Assembly (NCBI GenBank): GCA_051650965.1 | Contig: JBOFRL010000097.1 | Span: 405 to 64,404, forward strand | DNA length: 64,000 nt | Source: Vibrionaceae bacterium | GTDB lineage: Bacteria > Pseudomonadota > Gammaproteobacteria > Enterobacterales > Vibrionaceae | Reading direction: 5' to 3' | Part shown: positions 1 through 64,000 of the stretch, piece after piece | Layout of the letters: each line of letters begins with the position of its first letter | Numbering within the stretch: the stretch's first letter is position 1 | Program-made: the position numbers and the translations under genes | Notes under the pieces: generated by a model | What the model saw: only the letters and a program-made list of their open reading frames with translations | What the model was told of the DNA's origin: nothing | Database searches by the model: none

Positions 1-22
1 TAGGGTAATAGGGTAAGTTAAT

Positions 23-508
23 ATGTCAGATATTCCTTCTTCTGTAGATGTGATCGTAAGTGCTGAGACAGCTGCACAAGCATCGGTTTCTGTATGGCCG
101 TATGTTTTAGGCGTGCTCGTGGTGATTGCGATCGCGTGTTATTTTGGTTACAAAAAATTAAATCGCCCCAGCGTGCTGATCAAGCAGATCCGCAAAAAGA
201 ATCTAAAAGCCCTTGAAAAACAAGGGGTTGAAAGCAATGAGGCGCTAGCGGATCTGGATCGTCTATTAACCTCGGTTGAGCGCTATGCGACGCAAAAATC
301 ATTGACCGGTACGCAAACTTTACGTTTTTTAGCGCCGCTTAACGATAAAGATCGCATCAAAACGGCCAAAGATATGTATAACGCGTTGTATAAAATCGCG
401 TTGGATGTTGAAGATCAGCGTCTTGCTGCAGAGTTTAAATCTCGCGGCGCCAATGTAAAGGCCAGTTCGCGCTTGATGACAGGGCTTTTAAAACGCGCAG
501 GCGTGTAA
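23..508 (+). CDS. Hypothetical single-pass membrane protein (161 aa)
   Basis: ATG at 23. One hydrophobic segment (VWPYVLGVLVVIAIACYFGY) followed by KK, then a helical soluble domain. Ends just before a bidirectional terminator. No family recognised. Confidence 0.7.
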   Translation: MSDIPSSVDVIVSAETAAQASVSVWPYVLGVLVVIAIACYFGYKKLNRPSVLIKQIRKKNLKALEKQGVESNEALADLDRLLTSVERYATQKSLTGTQTLRFLAPLNDKDRIKTAKDMYNALYKIALDVEDQRLAAEFKSRGANVKASSRLMTGLLKRAGV

Positions 509-525
509 GCTTTTTGCCAGTCAAT

Positions 526-554
526 AAAAAAGTGCAGCGGATGCTGCACTTTTT
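526..554. terminator. Bidirectional intrinsic terminator between the 161-aa ORF and metG
   Basis: AAAAAAGTGCAGC-GGAT-GCTGCACTTTTT hairpin with A/T tracts on both sides, between convergent genes. Confidence 0.8.
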
Positions 555-586
555 GTTTTAGGGCGCTTAGCTTTTGCATTTTTGCC

Positions 587-2626
587 TTACAAAATGCGCA
601 TGCCTTCTTTCGCGCCAGCGTGTGGCTCAAGTAGCCAAATATCGCTGCCGCCAGGGCCTGCCGCGAGTACCATCGCTTCAGATACGCCAAATTTCATCTT
701 TCTTGGCTGCAAGTTGGCAACAATCACGGTGTATTTTCCAATAAGATCAGATGGCTGGTAAGCGCTGCGGATCCCTGAAAACACTTGCCGCGTTTCATTG
801 CCTAAGTCGACCTGCAATTTTAATAATTTATCTGACTTTTCAACGACTTCACACGCGATGATTTTTGCTACGCGCAGATCCACCTTGGCAAAATCATTAA
901 ATTCAATTGCTGGCGCGATAGGCTCAAAATCGCTGGTTTGAGGCTGTGACTCGGCCTGTGTCGCGATAGGCGCCATTTCTGCTTTAGAAGCCTCAACCAT
1001 AGCGGTGGTTTGATCCGCGGTAATGCGGGTAAACAGCGAGTTAAATGAATTGAGCTCGTGCGAGATCAGTGGCGTTTTAATATTTTCAAAATCAACGACT
1101 TGATTCAAAAATTGCTCACTGCGCTGCGCCAGTTTTGGCATGACCGGCTTCAAATAGCACAGCAAAACGCGATACAGGTTAATGCCCATTGAGCAGATGG
1201 CGTGCAATTTTGCTTCTTCGCCCTCTTGTTTTGCTACAACCCACGGCGCTTGCTCGTCGATATATTGGTTAGCTAGATCAGCAAGTTGCATTATTTTGCG
1301 GATAGCTTGGCCAAATTCGCGCTGCTCGTAGTAGTTTGCGACAACTGTCGCGGCGTCCACAAACTGTTGATAAAGCTTGGGATCGGCGCACGTTGGGCTA
1401 AGTTTATTGGCAAAACGCTTTTGCAAGAAACCGGCATTGCGCGAGGCAAGGTTGACCAGCTTGTTGACCACGTCGGCGTTGACGCGCTGCACAAAGTCGT
1501 CGAGATTAAGGTCGAGATCATCGATGCGGCTGTTGAGTTTTGCGGCATAATAGTAGCGCAGGCACTCTGGGTCGAGGTGCTCAAGGTAGGTGCTTGCCTT
1601 GATAAATGTCCCTTTCGATTTAGACATTTTTGCACCATTAACAGTCACATAGCCGTGGACAAACACTTTGCTCGGCTTTCTAAATCCTGCGCCCTCAAGC
1701 ATTGCCGGCCAAAATAGGCTGTGAAAATAGACAATGTCTTTGCCTATAAAGTGGTACAGCTCAGCTTGGCTATCTTTCTTCCAATATTCGTCAAAGTCGA
1801 TGCTGGGATTTTTGTCGCAGTAGTTTTTAAACGATCCCATGTAGCCAATTGGCGCATCGAGCCAAACGTAGAAGAATTTGTCTTTTTCATCAGGAATTTC
1901 AAAGCCAAAGTAGGGGGCGTCGCGCGAAATGTCCCATTGCTGCAGGCCGCTCGCTAGCCACTCTTTCATTTTGTTGGCGGTTTCATCTTGCAGCGTGCCG
2001 CTGGCTATCCAGTTTGTCAGCATCGACTCAAATTGCGGCAGGTCGAAAAAGAAGTGCACGGACTCTTTTAACACTGGCGTCGCGCCGCTGACGGCCGATT
2101 TGGGCTCGATAAGCTCGGTTGGGCTGTAAGTTTCGCCGCAAGTGTCGCAGTTGTCGCCGTATTGATCAGGCGCTTTACATTTTGGGCAGGTGCCTTTGAC
2201 AAAACGGTCGGGCAAAAACATCTGCTTTTGCGGATCAAACAGCTGCGAAATGGTGCGGTTTTTAATGTAGCCGCTTGATTTTAATTGGTTATAAATGAAT
2301 GTCGCCAGTGCTTTATTTTCAGGGCTGTGCGTGCTGTGATAGTTATCAAAACTGATATCAAATCGTGCAAAATCATGCTCATGCTCGGCTTGAATGGCGG
2401 CGATCATCGCTTCTGGCTCAATCCCCATCTGCTGCGCTTTGAGCATGATCGGCGTGCCGTGCGCATCGTCAGCGCAGATAAAATGGACGGTGTTTCCCTG
2501 TAGGCGCTGGTAGCGCACCCAAATGTCAGCTTGAATATGCTCTAACATGTGGCCGAGGTGAATGGAGCCATTGGCGTAGGGAAGTGCGCAAGTAACTAAT
2601 ATTTGCCGAGAATTTGCCGTTGTCAT
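587..2626 (-). CDS. metG: Methionine--tRNA ligase
   Basis: HIGH-type motif (IHLGH), Zn-knuckle (CPKC...CDTC), KMSKS and a C-terminal tRNA-binding domain. Start moved from 2638 to the ATG at 2626 ([12 protein letters not shown]). Confidence 0.98.
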
Positions 2627-2754
2627 AAATAAAATCACAATTTAAAGGCGGAAAAATGTGGGAAAATTTTACCTGATCGCTGCAAACTTGTCATACTTTG
2701 TGCGGCTTGTTACTCGCTGATTTGCCCCTTTCATTGATAAATCAGATATTTTTA

Positions 2755-2783
2755 TGGCACGTAGCCGGCTAACTCCTTATAAT
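2755..2783 (+). promoter_or_regulatory. Putative sigma70 promoter for udk-asmA
   Basis: TGGCAC-17 bp-TATAAT, about 37 bp upstream of the udk ATG. Confidence 0.45.
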
Positions 2784-2820
2784 TCGCGGCGTTTATTTTT
2801 TGGCTGTCTTGGGAACTATT

Positions 2821-3462
2821 ATGAGTGACGATCAGCGATGTGTGATCATCGGTATTGCCGGCGCATCTGCTTCAGGAAAAAGTCTATTAGCACGAACCAT
2901 ATATAATGAGCTAAGGGCTAAAGTGGGTGATCATCAAATCGATGTGATCACTGAAGATTGCTATTACCATGATCAAAGTCATTTGAGTATGGAAGAGCGC
3001 GTTAAAACCAACTACGACCATCCGCAAGCGCTCGACCATGATCTTTTGTGTCAGCACCTTGAAGAGCTGATTGCCGGACGCGCCGTGAATGTACCGCAGT
3101 ACAGCTACTCTGAGCACACACGCATGGCGCAAACGACCTATCTGACGCCAAAAAGGGTGATCATTTTAGAGGGAATTTTGCTCTTGAATGACCCGCGCCT
3201 GCGCAAGCTAATGCACGCCTCGATTTTCATGGATACGCCGCTTGATATCTGCTTGATGCGCCGTATGCAGCGCGATATTTTAGAGCGCGGCCGCTCGCTT
3301 GAGTCCGTGATCGAGCAGTATCAAAAAACCGTGCGCCCGATGTTCATGCAGTTCATTGAACCTTCTAAGCAGTACGCCGATATTATCGTACCGCGCGGCG
3401 GCAAAAATCGCATCGCTATCGATGTGTTAAAAGCGCATATTTCGCGACTTTTAAAAGGTTGA
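2821..3462 (+). CDS. udk: Uridine kinase
   Basis: P-loop [12 protein letters not shown] and TNYDHP motifs, and C-terminal [19 protein letters not shown] at 2821 preferred over TTG at 2800. Confidence 0.97.
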
Positions 3463-3619
3463 TCGTTTCAACCATTTGTTTTCTATATAAATCGTGCGTT
3501 ATGGATGACGCTCCTTTCATTTTACTGCGCGTAAACCGCTTTTAACGTACGGTTTAAGCTGTAATATCAGAAAAAATCCGCTACTCTTGCAATTTGTTCA
3601 AACAATTACGGAGGCGGAT

Positions 3620-5887
3620 ATGTTAAAAAAATTCGCTTATTTGTTATTGATCATGATGTCGCTGGTTTTCGCAGTGGTTGCCGGCGTACTGTATTGGATC
3701 GATCCAAATGACTTTAAACCACTTATAACTCAAGAAGTTAAAAAGCAGCTGGGACGTGATCTTGTGATCGGCGGCGATATTGGCTGGACCTTTTGGCCAA
3801 CGCTTGGTCTTTCGGTCGAGCAAGTGTCGCTCAATAACCCAGAAGGATTTTTGGAGCCTGCGCTGCTAAGCGTTGGGCAAGCTAAATTGCAGGTCGCAGT
3901 GCGTCCGCTGCTGCGCCAGCAGCTCGATGTTGAGCAGATAAGTTTGCATGGCGCGCGCATTTTTGTGCAGACGCTCGCCGATGGACGCACTAACCTCGAT
4001 GGCCTTGGCAAAGCTAAAGAGGCCGCAGAGCCGGCAGCTGCGGCAAATACGTCGCCAGCATCATCCGCAGGACAAGCGCCACAAGTTGAGCCAAATACCC
4101 CCGCCCAAAGCAGCGCACAGCCTGCTAGCGCGCCACAAGAAAAAGGTGACGCCAAGCCTTGGAAGCTGCGCATTGGTGAAATCGATATCCAAAACGCCAG
4201 CGTAGTCATTCGTGATGACAAGGACGGTCAGCTAACGCAATTGACTGATTTTGATTTTAATTTGGCGCAATTCGCGCTTGATGAGTGGAGCAACATTAAT
4301 TTTGCGCTCAGCGCGTTGCAAAATAATTTAAGTGTGACGGCGCAGGGCCGCGGCCAGTTAAGGCTTGCCGCCGATCCGCAGCGCTCTGAGCTGCAGGGGT
4401 TGACCCTTTCGGCGAAGGCGACAGATCCGACTCAAAACATCGCGTTAGAGTTGGGAACTATTGCCATCGACCAGTTTGCGCTCGCAAAACCTGCAAAAGT
4501 GACCTTGACGGCCAAGGGCGATTTTTCTGCGGTAAAAATGGATACCAACGCCAATTTCACTTTGCAGATTGATGAGCTGATGAAAAACGTCGCGCTGCGG
4601 GCGCTGCACGTCACAAGCAACATGAGCGGCGCTAAAGTGCCGGGCAACGCGCTGACTGTTACGCTTGATAGCGATATTGCGTTTGATGTTGAGCAAAAGA
4701 AATTGGATGTGACGCAATTTACGCTCGCGGCTGAGCAGACGAAGTTGAGCGGCAAAGCGTCGGTGCTGCTGGCGCAAAAGCCAGCCATCGCTTTTGTGAT
4801 CAATAGTGACGAGCTAGATCTTGATCCTTGGCTGAAAAAACTCAGCGAGCTTACTGCGGCACAAAGTGGCGCGGCACCGGCTCAAACCAGCCAAACCGCA
4901 GCAGTGCCTGCGCAAAGTAGCGCGCCAGCGGGCGATACAGCGCCAAATCAAGCGCAAACCAGCTCGCAAACTGCTGCGGCGCCAAAAGTGGCCTCTGAGC
5001 AAGAGCCTGATCTGAGCGCGTTAAGAGCAGTGGATGTCGCAGGCTCCTTAAATATCAAAAAGCTGATTGCGCACAACGTTAAAGTCTCTGATCTGAAATT
5101 TGCCTTTGGCATAAAAAATGATCGCGCCAAAATTGACGAGCTGACCGCCAAACTTTACGGCGGCACGCTTGTAGCGCACGCGCAGCTCGATCTTGACAAG
5201 CAGCCGGTCACTTACAAAGTCAGCAAAAAGTTAAATGATGTGATGATTGAGCCGCTCATTTTTGATCTTAGTCAGCAAAAAATTCTTGCCGGAAAGGGCA
5301 GCATTAACGTTGATCTTAAAGGCGCGGGTCTTTCTCAGCAAAAATTGCTCTCGGGGCTGCTTGGCGACATCGAGTTAAAGCTCGCCGATGGCGCAATTTA
5401 TGGGATCAACATTGTTGAGGTGCTCAAAGAGGCCAAAGCTGCGCTTAAAGGGGAGACGGTGGCTAAATCGCAGGCGGAGCCGAAAACCGAGTTTAGCGAT
5501 CTCTATGGCAAATTTAAGCTCGAAAAAGGGGTGGCACGTACAAACGATCTCCACTTTAATTCGCCGCTGCTGCGCATCAAAAGCCAAGGTGAAACCAATC
5601 TTATTACCCAAGAGATGAATTTTCGCGTCAGCAGCACCGTGGTTGATTTGAGTAAGCAAGATCTTAATGAGCTCAAAGGGCTGACTATCCCTGTTGTGGT
5701 GGATGGCAACTGGTTTAAGCCGCGCTACCGGCTTGATCTTAAAGCGCTATTGACCAACAACCGTGCGATCACGGAGAAAATTCGCGATCAGGCGCAAAAA
5801 GGTATCGATAAGCTTTTTGGCGACAACAAGAAAAATGAAGAGATCAAAAAAGCGACCAGCGATCTGTTAAATAATTTGTTTAACTGA
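3620..5887 (+). CDS. asmA: AsmA family outer membrane assembly / lipid transfer protein
   Basis: N-terminal TM followed by DPNDFKPLI...GDIGWTFWP, typical of AsmA; follows udk. ATG at 3620 has a GGAGG RBS. Confidence 0.92.
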   Translation: MLKKFAYLLLIMMSLVFAVVAGVLYWIDPNDFKPLITQEVKKQLGRDLVIGGDIGWTFWPTLGLSVEQVSLNNPEGFLEPALLSVGQAKLQVAVRPLLRQQLDVEQISLHGARIFVQTLADGRTNLDGLGKAKEAAEPAAAANTSPASSAGQAPQVEPNTPAQSSAQPASAPQEKGDAKPWKLRIGEIDIQNASVVIRDDKDGQLTQLTDFDFNLAQFALDEWSNINFALSALQNNLSVTAQGRGQLRLAADPQRSELQGLTLSAKATDPTQNIALELGTIAIDQFALAKPAKVTLTAKGDFSAVKMDTNANFTLQIDELMKNVALRALHVTSNMSGAKVPGNALTVTLDSDIAFDVEQKKLDVTQFTLAAEQTKLSGKASVLLAQKPAIAFVINSDELDLDPWLKKLSELTAAQSGAAPAQTSQTAAVPAQSSAPAGDTAPNQAQTSSQTAAAPKVASEQEPDLSALRAVDVAGSLNIKKLIAHNVKVSDLKFAFGIKNDRAKIDELTAKLYGGTLVAHAQLDLDKQPVTYKVSKKLNDVMIEPLIFDLSQQKILAGKGSINVDLKGAGLSQQKLLSGLLGDIELKLADGAIYGINIVEVLKEAKAALKGETVAKSQAEPKTEFSDLYGKFKLEKGVARTNDLHFNSPLLRIKSQGETNLITQEMNFRVSSTVVDLSKQDLNELKGLTIPVVVDGNWFKPRYRLDLKALLTNNRAITEKIRDQAQKGIDKLFGDNKKNEEIKKATSDLLNNLFN

Positions 5888-5902
5888 TTTTTGCTCTCGG
5901 TG

Positions 5903-5930
5903 AAAAAGCATGCCTCGGCATGCTTTTTTT
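5903..5930. terminator. Bidirectional terminator asmA/cobO
   Basis: AAAAAGCATGCC-TC-GGCATGCTTTTTTT. Confidence 0.8.
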
Positions 5931-5958
5931 ATGTTGAAAATCGCGGAAGCGTTTTGTT

Positions 5959-6546
5959 TTACCAATCAATGCCTTGTCTTGCCTTAATTTGCGCATCAAA
6001 AGCGTGTTTGACGTTGCGCACTTCGCTGACGGTGTCCGCCATCTCCAGCAGCGTGCGATGGGCGGCGCGGCCGGTGATGATCACCGATTGCGTCGCGGGG
6101 CGCTGCGTTAAGCTTTGCACCACATCCTCAAGCTCCAGATAGCCGTAGGTGATCATGTAGGTGAGCTCATCGAGCAGCACCACATCAACGGTCGGGTCAC
6201 TTAGCACCGTTTTACACTGCTGCCACACTTGCTGCGCCGCCAGCGTGTCACTCGCTTTATCCTGCGTCTCCCACGTAAAGCCGGTGTTCATGACAAAAAA
6301 AGTGACGCCATGCGCCTGCAGCAAATTGCGTTCGCCGCACGGCCAATCGCCTTTAATAAACTGTGCGACCGCGCAGCGCTGCCCGTGGCCACAGGCGCGC
6401 GCAATCATGCCGAATGCGGAGGAGCTTTTGCCTTTGCCGTTGCCGGTTAAGACCAACAGTAGCCCTTTTTCGATGTGGGCCTGCTTGATCTGAGCGTCGA
6501 CGTGCGCTTTTAGTTTTTGTTGTCGTTCCTTATGGTTATCTCTCAT
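5959..6546 (-). CDS. cobO: Cob(I)yrinic acid a,c-diamide adenosyltransferase (CobO/BtuR)
   Basis: TGNGKGKSSSAFG P-loop, QFIKG, VLLDE, IITGR and KHAF...G motifs. Start MRDNHKERQQ at 6546 preferred. Confidence 0.95.
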   Translation of the reverse strand: MRDNHKERQQKLKAHVDAQIKQAHIEKGLLLVLTGNGKGKSSSAFGMIARACGHGQRCAVAQFIKGDWPCGERNLLQAHGVTFFVMNTGFTWETQDKASDTLAAQQVWQQCKTVLSDPTVDVVLLDELTYMITYGYLELEDVVQSLTQRPATQSVIITGRAAHRTLLEMADTVSEVRNVKHAFDAQIKARQGIDW

Positions 6547-6613
6547 TTTCGGCTCGATGTAAAAAATGTAATAAAAAAGCAGCCGGCTGGCTGCTCTTAA
6601 GGGGATTGTAAGC

Positions 6614-9600
6614 TTACTCAGGGCTGGCAAGCTCTGGCGCTGGCGTTACCGGCTGGCGCTGGTGGCTAGCAAAGCCGCGTAGCCCCACAACGTGCACATG
6701 CTCTTTATCATTCAAGATCTTACGCACCAGTTTATAGGTCGTGCCTTGCTCCGGACTGATATTCTCAGGCGCGGCGATCAAAAGTTGCATGTCCAGTCTA
6801 TCGCAAAGCTCAAACAAGGTCGCGATGGATTTGCTATCAAGGCGCGCAGCTTCGTCCAAGAACAATAAGCGGCACGGCACAAGATCGCTGGCACGCAGGC
6901 GGCGCGACTCTTCTTCCCAGCTTTGCACAACCATGAGCAAAATCGCCTGTCCGGTACCAATCGCCTCGCCGGTCGAAAGCGCGCCCGATTCGGCTTGCAG
7001 CCAACCATCGGCACCGCGATTCACCTCAATGCCAAGCTCAAGATAGTTGCGATAATCAAGCAGCTCCTCGCCAAACGCCTGCGCCGAGCGCTGTCCTAGC
7101 TCGATGTGCGGGTTTAGACGTTGGAAGAGTTTGGCCATCGCCTGTGAGAACGACAAACGCTGATCGCCAAACAGATCTTGATGTTGCTCGGCTTGCTCGC
7201 ACAGTCCCATAAGCAGGCTTGCGTGCGTTTCGCGAATTTGCGTGGTGAGACGCACGCCTTTTACTTGTCCAAACAAGATGTTAGACAAACCTTGGTTGAG
7301 CTGACGGATGCGGTTTTGCTCGCGCTGAATGGTTTTGCGAATGATATTGGCCACCGAGTCTGAGCTTATCGCCAGCTTTTTCTCGCGTGACGTGAGCTCT
7401 TCGGTCAAACGCGCCAGCTCCACTTCCATCTCTTCGATGGCTTCGATCGGATCGTCAGTGCGAATGATGTCTTGGCGGATCCGCTCGCGCAGGTGCTGGT
7501 AAACGGCCACGTAAAAGAGCACTTTGCACTCAGGTTTGGCCAGATCTTCGGACGCGCGCAGCGCATCGCGCAGCGTTTCGTTATCTGCCACAACTTGGCG
7601 CAGCGTGCCGAGCGATTTGTCCGACAGCGAGCGCAGCTCGTTGCTTGAAAGGTAAGTCATTTCACGGCGCGTAAGCTGTTTAGCGACGCCATTTTGCTTC
7701 GCGATGCTCAGCACATCGACCCAGCCTGCTTTTGACTGCACCACAAATTTACGCAGATCAAGGTACTCTTTGCGCCCTTTTTTGAGCTGCTTGATGGCCG
7801 TTTTAAGCTCAATTTCGGTGGTCGCAAGCGCTTTTTCTAGCGTCTTGCTGCGCTCACGTAGCGTGGTAAGCTCTTGATAAAGTCGTGATTTTTTCTCGTT
7901 GGCTTCGTGGAGTGTATCGTTATCGACATGAATTTTTAACTCGTTAAATTCACGCAAAAACTCTTGCAGCGTCTCTTGCTTGGCTTGATAGGTGCTTTTA
8001 AGCGCGGCAAGCTGCTGCTGATCGTGGTTGTGACGCGCGCGTAGCGTTTTGAGCTGCTCACGGCCTTGGTCACGCGCTTTTTCGGCAACCATCAATTTGG
8101 CATTAAGCTGCTGATCTAGCTGGCTGCTTTGCGCCAAAATCGTTTGCGCATCGTGGTAGGTGAAATGGTGCGCGCGTAGCGTCAGTTCATTTAGGGCAAA
8201 TTGCTGATGCTTAAACTGCTGCATCTGCGCGTCAGCTTGTTGATATTCTTGCTCAATGCCGGCGAAAAGCTCAGGGTCGGCGTCAAGGCTTGGCAGCACC
8301 CGCTCAAGCTCGGTAAGCGCCGTTTGGTGCTGCTGCAAAAATTGCTTAGCGTGCTCAAGCTCTTGCATGCGCGCCTTGATCTGCGCCTGCTTGTGCTCAA
8401 GCTCGGTATCTTCAAGTACTTCAATCAGATGCTCAAGTTTACCCAGCAGTTGCAGCGCACTTTTGCAGCGCTCAATTTGGCTTGCCGCTTGCGCGTGCAG
8501 CTCTTGCTGCTGGCGACTTTCGCGTGTGAGCTGTGTTTGCTGATCGCGCAAATTTTTGAGCTGCAGCTCGGGATCTTCAACAAAAGCTATCTGCAAGTGG
8601 TGCGAGAAAAAGTGGTTGAAGCGCTGCGTTAAACGCTGCAAGCGCTGCACGTCAAATGCGGCCTGCGCGTAGCTCTCTTGCACGGCTTCACGCTGCTCGC
8701 GTAGCGCTACTAAGCGGTGCTCGCGCGCCGCACGGCCAAAAATCGCCACTTTCGGGAAACGCGAGTAACGCAGCTGACGGTCGCTGATCTTTACGCACAC
8801 CGCATTTTCAAGCTCGGTAACGTTAAACACGCTCTCATCAAAGCTGTCGGCGTCGCCTTCGATGAGGTAGAGATCGTCTGGGCAGTCGTCTAATGTCAGC
8901 AGATTATCTTGCGCTGCTTTGAGATCTGGCACAACGATAGCGTGGCGCGCAGGGCCGTACAACGCGGAGAAATAAGGCGCGTCGCTAAGCGCAATTTCGT
9001 CATAAATTTCAGAAAGTAGCGTGCCACCGAGCGTGTCGGCGAGCGCTTGCAATTTTGGATCTTCATTGCCGCCTGGCTGGGCTAACTGATTGATCTCTTT
9101 CTCAAGTTGATTTTTTTGCGCCGCCAATTTGTCACGCAAGCTGAGCGTTACGCGCGTATTTTCGGCGGTCTCTTGCATCGCGTCGATGACGCTTTGCTGA
9201 TCGGTGAGCGAAAGTTGCGACTGCTCGCTTAATAACTCAAGCGCATGTTGAGCGGTGCTCCATGCTGGCGAAATCGACTCTAACTGCTTGATCTCTTCCG
9301 CTAATTGCTGCAGGCCGCGGCGCTGCTCGCTCACCGTTTCATGCTGTGATTGCAGCTGCTGCTGCGCTTCTTCAAACAGTAAAGTCTGTTTTTCTTGCTC
9401 AGCGTGCACGTCAAGCACGGTTGCGATCGACGTTTTAAACTGCTGCTGATATTGCGCAGTAAGCTGTTTTGCTTGAGAAAATTGCTGCAATTGGCGCTCA
9501 AGGTAGCGGTGCTGGCCATGAAGATCGCCGCTGTTTTTTATGAGCTGCTGATATTGCAAACCTTGCTGGATCAGCTGCTGCGCTTGGCTGTAAGCCTGCT

Positions 9601-11071
9601 CGCGTGGCGTGTGCGGCGCAATGCTTTGCACGAAAGCAAAACCGCGCTCAAACTGCTTGCTCGCGCTGCGCGAAAGATCGAGGCGGTGTTTAAGCTGCAG
9701 CAGCGTGTTGGTTTTGCTCTCAACGACAGCGTTTAATGCCTCAAGCTGCGCTTTAGCGCTGTGCTCATCGACATCGCTTTGCAAAAGCTCACGCGCTTTA
9801 TCACGCGCTTGAATGGCCTGCTGATATTGCAAAGCGCGCGTCTGCTGGGTGTTGAGCGCTTGCTGATAGTCGGCGAGCTGCGACTTTAAGCTGTCGACCT
9901 CTTCTTCGCTAAGTAGCGTTTGCTCTTCCGTCTCTTGCAGCGCTTGATGGCTCTCTTCAAAAACAAAGGTTTGCTCTTCTAAGCGGCCAACCAGCTCTTG
10001 CAGATCGTCTTGATAACGGTCAATTTTTTCCTGCTGACGCACAGCCGTTTGCACGATTTGCAGGTGATCGCAAGCGGCCTGATAAATCGCCTCGGCGTGC
10101 AGGTGATCGCTGCCAAGCGTGCTGTTTTCATCCGTGAGCTGCTCAAACTGGCACTGCAGATTTTCCACCGCCGTTTGCGCGCTGTGCTGCTCGCCTCTTA
10201 GGCTAAGTACTTGTTTTACTTTGCTGCGTCGCTCGTTGGCGTGGCGCATAAAATCGGCCGCGACATATTGCGTCGCCTGCGTGATCAGCTGCTTGAACAA
10301 GTCGCGATCTTGCTGAGTGATGCGAATGGCCTCAAGCGTCATGCGGTTTTCTTTCAGCGCCATCTCCATGTCTTGGAAGGCTTTTTTCACGCCGCTATTT
10401 TGTGGCAAGAGATAATCGCGCAGCGATTTGGTAATGGCACTGGAAATACCGCCGTATAGCGAAGCTTCAATGAGGCGATAAAACTTGCTGCGATCGGCTT
10501 GATTGCGCAGTTTTTTTGGCAGCACGCCTTGCTCGAACATGAATGAGTGGTAGTCGCTCACCGAGCTAAAGGTTTTAAACTGCACATCGTCATAGCGCGC
10601 AGCGGCTTCTTTGACTTGGCTTAGCTGGCGTACGCGCACTTGCGTCGCGCTGGTCCGCTCAAGCAAAATTTCACTCGGATCAAGCGTGACCGGCAGATTT
10701 TGGATCACAAAGGTTTTGATCTCGACCTTTTTGTCGCGTCCGGCAATTTGCTGCAGATGCACGCCAAACAGCAGGTGCTGCTGGCGCGAGTTAATGACGC
10801 GAATAGCCGAGTAGCAGCTGCCAGGCTTAAGTTTGCCGTGTAGCCCTTTGTCCCTAGAGGCGCTTGAGCTGCCCGCTTCTGTGGTGTTACGAAAATGGAG
10901 CAAGCTTTGGTCGGGAATGAGCGCGGTGATAAGCGCTGCCATAGTGGTTGATTTACCCGCGCCGTTGCCGCCTGAAAGCGTCGTGACCAGCTCATCGAGC
11001 TCAAAAGTGCGAGCAAAAAATCCATTCCAGTTGATCATGGAAAGGGCGTGAAATTTACCGCGCGGATTCAT
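6614..11071 (-). CDS. mukB: Chromosome partition protein MukB
   Basis: N-terminal [19 protein letters not shown], Walker [10 protein letters not shown], long coiled coils and hinge, ALSTGE signature and [10 protein letters not shown]. 1485 aa. Confidence 0.99.
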
Positions 11072-11823
11072 AGTAATTCCTCGTTGTACTGTGACGCAGC
11101 GCTAGGCGTAGTCTCGCCTAATTCAGCGCTTTTATTTGATGGAGTGTCGGTTTCGTTAAATAGCGAGCCTTGCGTTGGCGGCTCAGGGTGGAGCACGATT
11201 TCACCGTCGCGAATGAGGCGCAGCTGCGCTTGGCGCGGATCGTCATTGGTGCGCACGTCGGCGCCAAAACGAAAACAGGCTTGGTTGATGCAAAATTTGC
11301 CGCTGTCACCAATTGGCGTGAGCATGCCTAGCTTGCGCAGGCGGCGCAGCGAGGTTTTGACTTTATCAAACAGTTTTTCATGATCAAGATCAGAGCCGCT
11401 CGCGCGCAAATTCACAAGTCTTAGCAGCTTGCTTTTATCGGCCAGTGTGACCAGCTCGTCAAACAGCTCTTGCGCGGTAAAAAGCCCTTCTTGCGCGAGG
11501 CGCTCTGGACTTAAGTATAAGAAACACAACACTTTCCCTACCAGCATGTCGAGCTCAGATAGCACGCTGCGATGGAGAATGGAGGTCGAGCGCGGGCGCA
11601 GGTAGAAAAAGTTTTCTGGCGCGCGCACAAGCTCGGCTTGATAGCGGCTGTAAAACTGTTGCAGCGGCCTTTCAAACTCGCTTAAAAAAGCGTAGTGGTC
11701 GAGATCCTCATTGCCGATATGGCGGCCTGAGCGCAATAAATTGTCCACTTCAGGAAAACAGCGATCCGCAATCGCCTGAGCCAGCTTTTCTGAGATCAGA
11801 TTTTCAGTATTTGTCGATGACAT
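11068..11823 (-). CDS. mukE: Chromosome partition protein MukE
   Basis: [31 protein letters not shown] and FRFGADVR motifs. ATG MSSTN at 11823 overlaps the mukF end by 20 nt. Confidence 0.97.
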
Positions 11824-13123
11824 TAGATTGTACCTTTGCTCCAAACTGGTTGATTTGCGTCCATTCTGGCGTGATTGCGTGCAGATCCGCTTGGGAGAAG
11901 CCGAGACGAACCGCTTGATCAATGATCAGGCGAGCAAGCTCAAAGTGCGCCGAACGCGGGTGGTCGATAAGATAGTCTTGTAATATATGGGCGATGTTAA
12001 TGCTACCTTGCTGTTTGTAGCCTTGCAGCAGAGTCTGAATTTGGTCGGCAAGCTCAGTATCGGCTTGGCCAACCGATTCAAACTCAATCGCTTCAGGCAG
12101 CTCGCCTATCACCTGATCGTCGCGTAGCGTCAGGCTTTCGTCGCGCATTTCCACTAAGCGATCGGCGTCGGCGATAGTCAAATACCAAGGCGCATCCAAA
12201 TATTCGCTGATCGACTGGCGCAGGCGCAGGCTAAAGGCGCGGTTTTTGTCCATGTCGATGGCGTTACGAATAAATTTGTGCACGTGCTTGTCAAAGCCAA
12301 TCCACAAGTCGATGGTCTGCTGTCCCCAGTTGATCAGGCGATCAAGCTTGTTTTGCAGCTTGACGACAATGACGTCAACGAAGGCGAGATCTTCGCGATT
12401 GGCGGTAAACTCTTGAATGTTAAGGAGCTGCGTTTGTAGCTGGTCGCCGGCGGATTGCAGCGTGTCTTGCAGCTCGCGCAAAATGTTCGAGGTTTCGTTA
12501 AGCAGCAATTCGCAGTTGGCGATGGATTTTTGCCAATCTTGGCTAAGCAGCGCGGCGATATCTTCTTTGATCTGTTGCTGCTGCTCATCCATCACGCGCT
12601 GGCTTAAGTCGATATTTTCAAAGGTCTCTGCCACCGAATATTTCAAAATGCCATAGACATTTTTGCGCCAAAATTGCACGTCGCCGTCTTGCGTCGCGGC
12701 GGTGAGCGCTTTGTTGATCTCGCTTGCGACCATGGCAAGCTGAATTGAGAGTTTTAGCGCGCAGTGTTCGCGCTGGCGCGAGTAACTGTCGCTGATGGCA
12801 ATCGCTAGCGAGGTGAGGCGATAAATGGTAATGCCATCAGTCAGTTCGCTGTTAAAACGGTTTAAAAGGCGGCTTGCCACAAAATCGTTGATGGCGTTGT
12901 TGGCGCGCACCGTGAGCGTTTCGCCGCTTTGATCAAACTCGTCGCTCACAATGCGAAAAGCGTCGACCAGCTCAGCTTCAGTAAGCTCATCTTCAATGCG
13001 CTCTTGGCTTAACGCGGCGACGCAAAGCAAGAAGGCGAGCCGGTCTGGGGGAAGATTTAAAAAGAGATCTTGCTTTTTTACCCAACCGACGAGCTCTGGC
13101 AGCGTCTGAGTAAGTTCGGTCAT
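11804..13123 (-). CDS. mukF: Chromosome partition protein MukF
   Basis: [19 protein letters not shown]...[20 protein letters not shown] and VQSNVIDKY. 439 aa. Confidence 0.97.
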
Positions 13124-13174
13124 GGGGGATCCTATTTTGTTGAGTTATGACAGTCTGTGGATGTGCGCCGCGCG

Positions 13175-13954
13175 TTATGCCTCACGGCGTCTCGCCCAAA
13201 CGTGAATGTAGCGGCCAAGCGAAACGAAAGGCTCTTGCCGGCACAATTGTTGCTCCATCGCGATAACTTGTTCAAAAGTATGCTCACCTAAGCGAGTCGT
13301 TTGCATGTAATCATGGAATGTGCGTACTCCACTTTTACCTAGAATTTCAAAGCCGCATTCGCTGATCCATTGGTAAACGTGTTCAGGCAGAAAACTTTGA
13401 GGTGGTTGCAACTTAAATCGCTCACAGTGAGGCATTCCTTGCTCAATATGCGTCAGGTTGCCACAGACTAAATTTTTGAATAATAAGCCATTTTGATTGT
13501 AGAACATCACAGACGCAATACCGCCGCGTCGAACTTGTGACAATACTTCCTGTAACCCCTGTTTTGGCTCGGACAGCCACTCTAAAACTGCGTGAAAAAG
13601 GAGCAGATCGCAGGGCGGCAAATTGAGCGCTGGCAAATTTTGTACCGGCGAGTGAATAAATTGAAATCGATCCAATAGGTTGGCGGCTGATATTTGCTCT
13701 CTTGCGTTTTGTAGCATATTTTGTGAAATGTCACATAACGTTATATTGTGTCCGTTTGCAGCAAGTGCTTGAGAAAGTGGTGCTTGGCCACCACCGGCAT
13801 CGAGGATCTGCAAAGGAGCAGGAGAATTTAACTGTGTGACTATGGTCTGTAGATCTTGTAACAAAATTGCTTGGCGAATAGCGCCTTTCCCAGAACCGTA
13901 AATATTTTTAGAAAATTTATGGGAAATATCGTCAAAATTTCTATCGGCACTCAT
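13175..13954 (-). CDS. cmoM: tRNA uridine 5-oxyacetic acid(34) methyltransferase CmoM (SmtA)
   Basis: DRNFDDISHKFSKNIYG..KG.IR, SAM motif LDAGGG, FHAVLEW and LGRYIHV; upstream of mukF. ATG at 13954 preferred. Confidence 0.93.
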   Translation of the reverse strand: MSADRNFDDISHKFSKNIYGSGKGAIRQAILLQDLQTIVTQLNSPAPLQILDAGGGQAPLSQALAANGHNITLCDISQNMLQNAREQISAANLLDRFQFIHSPVQNLPALNLPPCDLLLFHAVLEWLSEPKQGLQEVLSQVRRGGIASVMFYNQNGLLFKNLVCGNLTHIEQGMPHCERFKLQPPQSFLPEHVYQWISECGFEILGKSGVRTFHDYMQTTRLGEHTFEQVIAMEQQLCRQEPFVSLGRYIHVWARRREA

Positions 13955-14067
13955 TGTAAGTCCATTATTATTGCTAGCAAAATCACCCATTTTCGCATAA
14001 GAAACAGCCTAATGCAGAAGGCTTTTGTATTAAATGCTTTTTGTTTGATTACTATTCGGACGACTTC

Positions 14068-14829
14068 ATGTTGGAATTTAAAAAAATACTTGCGACGTTA
14101 CTCATGCCGCTTCCCGCTCTATTGATCATTGGATTTTTAGGGCTTTTTTTGATCTGGTTTAGTGGCCGTAAAAATATAGGCGCGACGTTGGTGTCGCTGG
14201 CCTTTTTTGGCATTTTACTGACATCTTTTCAGCCTGTAACATCAACCTTGCTCATGAACTTAGAGCGCCAGCACAGTCCCTTTTTTCCAAGTGATAAACC
14301 TGTTGATTTTGTAATGGTTTTGGGCGATAGCCACATTTTAGATGATGGACTGCCCACAACCTCAGAGCTGTCGCGCGCCGCGTTGACGCGCTTGATAGAG
14401 GGGATCCGCATTCACTTTATGTACCCTTCGTCCAAGCTTATTTTGTTTGGCAAAGACAGCAGCACGGCGGGACACGATCCAAGCCATGCGCGGATGTTGG
14501 CGCGCGTTGCCGTTTCGATGGATGTGGACAAAAACAGCATTTTGCTGCTGGAAGAAGCGCCTGATCTTCGCCAAGCGACGCGTTTTGTCAAACCTATCGT
14601 GGGCAATAAAAATTTGGTACTCGTTACGTCGGCGAGCAACATGGCACGTGCGCAAAGCGAGTTTGAAAAGGCGGGGATCACGGTGGAGCCTGCGCCGACC
14701 GACTTTTTAGCGCAAGATCTTAAGCAAGCGCCGCTAAAATACACGCCGCGCGCGCAATATTTAGAGCAGTTTGAAAAGTATTGGGGCGAGCAGCTGCGTC
14801 AGTGGTGGCAAGCGCTGCGCTCAAAATAA
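14068..14829 (+). CDS. elyC: Envelope biogenesis factor ElyC (YcbC, DUF218)
   Basis: KK.L..LLMPLP N-terminus with TM segments, RLIEGIR, LVTSASNMARA and PAPTDF; divergent from cmoM as in the conserved locus. Confidence 0.88.
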   Translation: MLEFKKILATLLMPLPALLIIGFLGLFLIWFSGRKNIGATLVSLAFFGILLTSFQPVTSTLLMNLERQHSPFFPSDKPVDFVMVLGDSHILDDGLPTTSELSRAALTRLIEGIRIHFMYPSSKLILFGKDSSTAGHDPSHARMLARVAVSMDVDKNSILLLEEAPDLRQATRFVKPIVGNKNLVLVTSASNMARAQSEFEKAGITVEPAPTDFLAQDLKQAPLKYTPRAQYLEQFEKYWGEQLRQWWQALRSK

Positions 14830-14852
14830 GGCGTTAGCTTTTAAGTGACAAT

Positions 14853-14883
14853 AAAAAAAGCCGCATCATGCGGCTCTTTTTTT
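14853..14883. terminator. Bidirectional terminator elyC/yebT
   Basis: AAAAAAAGCCGCATCATGCGGCTCTTTTTTT. Confidence 0.75.
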
Positions 14884-14892
14884 ATTTGCGTT

Positions 14893-17508
14893 TTAGAAAT
14901 TGGCAATCGCGGTGCGCCATTTGCTCCACTCAGGCTTTGGCTCGTTATGCAGCAAAAAGTGCTGATTTGAGCGAACCCGTGGGCGCAGCGTTGGCGTCTC
15001 TGGCGTTGCAAAAGCGATCCCGCCGCGAATGATGCTGTCGACCGTGCCGGCTTTGACATCTGCGCCGCTTAGGCCAAGTTTGACGTTCACGCCCGACTGG
15101 TTCCAAAACACAGTGTTTTCTCGCACTAAGTGTTTGTATTCATCAGCAATTTTTATGTTGATCAACACGCGATCGGCAAATTTGCCCAGCGACGTTTTCG
15201 TCACCGCGCCAACTTCAAAATCACGGAACAAGATAGGCGTGCCAACGCTGATAGAGTTGCGCGCTTCGCTTTCTAGCACCAAAGAGAGGCCGTTAGAAAA
15301 CTCTTCAGAGTTGTGCAGCGTAAACTGATGACGCAGCTCACCTTTTCCTGGCGTGACCGAAATGTAAGCGCCGAGTAACGAGTCAAGATTTTTGGTCTGC
15401 GTCAGGCTTAACGTCGGCGAAGCCAGCCAAAAATAGCTCGATTTTTTAGCGATGTTGTTGGCAAATTGCGAGTAGATTTTTGCGTCAATCATCACGCCTG
15501 CGCGGTTAAACGCCGGTGACAGCGCGGTCACTTCGCCCACTTTGATCCCTTGGAAGCGAATGTCGCTGCCAACAGAGAGGCCGCTCGCGTGCTCAGCGGT
15601 GAAATTGATAGCAAGTCCTTGATTTTGCGCTTCGGTTAAGCTGCTGTACAAAATCCAGTTGCCATTCTTTTTGTTGGTAACGCCTGGAACATTGCCAAAA
15701 GAGATCCCGCCAATCACCATCGATTTTAAAGAGCCCGTTTGGATATTGACGCCCGCAAGGCTTGCGCGAATATCAATGCCCGATTGATCCCAGAAAACGG
15801 TTTGGTTGGTGAGCAGGTGCGCGTAGCGGTTTTCGATTAACAGCTTGATCCTTAAGTAGTCTTTTTCAAGCGAGAATTGAGAAACTTTACCCACAGTGAC
15901 GTTTTTGTACAGTACCGGACTGCCTTCTGAAATCGACGGCAAAGTTTGCGCAATCAAATCCACTTGTTTGTAGCTCGGCTTGCCGCTGTTGGTCTGCTTG
16001 GCCTGAGATTCTGAATCAAAAAGATGGTATTGATGCCCCGCTTTGGCGTTGCCGGCGCTGGTAAAGCTTATCGCGCTTTGCATAAGCTGTGCGACCGCTG
16101 GCACATTGAACTCCACGCCTTCGCTGCTAATTTGCCCCGAGATGCCGCCTGAGCGGAAAAAGCGCGACTCGCTTTTGACCAGATGACGGTATTGCGGGTA
16201 GATGATCACATCGATAAACAGTTGATTTACATCAAGAGAGGTGTCGTAGACAAAGCCCACTTCCACGCCGCGATAGACAATCTGCGTGCTCTCGCTGATC
16301 CCCGATAAATCTTCTGCAGTCAGGCGCAGCTTGAGCGCGCTCGGATCATCAGCAAACTGCTGCTTTTTGGTTTTTGCGACAAAATAGTTGCACGGCTCGC
16401 CTTCGCCAGGCTCAATCGACAAGGTGTTGCCAAGGAAAATGTTGGAGACATTTTTCGCGCCCGCTAAAGAGAGAACCGGCTCTTCAATGGTGAATTGGCT
16501 GTCGTCCTTCAAAAGCCAGCCCATGCTCGGGTCGATATTGGCCGTCGCGGTGATGGAGTTGCTTTTTTTGTCTTGGGTAATGCCGCTGAGGCGACCAATT
16601 TCTAGCCCTTGGTAGAGGATCGCCGCACGGTTATCTTTAATGCCATGATTTTTTGGCAGATCAAGTGTGATGGCGATGCCGCGCTCAGCTTCATTGATCG
16701 ACGAATACAAGGCAAATTTGGTTTTGTTAGCGATGCTGTTGCCTTCGGCGGGCGAGTCGAAGGTGACGCCGCCGGCGATGATGCTGGCCAAGTTTTCGAT
16801 ATCGACATTGATGCCGCCAAGGCCAAGATTGGCTTTAACGCCGCTCACGTTCCAAAAGCGCGAGGTGTCTTTGACGAGATCGGCGTATTTTTTCTGGATC
16901 TGCACGGAAAGCAAAACATGCTGCTTATCTTCGCTCAGCTCGTAGTTAAAAATTTCACCGACTTGGATTTTTTTGTAGTAAACCCCTGAGCCAATGTTGA
17001 GCGACCTTAAGTCGTCTGAAGAAAGGTACAAGAAGAGGTTATCTTGCTCAGGCTCGGCGTTGGGCGCTTCGGGCATCGCGACAAATGTCGACGACATTTC
17101 GCTCGACTCGCCAGGCTTGACCACCAAGTAGTTGCCGCTCACCAGCGTATCAAGACCGCTGATCCCAGTGAGTGACGCTTTTGGCCTCACCACCCAGAAC
17201 ATCGTATCTCGGCTCAATAAATGGGTCGCCTGTGGGAAAATTTCGGCCTCGGCTATCACGCCGTCGAGCGAATCGTCCAGCGTCACTTTGCGAATGACAC
17301 CGATATCGAGTCCTTGATAGCGAATGGCGGTGCGGTTGACCTCAATGCCTTGCGCGTCTCGCAGCTGAATGGTGATGCGCTCGCCAGTTTCGCTAAACGA
17401 GCGGTAACCGAGCCACGCCGCCAGCGCGAGGGCTATCAGCGTAAATAGCCACAGGGGCGAAATGGTACTTTTTTTAATATGGGTGTTAGGGATCTCTTCG
17501 TGAGTCAT
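14893..17508 (-). CDS. yebT: Multi-MCE-domain intermembrane lipid transport protein (YebT/LetB, PqiB family)
   Basis: ISPLW N-terminus with TM and repeated MCE modules (G..V.Y+G..VG.V; FW..SG). 871 aa; downstream of yebS. Confidence 0.93.
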   Translation of the reverse strand: MTHEEIPNTHIKKSTISPLWLFTLIALALAAWLGYRSFSETGERITIQLRDAQGIEVNRTAIRYQGLDIGVIRKVTLDDSLDGVIAEAEIFPQATHLLSRDTMFWVVRPKASLTGISGLDTLVSGNYLVVKPGESSEMSSTFVAMPEAPNAEPEQDNLFLYLSSDDLRSLNIGSGVYYKKIQVGEIFNYELSEDKQHVLLSVQIQKKYADLVKDTSRFWNVSGVKANLGLGGINVDIENLASIIAGGVTFDSPAEGNSIANKTKFALYSSINEAERGIAITLDLPKNHGIKDNRAAILYQGLEIGRLSGITQDKKSNSITATANIDPSMGWLLKDDSQFTIEEPVLSLAGAKNVSNIFLGNTLSIEPGEGEPCNYFVAKTKKQQFADDPSALKLRLTAEDLSGISESTQIVYRGVEVGFVYDTSLDVNQLFIDVIIYPQYRHLVKSESRFFRSGGISGQISSEGVEFNVPAVAQLMQSAISFTSAGNAKAGHQYHLFDSESQAKQTNSGKPSYKQVDLIAQTLPSISEGSPVLYKNVTVGKVSQFSLEKDYLRIKLLIENRYAHLLTNQTVFWDQSGIDIRASLAGVNIQTGSLKSMVIGGISFGNVPGVTNKKNGNWILYSSLTEAQNQGLAINFTAEHASGLSVGSDIRFQGIKVGEVTALSPAFNRAGVMIDAKIYSQFANNIAKKSSYFWLASPTLSLTQTKNLDSLLGAYISVTPGKGELRHQFTLHNSEEFSNGLSLVLESEARNSISVGTPILFRDFEVGAVTKTSLGKFADRVLINIKIADEYKHLVRENTVFWNQSGVNVKLGLSGADVKAGTVDSIIRGGIAFATPETPTLRPRVRSNQHFLLHNEPKPEWSKWRTAIANF

Positions 17509-17512
17509 GATA

Positions 17513-18772
17513 TTACTGCGCTCTCGTTATTTTCGTGTTGATTTGTCTATGGTATTTGGCAAGTTTGGACTGCTCTGCGCTATCCCAGATCAGCCGAGGA
17601 TCTAAACTTTCCGCCGCTAGCATGGTGAAAACGACGACCAAACTAAAGGCGGTCGCGCCAGGCCCTGGGGAAAATCCCAGCAAATTGTCTCGGTCAAGCA
17701 GGGTCATAATAATGGTGATCACACAAATATCGACCATCGACCATTTGCCAATGAAATGAACCCAGTGATATAGCTTACTGCGAAAGCGAAATCCGCGGTC
17801 GCGCCGAAAATGGATGCACAGTAAGATGTATGTTAAGCCAATGATTTTTGCAATCGGGATGACGATACTGGCCAAAAAGATGATGATTGCCACGCTGTAC
17901 ATGCCGGCTTTCACCATCGCCGCGACGCCGGACAAGATAGTATCTTCAAAGCGGCGACCGTTGGTCAATAAAATTGAAATCGGCAGCATGTTCGCGGGAA
18001 AAATGAAAAAGATCGCAAGCGACATCAAATACCACGTTTTTTGCAAGCTGCCGCTTTTACGCGTTGCGAGGCGGTGCGTGCAGCGCGCGCAGTGCGAAGC
18101 GTGGGTTTGCGTAAACGAGCAGTGCTCGCAGGTGATAATTTGCGTCAGATCTTGCCAAGAGCCGCGCATGGCGTAGCCAAGGTTAGGCTCAAGGCGGTCC
18201 CAATAGCGCTCAATACACATGCGCGATAATAAAATCGTAAGCGCAATGTGCAATAAAACGAAGCAGATCAAGCCGTAACCTGGCTCTATGTCGGTGTAGT
18301 CAATGATTTTGTAGCCGGCGATCGCAAGGCTTATCAAAAACACATCGAGCATCACCCAGTTTTGCAACTTTTTAAGCGCGCTGGTGGCGAGCAGCAGCCA
18401 CTTACGCTTTTTACGGTAAACTGCCCAGTTAGCAAGCAAAATCGCCAGCAGATAGAGCAGCGGCGCGACGATGGTGCAGATAACTAGCAAAATGGCGACA
18501 AAGGGAAATGAGGCGAACAGCGCCTTCGAGCCGCTAAAAACAGACGTCTGCAACTCAACGCCGAGTAAATTTATGGTTAACAGCGCTGAGTTTAGCGCCG
18601 GAATAAAGAGCAGTAGCGCAGCGACGGTAAGCGCTAATTCTCCCGAAAACAGCAAAGCATCATGCTTGCCAACTTTGGAGTGGCAGCAAGGGCAGCGGGC
18701 GCTGTGACGGGATCTTAGCACCATATTTTGCTGCAAGAGGGCGTCACAGCTATGACAGCGGTAAATGCGCAT
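17513..18772 (-). CDS. yebS: Paraquat-inducible A family inner membrane protein (YebS/LetA)
   Basis: Two Cys-rich CxxC...CxxC motifs each followed by TM bundles; FPANMLPI, GKWSMVDI and DPRLIWD. Confidence 0.93.
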   Translation of the reverse strand: MRIYRCHSCDALLQQNMVLRSRHSARCPCCHSKVGKHDALLFSGELALTVAALLLFIPALNSALLTINLLGVELQTSVFSGSKALFASFPFVAILLVICTIVAPLLYLLAILLANWAVYRKKRKWLLLATSALKKLQNWVMLDVFLISLAIAGYKIIDYTDIEPGYGLICFVLLHIALTILLSRMCIERYWDRLEPNLGYAMRGSWQDLTQIITCEHCSFTQTHASHCARCTHRLATRKSGSLQKTWYLMSLAIFFIFPANMLPISILLTNGRRFEDTILSGVAAMVKAGMYSVAIIIFLASIVIPIAKIIGLTYILLCIHFRRDRGFRFRSKLYHWVHFIGKWSMVDICVITIIMTLLDRDNLLGFSPGPGATAFSLVVVFTMLAAESLDPRLIWDSAEQSKLAKYHRQINTKITRAQ

Positions 18773-19375
18773 ACAAACCTCATTCGGCTGTGCCGTGGTA
18801 AAAAATGGCTGCTAGTATAAGCAAGTTGTTAAAAGCGGTCACGTTTAGTCGAAGTTTCTTTAAGCGCAAGCTTTCTCGACAAATGGCCGTAATGCCATTT
18901 TATGACAACTTTATTGCGTCAATTATTTGTCTTTTTTATTATTTTTTGCAGTGTCTATGTCTGTTAATTGCCATGATAGTCGCACTGCATTTAAGCTAAT
19001 TTACCATTTTTCCGCGATTCCAGCTCAACTTTTACTTGATATAAGCCTTTTTGCATAAAAGCAAAAGAACAGGCCAACGCAACGCCCATTGAACAAGGCA
19101 GACAACTACGCACATCAAACATTTTTTATAAAAATAAGCTGAAATTTCGCTTTGTTGTGGTTTTTCATTGCAAGCTATCTATAATAGCCGCCTTAGTAAA
19201 CGTGGAATTTTCACTCTGTATTTGTGCTTAAAAAGATCTATTTTAGATAATTTATCGGGTAAATCATTATAAAAGTCGATAACAGAGCGAAATCAATGCC
19301 AGTTAGTGAAACGGTGTGATGCACCAGAGCAGTACTTTTTAAAAGTTAGGCGTGCTTTTAATGACAGGAATAAAA

Positions 19376-20083
19376 ATGGAACACCAAGAAGTTGACAATC
19401 AAGAAGTGAAAAATGTGCAGGCTGCGGTAGTGGCAGAAGAAAACGGCGCAGAGAAGCTTAAAACTGGTAAGCAAATCATCGAGTTTTTAGCAGAACGTTT
19501 CCCTCTTTGCTTTACGCTAGAAGGCGAAGCGAAACCGCTGAAAATCGGTATTTTTAAAGATCTTACTCAACGGCTAGCTGACTGCGATCAATTGAGCAAA
19601 ACTCAATTGCGTGCTTCACTGCGCCTTTATACATCCTCTTGGCGTTACTTGCATGGGATGCGAGAAAATGCTCAGCGCATTGATTTGGATGGTAATTTTT
19701 GCGGTGAGTTGGAACTTGAGCACGTTGAGCATGCCAAACTTGCTTTAGCGCAAAGCAAAGAGCGCTTTTCACAAAAGCGTAAGCAAAATAACAGCAAATT
19801 GTCTGCTGAAAATGAGCAACTCCCTAAAAAAACAAATAAAATTCGAACAAATGCAGGAAAATCTAAACCATTAGCGCAAAAAAATACTAAGCTGACAGCA
19901 ACGCCTAAATCACCCGCAGCGGTATTGAAGGCTGAGGAAATCATCGTAGGCAAAAATGTCAATATCAATATGGGCAGTGGCAATATGTCAGCTACGATTG
20001 TTGAAATAAATAAGGATGATGTCCGTGTTCGTTTGACCAATGGATTGACCATGGTTGTAAAAATGGAGCACCTTCGTCCGTGA
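19376..20083 (+). CDS. proQ: RNA chaperone ProQ
   Basis: [31 protein letters not shown] and C-terminal Tudor-like [14 protein letters not shown] at 19376 has an AGGA RBS. Confidence 0.96.
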
Positions 20084-20099
20084 GGAGAGTGCTTAAGGC

Positions 20100-22103
20100 A
20101 TGATTTATCGGATCCGCTTTTGTGTCGCTGCTTTGAGCCTTGCGCTGGCAGCTTCTTCGGTAGCGCTTGAGGCAAAATACGCCATCGCTGATTTACCTAA
20201 TCTGGCCTCGGAGCCTCAGCATAAAATTGCTAGCCAACGCATTGCCCGTCGTTTTGAGACTTCCCACTATAAGGTGTTTGAACTTAACGACGCTTTTTCT
20301 AGCAAAATATTCGATAGATATATCAATATCTTAGATTATAATAAACTCTTTTTTACCAAAAACGACATCGCGGCCTTAAGCAAATATCGCAGCGTACTTG
20401 ATGATCAGCTGCGTGCGGGCGATACCGCTGCCGCGTACGCAATTTTTTCGCAGTCAATGCGCAAGCGTTTTTTGCGCTATCAGTACGCTTTATCTTTGCT
20501 GGATAATGAAATTTCATTCACGGAAGATGAGTACATTATTTTAGACCGCAGCAAGCTCGATTGGGCTGTCAACGAAATTCAGCTCGATGAGCTATGGCGT
20601 CAGCGTGTGAAAAGCGATGCGTTGAATTTAAAATTGTCGGGAAAAAAATGGTCTGACATTAAAACAACGCTCGCAAAACGCTACAACACTGCGCTTAAGC
20701 ATTTAGTGCAAACCAACAGCGAAGATGCGTTTCAGGTTTATCTGAACGCCTTTGCCCGCGAAATCGACCCGCACACCAGCTATTTGTCCCCGCGTACGGC
20801 TGAGCAATTTCAATCTGAAATGAATTTGTCGCTCGAAGGGATTGGCGCGGTGCTGCAAGCCGAAGACGACTACACCGTACTGCGCTCGCTTGTGGCTGGC
20901 GGTCCTGCGGCAAAAACCAAAAAGCTCGCGCCGGGCGATCGCATTGTCGGCGTGGCGCAAAAGGGCGGCAAAATGGTTGACGTGGTTGGCTGGCGTCTTG
21001 ATGACGTGGTGCAGCTGATCAAAGGGCCTAAAGGCAGCGAAGTGCTGCTTGAGATCTTGCCTGAAGGTGCTAAAGCCAAAAGTTACGTGATCTCGCTGGT
21101 GCGCGATAAAATTCGCCTCGAAGATCTCGCGGTAAAATCTGAGATCATTGAATCGGATGGCAAAAAAATTGGTGTGCTGAGTGTGCCAAGTTTTTATGTC
21201 GGCCTGACCGAAAACGCTAAGTCGGAGCTTGCGAAGTTGCAAAAAGAGAAGATCGCAGGACTTGTGGTTGATCTGCGTAACAATGGCGGCGGCTCGCTTG
21301 CCGAAGCTTCGTCGCTCACCGGACTCTTTATCGCGAGCGGGCCGGTTGTGCAAGTGCGCGACAGCTACGGGCGCGTAAAAGTGAACAGCGATAACGACGG
21401 TTTGGTCTCTTACGCTGGGCCTTTGACGGTGCTGATCAATCGTTACTCGGCGTCAGCGTCGGAAATTTTTGCAGCCGCGCTGCAAGATTATGGCCGCGCA
21501 CTGGTAGTGGGTGAGCAGTCGTTTGGTAAGGGAACCGTGCAGCAGCACCGCTCGCTAAACCACATTTACGATCTGTTTAGCCAGCCGCTCGGACACGTGC
21601 AGTACACCATTCAAAAGTTTTATCGTATCAACGGCGGCAGCACGCAGCACAAAGGCGTTTTGCCTGATCTTACGTTGCCATCAACGGCAGACATGAGTGA
21701 AGTGGGTGAAAGCATTGAAGATAATGCGCTGCCTTGGGACAGTATTGCCAAGGTCAATTATCTTGCTTTAGGCAATTTTGCGCCGCTGCTACCGCGACTT
21801 TCTGCCTTGCATAGCGCGCGGATCAAAAATGATATGGAATTTGGTTTTGTTACCGCTGATCTTGCGCAGTACAAAGCTAAAAAACGTGGCAACCGCTTAT
21901 CATTGAATGAAAACAAGCGCTTAGAAGAGCAAGAGGCGGACGACAAAAAACGTCTGCAGCGGATCAATGATCGCCAGCGCGCGCTTGGCAAAAAGCCATT
22001 CGCCAAGCTTGAAGATCTGCCCAAAGATCACGAAGAGCCTGATCCGTATTTAACGGAGACGGCGGCCATTACTGCTGATCTGGTGAAAATGCTCACTAAT
22101 TAA
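20100..22103 (+). CDS. prc: Carboxy-terminal processing protease Prc (Tsp)
   Basis: Signal peptide, DPHTSYL, PDZ domain, DLRNNGGG, catalytic SASASE and FGKGTVQ; follows proQ. Confidence 0.97.
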   Translation: MIYRIRFCVAALSLALAASSVALEAKYAIADLPNLASEPQHKIASQRIARRFETSHYKVFELNDAFSSKIFDRYINILDYNKLFFTKNDIAALSKYRSVLDDQLRAGDTAAAYAIFSQSMRKRFLRYQYALSLLDNEISFTEDEYIILDRSKLDWAVNEIQLDELWRQRVKSDALNLKLSGKKWSDIKTTLAKRYNTALKHLVQTNSEDAFQVYLNAFAREIDPHTSYLSPRTAEQFQSEMNLSLEGIGAVLQAEDDYTVLRSLVAGGPAAKTKKLAPGDRIVGVAQKGGKMVDVVGWRLDDVVQLIKGPKGSEVLLEILPEGAKAKSYVISLVRDKIRLEDLAVKSEIIESDGKKIGVLSVPSFYVGLTENAKSELAKLQKEKIAGLVVDLRNNGGGSLAEASSLTGLFIASGPVVQVRDSYGRVKVNSDNDGLVSYAGPLTVLINRYSASASEIFAAALQDYGRALVVGEQSFGKGTVQQHRSLNHIYDLFSQPLGHVQYTIQKFYRINGGSTQHKGVLPDLTLPSTADMSEVGESIEDNALPWDSIAKVNYLALGNFAPLLPRLSALHSARIKNDMEFGFVTADLAQYKAKKRGNRLSLNENKRLEEQEADDKKRLQRINDRQRALGKKPFAKLEDLPKDHEEPDPYLTETAAITADLVKMLTN

Positions 22104-22131
22104 AGCGAGCAAAAATTAAATGGGCAAACAA

Positions 22132-22162
22132 AAAAAAGAGCGAGTTTAACTCGCTCTTTTTT
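22132..22162. terminator. Bidirectional terminator prc/nrdJb
   Basis: 15-bp inverted arms AAAAAAGAGCGAGTT-T-AACTCGCTCTTTTTT. Confidence 0.85.
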
Positions 22163-22180
22163 GTTGTGTTTATCGCGAGA

Positions 22181-22858
22181 TCAGCCGCACTTAGAGTCGC
22201 CGCAGTTCAGGCAAGTTTGACAGCCGTCTTTGATCACCACCGATTTTTGATGGCATTTGTTGCAAAGCACAGCGTGAACGGGGAAGCCGCTCTCTTGGCT
22301 TGCTGGCGTGGCTTTTTTCTCATCCGCCGCTACCGCTTTTTTGCTAATAACTTGCTGCAGAATACCTTCTTTAGGCTCAAGCATGCCAATTTCAAGTAGA
22401 TGTTGCTCGATCACGTTGCCAATTTCGGCGATCAGCGATGGCACATACTTGCCTTTGTTCCAGTAGCCGCCGCGCGGATCAAATACCGAGCGCAGCTCTT
22501 CAACCAAAAATGTGCAGTCGCCACCTTTACGAAATACTGCCGAGATAATGCGCGTTAAAGCGACAATCCATTGATAATGCTCAAGACTTTTGCTGTTAAT
22601 GAAGATTTCAAACGGGCGACGCAGCTCATTTTCTGTGCCTTCATTTAGCACTACATCGTTGATTGTTATAAACAAAGAGTGCTCAGAGACATGCTCTGGC
22701 GTTTTGAGCTTGTAAGTGGTGCCAAGCAGTTTTTCTGGACGCGGCATCTCTTCGTGCATCGTCTCGATGGAGATCTCAGGTGCTGAAACCGTCTCGGCTT
22801 GCTGTGCCGCGCTTTTTATCTGATAACCGACAATTTTTGCTGGTATTTTTCTAGTCAT
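22181..22858 (-). CDS. nrdJb: Class II ribonucleotide reductase small chain NrdJb (TSCPD domain)
   Basis: RPEKLLGTTYKLKTP..EH.LFITIND, RPFEIFINSK, FDPRGGYW and C-terminal CNKC...CQTCLNCGDSKCG; directly downstream of nrdJa. Confidence 0.88.
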   Translation of the reverse strand: MTRKIPAKIVGYQIKSAAQQAETVSAPEISIETMHEEMPRPEKLLGTTYKLKTPEHVSEHSLFITINDVVLNEGTENELRRPFEIFINSKSLEHYQWIVALTRIISAVFRKGGDCTFLVEELRSVFDPRGGYWNKGKYVPSLIAEIGNVIEQHLLEIGMLEPKEGILQQVISKKAVAADEKKATPASQESGFPVHAVLCNKCHQKSVVIKDGCQTCLNCGDSKCG

Positions 22859-22892
22859 GATCAATTCTTTTTTTAATGAGTGGTAAATGGGC

Positions 22893-25046
22893 TCAAAACT
22901 TGCCGTAATAGCCTTCTTTTAAGGCATCAAATAGATTGGCTGCGGTATGGAATTCGCCGTCATATTCTAGCAATTCGTTGCCTTTTGCTTCAAAAATGGT
23001 GCCATCTTCTAAAGTGAATTGGTAAACCGTGTTTTCTAAATCGCTCTCTTTCACCAAAACGCCTTGGAAAGCCTCAGGATTAAAACGAAACGTGGTGCAT
23101 CCTTTTAGCCCTTGCTCATAAGCGTACATGTAGATGTTTTTGAACGCATCAAAATCAAATTCTGTAGGAATATTAATTGTTTTCGATATTGATGAGTCGA
23201 TCCAGCGCTGCGCCGCCGCCTGCACGTTGACGTGTTGCTCAGGCGTGATGTCGTCAGAGGTGATGAAATAATCCGGCAGCTTTTTCTCAGGATCGTCGCT
23301 GTAAGGCATCGCCTGCGCGTTGATAAGCTCGCGATAAGCTAGCAGCTCAAAGCTAAAGACGTCCATGCTCTCTTTTGATTTTTTGCCCGCCTTAATGACG
23401 TTGCGCGAATAGTGGTGGGCAAAACTTGGCTCAATACCGTTGCTGGCATTGTTGGCGAGCGACAAAGCGATGGTCCCCGTCGGCGCAATTGAGCTGTGGT
23501 GCGTAAAACGCGCGCCGTGCTTGAGCAGCGCTTTGATCAGATCGGGGCGAATTTCGCCTAATTGGCGCATGTAGTGGCTGTATTTGGTGTGCAGCACTTT
23601 ACCTTTGACAACGTCGCCTTCTTTAAGGCCATCTTTACGCATTTGTGGACGTTGGCGCAGCATTTTACGTGTGACCGTAAAGTCTTGCTCAAGCACCGGC
23701 GCGCAGCCTTTTTCTTTCGCTAATTCAACAGCTTGCTCCCAGCCGGTGATCGCCATTTCTTGCGAAACCTGCTCGGTAAAGGCAACCGATGCGGCGCTGC
23801 CGTATTTGACGCCCAGCATCGTCAGCGTTGAGCCAAGCCCTAAAAAGCCCATGCCGTGGCGGCGCTTGTTTTTGATCTCTTGCTGCTGTTTTTCCAGTGG
23901 TAACTGGCTGATCTCTACAACGTTATCGAGCATGCGCGTGAAAATGGCGACCACTTTGCGATAAGCTTCCCAGTCAAATTGCGCTTGCGGCGTGAACGGG
24001 TCGCGCACGAATTTGGTCAAATTCACCGAGCCGAGCAGGCAAGCGCCATAAGGCGGCAACGGCTGCTCGCCGCACGGGTTGGTGGTGCGGATAGATTCGC
24101 AAAACCAGTTGTTATTCATGTTGTTAACTTTATCAATCAAGATAAAGCCAGGCTCGGCAAACTCGTAAGTCGAGCGCATGATGGTGTCCCAAATGGTGCG
24201 CGCTGGCAGGGTGCGGTAAATTTTGCACGCCACTTGCCCTTGCTCATTTTCCACCAGATCTTGATGCGTCGGCCAATCTGCCCACACGATGTCGCTTGCG
24301 TTATTGAGATCGAGGTTGTCTTGCGTCGCCTCTTTTTGCGTGATAGGGAAGATCAGCGGCCAATCGCTGTTGAGCTGCACCGCTTTGATAAATTCGTCGG
24401 TGATCAGCAGCGACAAGTTAAATTGGCGCAGGCGGCCGTTTTCGCGTTTGGCGCGAATAAAATCAAGGATATCGGGATGGCGGATGTCCATGGTGCCCAT
24501 TTGCGCGCCGCGTCGTCCACCAGCAGATGAAACGGTAAAACACATTTTGTCGTAGATATCCATGAACGACAGCGGCCCAGAGGTGTAAGAGCCTGCGCCG
24601 CAGACAAACGCACCGCTTGGGCGCAAGGTCGAAAAGTCATAACCGATGCCGCAGCCCGCTTTAAGGGTCAGTCCCGCTTCGTGTACCTTGGCCAAAATAT
24701 CATCCATCGAATCTTCAATGGTACCGCTTACCGTGCAGTTGATGGTTGATGTTGAAGGCTTATGCTCAAACGCGCCCGCGTTCGAGGTGATGCGGCCAGC
24801 AGGGATCGCGCCGTGACGCAGCGCCCACAAAAATTCGCGGTACCATTTTTCATTCTCTTTAGGCTCTAAGTCGCTCAGCGCCTTAGCAACGCGCATTAAA
24901 GTTTCATCAGGCGTTGTATCGATAGCTTCTCCTTGCTTGTTTTTTAAACGATATTTACTGTCCCAGATCTCTAAAGAGGTCTCTTGCAAAGGCAAAGAGA
25001 GTGTGTTGGTAGCGGCGCATTCAAAAGTGGGTTTAGCTGCGGTCAT
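22893..25046 (-). CDS. nrdJa: Adenosylcobalamin-dependent ribonucleoside-diphosphate reductase, catalytic chain NrdJa
   Basis: PAGRI, TINCTVS, GCGIGYDFSTLRP, GGRRGAQMG, active-site TNPCGEQPL, APTGT...SNGIEP and GLKGCTTFR. No ATP cone and no C-terminal resolving cysteines. Confidence 0.93.
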   Translation of the reverse strand: MTAAKPTFECAATNTLSLPLQETSLEIWDSKYRLKNKQGEAIDTTPDETLMRVAKALSDLEPKENEKWYREFLWALRHGAIPAGRITSNAGAFEHKPSTSTINCTVSGTIEDSMDDILAKVHEAGLTLKAGCGIGYDFSTLRPSGAFVCGAGSYTSGPLSFMDIYDKMCFTVSSAGGRRGAQMGTMDIRHPDILDFIRAKRENGRLRQFNLSLLITDEFIKAVQLNSDWPLIFPITQKEATQDNLDLNNASDIVWADWPTHQDLVENEQGQVACKIYRTLPARTIWDTIMRSTYEFAEPGFILIDKVNNMNNNWFCESIRTTNPCGEQPLPPYGACLLGSVNLTKFVRDPFTPQAQFDWEAYRKVVAIFTRMLDNVVEISQLPLEKQQQEIKNKRRHGMGFLGLGSTLTMLGVKYGSAASVAFTEQVSQEMAITGWEQAVELAKEKGCAPVLEQDFTVTRKMLRQRPQMRKDGLKEGDVVKGKVLHTKYSHYMRQLGEIRPDLIKALLKHGARFTHHSSIAPTGTIALSLANNASNGIEPSFAHHYSRNVIKAGKKSKESMDVFSFELLAYRELINAQAMPYSDDPEKKLPDYFITSDDITPEQHVNVQAAAQRWIDSSISKTINIPTEFDFDAFKNIYMYAYEQGLKGCTTFRFNPEAFQGVLVKESDLENTVYQFTLEDGTIFEAKGNELLEYDGEFHTAANLFDALKEGYYGKF

Positions 25047-25223
25047 TAGTACTTTTTACCTTAAAATTGTTTTGAATAAACGACATAAAAGTGGTGCAAA
25101 TTGCTATTTTAGCAATACTTTATGGCAAAAGTCATGAGATATTATGTTTTGTAAAATTGTAATTTGAGTAACAGACGGCGATTGCATACATTTTGTGGTT
25201 TTGTTTTTTATTGGCGAGGGTTG

Positions 25224-25239
25224 GCACAATATAAGGGGT
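25224..25239. promoter_or_regulatory. Candidate NrdR box upstream of nrdJa
   Basis: GCACAATATAAGGGGT, about 12/16 against the recalled consensus acaCwAtATaTwGtgt. A weaker second candidate lies at 25183-25198. Confidence 0.3.
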
Positions 25240-25640
25240 TTGCTGTTTTTGCAATGGTGCGGCGCAAAATTTTTTTGTTGCAGAAAAGTGATGAAAAAAC
25301 GCTTGAAAAATCGTTTTTATGTTGTGATTTTGTTGCTCTTGTTTGTTTTTTGTTCCGTAGTGGGTTGCGCAGGCTTTTTTGCTTGTCGAGGATACTGGAA
25401 AAAATAAAAATTTAAAGTTTTTTTGCAAAAAAAACGAACCGTAATCTTAAAAAATATTATGCAACAGCTTGTTTGCTAAGCGGTAAAAAAAGAGCGCAAT
25501 GAACGCGCGCATTGTAGCGCGCTCGCGCCTTAAGCGTGACTTTTTTGCCATTTTTCTGCCGCAAAAATCCATTCGCTTTGTCAATGATTGCAACGAATAA
25601 AAAATAATTAAAAACAATATATTATATGCAAAATAAAGCG

Positions 25641-25669
25641 ATTTAGATGTTTAAGGTGCGGTGTATAAT
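25641..25669 (+). promoter_or_regulatory. Putative promoter of mrr
   Basis: Perfect TATAAT at 25664-25669 with a weak TTTAGA-like -35, about 85 bp before the ATG. Confidence 0.35.
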
Positions 25670-25754
25670 GCTCGCCGCGTCTTTTCCCTTTTTCATTTAG
25701 CAAGCTGGGAGCGGCGCTGCCAACTATCTCATAAACGTAAAGCAAAGGTCGAGG

Positions 25755-26699
25755 ATGATAGAGACAATACCCACTTATGAAGCGATGATGCCTGTAGTGC
25801 TCAATGTGCTCGCCGATGGTCAGCCAAAATCAATCAGGCAAGTTTACAGTGAAGTTGCTATTTCTTTTGGTTTTAGCGAAGAGCAGCTTAACTTAATGGT
25901 CTCTAGCGGCAAACAAAGTTATGTCGAAAATCGTATCGGCTGGGCTAAAACTTATTTGGTCAAGGCGGGGCTGATCCATCAGCCAAGGCGCGCCGTGTGT
26001 CAACTGACAAAAGCAGGCGCACTGGCACTGGCCAGCAAACAGGTGATAAATAACAGCTACTTAAGGCAATTTGCGACCTTTGATGATTTTACTAGCACGC
26101 ATCCAAGCAGCAAAGCTGTTTCTGTTGATCAAACAAGCTCCATGAACTCGCTCTTGCAAACGCATTGTGAAAATACCCAAACCCCAACTGAGATGATCGC
26201 CAGCGCTTTTCACGAACTCAACGTCGCGCTTGCTGACGAATTGATAGAGTTAATTCATACCTTATCACCACGCTTTTTTGAGCAGCTGGTGGTCGATTTG
26301 ATGCTTGCGATGGGCTACGGCGGCCGGCAAAAGGACGCGGGGCAAGCCACGCAGTACAGCAGCGATGGCGGCATTGATGGCATCATTAAAGAGGATAAAC
26401 TCGGGCTTGAGTCTATCTACCTGCAAGCGAAGCGCTACCGCGATAAAACCATCGGCCGGCCGGAAATTCAAGCCTTTGCCGGCGCGCTCGACATGCACCA
26501 CGCACGCAAAGGGGTGTTCATTACCACCTCAACCTTTAGCAAAGACGCCCACCATTACGTAAGCCGCATTGAAAAACGTATCGTGCTGATTGACGGCAGC
26601 GAGCTTGCCGCGCTGATGATTGCGCACGACGTCGGCGTCAGCACCCGCACGCGCTATGCGGTTAAGGCGATAGATTCTGATTATTTTTTAGATGAGTAA
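25755..26699 (+). CDS. mrr: Mrr-family type IV (modification-dependent) restriction endonuclease
   Basis: Mrr_N winged helix (IPTYEAMMPVVL; ENRIGWAKTYLVKAGLI). Catalytic domain FFEQLVVDLM..MGYG, DGGIDGII.EDKLGL..IYLQAKRY, GVFITTS.FS and VLIDG.ELA.LM. Confidence 0.93.
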   Translation: MIETIPTYEAMMPVVLNVLADGQPKSIRQVYSEVAISFGFSEEQLNLMVSSGKQSYVENRIGWAKTYLVKAGLIHQPRRAVCQLTKAGALALASKQVINNSYLRQFATFDDFTSTHPSSKAVSVDQTSSMNSLLQTHCENTQTPTEMIASAFHELNVALADELIELIHTLSPRFFEQLVVDLMLAMGYGGRQKDAGQATQYSSDGGIDGIIKEDKLGLESIYLQAKRYRDKTIGRPEIQAFAGALDMHHARKGVFITTSTFSKDAHHYVSRIEKRIVLIDGSELAALMIAHDVGVSTRTRYAVKAIDSDYFLDE

Positions 26700-26805
26700 G
26701 CGTCAAAAGTTACAGGTGCAAAAGCGCGCGGCAATTTTTTAGCCAGTACGCGGCGAAATCAGTTCGCTTGCAAAGAAAAACCGCCAGCACGGGCGGTTTT
26801 CTTGT

Positions 26806-28164
26806 TTATGCGCCAAGTGGCTCATCCACCAAGCTTTTGCTTTGCCAACGTTTGCTGCGCCAGCGCCACAGCATCGCCATCGCGCGCACCCACTCGTCGC
26901 AGGCGATAGCAATCCACACGCCAACGAGGCCATGTCCTTGATCAATACCTAAAAAATAGGAGAGCGGCACCGCAATCCCCCACATGGAGATCAGCGCCAT
27001 CAGCAAAGGAAAGCGGGCGTCGCCAGCCGCGCGCAGGGCGTTGATCACCACCAAATTAAAGGTGCGGCCGGGCTCTAAGATCAAGCTTATCAAAAACAGC
27101 TGCGCCACTTGCTCGATGATCTCTGCGTCGTCAGTCATGAGGCCGATGATGTGACGCCCGTTGAGCGCGGCAAACACAGTGATCACCACCGTCACCACCA
27201 CGCCAAGCTTGAGGCTGCGCATCAGCTGGCTGTAGGCGGCGTCAAACTGGCGCGCGCCGACCAGATGGCCGACCACGATCTCGTTGCCAAGGCCGATAGA
27301 AAAGCCAAACAGCATGATAAATAAGCAGATCTGAAAGAAATAGGATTGGCTGGCGAGCGTTTTGTCGCCAAGCAGCGCCACAAAAGCGGTGATGGTCATA
27401 AACTGCAGCATCCACGCGATATTTTCCCCCGCCGCGGGCAGGCCGATGTGCAGCACTTTTTTGAGCATCGGGCGCTCAATGCGCACAAATTTAGTCCACG
27501 ACAAAGTGAGCTGCGTCTTTTTCGCCACCAGCAAACCGAGCAGCACAACGCCTATCAGCCGTCCGGTGATGGTGCTGATAGCCACGCCTTCTACGCCAAG
27601 CTTTGGCAGGCCAAACCAGCCAAACAGCAGCAGCAAATTGCCAGCAAAAGTGATGAGGTTAATGATCAAGGTGACATACATCGCCTCTTTGGTGTGGCCG
27701 TGCGCGCGCAGCGTCGCCGCAAGGCAGAGCGCAGCCGCTTCTGGCAGCAGGCAGATGCCGATAATTTGCAGATAAAGCGTCCCTTCACCAAGCAAATGCG
27801 CGGGCAGATTCATCAAATCTAAGATCACCGGCGCGCCGCCAATGATGGCCACTGCGGCAAAGAGTCCGACCAACAAATTAAAGCTGATGGCAGTGTAAGT
27901 GACACGCTGCGCGCGCGGCGCATCGCCAGCGCCAAGGTACTGGGTGATCACAACGCTTGTGCCGATACTGACAAAACTAAACAGCGAAATCGCCAGATCA
28001 AACACTTGGTTGCCAACCGCGAGCGCTGCCACGCTTTGATAAGAGACAAGGCCGATCATAAAAGTGTTGAGCGCGCCGGTTAAAAAGTGCAGCGCAAGAT
28101 CGCAAAATAGCGGCCATGTCAGGCTAAACAGCCCTTTTGAGCCAAGTGAGGAAGTGGCTTTCAT
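26806..28164 (-). CDS. MATE family efflux transporter
   Basis: About 12 TM segments, two-fold internal repeat, N-terminal TWPLF.D...NTFMIG..S...VAALAVGNQ and DEWVR near the C-terminus. ATG at 28164 preferred. Confidence 0.9.
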   Translation of the reverse strand: MKATSSLGSKGLFSLTWPLFCDLALHFLTGALNTFMIGLVSYQSVAALAVGNQVFDLAISLFSFVSIGTSVVITQYLGAGDAPRAQRVTYTAISFNLLVGLFAAVAIIGGAPVILDLMNLPAHLLGEGTLYLQIIGICLLPEAAALCLAATLRAHGHTKEAMYVTLIINLITFAGNLLLLFGWFGLPKLGVEGVAISTITGRLIGVVLLGLLVAKKTQLTLSWTKFVRIERPMLKKVLHIGLPAAGENIAWMLQFMTITAFVALLGDKTLASQSYFFQICLFIMLFGFSIGLGNEIVVGHLVGARQFDAAYSQLMRSLKLGVVVTVVITVFAALNGRHIIGLMTDDAEIIEQVAQLFLISLILEPGRTFNLVVINALRAAGDARFPLLMALISMWGIAVPLSYFLGIDQGHGLVGVWIAIACDEWVRAMAMLWRWRSKRWQSKSLVDEPLGA

Positions 28165-28356
28165 CGTAAACCTAAAAGTTAAAAAAGTGTTATTTAACTT
28201 TATGTTATACATGCTTTCAAGTTTTGCTTGGTGAGAAAAACAAGGCTGCGACGGCTGTGCTTATGTATGGTGAAAAGCATTCGCTAAGACGTTTTGCGCG
28301 TTGAGTTTTATGGCGCACGCACATAGAATGCATGCACTTTTGCGACAAGGGCAATT

Positions 28357-29553
28357 ATGATGAATGCAAGTGTATATCTGGCGAAGGGGCGAGAGAAGTC
28401 GCTGCTGCGCCGGCATCCGTGGATTTTTTCTAAGGCGATAGCGCGCGTTGTCGGCAAGCCTGTGAGCGGAGAAAGTGTAGAAGTTTTTAGCCACGAAGGT
28501 GCGTGGCTGGCGCGCGCGGCGTGGTCGGAAACGTCGCAGATCCGTGCGCGCGTGTGGACTTTTGCGCAAGATGAAGCGGTTGACGCTGACTTTTTTGTGC
28601 GCCGCCTACAATACGCGGCGGCCGCGCGTGCTGAGCTGCCAAGCTTGCAAAATTGCACCGGTTTTCGCTTGTGCGCCGCCGAATCCGACGGTTTGCCAGG
28701 CCTCGTCATTGACAGCTACGCCAATTATTTGGTTTGCCAATTTTTAAGCGCTGGCGCGCACTATCAGCGCGAGCTGATCATTGCTGCACTTCGCCAGCTT
28801 TTCCCTGAGCAAGCCATTTATGAGCGCTCTGATGTTGCTGTACGTAAAAAGGAAGGACTAGATGAAACGACGGGTGTTATTGCTGGGGAGGCGCCGCCTG
28901 CGCAGGTTTGTATTACTGAAAACGACGGAGTAAAAATCTTAGTCGACATTGCGCACGGACATAAAACCGGTTTTTATCTGGATCAACGCGACAATCGGCG
29001 CATTGCGGCAAATTATGTGCGCGGCAAACGCGTACTGAACTGCTTTTGCTACACCGGCGGCTTTGGCGTGTATGCGCTCAAGGGCGGCGCGCGCGAGGTG
29101 ATCAATGTCGATTTGTCACAGCCAGCGCTTGATATCGCTAAGCAAAACGTGGAGTTAAATGGCCTTGATCTTAGCAAGGCACAATTTATTCGCCACGACG
29201 TGTTTAAACTGCTGCGCCAATATCAGGCCAGCGGCGAAAAGTTTGACGTGATTGTGCTTGACCCGCCTAAGTTTGCAGAAAGCAAAGCGCAGGTGCCAGG
29301 GGCTTGCCGCGGCTACAAAGATATCAACCGCTTAGCGTTTGAGCTGCTCGCGCCAGGTGGCAGACTGCTGACGTTTTCTTGCTCGGGACTGATGGAGCCA
29401 AGTCTGTTTCAAAAAATCGTGGCAGACGCTGCGCTTGATGCTGGGCGCGACGCGCAGATCATCGAGCAGCTGGCGCAGGCAAGCGATCACGTGGTAGCAA
29501 CGTTTTACCCTGAAGGCTTGTATTTAAAAGGGTTAGTGGTGCAGGTGCGTTGA
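28357..29553 (+). CDS. rlmI: 23S rRNA m5C1962 methyltransferase RlmI (YccW)
   Basis: [18 protein letters not shown] domain, [35 protein letters not shown] and YPEGLYLKG. Confidence 0.97.
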
Positions 29554-29578
29554 TCTCGCCTTGCCAATTCCTTAAGAA

Positions 29579-29603
29579 AAAAGCTCATCATTGATGAGCT
29601 TTT
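29579..29603. terminator. Bidirectional terminator rlmI/speA
   Basis: AAAAGCTCATCA-T-TGATGAGCTTTT. Confidence 0.8.
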
Positions 29604-29637
29604 GTTTTTATTAACCTTGCGCGGTTAAGCTTTTTGT

Positions 29638-31530
29638 TTAGTTTTCTTCAAGATAGGTGTAGCCGTTGATCCCAGACTCAAGCTCGGCCAAAAACTGCAG
29701 CTGCAGCTGCGGCTCGATGTTGCTCGCCTGCATTTGCACTTTGTAGCGCGCCAGCAGCTCTTTAGGATCAAAGCGCACGTATTCAAGCATATCGGCAACG
29801 GTGTCGCCCTCGCCAAGCTGCTTCCAGCTGATCTCGCCATCTTTGATCAGCACTTCAACACTCGCGGTATCGCCAAACAGGTTGTGCATATTGCCGAGCG
29901 TCTCTTGATAGGCGCCAACTAAGAAAAAGCCGATCAGCGGCGGATCTTCTGGGTCGTAAGGGGCAAGCGGCATGGTGCTTGCGATCCCGTCGCCATCGAT
30001 GTAGCTTTCAATTGCGCCATCGGAGTCGCAAGTGATGTCGAGCAGCACGGCGCGGCGCGTTGGCGGCTCGTGCAGGCGCTCAAGCGGCAACACAGGGAAA
30101 AGCTGATTGATCCCCCACGCATCCGGCAAGGATTGGAACAGCGAGAAATTGAGATACAGCTTATCGGCCAAACGCTCTTGCAATTCGTCGATGATCACGC
30201 GCTGCGCGCGGTGGTTAGGGTTGAGCTGCTCGCTGATCTTTAAGCACAAAGCCAGATGCAGCTGCTCGGCATACGCGCGCTGCTTAAGATCTAACAGGCC
30301 GACGGTGTACTGGGTGTGCACTTCCGCTAAATCAAACTGACTTTCGTGCAGCCAAGCGCGCAGCGAATATTTCTCGGTCGGATGGCACAATTCCTGCCAC
30401 GTTTCCCACATGCTGTGCAAAATGCGCGGTGCGTCGGGGCTTGGCGGCGGCGGGTTGCTTGGCTCGTAGCGCTCAACGCCGATAACGTTGGTTACCAAAA
30501 CGGCGTGGTGCGCGGTGGTGGCGCGGCCCGATTCGCTGATGATGAGCGGGTGCGGCAGATTGTGCTCGCGGCACGCTTGGCCGATCCCCCAAACAACAGT
30601 GGAGGCGTATTCGCTGAGGCTGTAGTTGACTGAGCAGTCCGACTGGGTGTGGTTGCCGTCGTAGTCGATGCCAAGGCCGCCGCCGACATCAAAGCAGCTG
30701 ATCTGCACGCCAAGTTTGTGCAGCTCGACATAAAAGCGCGCACTTTCACGCACGCCGGTGGCGATGTCGCGAATATTGCTCAGCTGCGAGCCAAGGTGAA
30801 AATGCAGCAGCTGCAGGCTGTCGAGGCTGTCAACGGCGCGCAGCTCATCCACCAGCTGCAACACTTGCTCCGCTGAAAGGCCAAATTTGGACTTTTCACC
30901 GCCCGAGGACTGCCATTTGCCACTCCCTTGCGAGGCCAGACGCGCGCGCACGCCAAGGCGCGGTTTGACATTAAGCAGACGCGCTTCTTCCAAAACGATG
31001 GCAATTTCTGAAAGCTTTTCAATCACTAAATAAACTTTGTGACCGAGCTTTTCCCCGATCAGCGCGGTGCGAATGTATTCGCGATCCTTGTAGCCGTTGC
31101 AGACAATCAGACTTTGCGCTTGATTGGCGTAGCCGAGCACCGTCATCAGCTCAGCTTTTGAGCCAGCCTCAAGCCCGAGCGGCTGCCCTGCTTGCAAGAG
31201 CGATTCGACAACGCGGCGCTGCTGGTTCACTTTGATTGGATAAACAAGCATGTACTTGTTTTCATAGCCAAAATTTTCACAGGCGCTGGCGAAGGCGTTG
31301 TTGATCAGGCTTAAGCGGTGCTGCAAAATTTGAGAAAAACTAAACAAAATCGGCATTTGCGTGCCTTGAGCTTGGATCTCGCGCGCAAGCTTAGCCAGAT
31401 TGATCTGCGTAGGCCGCTGCGGATCAGGGCAGACTGTCACATCGCCATTAGCGTCAACATCAAAATAGCCAACGCCCCATTGCGCGACATTGTAGGTATT
31501 TAAAGCTTGCGGGATAGCGGAAGCCGACAT
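29638..31530 (-). CDS. speA: Biosynthetic arginine decarboxylase
   Basis: VYPIKVNQ (PLP Lys), [38 protein letters not shown] and DITCDSDG. Confidence 0.96.
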
Positions 31531-31820
31531 GGTATTTTTCCTTCTTGTGATAGCGCTAGTAGTCAGGCAACGATGAGAATTTGGGCATAATTTACTTTAA
31601 GTTGAACTATTTTTGCACGCGAAACTATTTACAGCTAGCAACAAAATAGAAGTTTAGCCATGTAGTTGTGGCGAAAATTGCTTTATGCTGCGCAAAGGTT
31701 GCCCGTTAACCAGAAAGTGCCAGATCTTTTGTGAAAAATGTTGCATTATTTAGCTGCGTGAAATTTCATTTTTGTGTTGTGTCCAGTTATGCTTGAAGTA
31801 ACCCACATGAGGAATATCGT

Positions 31821-32081
31821 ATGGCAAAAATTATTCATCAGACAGACCAGCAACAATTTATCTGTGTTGAAGAGGGGTTAGAGGCGAAGCTGCGTTACCG
31901 TCAGCTGGACGAAACGACCATTGACGCGTTTAGCACTTTTGTGCCGCCCGAGCTGCGCTCGCAAGGCATAGCGGATCAGCTGGCCAGCGCGCTGTTTGAG
32001 TGGTGCAATCAGCAAGGCTATCGCATTTACCCAAGCTGTCGTTATATCGAAAAATGGTTGCAGCGCAACTCTAACCGCTAG
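31821..32081 (+). CDS. Small GNAT family N-acetyltransferase (YjdJ-like)
   Basis: TFVPPELRSQGIA acetyl-CoA motif and PSCRYI; 86 aa; GAGG RBS upstream. Confidence 0.85.
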   Translation: MAKIIHQTDQQQFICVEEGLEAKLRYRQLDETTIDAFSTFVPPELRSQGIADQLASALFEWCNQQGYRIYPSCRYIEKWLQRNSNR

Positions 32082-32224
32082 CGTTTTACCTTCCTTTTGC
32101 CTTTTCCTTTTGCATAGCGCCGCTTGTGGCGCTTTTTTTATACGGCGATGCGCTTTTTTTTGTAACGGCTCTCTCCTTTTAATAAAATTTTCCGCGTACA
32201 AAGAAAACCAGCTTGAAACTCACT

Positions 32225-32238
32225 TGTAAACGTTTACA
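32225..32238. promoter_or_regulatory. GalR/GalS (LacI-family) operator upstream of galE
   Basis: Perfect palindrome TGTAAACGTTTACA matching TGnAAnCGnTTnCA. Confidence 0.75.
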
Positions 32239-32240
32239 CT

Positions 32241-32284
32241 TGTGGTGTAGATCACGGAACATTCCGTCTCGCTCTTGGTAAACT
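32241..32284 (+). promoter_or_regulatory. CRP site and extended -10 (class II CRP-dependent gal promoter)
   Basis: TGTGG-tgtaga-TCACG at 32241-32256 and TGn-TAAACT at 32276-32284. CRP centre falls about 42 bp before the predicted start site. Confidence 0.65.
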
Positions 32285-32335
32285 AACCCAAAGTCTGCAA
32301 TAGACGCTCTTATTTGCAACGGTTAAGGATTGAAA

Positions 32336-33349
32336 ATGAAAGTATTAGTAACTGGCGGAATGGGCTACATCGGCAGCCACACGTGCTTGCAGATGATTGC
32401 CGCGGGCATTGAACCTATCATCATTGATAATTTGAGCAATGCAAAGCCTGAAGTATTGGCGCGCATTGAAGCGCTGTGCGGCAAAAAGCCGGCCTTTTAC
32501 CAAGGCGACATTCGCGATGAAGCGTTTTTGGATTCTGTTTTTGCACAAGAAAAAGAGTGCCGCGCGGTGATCCACTTTGCCGGCCTTAAAGCGGTTGGTG
32601 AGTCGGTAAGCAAACCGCTTGAATATTATGACAATAACGTCAACGGCTCGCTGGTGCTGGCGCGCTGCATGCAAAAAGCTGGCGTAAAAACGCTCATTTT
32701 TAGTTCATCAGCGACAGTGTACGGCGACCCAAAACAGGTGCCTATCACCGAAGAGTCGCCAACTGGCGGCACAACCAACCCTTACGGTACCAGCAAATTG
32801 ATGGTCGAGCAGTGTCTGACTGATCTGGTGACGGCCGACCCAAGCTGGAGCGTGACCTTGCTGCGCTACTTTAACCCTGTCGGCGCGCATCCGTCCGGCA
32901 CCATGGGGGAAGACCCAAAAGGGATCCCCAACAATTTAATGCCGTTTATCGCTCAAGTGGCGGTGGGGCGACGCAAAGAGCTTTCTGTGTACGGCGACGA
33001 CTACCCGACGCCTGACGGCACTGGCGTGCGCGATTATATCCACGTGATGGATCTTGCCGATGGCCATATCGCCGCCTTGCAAAAAATGAGCGATGTCAAA
33101 GGGTTACACGTATTTAACCTTGGCACGGGCAAAGGCAGCAGCGTGCTTGAGATGGTCAAAGCTTTCAGCGACGCATGTGGCAAGCCGGTTCCGTATCAGA
33201 TCTGCGCGCGCCGCAGCGGCGATATTGCGCAGTGCTGGGCAAGCACTGACAAAGCGCAGCGCGTTTTGGGCTGGAAAGCGCAGCGCACCATCAGCGAAAT
33301 GACGCAGGACACTTGGCGCTGGCAATCAAAGAACCCAGAAGGTTACTGA
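32336..33349 (+). CDS. galE: UDP-glucose 4-epimerase
   Basis: VTGGMGYIGSHT, HFAGLKAVGES, FSSSATVYG, YGTSK, LRYFNPVG and RDYIHVMDLA. ATG at 32336 has an AAGGA RBS. Confidence 0.98.
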   Translation: MKVLVTGGMGYIGSHTCLQMIAAGIEPIIIDNLSNAKPEVLARIEALCGKKPAFYQGDIRDEAFLDSVFAQEKECRAVIHFAGLKAVGESVSKPLEYYDNNVNGSLVLARCMQKAGVKTLIFSSSATVYGDPKQVPITEESPTGGTTNPYGTSKLMVEQCLTDLVTADPSWSVTLLRYFNPVGAHPSGTMGEDPKGIPNNLMPFIAQVAVGRRKELSVYGDDYPTPDGTGVRDYIHVMDLADGHIAALQKMSDVKGLHVFNLGTGKGSSVLEMVKAFSDACGKPVPYQICARRSGDIAQCWASTDKAQRVLGWKAQRTISEMTQDTWRWQSKNPEGY

Positions 33350-33427
33350 AATAGTGTGTTTTGATTGCAACCCATTGCTTTACAAATCAATTTTTAAATT
33401 TTAATTATTAGTCATAAGAGACGACGC

Positions 33428-34501
33428 ATGCCACAGTTTGCATTTGATCCGACAGAACATCCGCACCGCCGCTATAACCCATTGACTGGGCAGTGGATTT
33501 TGGTTTCTCCGCACCGAGCCAAGCGTCCGTGGAGTGGCCAAGCCGAGCCTGCTGAAACGAAAAGCTTGCCAAGCTACGAAGCAGAATGCTTTTTGTGCCC
33601 GCGCAACACGCGTGTATCTGGTGATGTAAACCCTGATTATTCAGGTACTTATGTCTTTACCAACGATTTTGCCGCGCTCACGGTGGAAACGCCTGATGCG
33701 CCGCGCAGTGACAGCGCGCTGTTTAAAACGCAAGCCGCGCGTGGCTTAAGCCGTGTGATCTGTTTTTCGCCTGATCACAGCCAGACTTTGCCGCAGCTAA
33801 AGCTTGCGCAAATTCGCGGCGTGATCGACACCTGGAATGAACAAATTAATGAGCTCGGGCAGCAGTACCCTTGGGTTCAGGTGTTTGAAAATAAAGGCGA
33901 AATGATGGGCTGCTCGCAGCCGCATCCGCACGGGCAAATTTGGGCTAACAGTTTTTTGCCCAACGAAATTGAGCGCAAAGACAAAAATTTACTTGAGTAT
34001 TATCAAAAGCATGGCAGCAATTTGCTGGTCGACTACGCAGCCGCTGAGCTTAAAGATGGCAGCCGCATCGTGGTTGAAACGCCGCACTGGCTGGCCGTTG
34101 TTCCTTACTGGGCGGCGTGGCCGTTTGAAACTATGCTGCTGCCAAAACGCCATGTGCGCCGCATGGACGAGCTGACACAAGAGGAGCGCGACTGCCTCGC
34201 GGTGGCGCTTAAAAAGCTCACTAGCCGCTATGACAACCTTTTCCAGTGCGCCTTCCCGTATTCGATGGGCTGGCATTATGCGCCATTTTTTGCCGCGCAA
34301 GGAAGAGAGCACGCTGGCCGCAATATCGACCATTGGCAGCTGCACGCGCTCTTTTATCCGCCGCTACTGCGCAGCGCGACTATCCGCAAATTTATGGTTG
34401 GCTTTGAAATGCTGGCAGAAAGTCAGCGCGATCTCACCGCTGAGCAAGCCGCTGCAAGGCTGCGCGAAGTGAGTGATGTGCACTATAAAGAAGCCAAGTA
34501 A
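33428..34501 (+). CDS. galT: Galactose-1-phosphate uridylyltransferase
   Basis: [37 protein letters not shown] and [14 protein letters not shown]. Confidence 0.98.
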
Positions 34502-34542
34502 CAGCTTATTTTTTTGATTTAATTAATTTTTTGGAAAAAGCC

Positions 34543-35709
34543 ATGACCCATTTAAGCCAAAGTGTAAAAACAGTATTTATTGAGCAGCTCGGTTACATGC
34601 CAAGCCACATTTTGCAAGCGCCAGGGCGCGTCAACTTGATCGGTGAACACACTGATTATAATGACGGTTTTGTTCTGCCTTGCGCGATTGATTACATGAC
34701 TGTGGTTGCAGCGGCGAAGCGCTCTGACAACGTGGTGCGCGTTGTTGCGGTTGATTACAACAATGCGCAAGATGAGTTTTCGCTTGATGAAAAAATCACT
34801 TTCGTTGCAGCGCAAGACAAAATGTGGGCCAACTACATTCGCGGCGTGGTGAGCGTGCTGCAGGCAAATGGCGCCCGTTTGAGCGGCGTTGATTTGGTGG
34901 TGAGCGGTAACGTGCCGCAGGGCGCGGGGCTTAGCTCGTCGGCGGCGCTTGAAGTTGTGATCGGTCAAACCTTTAACACCTTGTGCAACCTTGGTTTGTC
35001 GCAGGCGAAGATTGCATTGATCGGCCAGCAGGCGGAAAACGAGTTTGTCGGCTGCAACTGCGGCATTATGGATCAGATGATTTCGGCGGTAGCCAAAGAG
35101 AGCCACGCTATGCTGCTTGATTGCCGCTCGCTGGAAACCACGCTGGTGAGCATGCCGCAAAATATGGCGGTGATGATCATTAACTCCAACAAAAAGCGCG
35201 GCCTTGTCGACAGCGAATACAACACGCGCCGTCAGCAGTGCGAAACCGCGGCGAAAGCCTTTGGCGTCAAAGCGTTGCGCGATGTGACTTTGGCTGAGTT
35301 TACGCAAAAGCAAAACCTGCTTGATGCAACGGTCGCAAAGCGCGCGCGCCATGTGATCACCGAAAATGAGCGTACACTGGCTGCGGCAGACGCGCTGCGC
35401 GGCGGCGATCTGGCGGCAATGGGGCAGCTGATGGCGCAATCTCACGCGTCCATGCGCGATGATTTTGCTATCACCGTCAGTGAAATTGACACGTTGGTGG
35501 AGATAGTCAAATCCGTGATCGGCGAGCAAGGCGGCGTGCGCATGACGGGCGGCGGCTTTGGCGGCTGCGTGGTGGCGCTGATGCCACCTGCGCTGGTTGA
35601 GCCAGTGAAAGCGGCGATTGCGCAGCAATATCAGGCAAAGACCGGTCTAAAAGAGACCATCTACGTCTGCAAAGCGCAAAATGGCGCCGGTGTGTTGGAG
35701 CTCTTGTAA
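34543..35709 (+). CDS. galK: Galactokinase
   Basis: [36 protein letters not shown] and [12 protein letters not shown]. Confidence 0.98.
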
Positions 35710-36800
35710 TGCAGCAGTTTGCGCATTTTTCCCCGTTAGAGCAGGCGATGACGCAAACGCCTGCGCTGGACGGTTTGCCGGCAAAAATCATCCACTTGCA
35801 CAACGCAAGTGGCATGACGGTTTCGCTGATGGATATTGGCGCGACGTGGCTAAGCTGCAATTTACCGGCTTACGGCGCGCGGCGTGAGGTGCTGTTGCGC
35901 TCGCCTAACATGCTTGAACACCAACGCCAAGGCGCCTATTTTGGCGCCACGGTGGGGCGTGTTGCCAACCGTATCGCGCGCGCCAGTTTTGAGCTCAATG
36001 GGGGCCGCTTTGCGCTCAATGCGAACGAGGGCGAAAAGTGTCTGCACGGCGGAAAAGTCGGTTTTGATAAGCGCCGCTGGCACATTGAGTCGGCTTCAGC
36101 GCAGCGCGCAGTTTTTTCGCTCGCTTCAGTGGATGGCGATCAGGGCTTTCCTGGCAATTTGCAGGTGCGCGTCAGCTTTGAGCTCGACGACAATAACCAA
36201 GTCACGGTGCGCTATGAAGCGCACTGCGATGCCGATTGTCCGGTTAATCTGACCAACCACGCTTACTTTAATTTAAGCGGCGAAGCTTGCGCCAGCGATC
36301 CTCAAAGCAATGCACTTGCGCATCAGCTGCAAATTTGCGCAAGTCACTATTTGCCTGTGGACGCGCAGATGTTGCCGGTTGGCACCATGCAGCCGGTTGC
36401 GGGCAGCAGCTTTGACTTTACGTCGCGCCAGCGTATTGGCGCAAGAATTGCCGATCCGGCCGTGCAGCAATTTGCTCAAGGCTATGATCACAGCTTCGTG
36501 CTTGATGGCGATAAAACGGATGGCGAGCAGACGGCGCTGACGCTGCTCTGTCCTTTGCAGCAAGTGCGCCTTGAAATTGCCACCACAATGCCGGCGGTGC
36601 AGGTGTATAGCGGCAACTTTTTGTCTGGAAATAAAGGCTTGAGTTGTGAGTATGCGGATCACGCTGGCGTCGCGCTGGAGACGCAATTTTTCCCCAATGC
36701 GGTCAATGTGCCGGCTTGGAAGGCGCAAAGTGGATTGTTAAAAGCTGGACAAAAGTACGCTCATCACACCCGTTATCGCTTTTTTTTGGCAGCAACGTAG
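35709..36800 (+). CDS. galM: Galactose mutarotase (aldose 1-epimerase)
   Basis: YFGATVGRVANRI, LHGG, GDQGFPG, NLTNHAYFNL, YDHSF and QVYSGN...LETQ; shares base 35709 with the galK stop. Confidence 0.95.
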   Translation: MQQFAHFSPLEQAMTQTPALDGLPAKIIHLHNASGMTVSLMDIGATWLSCNLPAYGARREVLLRSPNMLEHQRQGAYFGATVGRVANRIARASFELNGGRFALNANEGEKCLHGGKVGFDKRRWHIESASAQRAVFSLASVDGDQGFPGNLQVRVSFELDDNNQVTVRYEAHCDADCPVNLTNHAYFNLSGEACASDPQSNALAHQLQICASHYLPVDAQMLPVGTMQPVAGSSFDFTSRQRIGARIADPAVQQFAQGYDHSFVLDGDKTDGEQTALTLLCPLQQVRLEIATTMPAVQVYSGNFLSGNKGLSCEYADHAGVALETQFFPNAVNVPAWKAQSGLLKAGQKYAHHTRYRFFLAAT

Positions 36801-36890
36801 CAGATCCGGTTTATGTTTTACATCATTAGTTTCGTGAAATAACATAATGAAATAGAATACAAGCCACGTTAAATAGAACGCATTTTTATT

Positions 36891-37340
36891 GTGGCAAAAA
36901 ATACTAAACAAGGCGCCCAGGAAACGGAAAGCCGAATTCACCAAGCAATAATCGATATTTTCATGACTCAAGGGTGGGAAGCTGTCACCTATGGAACTAT
37001 CGCGAAAATGTTAAAATTGAGTCGCAGTGGTGTGCAGCGAGTTGTCCCCACGAAATATGAGATGGTGAAAGTTTTTCAAGGTGAAATATTAAGCTATGTA
37101 TTAGCCAGTATTGACACAACGTCGTCTAAAACTATCGAAAGTTCGTGGCGCGCGGCGCTGCAAGATCGCAAATTTGCTAACTGCATTCGTTACTATGTGA
37201 TGTCAGCTTTTGGCGACACTTTAAGTAAACAGCAGGCACAAGCGCATCTTGAGCAGCTTTATCAGCAAATGGGTAGCGACCAAGTTAAACAGCTACTTGG
37301 AGAGAGTGTAGACTTTTTTATTCGCGATATAGCGGCGTAA
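36891..37340 (+). CDS. Short TetR-family transcriptional regulator (Vibrio-type)
   Basis: N-terminal HTH pattern (IIDIFMTQGWEAVTYGTIAKMLKLSRSGV); GTG start; 149 aa; followed by a terminator. Confidence 0.7.
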   Translation: MAKNTKQGAQETESRIHQAIIDIFMTQGWEAVTYGTIAKMLKLSRSGVQRVVPTKYEMVKVFQGEILSYVLASIDTTSSKTIESSWRAALQDRKFANCIRYYVMSAFGDTLSKQQAQAHLEQLYQQMGSDQVKQLLGESVDFFIRDIAA

Positions 37341-37368
37341 AAATTGTCCACCTTTTGTAGCAAAAAAT

Positions 37369-37394
37369 AAAAAAGCCTCGTTGAGGCTTTTTTT
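37369..37394. terminator. Bidirectional terminator TetR/OMP
   Basis: AAAAAAGCCTC-GTT-GAGGCTTTTTTT. Confidence 0.8.
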
Positions 37395-37413
37395 ATAGCG
37401 AAAGTGGCGAAAA

Positions 37414-37977
37414 TTAAAAGATAAAGCGAGTAGAGAAGATCACGTGATCGCCGTAAACGTCATTGATCCGCGCTTGCATTCCTATAGAAAAAAGCTCTGT
37501 CGCATGAAAACGTCCAGAAACGCCGCCTAGCACGCTATTTTTGTGGCGAAAGTTAATGTGGCCCACTTCTGCGCCAAGCTCAAATTGTGGCCCTAGCCAT
37601 TGACGCGCGCCAAGGATCACTTCTACGCCAAATTTGGTGTCACCGTTTAGATAGTCTGGCACGTCAACAACCGCGCGCATGCCGAACTCGCCGTAAATAT
37701 CGGCCCAGTCATTGACTGGCGTGTGAAAGCCAAATAAAAGATTGCCATCTACGTCAGATTCAAAGCGGCTGTCTGCGCGCAGGCGGATGTGTGCGTTGGG
37801 ATGAACAGAAAAACTTGCGCCTAATCCGTAAGTTACAGGGCTTGCGCCAATACGCGCTTCAAAATAGTCATAGCTAAAATTGCTAGAATTCAAAGACTTT
37901 TTATCGTCTTCCGCCACAGCGGCAAAAGAGAATAAACTGATGGTTGAGGCAACAAGTAATAATTTAGGCGTGTGCAT
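37414..37977 (-). CDS. Outer membrane beta-barrel protein (conserved Vibrio-type hypothetical)
   Basis: Sec signal peptide (…FSFAAVA|EDD), alternating amphipathic beta-strands and a C-terminal beta-signal ending in F (STRFIF). Confidence 0.8.
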   Translation of the reverse strand: MHTPKLLLVASTISLFSFAAVAEDDKKSLNSSNFSYDYFEARIGASPVTYGLGASFSVHPNAHIRLRADSRFESDVDGNLLFGFHTPVNDWADIYGEFGMRAVVDVPDYLNGDTKFGVEVILGARQWLGPQFELGAEVGHINFRHKNSVLGGVSGRFHATELFSIGMQARINDVYGDHVIFSTRFIF

Positions 37978-38170
37978 AGGATCACAGCTCAGTCAGGGAT
38001 AAGTTATTGTATTGTAGATAATTTAAAATCAACTCGGCACTGTTGTTTAATGAAAATTGCTGCATAACACGCATTATCGATTACTTGTTGACCATAATTG
38101 TTACGCAAGTAAAAACAGTGGTTGATTTCTATGCAAATATGGCGTCTTGTGAGTAAAAAAACGCCGCACA

Positions 38171-38881
38171 TTATGTCAGTGTGATGATCTGCGGCGCAAA
38201 TATAGCGCGCGGCAATGGCTCTTTTTGCAAAATTTGCACGCATTGCCAGTACTCTTGCCGCGTTAACTCACGCGCGCCAAGGCTGGCAAGGTGCGAAGTT
38301 AAAATCTGGCATTCAAACAGCTTACCGCCATTTTTTGCAAAGTGGTGTAAAAAGTACCACAGCGCCACTTTGGAGGCATTGGGCTTGAGCGAAAACATCG
38401 ACTCACCACAAAAAAGCGCGCCTACTGCCACGCCGTACATGCCGCCGATAAGCTCCCCGTCTTGCCACACCTCAACGCTATGCGCATGATTTTTATGGTG
38501 TAAATCAGTATAAGCCGCGCGCATCTCTTCGGTGATCCACACTTGCTCAGCGCCGCGGTGCAAAGCGCAGTGGCGTATGATCTGAGCAAAACAGTGATTG
38601 ATCGTAACGGTATAGTTTTGTTTTCGTTGAAATTTTTTTAAGCTGCGGCTGACATGAAATTGCTCAGGGATAAAAACCGCGCGCTGCGCCGGCGACCACC
38701 ACAGGTAAGGCGAGTTTGCATCAAACCAAGGGAAGATCGCTTGGCGGTAAGCGGCGAGCAGCCGCGCACAGCTAAGATCGCCGCCAAATGCAAGCAGCCC
38801 ATCGGGTGAGGTGCGCGCTAAGTTAAGCGGCGGAAATTGCTCAGGAAAAGCAGGATCAAGCTGTGGCAAGTAAAGGGTCAC
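38171..38881 (-). CDS. aat: Leucyl/phenylalanyl-tRNA--protein transferase
   Basis: GLLAFGGDLS..RLLAAYRQAIFPWF, WWSP..R, HAHSVEVW and GESMFS...NASKVA; GTG start overlaps cydC. Confidence 0.96.
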   Translation of the reverse strand: MTLYLPQLDPAFPEQFPPLNLARTSPDGLLAFGGDLSCARLLAAYRQAIFPWFDANSPYLWWSPAQRAVFIPEQFHVSRSLKKFQRKQNYTVTINHCFAQIIRHCALHRGAEQVWITEEMRAAYTDLHHKNHAHSVEVWQDGELIGGMYGVAVGALFCGESMFSLKPNASKVALWYFLHHFAKNGGKLFECQILTSHLASLGARELTRQEYWQCVQILQKEPLPRAIFAPQIITLT

Positions 38882-40626
38882 TTCTTTTCTCCATACACTT
38901 GATTGGCGTGATAAAAGCTCGCGTAGCGGCCGGCGTTTGCCATTAATGTGGCGTGACAGCCAAACTCAACGAGCTGGCCATTTTCGAGTACCAGCAAATT
39001 GTCCATCTGCTCAAGCAGCACCAAGCGGTGAGTGATGAGCAGCAGCGTTTTATTGTGTGCATGCTCAAGCAATAGCTGCAAAATGTGTTGCTCCGTCTCT
39101 TGATCGAGCCCCTCGGTTGGCTCATCGAGCAGCAAAAGCGGCGCGTCATACAAGATCGCGCGCGCAACGCCAATACGCCGCTGCTCTCCGCCCGAAAGCG
39201 GCCTTCCGCCATCACCAAGCCACTGCTCAAGGCCGTGCTTAGCAAGATGCGAAAGCCCAACCTTGTCAAGGATCGCGAGCAGCTCTTGCTCGCTCGCTGC
39301 AGGTTTGGCGAGACGCAAATTGTCTGCCAAGCTGCAATTTAAAATATCGACGCGCTGACTGACCACCGCTACCGCCGAGCGCAGCGCCCGCTCGCTGAAT
39401 GCGTCGATGGGCTTTTCATCGAGGTAAATTTGCCCGCAACTTGGCGCAAATGCGCGCGTGATAAGCTTTAGCAGTGTCGATTTGCCTGAGCCCGTTTTGC
39501 CAAGAACGGCTAGCTTTTGGCCTTTTTCTAGCGAGAAGCTGATGTTGGCTAGCGCCGGCTGCACCGCATTGAGGTAGCTAAAGCTGACGTTGTCAAAATG
39601 CAGCGCACAGGTTTGTGGCGCGGCTGGTGTTTCATTGGCCGCTTGCGCAAAGCTGACCGCAGGCACCGCGTGTAAAATTTCGGTCAAGCGTTCGGCTGAT
39701 TGTGTAGTCTGGCTTAAAAACTGAAACGCGCCCGCGAGCGGCAGCAGCAGTTCAAAACTTGCCATGGTCGCAAACACCACCATTGCCAATTTGGGATCGG
39801 CGATCTCACTGCCCACGCCATCTGCGCCAAACCACAGCATCGCGATAGTGCTAAAACCTGCGCAGGCGATCAGCAGGCCATTAGCAAATGCGCTGATCTG
39901 ACTCATTTTTTGTTGCGCGGCGAGCAGAGCTTGCTCGTGCTGCTCAATTTTACTGCGGTAATGCGCGCTGGCAGCGAAAAGCTCAAGCTCCGCATGGCCT
40001 TGCAGCCAGTCGAGCAGCGCAACGCGCAGCTGCGATTTGGTTTGCGTCAGCGTTTTACCGTACGGTTTGCCAAGGTAAAAGAAAATCACGGGCAGCGCCA
40101 ATAAGAACAGCAGCAAAATCGAGCCCAGCAGCATGCCAAGCTGCAGATCAAAGCAAGCGATAAACATGCTGCACAGGAGAATGGCGACAAATCCGGCCAC
40201 CAGCGGGCTGATCAGGCGCAGATAAAGGTGATCCATCGCATCGACGTCGGCGGTGATGCGGTTGAGCAGATCGGCGTCGCGGATATTGGCGATTTTGCCA
40301 GGAATGAGCGGCGCGAGTTTGTCAAAAAAGAGCTGGCGCAGCGAGGTGAGGAGCTTAAACGTCGCGTCATGGCTGACAACGCGCTCCGTCCACCGTCCGC
40401 CGGTGCGCATCAGCGACAATCCGCGCACGGCCGCGGCTGGCAGCATATAGTTAAAATAGGTGGCCGCGCTTAAGGCGGTGACCGCCGACGCCGACAAAAA
40501 CCAGCCAGACAACGTCAAAAGGCCAATGCTAGCCAAAAGCGTGAGCAGCGCGAGCAAAATGCCAAGGCCCAAAGGCGCGCAGTGCTTGCGGTAAAGCGCC
40601 CAAAAAGGTTGCAATGTCTTCATCAA
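38878..40626 (-). CDS. cydC: Cysteine/glutathione ABC exporter CydC
   Basis: ASIGLLTLSGWF, ERVVSHDATF, Walker A GKTGSGKST, LSGGEQRR and LLLDEPT. Confidence 0.96.
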   Translation of the reverse strand: MMKTLQPFWALYRKHCAPLGLGILLALLTLLASIGLLTLSGWFLSASAVTALSAATYFNYMLPAAAVRGLSLMRTGGRWTERVVSHDATFKLLTSLRQLFFDKLAPLIPGKIANIRDADLLNRITADVDAMDHLYLRLISPLVAGFVAILLCSMFIACFDLQLGMLLGSILLLFLLALPVIFFYLGKPYGKTLTQTKSQLRVALLDWLQGHAELELFAASAHYRSKIEQHEQALLAAQQKMSQISAFANGLLIACAGFSTIAMLWFGADGVGSEIADPKLAMVVFATMASFELLLPLAGAFQFLSQTTQSAERLTEILHAVPAVSFAQAANETPAAPQTCALHFDNVSFSYLNAVQPALANISFSLEKGQKLAVLGKTGSGKSTLLKLITRAFAPSCGQIYLDEKPIDAFSERALRSAVAVVSQRVDILNCSLADNLRLAKPAASEQELLAILDKVGLSHLAKHGLEQWLGDGGRPLSGGEQRRIGVARAILYDAPLLLLDEPTEGLDQETEQHILQLLLEHAHNKTLLLITHRLVLLEQMDNLLVLENGQLVEFGCHATLMANAGRYASFYHANQVYGEKK

Positions 40627-42359
40627 AAAACCTCAGCAGGCAGAACGTTGTTGACCAAAACGCCTTGATGCAGATGCAAAATTTGATCGTAGGTGACGCT
40701 TGGGTCGAGTTTGTGGGTAATGAGCAGCATGGTGCGCCCTTGTGTAGCATGCTGCAAGCTGTGATTGATCTGCTGCTCGCTGGCCGCGTCAAGGCTGCTG
40801 GTGGGCTCGTCAAGCAGCCAGCATTGCCCGTTTTGCAGCAGTGCGCGCGCCAGAGCGATGCGCTGCGCTTGTCCAACCGACAGGCCCGAGGCGCGATCGC
40901 CAATCACATAATCAAGTCCGCTAGGCAATTTATTAATAAATTCATCGACATGCGAAAACAATAAAATGGGCGCCAGCTGCTGATCGGCGATCATCGGCGC
41001 GCCAAGTAAAATGTTTTCCCGCACAGTGCCATGAAAAAGCTGCGGATTTTGCCCAACCCAGCTGATCTGCTTGCGCCACGAAGAGAGCTCGCATTGCTTA
41101 AGCTCTACGCCATTAACAGTGAGGCTGCCTTGATAGGGCAAAAAGCCAAGTAACGCATTGAAAAGGCTCGTTTTGCCGCTGCCGCTGTGACCGATGATCG
41201 CCACATGTTCGCCGGCGTTAATGGTGAAATTAAGCGGCCCGACCAGCGGCGTGCCATCAGGGCTTAGCACAACTAATTCACGCGCCTCTAGCGTGATAGC
41301 GCCTGGTGCGAGCGAAATTTGTTCTAGCTCTGCTGTCGGCAACCCATTATTTTTTTTAAGTAAATCATCCGCTTGATTGAAAAAATCCACAAGCGCGACG
41401 GCCGCGCCAAGTGCCTGCGCTTTGGCGTGGTAAAACGTGCCAAGCTCGCGCAGCGGCTGATAAAACTCCGGCGCCAAAAGCAGCAGCAGCAGGCCGGTAA
41501 ACAGCGTGATCGGCGCGCCGTAATGGCCAAAATTGAGCTCGCCTAAATAACTAAAGCCCAAATAAACCGCAGTGAGCGCGATGGAGAGCGAGGTAAAAAA
41601 TTCCAAAATCGCCGATGAGAGAAACGCAAGGCGCAGCACTTCCATGGTATGGACGCGAAATGCCTGCGAGGCCTTTTCAAGTTTTTGGCTTTGCGCGCTC
41701 ACTTGATCAAAAAGTCGAATAGTTTCCATCGCTTGCAGGCGGTTATAAAAAAAGGCCGACAAGCGTTGCAGCGCGCGTGCGTTACGCCGGTTGGCGTCGG
41801 CGGCGCCTTTGCCCACCAAGATCATAAACAGCGGCACAAGCGGCGCGGTCAGCACAAATATGAGTCCTACCGCCCAGTTAAGCGGGAAAACCACCAGCAA
41901 GATCAGCAGCGGCAGCAGTACGACGATGGCAAGCTGTGGCAGGTAGCGTGCAAAAAAATCGTGCAGCTGCTCAGCTTGTTCAAACAGCAAATTCGCCCAA
42001 CTTCCAGCAGGCTTTCCCTGAATGGTGGCGCTGCCAAGTTGCTGCAGCCTATCGAGCAGCTGTTTGCGGATCTGCTGTCGCACCGCCTCGGCCGCTTTAT
42101 ACGCGACGATCTCTTTAAAAGTGCTGCACAGCGCGCGCAGGCAAATTGCGCCCGCTAGCAATAAAAAGGCGGGAATAAGCTGCTGTTTGTCGGTCTGCTC
42201 AATGATCAGCGCATGCAAAATGTGCGCAAGTAGCCCCGCTTGTGCCAGCAAAAAAAGGCCGGCGGCAAACGCGAGCAGCACACTTAAAGCGAGCCATTTT
42301 TTCCCAAGTTTGCTTTGGCTGCGAAGCCATGCATTGAGCGCACGTTGTTGCTTCTCCAT
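40623..42359 (-). CDS. cydD: Cysteine/glutathione ABC exporter CydD
   Basis: TAPLVPLFMILVG, AFLSSAILEFF, APEFYQPLRELGTFYHAKAQA, Walker A GHSGSGKT and LSVGQAQR. Confidence 0.96.
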   Translation of the reverse strand: MEKQQRALNAWLRSQSKLGKKWLALSVLLAFAAGLFLLAQAGLLAHILHALIIEQTDKQQLIPAFLLLAGAICLRALCSTFKEIVAYKAAEAVRQQIRKQLLDRLQQLGSATIQGKPAGSWANLLFEQAEQLHDFFARYLPQLAIVVLLPLLILLVVFPLNWAVGLIFVLTAPLVPLFMILVGKGAADANRRNARALQRLSAFFYNRLQAMETIRLFDQVSAQSQKLEKASQAFRVHTMEVLRLAFLSSAILEFFTSLSIALTAVYLGFSYLGELNFGHYGAPITLFTGLLLLLLAPEFYQPLRELGTFYHAKAQALGAAVALVDFFNQADDLLKKNNGLPTAELEQISLAPGAITLEARELVVLSPDGTPLVGPLNFTINAGEHVAIIGHSGSGKTSLFNALLGFLPYQGSLTVNGVELKQCELSSWRKQISWVGQNPQLFHGTVRENILLGAPMIADQQLAPILLFSHVDEFINKLPSGLDYVIGDRASGLSVGQAQRIALARALLQNGQCWLLDEPTSSLDAASEQQINHSLQHATQGRTMLLITHKLDPSVTYDQILHLHQGVLVNNVLPAEVF

Positions 42360-42528
42360 CTGTGGCGTCCTGGATAGATGTAATTAAATGCTATGAAGGT
42401 AAAAATAGAGCTGCTGCAAAAACTTTTTTTGTCCTTGCCATAGAAAGCGTTTTCTATTCAACACGTTGTGATCAGGCGTGGCAAATTTTTTTAAACAAAA
42501 AGGGTAAGAAATTGCATGAAAAAAAGCA

Positions 42529-42552
42529 AAAAGCGGCCTTGATCGCCGCTTT
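42529..42552 (-). terminator. Putative terminator after trxB
   Basis: AAAGCGGC-CTTGATC-GCCGCTTT, with an A-tract on the left that reads as a U-tract on the minus strand. Confidence 0.55.
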
Positions 42553-42562
42553 GCAAAATTTT

Positions 42563-43789
<1,227 letters not shown>

Positions 43790-43795
43790 TCACTC

Positions 43796-44284
43796 ATGAC
43801 GCAGAGTAAACAAAAGCTGATGAAAGAGTTAGATAAAACTGACCGCAATATTTTGAATGAATTGCAAAAAGATGGCCGTTTGTCCAACGTTGAGCTGTCA
43901 AAACGGGTCGGACTTTCGCCAACGCCATGCCTTGAGCGCATGCGCCGTTTAGAGCGCCAAGGGTACATTTTAGGTTATACCGCGCAGCTCAACCCAAAGC
44001 TGCTCGATGCCTCTTTGCTGGTTTTTGTGGAAATCACTTTGCAAAGCGGTTTGCCTGGCGTTTTTGAGGAGTTTAATCAGGCAGTTAGCGAGCTTGATGC
44101 CATCCAAGAGTGTCATCTTGTTTCAGGCGATTTCGACTGCCTGTTAAAAGTGCGTGTTCCTGACATGTCAGGTTATCGAAAATTGTTGTCAGAGACGTTA
44201 TTGCGCCTTCCTGGCGTCAATGACACACGAACCTATGTGGTAATGGAAGAGGTCAAGCAGACCACGCATTTGATCCTGAAATAA
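43796..44284 (+). CDS. lrp: Leucine-responsive regulatory protein
   Basis: LDKTDRNILNELQKDGRLSNVELSKRVGLSPTPCLER and LPGVNDTRTYVVMEEVKQ; upstream of ftsK. Confidence 0.95.
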   Translation: MTQSKQKLMKELDKTDRNILNELQKDGRLSNVELSKRVGLSPTPCLERMRRLERQGYILGYTAQLNPKLLDASLLVFVEITLQSGLPGVFEEFNQAVSELDAIQECHLVSGDFDCLLKVRVPDMSGYRKLLSETLLRLPGVNDTRTYVVMEEVKQTTHLILK

Positions 44285-44340
44285 GCGTGGTGTTTGATCT
44301 AATTTAATCAGCAAAAGAACAGATAGTTGATCAGGTGACG

Positions 44341-47300
44341 ATGAAGCATTCTTTACGACAAAACCCAAAACGGATTTCCTTAGTAAGTAAGCTCAATGGC
44401 AAGCAACGCTTGCAAGAGAGCGCTTTTATTATAGTGATGCTGCTGGCCATTTTTTTGACTGTGGCGCTTTTTAGCCACGATCCAAATGATCCTTCGTGGT
44501 CCCAAACCGCTTGGGATGGGCCGATGAAAAATGCAGCGGGCGGCGCAGGTGCGTGGGTCGCAGATAGCTTCTTTTTTACCTTTGGTTTGCAAGCCTACCC
44601 CTTGCCATTTTTGCTCGCTTTAGGCGGCTGGTTTGTTTTTCGCCGCGATAAGGAGCAAGAGCTTAATTATCATCTGCTTGGCGCAAAAATTTTAGGTGGC
44701 GTGGTGCTGCTGTTGACCAGCTGCGCGCTGGCGACGCTAAATTTTGACGATTTTGGCTATTTTGCCTCGGGCGGCGTGATTGGCGATGTGGTGGTCACAG
44801 TGGGGCTGCCGATGCTAAATCAGCTCGGCACCACGTTGGTGCTGCTCTTTTTCTGGGCGGCGGGCTTTACCTTGTTAACAGGGATCTCATGGCTGACCAT
44901 TGCGGATGTGATCGGCGAGCTTGTGCTCAATTCGCTGGCTAAAGTGGTCAATTCGGTGCGCGGCGAGCGCTCGGTGATCATCTCGGCGACTGGCTACGAG
45001 CTTAACGGCAACACGCGCACGCACATTGACCCGCTGTTTGTCAGCTCAAGTGACGAGCTTGCGATTGCGCCGCCGCCGTACAAAATCGAAAAGCCGGAGT
45101 CGGCATTTCGCCGTATCTACAAAAGCTTGTTCCAGCGCGATCCTGATTTTTCGCGTTCGCTGCGCACTGAGCCAATTTTGTTTGCAGAATTAGACATTGC
45201 CGAAGGTCAGGCGGAAAATCACCATGCTGCCAGCCGCTTTGGTACGCCAGCCGCGCATGACGCGAGCGAAAGTGACATTTTGGCCGCTGCACAGCCAGAA
45301 ACGCCATTGCCGCCGCAAGTCGTGCGTCAGCAAGAGACGCCCGCAAGCATTTTAAGCAGCGCTGACGAGGCGGATTTTGCTATCGACCCGCAAGACAGTA
45401 TCTTATACAGCGACGTGGGCGACACCGCGCGCAAGGGCGAGAAAAGTTTTTATGCCGCCGGCAACGCCGCGCAAGAAGCGCTCCGCAATCAAATGGAGGA
45501 GCAAGTGCACACCGTTGCCGCGCCTTTCTCCAGCGAGCCTGCGGTTAGCGCACCAGCCATTAGCGCGCCGACCACTTTAGCGCCAGACGCCGATCCTTTG
45601 CTGGATAAAACGGTTTTTGATCTGGATGAGCCGGCCCTTGGCAGCGCGCTGAGCGCCGCTTGTGACGCAGAAACCGCCAGCAAACAGGCGCCCGCCTTTA
45701 CGCTTTCGCATGAAATGGAGCAGTCGGTTGCCGCAGAAACTGAAATTTCAGTCGGCCAGCTGACAAAAGTGGACGCCGCGTTAGAGCATGAGCAGCCGTT
45801 TACAACCGTTGAGCCGCCCATTTTGGAAGAAATTTATGCCGCCGCGGCCAAAAGAGAGCCTGCGCTGCATCCTTTTTTGGTCAAAAATGAGCCCAACTTG
45901 CCAAAGCCGAGCGAGCCTTTCCCCACGCTTGATCTGCTTGAGCCTGCCAAAAGCAATGTGGAGCCGGTCGGTGACGATGTGCTGCAGCAAAAAGCGCGCA
46001 CCATTGAGGAGCGTTTGGCGGAATACAAAATCAAAGTGACTGTCAAAGGCATTTATCCAGGTCCTGTGATCACCCGTTTTGAGCTTGAGCTTGCGCCTGG
46101 CGTAAAGGTGAGCCGGATCATGGGGTTATCTAAAGATATCGCGCGCTCGCTGGCAACAAGCTCGGTGCGCGTTGTCGACGCAATCCCTGGCAAGCCTTAC
46201 ATCGGCCTTGAGCTGCCTAATGCCAAGCGCGAAACGGTTTTTATGTCGCAAGTGGTTGGTAGCCAACGTTTTCAGTCTGCAAAATCACCGCTGTCGGTGG
46301 TGCTCGGCAAAGACATTTCTGGCGAAGCGATTGTGACCGATCTTGCCAAAGCGCCGCACATGCTGGTGGCTGGCACGACCGGCTCGGGCAAGTCTGTTGG
46401 CGTAAACTCTATGATTGTCAGCATGTTATATAAAGCGACTCCTGAAGAAGTGCGCTTTATTATGATCGACCCGAAAATGCTCGAGCTTTCGGTTTACGAA
46501 GGCATTCCGCACCTGCTTAGCGAGGTGGTCACTGACATGAAAGATGCCAGCAACGCGCTGCGCTGGTGTGTGGCGGAGATGGAGCGCCGTTACAAGCTAA
46601 TGTCGATGCTTGGCGTGCGCAATATCGTTGGTTTTAATGACAAAATTAACGAAGCCGCCGCTGCCAATATGCCGATCCCTGATCCGATGTGGAATTCGAG
46701 CAGCAGCATGGATGAGCAGATCCCGATGCTGGAAAAATTGCCGTATATCGTTGTGATCATTGATGAATTTGCTGATCTGATGATGGTGGTGGGTAAAAAA
46801 GTGGAAGAGCTGATCGCGCGTTTAGCGCAAAAAGCGCGCGCGGCCGGCATTCACTTGGTTTTGGCAACGCAGCGCCCGTCGGTGGATGTGATCACGGGGC
46901 TTATCAAGGCCAACATTCCGACCCGCGTGGCGTTTACGGTTTCGACCAAAATCGACTCGCGCACCATTTTGGATCAGGGCGGCGCCGAATCGTTGCTGGG
47001 CATGGGCGATATGCTGTTTATTCCTAATGGCTCTAATCAGCCGGTGCGCGTGCATGGCGCGTTTGTTAGCGATGACGAAGTGCACCGCGTGGTAAGCAAC
47101 TGGAAAGCGCGCGGCAAGCCTAATTACATTAAGGAAATTGTCAGCAGCGATCAGGGGCGCGACGGATTGTTGCCTGGGGAAATGCCGCTTGGTGGTGACG
47201 GCGATGAGCTCGATGTTTTGTTTGATCAAGCCGTTGAATTTGTTACCTCAACGCGTAAAGCATCTGTTTCTGCAGTGCAGCGCCGTTTCAAAATCGGGTA

Positions 47301-47409
47301 CAATCGCGCCTCGCGCATTGTTGAGCAACTTGAGGTGAACGGCATTGTCAGCGCGCCAGGCCACAACGCCAATCGCGAGGTGCTCGCGCCACCTCCCATA
47401 GAGGCTTAA
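44341..47409 (+). CDS. ftsK: DNA translocase FtsK
   Basis: N-terminal TM domain (DPSWSQT), Pro/Ala-rich linker, GPVITRFE, Walker [22 protein letters not shown] and gamma domain IGYNRASRI. Confidence 0.98.
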
Positions 47410-47518
47410 TTTTTATAAAAAAACCAGTTTATGCTGCAGCAGCTTGGCAAGCTTAAGGAGTAAAAAAATGCGACTTAAGGTACACTGAGCTGCACAGCTT
47501 GATGAAGGATAAAATAAG

Positions 47519-48127
47519 ATGAAACAGTGGGTGGTAGGTTTTGCTGCAATGATCAGCGTGGGTTATGCGTACGCCGCGCCCATCGCGCAGGAGCAGTTGA
47601 GTGCTCGTCTGGATAAAATTCGCTCTTTTAGCGCCTCTTTTGAGCAGGTTGTTACCGATCCTGAGCGCAGGGAGCTTAGCCGCGGCAAAGGCACCGTCGC
47701 GGTTAGCCGTCCTAACTTATTTCGCTGGCAAGTGGCGCGACCTGATGAAAACACGTTGGTGTCCGATGGCAAAACGCTTTGGCATTACGATCCGCTGCTA
47801 GAGCAGGTGAGCGCGATGTGGCTGAAAGACGCGACCGAGCAGACGCCGTTTGTGCTGTTAACGCGCAACGATCCTAAAGATTGGGTTAACTATCGCGTGT
47901 CGATGCAAGGCAACGCTTTTACGCTAAGGCCGATAAAATCGTCAAATACGCGTGAGTTTGTGGTTAACGTGCTGCCAAATGGGCAGATCACAAGCTTTTT
48001 TGTCGTCGAGCAGGATGGGCAAACTAGCCATTTCAACTTTAATAATTGGCAAGCAAAAGCGCTGGATCCGCGTCTGTTTCGCTTTGCCATTCCTAAAGGC
48101 GCAGAGTTTGACGATCAGCGTCAATAA
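47519..48127 (+). CDS. lolA: Outer membrane lipoprotein carrier LolA
   Basis: Signal peptide, RPNLFRW, SDGKTLWHYDP.LEQV, TPF.LL and DDQR C-terminus. Confidence 0.96.
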   Translation: MKQWVVGFAAMISVGYAYAAPIAQEQLSARLDKIRSFSASFEQVVTDPERRELSRGKGTVAVSRPNLFRWQVARPDENTLVSDGKTLWHYDPLLEQVSAMWLKDATEQTPFVLLTRNDPKDWVNYRVSMQGNAFTLRPIKSSNTREFVVNVLPNGQITSFFVVEQDGQTSHFNFNNWQAKALDPRLFRFAIPKGAEFDDQRQ

Positions 48128-48158
48128 CGACTGTCACTCATCGATTTGAGGAGCTGCT

Positions 48159-49493
48159 GTGGATCTCTTTGCCTCTGATCCTGCCTACGATTTTCGTCCC
48201 CTTGCGGCGCGCATGCGCCCAACGTCGCTGGCGGAGTTTGTTGGGCAGTCGCATCTTTTAGCCCAAGGGCGCCCGCTTTACTGCGCGCTCGAAAGTGGCC
48301 ATTTGCACTCCATGATCTTGTGGGGCGCGCCGGGCACGGGCAAAACCAGCCTTGCCGAGCTTGTGGCGCAGCAGGGAAAAGCGCACCTTGAACGTTTGTC
48401 AGCGGTTAATTCTGGCGCAAAAGAGATCCGCGATATTTTGCAACTGGCCTTGGCGCGCAAAGCGCAGGGCAAACGGACGGTGCTTTTCGTTGATGAAGTG
48501 CACCGTTTTAACAAGTCACAGCAAGATCTCTTTTTGCCTTACATCGAAGATGGCACGATCACCTTTATCGGTGCGACCACCGAAAATCCCTCTTTTGAGC
48601 TTAATCACGCACTTTTATCGCGCGCGCGCGTTTATAAATTGCAGCTGCTTGAAAGTGAAGAGATTGTAACGCTGCTTGAGCGGGCGCTGCGCGATCCGCT
48701 GCGGGGCGTTGGCGCTCAAGCCATTGATTTTCCGCAGCCACTTTGCCAAGCCTTGGCGCAATTTGTCGCGGGCGACGCGCGTCTGGCCTTAAATTATTTA
48801 GAATTGCTCTGCGATCAGGTTGTGCCTGCCGCCGATGGCACCAAACGCGTTAGCGCTGAAGATCTCGCGCAGGTGTTAGGCGAGAAAGTGGCGCGCTTCG
48901 ACCATAAAGGCGACCAATGGTACGATTTGATTTCGGCCTTTCACAAATCTGTGCGTGGCAGCGCGCCTGACGCGGCGCTGTACTGGTACGCGCGCATTGT
49001 GAGCGCTGGCGGCGACCCGCTTTATGTGGCGAGACGGCTGGTCGCGATTGCCTCTGAAGATATCGGTCTTGCCGATCCAAAAGCGATGCAAGTGGCGCTC
49101 TCAGCATGGGACGCTTTTTTGCGTGTTGGCGCAGCCGAGGGCGAGCGCGCCATCGCGCAAGCGGTGATCTATTTAGCCTGCGCGCCTAAAAGTAACGCGA
49201 CGTTGCTTGCGTGGGAAAAAGCGCTGCATGACGCGCGCACCTTTGCAGGAGAAGAGGTGCCGCTGCATCTGCGTAACGCACCGACGGCGCTGATGAAAGA
49301 GCTGGGATTTGGCAAGTCTTATCGCTACGCCCATGATGAGCCGCACGCTTATGCGGCGGGCGAGAACTATTTTCCGCCTGCGCTTACTGGGCAGCGCTAC
49401 TATGAGCCCACATCCAGAGGACTTGAGAGCAAACTTGCCGAAAAATTGGCGTTTCTTTCGCGTCTTGATCAAGCTAGTGCGCAAAAACGCTAG
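48159..49493 (+). CDS. rarA: Replication-associated recombination protein A (MgsA)
   Basis: [40 protein letters not shown] and HKSVRGS.PD; GTG start with a GAGGAG RBS. Confidence 0.97.
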
Positions 49494-49518
49494 TCAAAAG
49501 ACGCACAAATAAGTATAA

Positions 49519-50904
<1,386 letters not shown>

Positions 50905-50909
50905 AGGTA

Positions 50910-50939
50910 AAAAAAGCAGCTTAATTAAGCTGCTTTTTT
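50910..50939. terminator. serS terminator (perfect 30-bp palindrome)
   Basis: AAAAAAGCAGCTTAATTAAGCTGCTTTTTT is its own reverse complement. Confidence 0.85.
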
Positions 50940-50969
50940 ATTGCGTGTGATCAGTAAAAAAGAAGCATG

Positions 50970-50997
50970 AAAAAAGCCTCAACTTAAGTTGAGGCTT
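50970..50997 (-). terminator. tRNA-Pro terminator (perfect 24-bp palindrome)
   Basis: AAGCCTCAACTTAAGTTGAGGCTT, with an A-tract on the left that reads as a U-tract on the minus strand. Confidence 0.7.
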
Positions 50998-51002
50998 GAA
51001 TT

Positions 51003-51079
<77 letters not shown>

Positions 51080-51126
51080 AAAATTGGGTTGCATGGGCAT
51101 AAAAGCAATATGCGCTGCGTGTTTTT

Positions 51127-51154
51127 ATAATACTATGCTTTTGTTATTTCACAA
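51127..51154 (-). promoter_or_regulatory. Putative promoter of tRNA-Pro
   Basis: Minus strand TTGTGA-16 bp-TATTAT, about 47 bp upstream of the tRNA 5' end. Confidence 0.4.
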
Positions 51155-51219
51155 GAATTTTTTTTACAAAAGCACAAAAAACGCCAAACTTCGGCGCCTT
51201 TTGTATGAAAAACCGCCAA

Positions 51220-53604
51220 TCAGCGCGGTTTGCTGCTGCGCGCATTTCTACGCAGCATCTTCAAATTTTCCATCGCCTTGTGATAAACGCTCCCTGGCTT
51301 AAAATGGCCATTACTATCGGGATCTGTGGCGCGGCAGCCGGTTAACAGTTCGATTGCTTCGCTCACATGGTCGATGGCGTAAATATGAAATTTTTTCCGG
51401 CTCACGGCATGGATAATATCTTTGCGCAGCATGAGGTTTTGCATGTTGGCGCGCGGAATGATCACAGCTTGGCTCGCCTTGGTGCCGGTGATCGTACAGA
51501 CATCAAAAAAGCCCTCGATTTTTTCATTAACGCCGCCAATCGGTTGCACTTGGCCAAATTGATCCATAGAGCCGGTCAGCGCGAAATCTTGGCGCAGCGG
51601 CAAGCCGGTGATGGCTGAAATTACTGCGCAAAATTCGGCAATGGAGGCGCTATCGCCGTCCACCGCGCCGTATGACTGCTCGAAGGTCAATCGCGTGGTG
51701 AGCGGAATGTGCGCCTGTTTTCCCAGCATCGCAGAGAGATAAGCGGTTAAAATCATGACGCCTTTTGAGTGAATGTTGCCGCCAAGGCGCACGCTGCGCT
51801 CGATGTCGATAAGCTCGCCTTGGCCAAAAGAGGTGGTGGCCGTGATCCGGCTTGGCATGCCAAAGCTGTGCTCATGCGTGCTGATCACCGAGAGCGCGTT
51901 GACTTGTCCCACCGCTTTGCCGCGCGTTGTGACTAAGATGATATTGTTTTTCACATTATCGAGCAGATCGTCGCGGTAGCGGCTTAGGCGCATTTCACGG
52001 CATGCGAGCGCTTTTTCCACATGAGAGGCGCTGATCACGTTGGCGTGATTGAGCTTGGCCTGATAGTTCGACTCGCGCAGCAAATTGATGGTGTCTGCAG
52101 AATGCAGCGACAGGCGGTTTTGCGCTTCGGCTTTGCGCGCGCTGTATTCGATTATTCTGGCGATAGCGTTGGGCGCGCAGTGTAACAGATTGTTTTCATG
52201 GCAAATGCTGGAAATAAATTTGGCGAACTGAAATTCACTTTGCTCATCACGCGCCATCGTATCTTCAAAATCGGCTGTGACACGGAAAAGTTCACTAAAT
52301 TCAGGATCATGCTCTTGCAGCAAATTGTAAGTGTGGTGATCGCCAAACAAAATGATCTTCACATCAAGCGGCATCGCTTCGGGCTCAAGAGAAATCGAGC
52401 TTGAGAAGGTGACCTCTTTTTCCAGTGCGTGCAGGTTGGTTTTGCCGCTTTGCAGCGCGCGTTTAAGGCCGTCCCAAACGAACGGCCGCTCGAGCACTTT
52501 TATCGCGTCGATGAGCAGAACGCCACCATTGGCGCGGTGGATGCTGCCAGGGCGGATCAGCGAAAAGTCGGTAAAAATGGTTCCTTTGACCGTGGTGTTT
52601 TCGATGTAGCCAAAAATGTTGTGGTAGCTGGGGTTTTCTTCGATCACGATTGGCGGCTGATCTGGCGTATTGCTGGCTAACACATTGATTTGATAGCGGC
52701 GTGGCAGTTTTTTATCCAGCGACGCGTAGGCGAGAGCGACTTGCTCCTCTTGCTCTTGCAAAAAAATATCAATGTTTTCAATGATATCTTCTTGTAGCAG
52801 CTTTAAGTATTTTTTGATGGTGCTCTGTTTTTGGTATTTGTCCAGCAGCGGAGCCATATGATATTGCAGCACTTCTTTGGTGATCTGCTCGTCGAGCTTT
52901 TGCTGCCTTTCGCTATATTGCTCCTCCCAACTGGCCAGATCGCGCACTAATTGGCGCAAGTTAACCTCAAGCTCGCTGATCGCTGTGGCAAACTTGGCCT
53001 GCGCTTTGGGTGGTAGCGCGTTAAAGCTTTCTTCTGTATGCGGTTTTTCGCCGTTAAGCGCGGTAAATTGGTATTCACCTTCGGTGGTGATCGCGAGCTG
53101 CAAATTGTGCTTAGCCGCTTCTTCGTGCAACACCTTAAGCGCGGTTTGCTGCTGGGTGCTGAGGCGATTTGTCAGCGCTTCAGCGCGCGAATAGTACATG
53201 TCGTTGTCGAAGGCCAGCGGAAATGCTTTGCCAAGCTTTAACATCAAGCCTTCGATTTCTTTTTGAAATTGCGTACCAAAGCCGGCCGGCAATTTTAAGA
53301 GGCTGGGGAAACGTTGATCTTGAAAATTATTGACATAACACCAGTCAAACAGCGCGCTGTCACTTTGCCAATGCTGGTTGAGGTAGCGCATCACCATCGT
53401 GCGTTTGCCAAGACCGTTGCAGCCGACAGCGTAGACGTTATAGCCGCGATCTTTAATCGACATCGCAAATTCAATCGCTTGTCTTGCGCGCTGCTGGCCG
53501 ACAATCTCATCTAAGGGTTGTAAAAATTTGGTGGATGAGATCTCTAGCGTGGCTAACTTACTGGTTTTATACAGATTTTCATAAGACAGTTTGGTTATAG
53601 CCAT
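51220..53604 (-). CDS. Lon-family (S16) protease, LonC/AAA_32 type
   Basis: IVGQQRA, GSIHRANGG.LLIDA, FEQSYGAVDGDSAS (catalytic Ser) and QPIGGVNEKIEGFF (catalytic Lys). Degenerate Walker motifs. Confidence 0.9.
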   Translation of the reverse strand: MAITKLSYENLYKTSKLATLEISSTKFLQPLDEIVGQQRARQAIEFAMSIKDRGYNVYAVGCNGLGKRTMVMRYLNQHWQSDSALFDWCYVNNFQDQRFPSLLKLPAGFGTQFQKEIEGLMLKLGKAFPLAFDNDMYYSRAEALTNRLSTQQQTALKVLHEEAAKHNLQLAITTEGEYQFTALNGEKPHTEESFNALPPKAQAKFATAISELEVNLRQLVRDLASWEEQYSERQQKLDEQITKEVLQYHMAPLLDKYQKQSTIKKYLKLLQEDIIENIDIFLQEQEEQVALAYASLDKKLPRRYQINVLASNTPDQPPIVIEENPSYHNIFGYIENTTVKGTIFTDFSLIRPGSIHRANGGVLLIDAIKVLERPFVWDGLKRALQSGKTNLHALEKEVTFSSSISLEPEAMPLDVKIILFGDHHTYNLLQEHDPEFSELFRVTADFEDTMARDEQSEFQFAKFISSICHENNLLHCAPNAIARIIEYSARKAEAQNRLSLHSADTINLLRESNYQAKLNHANVISASHVEKALACREMRLSRYRDDLLDNVKNNIILVTTRGKAVGQVNALSVISTHEHSFGMPSRITATTSFGQGELIDIERSVRLGGNIHSKGVMILTAYLSAMLGKQAHIPLTTRLTFEQSYGAVDGDSASIAEFCAVISAITGLPLRQDFALTGSMDQFGQVQPIGGVNEKIEGFFDVCTITGTKASQAVIIPRANMQNLMLRKDIIHAVSRKKFHIYAIDHVSEAIELLTGCRATDPDSNGHFKPGSVYHKAMENLKMLRRNARSSKPR

Positions 53605-53744
53605 AGCGGATCCTCGGTGTTATAACATTTTAATGTCAGTGTATCGCACCTTTAAGGATCCGCTTTTTTGTCTTTCACGCAATGCGGTTTATCACAAACT
53701 CTATGAATATTTTGAAAAAAATTTCGCGTACTGATCTTGCAAGT

Positions 53745-54749
53745 TTAAAAACGAAGATTTACCCCAAGTGAAGTCATGTACTGTTTTTCATCATAAAATT
53801 CAAGATTTGAATGCGTCACAAAGAGGCCGTTAAGTGAAATCAAAGACAAAGACGGGTGGCCAAAAAGCTCAGCAAATTCATAGGTTAAAAAGAGGCTGCT
53901 GCGCTGATCTTCGCGAGTTTTGCTAAAGATGGGGTGGGAGCCTTTGTAGTTTTGTTCGCTGTAAGCGCCGGTGATAAAGAATCGGTGGCGCCCTGCAAAA
54001 TTGAAGTAAGTGAGTTTTGCGCCAACTTCATCAAATGCGAGCGCGTCACCTTTGGCATTGCTATTTGTGTAAAAAAGTGAAGGGGTTACGCCTAAGCCTT
54101 TGCCTAAAAATTGTTGAAAACTGACTCGCGCGTAAAAAGCGTCATAAGAGCGCGCTAATTGCCACTTTTGTGTTTCGTTTAAAGCTAGAAAAGCGCCGCT
54201 TTGCTCGTGCTCGATATCACTCGAAGCGTAGGCAACGTCAAAGGAAAGCGGTGTGTTGGCGATATTTTTTAATTGGATGCGGTACGCTTCTCCGTCTTGC
54301 TTGGTTTTCGTGCGCGGCGCGCCGGTGACGAAAGGATCAGACCAGACATTGGCTTTAAGTAAGGTCGGGAGGTATGAGAAGGAAATTTGCGTTTTCGAAT
54401 CAAGCGTTAAGCGATAGCCTACTTCAAAGGCCAGCGATCCGACCGCGATATCTTCGCGCGTTGTTCCTAAAAAGATCTGATGCGCTCTTTGGTCGCCAAA
54501 ATTAAATGCAAGTTTGCCAAGTCCACCTAAAATCGTTTGATGTTCTTGTTTTCCTTCACTATTAAGCGTGCTGAGCTGAGTCGTGTCATCAATCGAGCTT
54601 AAATTAGAGTTAGTGGTTATGTGCAGCGCTAATACCGCGATTTCACCTGTAATTGCTGATTTAGGCTCGGCGTTAGCTGATGACGCTTTTGCTGCTAAAG
54701 TAAAAATAAAAGGTAAACAAAGCAATGCGTTAAAAGAAAATTTCATCAA
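53745..54749 (-). CDS. Outer membrane beta-barrel protein, DUF2860-like
   Basis: Signal peptide, EVGYR…SYLPTL…VWSDPF.TG.PR motifs recalled for DUF2860, and C-terminal GVNLRF beta-signal. Confidence 0.65.
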   Translation of the reverse strand: MMKFSFNALLCLPFIFTLAAKASSANAEPKSAITGEIAVLALHITTNSNLSSIDDTTQLSTLNSEGKQEHQTILGGLGKLAFNFGDQRAHQIFLGTTREDIAVGSLAFEVGYRLTLDSKTQISFSYLPTLLKANVWSDPFVTGAPRTKTKQDGEAYRIQLKNIANTPLSFDVAYASSDIEHEQSGAFLALNETQKWQLARSYDAFYARVSFQQFLGKGLGVTPSLFYTNSNAKGDALAFDEVGAKLTYFNFAGRHRFFITGAYSEQNYKGSHPIFSKTREDQRSSLFLTYEFAELFGHPSLSLISLNGLFVTHSNLEFYDEKQYMTSLGVNLRF

Positions 54750-54882
54750 ACTAGCCTCTTACTCTGGCCACGTAAATTTTATAGGCACTATTTAAGTGAA
54801 CGGTTTAATAATATTTAAGGTAGGAAAGAGAAGTTAATAAGGCAATCAAGATCTTACAAATAATACGTGATAAGGAAAGGTT

Positions 54883-55155
54883 ATGGATAGGATTTGCGCT
54901 AAAGCGGTTGTTTCAGGAAAAGTTCAGGGGGTTGGCTTTCGTTTTCAAACTGCGCATCGCGCTTTGCAGCTTGGCTTAACTGGCTACGCGAAAAATGAAG
55001 ATAATGGCGAGGTAACAGTGCTGATCTGCGGTGAAAAGGCGCAAGTTAACGCGATGCTGGAATGGCTGACAAAGGGGCCAGCAAGTGCAACGGTGACTTC
55101 TTTGCGCCATGAGCTGCTAGAGTGGTATTTTGTGAAAGGTTTTGCGATCAAATAA
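54883..55155 (+). CDS. acyP: Acylphosphatase (YccX)
   Basis: VSGKVQGVGFR, GYAKN..NGEV and GPASA.V; 90 aa. Confidence 0.95.
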   Translation: MDRICAKAVVSGKVQGVGFRFQTAHRALQLGLTGYAKNEDNGEVTVLICGEKAQVNAMLEWLTKGPASATVTSLRHELLEWYFVKGFAIK

Positions 55156-55172
55156 AGCCAATTACTTTTTTT

Positions 55173-55508
55173 CTATAAACACCTAACAGGCTTTGGCAAA
55201 CCGGCTAATTTGGCAGCTTGCTTGGCTGGTCCTTCTGGAAAAAGGGAAAAGAGAAAACTGCTGTTGCCTTTTTCTAGCCCCTTTTTCTCGCCATACAGCT
55301 TTACCAGCATCCGTAGCGGTGGCGAGGTGTTAAATTCTAAGTAAAACTCACGTATTAATAACAAAACGTCCCAATGATCTTGAGTTAGCTCAATTTTTTC
55401 TTGCTCAGCTAAAAAAAATGTCAGCGCTTCGCTCCAGTCTTGAGGATTTTTCAGGTAGCCGTCAGGATCAAGTGCGACCGATTTTCCGGCAATTTCTAGC
55501 GTCGTCAT
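55173..55508 (-). CDS. tusE: Sulfurtransferase TusE (DsrC family)
   Basis: DPDGYL....WSE, HW.V...REFY.EFNTSP, LF.LFPEGPAKQAAKLAGLPKPVRCL with C-terminal Cys. Confidence 0.95.
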   Translation of the reverse strand: MTTLEIAGKSVALDPDGYLKNPQDWSEALTFFLAEQEKIELTQDHWDVLLLIREFYLEFNTSPPLRMLVKLYGEKKGLEKGNSSFLFSLFPEGPAKQAAKLAGLPKPVRCL

Positions 55509-55570
55509 AGGAAAAACTCATTTAGCAAAAACAGCGCGAAGTAATAAAGATTTTTATTTTTCCTGTCAAT

Positions 55571-55597
55571 AAAAAAGCGCCGCGAGGGCGCTTTTTT
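55571..55597 (-). terminator. Terminator after yccA
   Basis: AAAAAAGCGCC-GCGAG-GGCGCTTTTTT. Confidence 0.7.
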
Positions 55598-55610
55598 TAA
55601 AAGTGCAGCG

Positions 55611-56276
55611 TTAGTCGTTTCCGCCTAAAAAGCCCAGCAGTTGGAGCAGGCTTAAAAACAGGTTGTAGATAGAAACATAAAGTGAAATTGTCGCAGAAAT
55701 GTAGTTAGTTTCACCGCCACGAATGATTGATTGTGTGGTGAGCAAAATGGCCGCGGTTGAGAACAAGACAAAAAGGCCGCTGAGTGCTAAAGAGAGCATC
55801 GGCATGTTTAAAAAGATATTCGCTACCGTTCCCACCAAAATAACGATAAATCCAGCCAGTAGCATGCCATTTAAGAACGAGAGATCACGCTTAGTGGTTA
55901 GCGCGTAGGCAGAGCACGCTAAAAAGGTCAGCGCGGTGCCGCCAAGTGCTGGCACGATTGCCCAGCCTAAGCCGGCGCTGATGTACATATTCAGGATGGG
56001 GCCTAAGGTGTAGCCAAGAAATCCCGTGAATAAAAAGGTGAATACCAGTCCAAGCGAGCTGTTACGATTTTTTTCGGTTAAAAAGAGCAGTCCATAAAAA
56101 CCGGCGAGCATAACGATAAGCCCTGGCCGTGGCAACTCCATAGCCATTGAAATTGCAGCAATTGCGGATGACCAAAGCAGAGTTAGCGAAAGTAAAAAAT
56201 AGGTATTTCTTAGAACCTTGTTGCTACTAAGTGCACTGTCGCGATGAGAACTTTGGGTAATAGTATGGATATCCAT
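55611..56276 (-). CDS. yccA: Bax inhibitor-1/YccA family FtsH modulator
   Basis: NKVLRNTYFLLSLTLLWS, 7 TM segments, GGETNYISATISLYVSIYNLF. Confidence 0.96.
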   Translation of the reverse strand: MDIHTITQSSHRDSALSSNKVLRNTYFLLSLTLLWSSAIAAISMAMELPRPGLIVMLAGFYGLLFLTEKNRNSSLGLVFTFLFTGFLGYTLGPILNMYISAGLGWAIVPALGGTALTFLACSAYALTTKRDLSFLNGMLLAGFIVILVGTVANIFLNMPMLSLALSGLFVLFSTAAILLTTQSIIRGGETNYISATISLYVSIYNLFLSLLQLLGFLGGND

Positions 56277-56472
56277 AGTGGTCTCTCAGTTATTAACTTG
56301 TTGAATTAATTAAGCAGCATATCTTGAGAATTTAGCCATGCTAAAAGCAACTGTATAAATTTCACATGCTGCTGATCAAGTAGTATGTATCAGCGCGTAG
56401 CAGAATAAAAGTTTTTTAAAAGTAAAAAGATATTTATTTTCTGTTAATTGAGAAAAATATTGTTATTGCGAC

Positions 56473-56514
56473 TTTTAAATTTCTATAAAAAATTAATGTT
56501 TTTTTAAATTTCTA
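56473..56514 (+). repeat. 13-bp direct repeat TTTTAAATTTCTA, two copies 29 bp apart
   Basis: Copies at 56473-56485 and 56502-56514. The second overlaps TGTTTTTTTAAAT (56497-56509), which fits the toxbox consensus yrTTTTwTwAdww. Confidence 0.55.
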
Positions 56515-56799
56515 ATTACTGATTTAACCCGTTGTTATTAGTGTTTTTTATTTAACGTCTTAATTCTGATAGTGAAAAAAAAGGAGTTAAACGTAAACTT
56601 AAGGAAATTCAATCTAGTGCAGAAACCATGGGCATTTAGGTTGATCGAAGAGTAAGAAGCCGTTAGTAGATTTCTTATGGTTGTTAGTGTGTTGTGTTTG
56701 TATTTCGTGAGTCGAATTTAGGTTGTTCGATTTTATTTGTACGTGTGAAAGAGTTATTTATCACTACCCACATAGTCAATTAATGCAATGGAGAAAAGT

Positions 56800-57438
56800 A
56801 TGTTCTTATCAGCAAAAAAAATGAAAAAACAAGTCGGTATGACTTTATTAGAAGTCATTATCGTTCTGGGTATTATGGGGGTTATTGCGGCGGGCGTTGT
56901 CGTTCTCGCGCAACGTGCAATCGATAACCAAAATATCTCTAAATTAAGCCAGGCATTAAATACTATCCAAACTGGTCTTATTCAAACATATAGAGGCAAA
57001 GCGTCTTACCCTGCAGTGTCAACAGCAGCTGAAATTCAGCAACTAAGGGAAGCGTTGGTTTCAATGGGACGTGCATCTGATACTGACTTTTTAAACCCAT
57101 TCACAGGTGACCCAATTGACGTGCTAACCACAGCTGTTAATGGCGTGCCAAATAAAGCTTTTGGTATTCGCGTTGGTAACTTGAGCCAAGAGCAATGCCG
57201 CTCTGTGATCACATCTGCAACGGATCTCTTTACGTTCATCCAAATCACAGCACCAGGCGGCACCATTGCACCAGATCAATATGTTGATGCAGTGGCAGAT
57301 ACCGGTATGAACATTATCAAATCTCCTACAGGTAATGGTCAGCAATTCGACGTAGCAAACCTAGAGCACATCACTAACTTATGTGGCGGCTCAACAGGTG
57401 CTAATGCGTTCTACGACGTGTATGTCGGCGGCCGATAA
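56800..57438 (+). CDS. tcpA: Type IVb major pilin, TcpA-like
   Basis: Prepilin site KKQVG|MTLLEVIIVLGIMGVIAAGVVVLAQRAID, with Met1 and Glu5, closely resembling the TcpA alpha1. Mature length 199 aa; Cys120 and Cys182 delimit the D-region. ATG at 56800 has GGAG 6 nt upstream; the ORF-track start is 56788. Confidence 0.9.
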   Translation: MFLSAKKMKKQVGMTLLEVIIVLGIMGVIAAGVVVLAQRAIDNQNISKLSQALNTIQTGLIQTYRGKASYPAVSTAAEIQQLREALVSMGRASDTDFLNPFTGDPIDVLTTAVNGVPNKAFGIRVGNLSQEQCRSVITSATDLFTFIQITAPGGTIAPDQYVDAVADTGMNIIKSPTGNGQQFDVANLEHITNLCGGSTGANAFYDVYVGGR

Positions 57439-57470
57439 TATCAATTAGTTATTGAGTAATTAGGTGAGAC

Positions 57471-58841
57471 ATGCTGCTAAAGCAACGGGGTGTAACGTTA
57501 CTAGAAGCAATTCTCGCCGCGGGAATATTAGGTTGGGTGATGGCATATGCCGGAACCCAACTTATGAGATACGCGGAGAGCAGAGTGCTAGATAGTACGG
57601 CAAAGAGGATGGTTGAAGATCTGAAGTGGGCACGGGATTTTCTGGAAACGCAAAAGTTTCCGCTTACTCAACCAAATCCAACAGGAAATGCTTCTCAACT
57701 TGGACTGTTTTATCGTCACAATGTTGAGTATAAGTTTGATGGTCCAGTATTAGGGCCGCACGATAGATATTATGTTACCGATCAATTTTTGCCAATGAAA
57801 CAAGAAAGTTGTCCAGAAGGTGGTGATCTTTCGCAATACCTTGAAAATGGATTACACATCGCTCCTTGCGGATATAACGGATTTAAAGGGTTGGTGAGTT
57901 TTACAGGTCTCTACGTTTATTTAAAAAAATATAACAATATTGCTATGCCAGATATAATATCATCGCCATTTTTTTTCGATACGTATTATATAATAAATGA
58001 CATAAATTATTTCGATGACATGCTTTCAGTCGCAACAAGATTATCGAATGTAGAAAGAGAAGATGGTTTTAGAGTTTTTGATAAAAATATATATTTAGCT
58101 ATTTATGATAAAAATGGACTCGGTCATATTCCTGATCAAGCAAGTTGGGTTTCATTAGAAACTGTATTAAGTAATGATTTAACGGTATTGCAAACATTTA
58201 AAACTGTAGCTGAAGCTGATACAGCCAGAAAAATCGGAATAGTAATAAGAACAAGACTCAATGAATCGAGCGTATATTTGAAAAGAGATGGCTCAATCAC
58301 AATGGAAAAAGATAAGGCACTTTGTTGGTCAACAGAAAATAATAATTTAATGCCATGTATCTCGTCTTTTTCTTCTACTGATAGCCCTGAATTAGTGAAT
58401 TCTATTGTTGTTGACGCACCTAATTTTTTATATGGAAAAGATGTGAAAAGATCGCCGCCAATTGTTGGTTATCACACCTTTTCAAATGGGAATGCGGTAA
58501 GGATCCCTCATATGAAGTGTCCATTTGATGACACAGGAAATATTAAAACAGTTGAAAAAATAGTAGCGATGCCTAGCTCTTTTTCAACTGGCTCTGAGAA
58601 CAGCACAAATTTTACAGACCCAAGTAATATAGTGAGTAAAGGTACAAAAGGTGCAAATGGTAAACATGCTTTTACTGCAGGTTTGTCACTTGAATGGACT
58701 GATGATACAGATAAATCTGAATGGGTTGTTAAAGGTTCTGTTGCTATTGATTCTGCTTATTCTGAAGCAAACAATAATAGCTCAGTAATTAGAAATCCAA
58801 ATTCGATATCATTTATTACGCTGCAATGGTGTGAGGGATAA
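57471..58841 (+). CDS. tcpB: Type IVb minor/tip pilin, TcpB-like
   Basis: Short leader MLLKQRG|VTLLEAIL with Glu5; 456 aa; six Cys; beta-rich C-terminus ending NP.SISFITLQWC; directly after the major pilin. Confidence 0.8.
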   Translation: MLLKQRGVTLLEAILAAGILGWVMAYAGTQLMRYAESRVLDSTAKRMVEDLKWARDFLETQKFPLTQPNPTGNASQLGLFYRHNVEYKFDGPVLGPHDRYYVTDQFLPMKQESCPEGGDLSQYLENGLHIAPCGYNGFKGLVSFTGLYVYLKKYNNIAMPDIISSPFFFDTYYIINDINYFDDMLSVATRLSNVEREDGFRVFDKNIYLAIYDKNGLGHIPDQASWVSLETVLSNDLTVLQTFKTVAEADTARKIGIVIRTRLNESSVYLKRDGSITMEKDKALCWSTENNNLMPCISSFSSTDSPELVNSIVVDAPNFLYGKDVKRSPPIVGYHTFSNGNAVRIPHMKCPFDDTGNIKTVEKIVAMPSSFSTGSENSTNFTDPSNIVSKGTKGANGKHAFTAGLSLEWTDDTDKSEWVVKGSVAIDSAYSEANNNSSVIRNPNSISFITLQWCEG

Positions 58842-58844
58842 CAA

Positions 58845-59450
58845 ATGGTTAGAGGTTTGCTATTATTGTTCTTTTTATTTATTACTGGCTGCTCAGCAGA
58901 TATGTATGCCAGCAATAATAAAGATGAAGATGATTTTTTTGGAGTGTCTGAAGAGCCATTCGAATTAGAAGATAATTCAGCAACTATTGTGGATGATACT
59001 ACTTATTCTGATGGCGTAAATACAATTCCAAAAATAGGCATCACAGAAGCAGAAAATAATTACGCTGCAGCGAATAGTGTTGAAGGCCTTCCTATACAAA
59101 CAATAAGCTACACCCCTAATAAGCCTGCAGAAAGCTTTGTTTCACCCATGCCAGCAGAGGCGAGAGCAACATTAAAAGAAGATCCAGTAAAAATTTCTTA
59201 CACACTTTCTTTAAAGAATGGCGATTCATTAAAAAGTAAACTCAATCTCTTCTTAAAGCAGTATGGCTATAAATTAATATGGAAGACTGAGTATGATGTA
59301 TTTTTCGAAAATGAAGTTGTTTATTACAATGATTCATTTATTCCTTTATTGAAAAACATTGCATCAGATTTAATGGGCATGGGAATTGATGTCCACATGA
59401 ATGTCTATGTTAAAAATAATGTTGTGCTGGTTTACTCAGTGAGAAATTAA
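58845..59450 (+). CDS. tcpQ: TcpQ-domain secretin-associated lipoprotein
   Basis: Lipobox FITG|CS, acidic linker and C-terminal TcpQ-like domain (LKNGDSLKSKL…YGYKLIWKTEYD); sits between tcpB and the secretin. Confidence 0.65.
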   Translation: MVRGLLLLFFLFITGCSADMYASNNKDEDDFFGVSEEPFELEDNSATIVDDTTYSDGVNTIPKIGITEAENNYAAANSVEGLPIQTISYTPNKPAESFVSPMPAEARATLKEDPVKISYTLSLKNGDSLKSKLNLFLKQYGYKLIWKTEYDVFFENEVVYYNDSFIPLLKNIASDLMGMGIDVHMNVYVKNNVVLVYSVRN

Positions 59451-59451
59451 A

Positions 59452-60900
59452 ATGAAAAAAAACATAATTACAGCAGCGCTCATATTATCTTTGTCATCAT
59501 GTTCATTTACGTCAAATACGCCTGAAGCAGATGAGAATTTAGATAAGATCATAGAGGATGGAATTTCTTCCTTAAATAAGAGGACGGATAATTTCAGTGT
59601 TTTTGATGGCTCTTACGTCACGGTTGAAAAGAATGTTACGCATTCTAAACATTATCGCGACCCAATAGATTTCTTTGGCGTCAAGCCAATGAATATCCAT
59701 CAAACATTAGATATGTTGGAAAATTTATATAACAGACCATCCTATATCGCAGATATAAATAGCATCAAAGAAGAGTTGCGCGAACAAATTAATAAAGATG
59801 AAAAGCGAGTGGTATTTAAAGGAAACTTGGGTGACTTTTTAAATTACCTTGGCAAATTGTACGGCGTTACAATGACCTTGGATGAAAAAGACATCATCAA
59901 AGTTAACTTTTACACATCAAAAACTTATACCCTCGATCAATATCTTGATGGTAATAAAGCGTCAGCTGCGCTTTCCGTTGGTGGTGGTGAAGGGAACAGC
60001 GGCGGCTTGACAGCAAGTTCAGAAAGTAAAGTGGAATCAGACACTTGGAAAAAAGTGGAAAAATTCCTTGATGACGCAATCGGTGAAGATGGCCGCGCGA
60101 CCATTTTAGAAGATTTTTCAATCGTTAAAGTGACGGCAAGGCCTTGGGTTATCGACGAACTCGATGAGCTATTCGATCGACTCAAAAAAGAAAGTCAAAT
60201 GCAGGTTTCTGTTAAATATAGAATTATTGCAATTAGCAAAGAAAAAATAGATCAACTTGCGGCAAAATTTGGTATTAACAGAGTCGGTGATGATTACACC
60301 ATTTTGACCGACATTGTTGACGCCATTTCATTAAGTCAAGTTGGCGGCGGCTTAGCAGGAACGCGTCGCTCAGTAGAAGGGCGGCTTGATGCGATAGTTA
60401 AAAGTATTTCACAAGAAACGATCAGCAAAGGGCAAATGGTCGGTTTACCTAACCGCATCATGCCAATAAATTTGACTACCACAACATCGTATATTCAAGA
60501 AATCACAAGAGAGCAAAACGATAATACCGGTAATATCAACCAGTCTACTAAAGCGGGCGAAATTACCACGGGATTGAGCATATTAATATTGCCAAAAGTT
60601 TTAGATGATGGCCGTATTCAATTAACATCCGGTTTTACTGAGAAGAAATTAGTTAAATTAAGTTCATTAGATGGCGTGCAATTACCGACTATCGATGAAA
60701 CAGAAACATTATCCACTGTCACAATTGATTCTGGCAGCATCGAGATGATAGCCCTTTATACCGAAACCGCCAGAAATAATGAAAAAGGTATGCAGCTGCT
60801 TGGCGCCGGTATTGAAAAGAAAAAAGATGACAGAATGATAGCCGTATTAATTGGAGCCGACAGTTACAAATTATCTAGCTCAGTATCGAAAAGGGGCTAG
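59452..60900 (+). CDS. tcpC: Type IVb pilus outer membrane secretin lipoprotein, TcpC-like
   Basis: Lipobox LSS|CS; 482 aa; N-domain SESKVESDTWKKVE, secretin motifs PINLTTTTSYI and TTGLSILILPKVL.DGRIQL, and QLPTIDE. Confidence 0.88.
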   Translation: MKKNIITAALILSLSSCSFTSNTPEADENLDKIIEDGISSLNKRTDNFSVFDGSYVTVEKNVTHSKHYRDPIDFFGVKPMNIHQTLDMLENLYNRPSYIADINSIKEELREQINKDEKRVVFKGNLGDFLNYLGKLYGVTMTLDEKDIIKVNFYTSKTYTLDQYLDGNKASAALSVGGGEGNSGGLTASSESKVESDTWKKVEKFLDDAIGEDGRATILEDFSIVKVTARPWVIDELDELFDRLKKESQMQVSVKYRIIAISKEKIDQLAAKFGINRVGDDYTILTDIVDAISLSQVGGGLAGTRRSVEGRLDAIVKSISQETISKGQMVGLPNRIMPINLTTTTSYIQEITREQNDNTGNINQSTKAGEITTGLSILILPKVLDDGRIQLTSGFTEKKLVKLSSLDGVQLPTIDETETLSTVTIDSGSIEMIALYTETARNNEKGMQLLGAGIEKKKDDRMIAVLIGADSYKLSSSVSKRG

Positions 60901-60902
60901 CT

Positions 60903-61373
60903 ATGTTTGATGAGTTTGTCTGGCTAATAAAAGGCGATGATTCTTATCGTAATTACCTAGCTAAAAAATGGCGTACGGTAATTAGTGTCAAAATGAAAAA
61001 TGGGGATGTTTATTTTTGCTTGTCTAAAAATAAACAATTTGTTAGTGATGAAGAAAAAACAAAATTACTCGCCCCTATTTGTGTAAATAATGACGAGTAT
61101 AAAGATTGCATTGTTGTTTTAGATGAAGACGAACAAGCAGGTTTTGTTTGGATACAGAAACGTTGTTTTTGTATAAGCAGAAAAATGATTGATGATTTTT
61201 CAAAATCAGAGCTAAGTTTTTTCTCTGGCAGAAAAGTAAATATTAAATCTGCTTCGAAGATGGTCTCTGAAAATGCAATTGTTGTTAAATCATCGTCATT
61301 TGTGACAATAGTGTTGCTGAATCTTTTTGCGGTACTCTTGTTTGCCGCTGGAGTTTATGTATGGTTGTTTTAG
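60903..61373 (+). CDS. tcpR: Pilus biogenesis protein, TcpR-like (by synteny and size)
   Basis: 156 aa with a C-terminal TM helix; fifth position in the A-B-Q-C-R-D-S-T order. Confidence 0.5.
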   Translation: MFDEFVWLIKGDDSYRNYLAKKWRTVISVKMKNGDVYFCLSKNKQFVSDEEKTKLLAPICVNNDEYKDCIVVLDEDEQAGFVWIQKRCFCISRKMIDDFSKSELSFFSGRKVNIKSASKMVSENAIVVKSSSFVTIVLLNLFAVLLFAAGVYVWLF

Positions 61374-62146
61374 ATAAGATCAGATTGCCATCTAAAGCGG
61401 TGATGATATATATAGTGATTTTTATAATATTCTCCATTGTTATTGCAACGGGTTATTTTTATAAAACACGTACTAGGACTGATGCCAGCGCACAATTGGC
61501 AAAACAAAAACAGATGAAAATAGATAACGATCGAGCGAGCTATACATCTGGAATAGATACAATATTGCAATCAAGTGATATAAAAGAATTAAAGAAAATG
61601 TATGGTCTTCTTTTGGGTGATTTTAAGTTCATGCAGGCTGCAGGTTGGAGAGCAAATGAAGCACTCTGCACTGTAAATTCATGCAACTTATCATTCAAAA
61701 AAATACCAAATAGGATGTTTGAGTATGTCGTTATAAAAAAGGGGGATAAAACTTATGAACCTATATTTAATGAAGAGCAAATGACTTTTCAAGACGTGAT
61801 ATTAGACATTAATTTAAAAGCAAATGAAGTTTATAAAGATAATATGGATAATGTGTCTGACTGCAAAAGTTTTATCTCAAAAACTTATCAGCTGAATAAT
61901 CTGTTTCAGTCAGACTCGCAAAAGAAATTAACTTTAACAATGCCATCGTCTGTATTTTCGCTGAGCCAAACGTATGACTGGGCAAAATATGCAGAGATCA
62001 AAAAAGGAAATATGCTATTTAGTACGGATAATCTTCTTGCGATAGATTTTATAAATGATCAGTTCAGTGACCAAATCATCACCTATGACAGATTAGCCAT
62101 GAGTGATAAGGGAATGAATATTTCATTGAGTTATTACTGTTTTTAA
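61361..62146 (+). CDS. tcpD: Bitopic inner membrane pilus protein, TcpD-like
   Basis: 261 aa; N-terminal TM (AVMIYIVIFIIFSIVIATGYFY); periplasmic domain with GW…ALCTVNSC; sixth position. Confidence 0.55.
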   Translation: MVVLDKIRLPSKAVMIYIVIFIIFSIVIATGYFYKTRTRTDASAQLAKQKQMKIDNDRASYTSGIDTILQSSDIKELKKMYGLLLGDFKFMQAAGWRANEALCTVNSCNLSFKKIPNRMFEYVVIKKGDKTYEPIFNEEQMTFQDVILDINLKANEVYKDNMDNVSDCKSFISKTYQLNNLFQSDSQKKLTLTMPSSVFSLSQTYDWAKYAEIKKGNMLFSTDNLLAIDFINDQFSDQIITYDRLAMSDKGMNISLSYYCF

Positions 62147-62157
62147 AGAGACTTATC

Positions 62158-62571
62158 ATGAAATATAAAATATTTGCAGCATTACTGTTTTTTCCTATTA
62201 CGATTTTATCTGCGAGTGATCTTGTAGAATATGAGCGCCATTACGAAGATCTTAATCGCCTGAAAAATACATTGGAAAAATTGGAGTTACAAAAAAAGAT
62301 CAACGAAGTGCAAATGCAAATTGACAAAGATGCCTTTGCTAATTCGCCACAGCCAATTTTACCTGAAGGAGAATTTGGAAATGAAGTTTTTTCTCCCAAG
62401 GATCTCACGCTTCTTTATTTAATTGGCTCTGGAAAAAGTACTAAGGCGTTTGTACAGCACAAGGATAAAACCCTTTCATTTGCCAATGGCCAGAGTTACC
62501 AAGGATGGCTTGTGAAAATAGATGGGAAATCCGTAACTTTTTCAAAAGGCGGCAGTAGCGTTACATTATGA
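62158..62571 (+). CDS. tcpS: Periplasmic pilus protein, TcpS-like (type IVb PilP-like)
   Basis: 137 aa; signal peptide, coiled coil (LKNTLEKLELQKKINEVQ) and small beta domain; ATGA overlap with the ATPase. Confidence 0.55.
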   Translation: MKYKIFAALLFFPITILSASDLVEYERHYEDLNRLKNTLEKLELQKKINEVQMQIDKDAFANSPQPILPEGEFGNEVFSPKDLTLLYLIGSGKSTKAFVQHKDKTLSFANGQSYQGWLVKIDGKSVTFSKGGSSVTL

Positions 62572-64000
62572 AAATATATGTGCTTGATTCCATAGAAAAA
62601 GTGTCATTCTTTCGGGACAGCAACCAGATTGTTGCTAGAGTCAATAGCATTTTGTATCAAGTTGTTGCTGAAAATCAGCTGCATCAATTATTGATGAATT
62701 ACCAGCTATCCGATGAACGCAGTGGCGATGATTCTAACTTCATTGTGACGACCAATGAGCATTTCACTTTATTAGAAAATCAATTTCTAAAAAGGAATTC
62801 TGATGACGCGAACCCTAATCGCAGTTTGTCAGAAGAGCGCATTGTCAATGTGTTAGAAGAGGCGATAAAGCAAAAGGCCAGTGACGTTCATTTTATACGT
62901 GGTGATAGTACAGCGAGAATTAAGTTCCGTATTAACGGAAAAATGACAATAAACCAAGAGGTTATGGGGGCGGAGTGTGATGAGATGCTATTCGTTCTTT
63001 ATAACGTAATGGCATCGACAAAAGAAACAACGTGGAACACAAAAACTCCGCAGGATGCGAACATTTTGCTTGATGTAAATCGCGTGGGTTACCGCTTCCG
63101 TTATGCGCACATGCCTATTTTTGGTGTTGGCGTAGGCGGAAGTGCGTATCACGCTGTTGTAAGGGTTATTTATCCAAACTTGGGTAAACAAGTGTGTACT
63201 GATCTTTCTACACTTGGCCTGCGCAAAATTGAAGAAAAAATTATCGACCGTATTCTTTCAAACCCATCGGGCTTGGTTGTTGTGTCGGGTGTAACCGGCT
63301 CGGGTAAGTCGACGTCACTGAAAAACTATATGGAATACCTGTTCTACACCAAATATCAAGAGACGGGCACCTTTTTGACGGTCGAAGATCCCGTGGAATA
63401 CGTAATTGAAGGGGCGCAGCAAAGCTCTGTAACCAAATCTAAAGATGACGAAAATTTATTTGCCGTTGCCGTGCGCTCATCGATGCGCCGCGATCCCGAT
63501 GTGTTGATGATCGGTGAAATTCGTGACCAAGATACAGGGCGCGCCTTAGCATCTGCTGTTGAGTCCGGCCACTTATGTTTAACCACTGTCCATGCGGGTA
63601 ACTGCGTTGGTGTGCTGCAGCGCTTAAATGGCTTAGGTGTTGGCTTAGATAAATTATCAACACCGGGCTTTATTGTCGGTGTCATGAACCAAAAGCTGGT
63701 TCCCGTTATCTGTCCTGATTGCTCAGTTGAATTCACCAATGCCCACGGCCGTACTGTGAGGCATGAAGGCGATGGCTGCGAAACTTGCAAGCAAAAAGGA
63801 ATTGTTGGAAGAAAGCTTGTCATTGAGCAGATGATACCGGATCTTGAAGTGCTAAAAATGGTATCAGAGCAGCAGTGGGTTGATATTTATGCATATAACA
63901 AGTCAAAAAGAAGCACTGAAGGGCTCGGTGAAGGGTTTTCTATAAAAGATAAAATTTACCATCTTTGCCTAGAAGGACTCGTTTGCAACAAATACTTTAA
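62568..64000 (+). CDS. tcpT: Pilus assembly ATPase, TcpT-like (GspE/PilB family); 3' end truncated by the window
   Basis: Not in the ORF track. Reading frame from ATG 62568 (MKIYVLDS…) checked in segments through to 64000: ASDVHF, Walker A VSGVTGSGKST (63282), TVEDPVEY, Walker B RRDPDVLMIGEIRD, ESGH…TTVHA and Zn motif CPDC…GCETC. Confidence 0.92.
   Translation, partial: MKIYVLDSIEKVSFFRDSNQIVARVNSILYQVVAENQLHQLLMNYQLSDERSGDDSNFIVTTNEHFTLLENQFLKRNSDDANPNRSLSEERIVNVLEEAIKQKASDVHFIRGDSTARIKFRINGKMTINQEVMGAECDEMLFVLYNVMASTKETTWNTKTPQDANILLDVNRVGYRFRYAHMPIFGVGVGGSAYHAVVRVIYPNLGKQVCTDLSTLGLRKIEEKIIDRILSNPSGLVVVSGVTGSGKSTSLKNYMEYLFYTKYQETGTFLTVEDPVEYVIEGAQQSSVTKSKDDENLFAVAVRSSMRRDPDVLMIGEIRDQDTGRALASAVESGHLCLTTVHAGNCVGVLQRLNGLGVGLDKLSTPGFIVGVMNQKLVPVICPDCSVEFTNAHGRTVRHEGDGCETCKQKGIVGRKLVIEQMIPDLEVLKMVSEQQWVDIYAYNKSKRSTEGLGEGFSIKDKIYHLCLEGLVCNKYF

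Follow-up and report, generated by a model that had tools for sequence, protein, structure and literature searches.

A divergent TCP-family type IVb pilus operon in a genome-reduced marine Enterovibrio

At the right-hand end of a 64,000-nucleotide stretch of Vibrionaceae DNA (which we call the window) lies a run of AT-rich, pilus-like genes, raising the question of whether they make up an intact operon of the TCP family or the remains of one, and whether the system is new. The host is an uncultured marine Enterovibrio, in keeping with the non-cholerae Vibrionaceae proposed in a preliminary description of the sequence, and has a genome of 2.06 Mb where most of its genus mates have ~5 Mb; from this reduction, and only from it, one may suppose the host-associated lifestyle suggested in that description. 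Our reading of the locus, namely an intact TCP-family type IVb pilus operon in a genome-reduced Enterovibrio, together with the mechanism proposed below, is one that we regard as probable when taken as a whole.

The ORF listing gives eight same-strand frames in a row, tcpA-B-Q-C-R-D-S-T, over positions 56788-64000 (Table 1), with inter-ORF gaps of 32, 3, 1, 2, -13, 11 and -4 bp; GC content is 38% overall (range 0.33-0.43), against 49% for the genome (0.49) and 0.50-0.56 for the DNA further upstream. The tight coupling and AT-richness first remarked upon are therefore real, as is the assignment to the TCP family, to which ORFs, Pfam and structure matches all point: the order, extended by tcpE, is confirmed by TcpQ, the TcpC secretin, TcpS, a single T2SSE ATPase and a T2SSF platform. 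Protein lengths for A/B/Q/C/R/D/S/T (216/456/201/482/156/261/137/500 aa) are in line with the operons of A. fischeri, E. coralii and V. cholerae, and all nine genes from tcpA to tcpE are intact, full length and free of frameshifts.

The low-GC segment has the core gene yccA as its left edge, a junction also present in a conspecific MAG contig (L036); yccA was not found in the flanks of the E. coralii, A. fischeri or ERR314 MAG tcp loci. The intergenic stretch upstream of tcpA, which presumably carries the promoter and regulatory sites of the operon, contains no regulator gene, tRNA or integrase, and a promoter scan of the tcpA upstream region returned sites no commoner than by chance; the sole tRNA within 14 kb of the locus is a tRNA-Pro at 51003-51079.

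Table 1. Features of the tcp locus, in window coordinates
Feature	Coordinates	Strand	Evidence
yccA (Bax1-I family)	55611..56276	-	Pfam Bax1-I 1.5e-44
AT-rich intergenic region, 29% GC	56277..56787	.	between yccA and tcpA
tcpA, major type IVb pilin	56788..57438	+	Pfam TcpA and PDB TcpA matches
tcpB, three-domain minor (tip) pilin	57471..58841	+	PDB TcpB matches, fold search
variable cassette inside tcpB (aa 45-258, globular part of pilin-like domain 1)	57604..58244	+	comparison with L036
tcpQ-like lipoprotein, lipobox ITGC	58845..59450	+	Pfam TcpQ 3.3e-14, residues 122-197
tcpC, outer-membrane lipoprotein secretin, lipobox LSSC	59452..60900	+	tblastn, NCBIfam
tcpR-position gene, 156 aa, C-terminal membrane helix	60903..61373	+	position, size, helix, homologues
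tcpD, bitopic inner-membrane assembly protein	61361..62146	+	V. cholerae TcpD 28%, 2e-16
tcpS, periplasmic, signal peptide	62158..62571	+	Pfam TcpS 4.2e-21
tcpT, assembly ATPase, cut by window end	62568..64000	+	Pfam T2SSE 3.6e-87
tcpE, T2SSF platform, 353 aa	window-equivalent 64030-65073, past window end		Pfam T2SSF 3.5e-22

TcpA is the major pilin. It matches Pfam TcpA at 8.9e-34 (116.9 bits, cut-off 25), N_methyl also being matched among the operon's products, and in the PDB it finds the solved V. cholerae TcpA (8uhf, 1.9e-45) and CofA (5.5e-21). Translation is likely to start at the ATG at 56800, behind GGAG at 56790-56793, which leaves a 13-aa leader and places cleavage between Gly and MTLLEVIIVLGIMGV; the protein has the hallmarks of the TcpA type, namely Met1 and Glu5 in a type IVb N-terminus, a TcpA globular domain, and a D-region cysteine pair (Cys137-Cys199) that is invariant in the homologue alignment. 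TcpB is the three-domain tip pilin, with a 7-aa leader (MLLKQRG, cleaved before V), a pilin-like domain 1 and beta-rich domains 2-3, in agreement with the lectin-like C-terminal domains that mark TcpB in the TCP family. Against the PDB, phmmer matches it to 7w63 (9e-26, residues 108-455) and 6mic (9e-20), and the best Foldseek matches to its AF2 model (pLDDT 70.8) are TcpB (3e-24) and CofB (8e-16), the C-terminal half of TcpB (6mic) giving a TM of 0.63. Domains 2-3 are the best-conserved part of TcpB across the family.

TcpC is the lipoprotein secretin, with TcpQ as its presumed partner or stabiliser: it aligns over its full length with V. cholerae TcpC (38% identity, 1.7e-108, tblastn) and matches the NCBIfam PilN-family T4b secretin model at 8.7e-17, Pfam Secretin scoring 23.4 bits, slightly under its cut-off. 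The ‘three accessory proteins’ of the preliminary description correspond to R, D and S, of which S is secured by Pfam and D by its identity to V. cholerae TcpD; R shares 35-42% identity with its positional counterparts in A. fischeri, E. coralii and MAGs, its match to V. cholerae TcpR being weak (hhalign E 0.0023, probability 12.5%; no BLAST match), and its product presumably anchors the ATPase at the inner membrane. Judged by sequence, TcpD, TcpS and TcpE, with the presumed TcpR, constitute the predicted inner-membrane/periplasmic assembly platform. TcpT, whose full gene ends at window-equivalent 64070, bears Walker A (GVTGSGKST), a DVLMIGEIRD box and CPDC...CETC; it is the operon's only ATPase, and there is no retraction ATPase.

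To call the locus ‘complete-looking’, as was done at the outset, is nonetheless too strong. The DNA beyond the window supplies the expected tcpE, with no tcpF, tcpJ or adjacent regulator; at the locus there is no toxT/tcpPH module, no regulator ORF standing between yccA and tcpA or after tcpE. No A24 peptidase (tcpJ) follows tcpE, and the one Peptidase_A24 gene in the whole genome is pilD, in a pilA-pilA-pilB-pilC-pilD-coaE cluster. A. fischeri and E. coralii likewise carry no tcpJ at their tcp loci, so that its absence is the norm in the non-cholerae subfamily; where tcpJ is missing, prepilin leaders are 8-13 aa long, as against 25 aa in V. cholerae. In V. cholerae, processing of TcpA requires TcpJ, and the PilD homologue is not known to stand in for it; processing by PilD in Enterovibrio is thus an assumption.

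Nor was tcpF found in the operon, where 316 bp separate tcpE from the next ORF, which is unrelated and 748 aa long. Unlinked to the operon, and amid core genes, three tandem TcpF-like ORFs lie on another contig (C30:15326-18184), each with a predicted signal peptide followed by FNDDF; the mature N-termini, all preceded by Ala, are FNDDFESSS, FNDDFTTIS and FNDDFTTGS. A secretion signal for T4b pili, FxxxYxSxS, and a TcpB domain-3 pocket that binds the TcpF signal have been published (PMC9565799), against which the three copies have Phe rather than Tyr at position 5 and two have Thr at position 7. A match at 1e-17 links these ORFs to the genes that stand in the tcpF position in A. fischeri and E. 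coralii, and their mature profile aligns with mature V. cholerae TcpF by hhalign (probability 87.8%, E 3.3e-6) over the N-terminal 120 aa only. Neither Pfam TcpF nor a PDB sequence search gave a match, and with the AF2 model (pLDDT 75) Foldseek found nothing in the PDB at E<=1e-3, TcpF falling outside the top 50. Relatives carry the triple with its synteny preserved and dN/dS of 0.09-0.23, and we suggest these genes as candidates for the operon's cargo.

Drawing on what is known of V. cholerae and ETEC, we propose the following model. With no TcpJ in existence here, the short-leader prepilins (7 and ~13 aa) would be cleaved by the housekeeping PilD; a TcpB trimer would then prime assembly of the TcpA filament through TcpC, and retraction, the dedicated ATPase being absent, might be triggered by TcpB incorporation. 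We also suggest that TcpB domains 2-3 could bind the FNDDF.. N-termini of the three Sec-exported TcpF-like proteins, which may leave through the secretin on the growing pilus; the pilus itself would serve surface or host colonisation.

Two other readings of the locus have to be set against this model. The operon could be a relic, a horizontally acquired island now decaying and making no pili, TcpJ, ToxT/TcpPH and a linked tcpF having been lost in genome reduction; the missing genes, the single A24 peptidase and the low GC of the segment are all compatible with this, and the E. coralii tcpE, split into two ORFs, indicates that tcp loci of this type can decay. Against it stand the nine full-length ORFs and a near-identical locus in the conspecific, in which all tcp genes except tcpB are 99-100% identical. 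Moreover, the tcp genes are under purifying selection: relative to the sister species (L037), dN/dS is 0.05 for C, 0.11 for R, 0.10 for D, 0.10 for S, 0.19 for B and 0.30 for Q (range 0.05-0.30), over dS of 0.4-0.85. The tcpJ-less layout is shared with the A. fischeri, E. coralii and ERR314 MAG loci, and the operon has been kept despite the loss of ~60% of genus-typical content. Given that tcpE is present, that there are no frameshifts and that selection is purifying, the check for decay set in the preliminary description comes out in the operon's favour, and we consider a relic highly improbable. Alternatively, the pilus is real but serves solely as an adhesion or aggregation fibre, the TcpF-like proteins being ordinary Sec/T2SS exports whose N-terminal likeness is ancestral and unused. 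Their place among core genes on a different contig and the negative Pfam, PDB and fold searches would fit, as would a GspD-like secretin in the genome and a sister genome (G104) that has the triple and no detectable tcpC, in an assembly 83% complete and in 440 contigs. Yet F1, an aromatic at position 5 and Ser9 (with Ser7 in one copy) persist from the published signal at the mature N-termini; TcpB domains 2-3 are conserved in the family and invariant between strains; and, among 24 Enterovibrio species representatives, TcpF-like genes occur only where tcpA is present, plus the incomplete G104. A fibre without cargo seems to us unlikely, and we keep to the cargo-exporting pilus as the working model.

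A further doubt attaches to tcpB itself, the one gene in which the two conspecific loci part company. Within the cassette they differ at 198 positions over 641 bp (69.1% identity, no indels), whereas outside it there are 65 differences over 8140 bp (99.2% identity), TcpB residues 261-456 being identical; no silent copy of the cassette was found in the host genome. Such alleles of domain 1 are most simply explained by recombinational replacement, and diversifying pressure from phage, host immunity or a receptor may maintain them. All of the close relatives compared are MAG or Logan contigs (the present genome, L036 and L037 all being MAG contigs), so that the mosaic could in principle be a metagenome artefact, a contig joined from two co-occurring lineages rather than true within-species alleles. 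That said, neither contig is broken at the cassette, the flanks stay 99-100% identical over kilobases on both sides, and the exchange leaves no gap and keeps the reading frame; the L036 allele is also further from that of the present genome than is the sister species' allele, and is thus not simply the sister's sequence. Even were a contig chimeric, both alleles would be functional, have the same recombination-competent flanks and coexist in nature. We therefore think a strain-mixed assembly quite unlikely, and prefer allelic replacement within the species.

How, then, does the operon relate to known systems? With V. cholerae TCP (VPI-1: tcpA-B-Q-C-R-D-S-T-E-F-toxT-tcpJ) it shares the gene order from A to E and near-equal protein sizes, the TcpA, TcpQ and TcpS Pfam domains, the TcpB fold, a single ATPase with none for retraction, and a mature TcpA N-terminus that is nearly the same. 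Identities are low (A 45, B 28, C 38, D 28, S 27, T 51 and E 40%; none for R by BLAST), and in the tree the Enterovibrio operon sits on a branch far from V. cholerae TCP. Unlike the latter it has no tcpF, toxT or tcpJ, and no tcpPH or tcpI upstream; its TcpA leader is 13 aa rather than 25, its lipoprotein TcpQ has a long acidic linker, and its three candidate cargo genes are unlinked where V. cholerae has tcpF in the operon.

Part of the same non-cholerae subfamily is the cluster on chromosome II of A. fischeri ES114 (tcpABQC, tcpDSTEF), the sole one in a set of 66 V. fischeri genomes (PMC7468203); its proteins are of near-equal size, and it has no tcpJ or toxT. Identities to it are A 55, B 34-36, C 55, T 66 and E 64%. 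In ES114 a single tcpF comes straight behind tcpE, tcpA has an AraC regulator divergent to it, and there is a PAS/MCP tail, where the present operon has no adjacent regulator and three unlinked candidate cargo genes. Closer in taxonomy are E. coralii CAIM 912, which is listed with a TcpF signal (PMC9565799), and the Enterovibrio MAGs ERR3140038/ERR3140015, of the same genus and with the same gene order; their TcpF-like genes also bear Fxxx[YF]xSxS, and the tree places the ERR314 MAGs as sister clade to the present operon (support 99/97). Their loci lie in other chromosomal contexts, at 27-71% identity, and in E. coralii the operon includes tcpF and the split tcpE, with AraC and EAL genes and IS elements present as well.

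The enterobacterial, plasmid-borne CFA/III (cof) and Longus systems of ETEC, with CofJ, are machines of the same class, with a T4b pilin, a lipoprotein secretin, one ATPase and a three-domain minor pilin to which a secreted protein attaches by its N-terminus; the CofA and CofB matches are those given above. The distance to these systems is much greater. Their cargo signal is of the SxGGAFT type, not FxxxYxSxS (PMC9565799).

Outside its own small clade, then, the operon's proteins are 27-71% identical to their homologues: at best 54-60% for A (54-59% to Enterovibrio and A. fischeri homologues), 32-36% for B, 50-55% for C (54-55% to A. fischeri and MAG homologues) and 61-68% for T, with 30-34% for Q, 27-34% for D (non-cholerae homologues) and 40-71% for E. 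It is near-identical to no described tcp locus, and the divergence suspected from the start is genuine; the newness of the system is not, for both A. fischeri ES114 and Enterovibrio coralii have published TCP-like operons with TcpF-like cargo (PMC7468203, PMC9565799). The Enterovibrio operon is accordingly a divergent addition to the known TCP family, and no new kind of system.

The end of the window carries a genuine TCP-family type IVb pilus locus, with all its genes intact and highly divergent, belonging to an uncultured, genome-reduced Enterovibrio. Eight ORFs lie on one strand (216, 456, 201, 482, 156, 261 and 137 amino acids, plus one open at its 3'-end), with intergenic distances of 32, 3, 1, 2, -13, 11 and -4 bp and a GC content of 0.33-0.43 across the tcp region, set against 0.50-0.56 further upstream and 0.488 genome-wide. 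Reading on past the window (C97:405-64404) along the 68,218-bp contig completes the ATPase, TcpT, at 500 amino acids and adds tcpE, a T2SSF platform protein of 353 amino acids (Pfam, 3.5e-22) that overlaps tcpT by 41 bp; an AT-rich spacer of 316 bp and a 748-amino acid ORF then lead to the contig end. Pfam recognises TcpA (8.9e-34), an N-terminal methylation motif, TcpQ (3.3e-14), TcpS (4.2e-21) and T2SSE (3.6e-87), with Secretin slightly below cut-off on TcpC, which is matched by the NCBIfam PilN-family type IVb secretin (8.7e-17). The tightly coupled, AT-rich eight-gene operon of the preliminary description is therefore real and beyond chance, as judged from ORF layout, GC content, these domain matches and the continuation into tcpE.

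Among solved structures, the major pilin matches V. cholerae TcpA (1.9e-45) and, far more weakly, ETEC CofA (5.5e-21). A PDB sequence search aligns residues 108-455 of the second gene product with TcpB (9e-26), and the sole significant PDB fold matches of its AlphaFold model (pLDDT 70.8) are TcpB (3e-24), the TcpB-TcpF peptide complex and CofB. TcpA has the cleavage site G/MTLLEVIIVLGIMGV, Glu5 and two cysteines that are invariant in the alignment; its start codon is favoured because of an upstream GGAG, which gives a leader of 13 amino acids. Sequence reading assigns a 7-amino acid leader to TcpB, lipoboxes to TcpC (LSSC) and TcpQ (ITGC), a signal peptide to TcpS, one membrane helix each to TcpD and TcpR, and Walker A, Asp/His boxes and CxxC...CxxC to TcpT. 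TcpR is the sole weak assignment, with 35-42% identity to equally placed genes of non-cholerae loci and an hhalign E of 0.0023 against V. cholerae TcpR. Features specific to TCP (domains of TcpA, TcpQ and TcpS, TcpB fold, gene order) rule out the R64 PilN thin pilus, Tad and T2SS classes. A search of the island borders found no att repeats, integrase or tRNA, and promoter and terminator scans gave results no better than shuffled sequence. The sole RNA gene in the window, a tRNA-Pro, lies away from the island border, 5.7 kb upstream of tcpA and beside a LonB-like protease gene.

Coordinates of the features discussed (C30, C32, C41 and C58 are further contigs of the same genome)
Feature	Sequence	Position	Strand
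tcp operon, eight ORFs	window	56788-64000	
GGAG before tcpA	window	56790-56793	
tcpA ATG	window	56800	
tcpB cassette	window	57604-58244	
tRNA-Pro (TGG)	window	51003-51079	-
748-aa ORF	L001	9795-12041	
748-aa ORF, window-equivalent	past window end	65390-67636	
TcpF-like paralogue	C30	15326-16270	
TcpF-like paralogue	C30	16309-17235	
TcpF-like paralogue	C30	17270-18184	
TcpF-like trio, C30 locus	L021	4326-7184	
Type IVa pilus set	C58	1088-7023	
Type IVa pilus set	C41	79515-83731	
Third secretin	C32	17907-18773	
E. coralii CAIM 912 tcpE	L010	13282-14380	
ERR3140038 MAG TcpF-like ORF	L030 (contig C10)	1471-2316	

The proteins are as strongly diverged as had been proposed, with identities to V. cholerae of 27-51% where listed, and the expectation that the host core would not be V. 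cholerae-like is borne out by its genus mates, which are Enterovibrio. In a concatenated tree, our lineage forms a long branch, sister to the clade of uncultured Enterovibrio MAGs ERR3140038 and ERR3140015 (the ERR314 MAGs; support 99/97), with A. fischeri and E. coralii next out and V. cholerae far off; the genes flanking these loci differ from one to another. An exact-match look-up of TcpC returned no record. The suggestion of a new TCP-family pilus thus holds in that this is a highly divergent member, but TCP-like operons have already been described from A. fischeri ES114, where the locus occurs in one of 66 strains of the species (PMC7468203), and from E. coralii (PMC9565799). The E. coralii CAIM 912 operon has tcpE in two ORFs (238 and 126 amino acids; a frameshift or sequencing error) and is flanked by IS (rve) fragments, AraC and EAL genes and a partial second TcpF-like ORF.

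Amino acid identity (%) to the best relatives outside the genome's own clade, and to V. cholerae
Protein	Non-clade relatives	V. cholerae
TcpA	54-60	45
TcpB	32-38	28
TcpQ	30-34	not listed
TcpC	50-55	38
TcpR	35-42	not detected
TcpD	27-34	28
TcpS	28-36	27
TcpT	61-68	51
TcpE	59-71	40

TcpA is sparsely distributed: among species representatives, 4 of 24 in the genus and 7 of 301 in the Vibrionaceae have it; the bearers include E. coralii CAIM 912 and two uncultured Enterovibrio MAGs within the genus and A. fischeri ES114, V. ichthyoenteri and V. cholerae outside it. Our genome measures 2.06 Mb (97 contigs, 96.5% complete), most genus mates 5-5.7 Mb, and other reduced genomes of the genus, of 2.1 and 2.6 Mb, have no tcpA, tcpC or TcpF-like genes. 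Genus and size brought to mind a luminous anglerfish symbiont, an identity ruled out because LuxC is absent from the genome.

Could the operon be a relic? Two close relatives recovered via TcpB bear on this: a conspecific MAG contig (L036, GCA_051653585.1; dS 0.01-0.07), which shares the DsrC-YccA/tcpA junction, and a sister-species contig (L037, GCA_051654325.1; dS about 0.4-0.85). No tcp gene is disrupted in any of the three genomes, and dN/dS against the sister species is 0.05 for tcpC, 0.11 for tcpR, 0.10 for tcpD, 0.10 for tcpS, 0.19 for tcpB and 0.30 for tcpQ; from these coding-sequence comparisons we therefore conclude that the operon is maintained by selection, in a lineage shorn of most of the gene content of its genus, which speaks against a relic. 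Of the signs of decay named in the preliminary description, frameshifts and a missing tcpE are not seen; tcpJ, however, is absent.

One segment of the operon behaves differently. Outside the tcpB cassette, the conspecific locus differs from ours at 65 positions in 8140 bp (99.2% identity), whereas within the cassette itself 198 of 641 bp differ (69% identity, gapless), with both dN (0.2-0.5) and dS (0.4-1.4) raised; the conspecific allele is farther from ours than that of the sister species. Mapped onto the TcpB AlphaFold model with published domain boundaries, the cassette spans residues 45-258, which comprise the latter half of helix alpha-1 together with the alpha/beta-roll that forms the globular part of pilin-like domain 1; residues 261-456 (domains 2-3, including the TcpF-binding part) are identical in the two conspecifics. 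The simplest reading is that recombination replaced the cassette with an allele drawn from a deeper pool; an artefact of MAG assembly is a less likely alternative. Silent cassettes, or Neisseria pilS-like gene conversion, are ruled out, as there is no second copy in the genome, and a filamentous prophage as the selective agent by the lack of a Zot homologue there.

The downstream DNA had been flagged as the place to look for missing parts; tcpE is there, but tcpJ, toxT, tcpPH and tcpF are absent from the tcp locus. The genome holds a single Peptidase_A24 gene, pilD, in a pilA-pilA-pilB-pilC-pilD-coaE cluster. The A. fischeri, E. coralii and ERR314 MAG loci likewise have no tcpJ, and their TcpA leaders are short (8-13 amino acids, compared to 25 in V. 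cholerae); we infer, from the lack of tcpJ across these loci and the short leaders, that prepilins are cleaved by PilD. An AraC regulator adjoins tcpA in A. fischeri and E. coralii, whereas neither our locus nor that of the ERR314 MAGs has one. Even in a strongly reduced genome, then, purifying selection preserves a machine devoid of TcpJ and ToxT, which defines a minimal nine-gene core plus, putatively, PilD. The genome also retains, despite its size, a complete type IVa pilus set (pilA in two copies, pilBCD and pilMNOPQ), together with a GspD-like and a third secretin.

In E. coralii and A. fischeri, the gene at the tcpF position encodes a signal peptide and then FNGDYESKS or FDSSYESVS, respectively; FxxxYxSxS is the published TcpB-binding signal (PMC9565799). 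Searching the genome with these two genes finds three tandem TcpF-like paralogues (E down to 1e-17; mutual identity 40-50%) with mature N-termini FNDDFESSS, FNDDFTTIS and FNDDFTTGS, amid core genes (sbcB, hemH, adk, tfoX ... dCMP deaminase). With signal peptides removed and V. cholerae left out of the profile, hhalign aligns 120 amino acids with mature V. cholerae TcpF, in its N-terminal domain (probability 88%, E 3.3e-6); TcpF likeness appears demonstrable for this module alone, because Pfam TcpF, a PDB sequence search and a fold search (model pLDDT 75) return no match. The trio keeps its synteny in a Logan contig (SRR24115960), a sister reduced genome of the same genus (G104) and an NCBI Enterovibrio MAG, with dN/dS of 0.09-0.23 among relatives (Logan contig, G104), and the family is rare (35 cluster representatives in 1.84 billion proteins). 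G104 (1.9 Mb, 83% complete, 440 contigs) carries the trio at 83% amino acid identity; tcpA and tcpC were not detected in that assembly, where the AT-rich operon may have been lost in binning or be truly absent.

The ERR314 MAG copies pair the same secretion signal with differing C-termini, which hints that the N-terminus is a modular delivery domain, and suggests that pilus-mediated secretion is modular and able to serve several cargo proteins. One such ORF, in ERR3140038, has FNDDYASVS, the conserved N-terminal module and a different, Cys/Trp-rich C-terminus, and is followed by a gene rich in RTX-like GGxGxD repeats; this locus suggests a secretion module fused to varied effector domains.

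The 748-amino acid ORF directly 3' of tcpE has an ordinary GC content (0.47) and is matched by nothing in Pfam or the PDB; its product has a Ser/Thr/Asn-rich N-terminus and a central part rich in Pro and Gln, where the DNA contains a 54-nt tandem repeat. Its homologues are confined to Enterovibrio MAGs (97% and 48% identity) and a Logan protein of 1183 amino acids, which resembles it in part and has a Tyr-phosphatase domain at its end; none of the other 23 species representatives of the genus has the ORF. Lacking a signal peptide, it is ruled out as pilus cargo, and it is ruled out as a T3SS effector since the secretin matches of the genome (PilQ, GspD-like and third) include no T3SS secretin.

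Synthesising these findings, we propose that pre-TcpA and pre-TcpB would be cleaved by PilD, and that TcpA polymerisation would be primed by a TcpB trimer, powered by TcpT on a TcpE/R/D/S platform, and directed out through the TcpC/TcpQ secretin. In V. cholerae, TcpB incorporation triggers retraction; the same event would set off retraction here, no retraction ATPase being present. TcpB domain 3 would bind the three TcpF-like proteins in the periplasm at their FNDDF N-termini and carry them out. PilD cleavage, TcpB-triggered retraction and FNDDF cargo binding follow what is described for V. cholerae and ETEC, in part in PMC9565799, and would apply here by analogy.

What is modestly new is a tcpJ-less, regulator-less minimal core under selection, a triplicated and unlinked set of candidate cargo genes that bear the published TcpB-binding signal, with relatives placing other C-terminal domains behind it, and a strain-variable cassette that points to one surface of the tip complex, TcpB domain 1, as being under diversifying pressure. 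To our knowledge, TCP relatives outside V. cholerae are scarce and scattered, and their functions are unstudied. We suggest, tentatively and as a possibility that we consider rather doubtful, that in a clade of reduced and probably host-restricted Enterovibrio the TCP-like machine has become a core colonisation/secretion organelle, with a housekeeping peptidase, three diversified TcpF-like cargos and divergent TcpB domain-1 alleles that are exchangeable under diversifying selection (from pilus-specific phages or host recognition, for example). V. cholerae colonises by means of TCP, which also serves the cholera-toxin phage as its receptor, and the polymorphic gene in that species is tcpA; if true, our proposal would describe the opposite arrangement.
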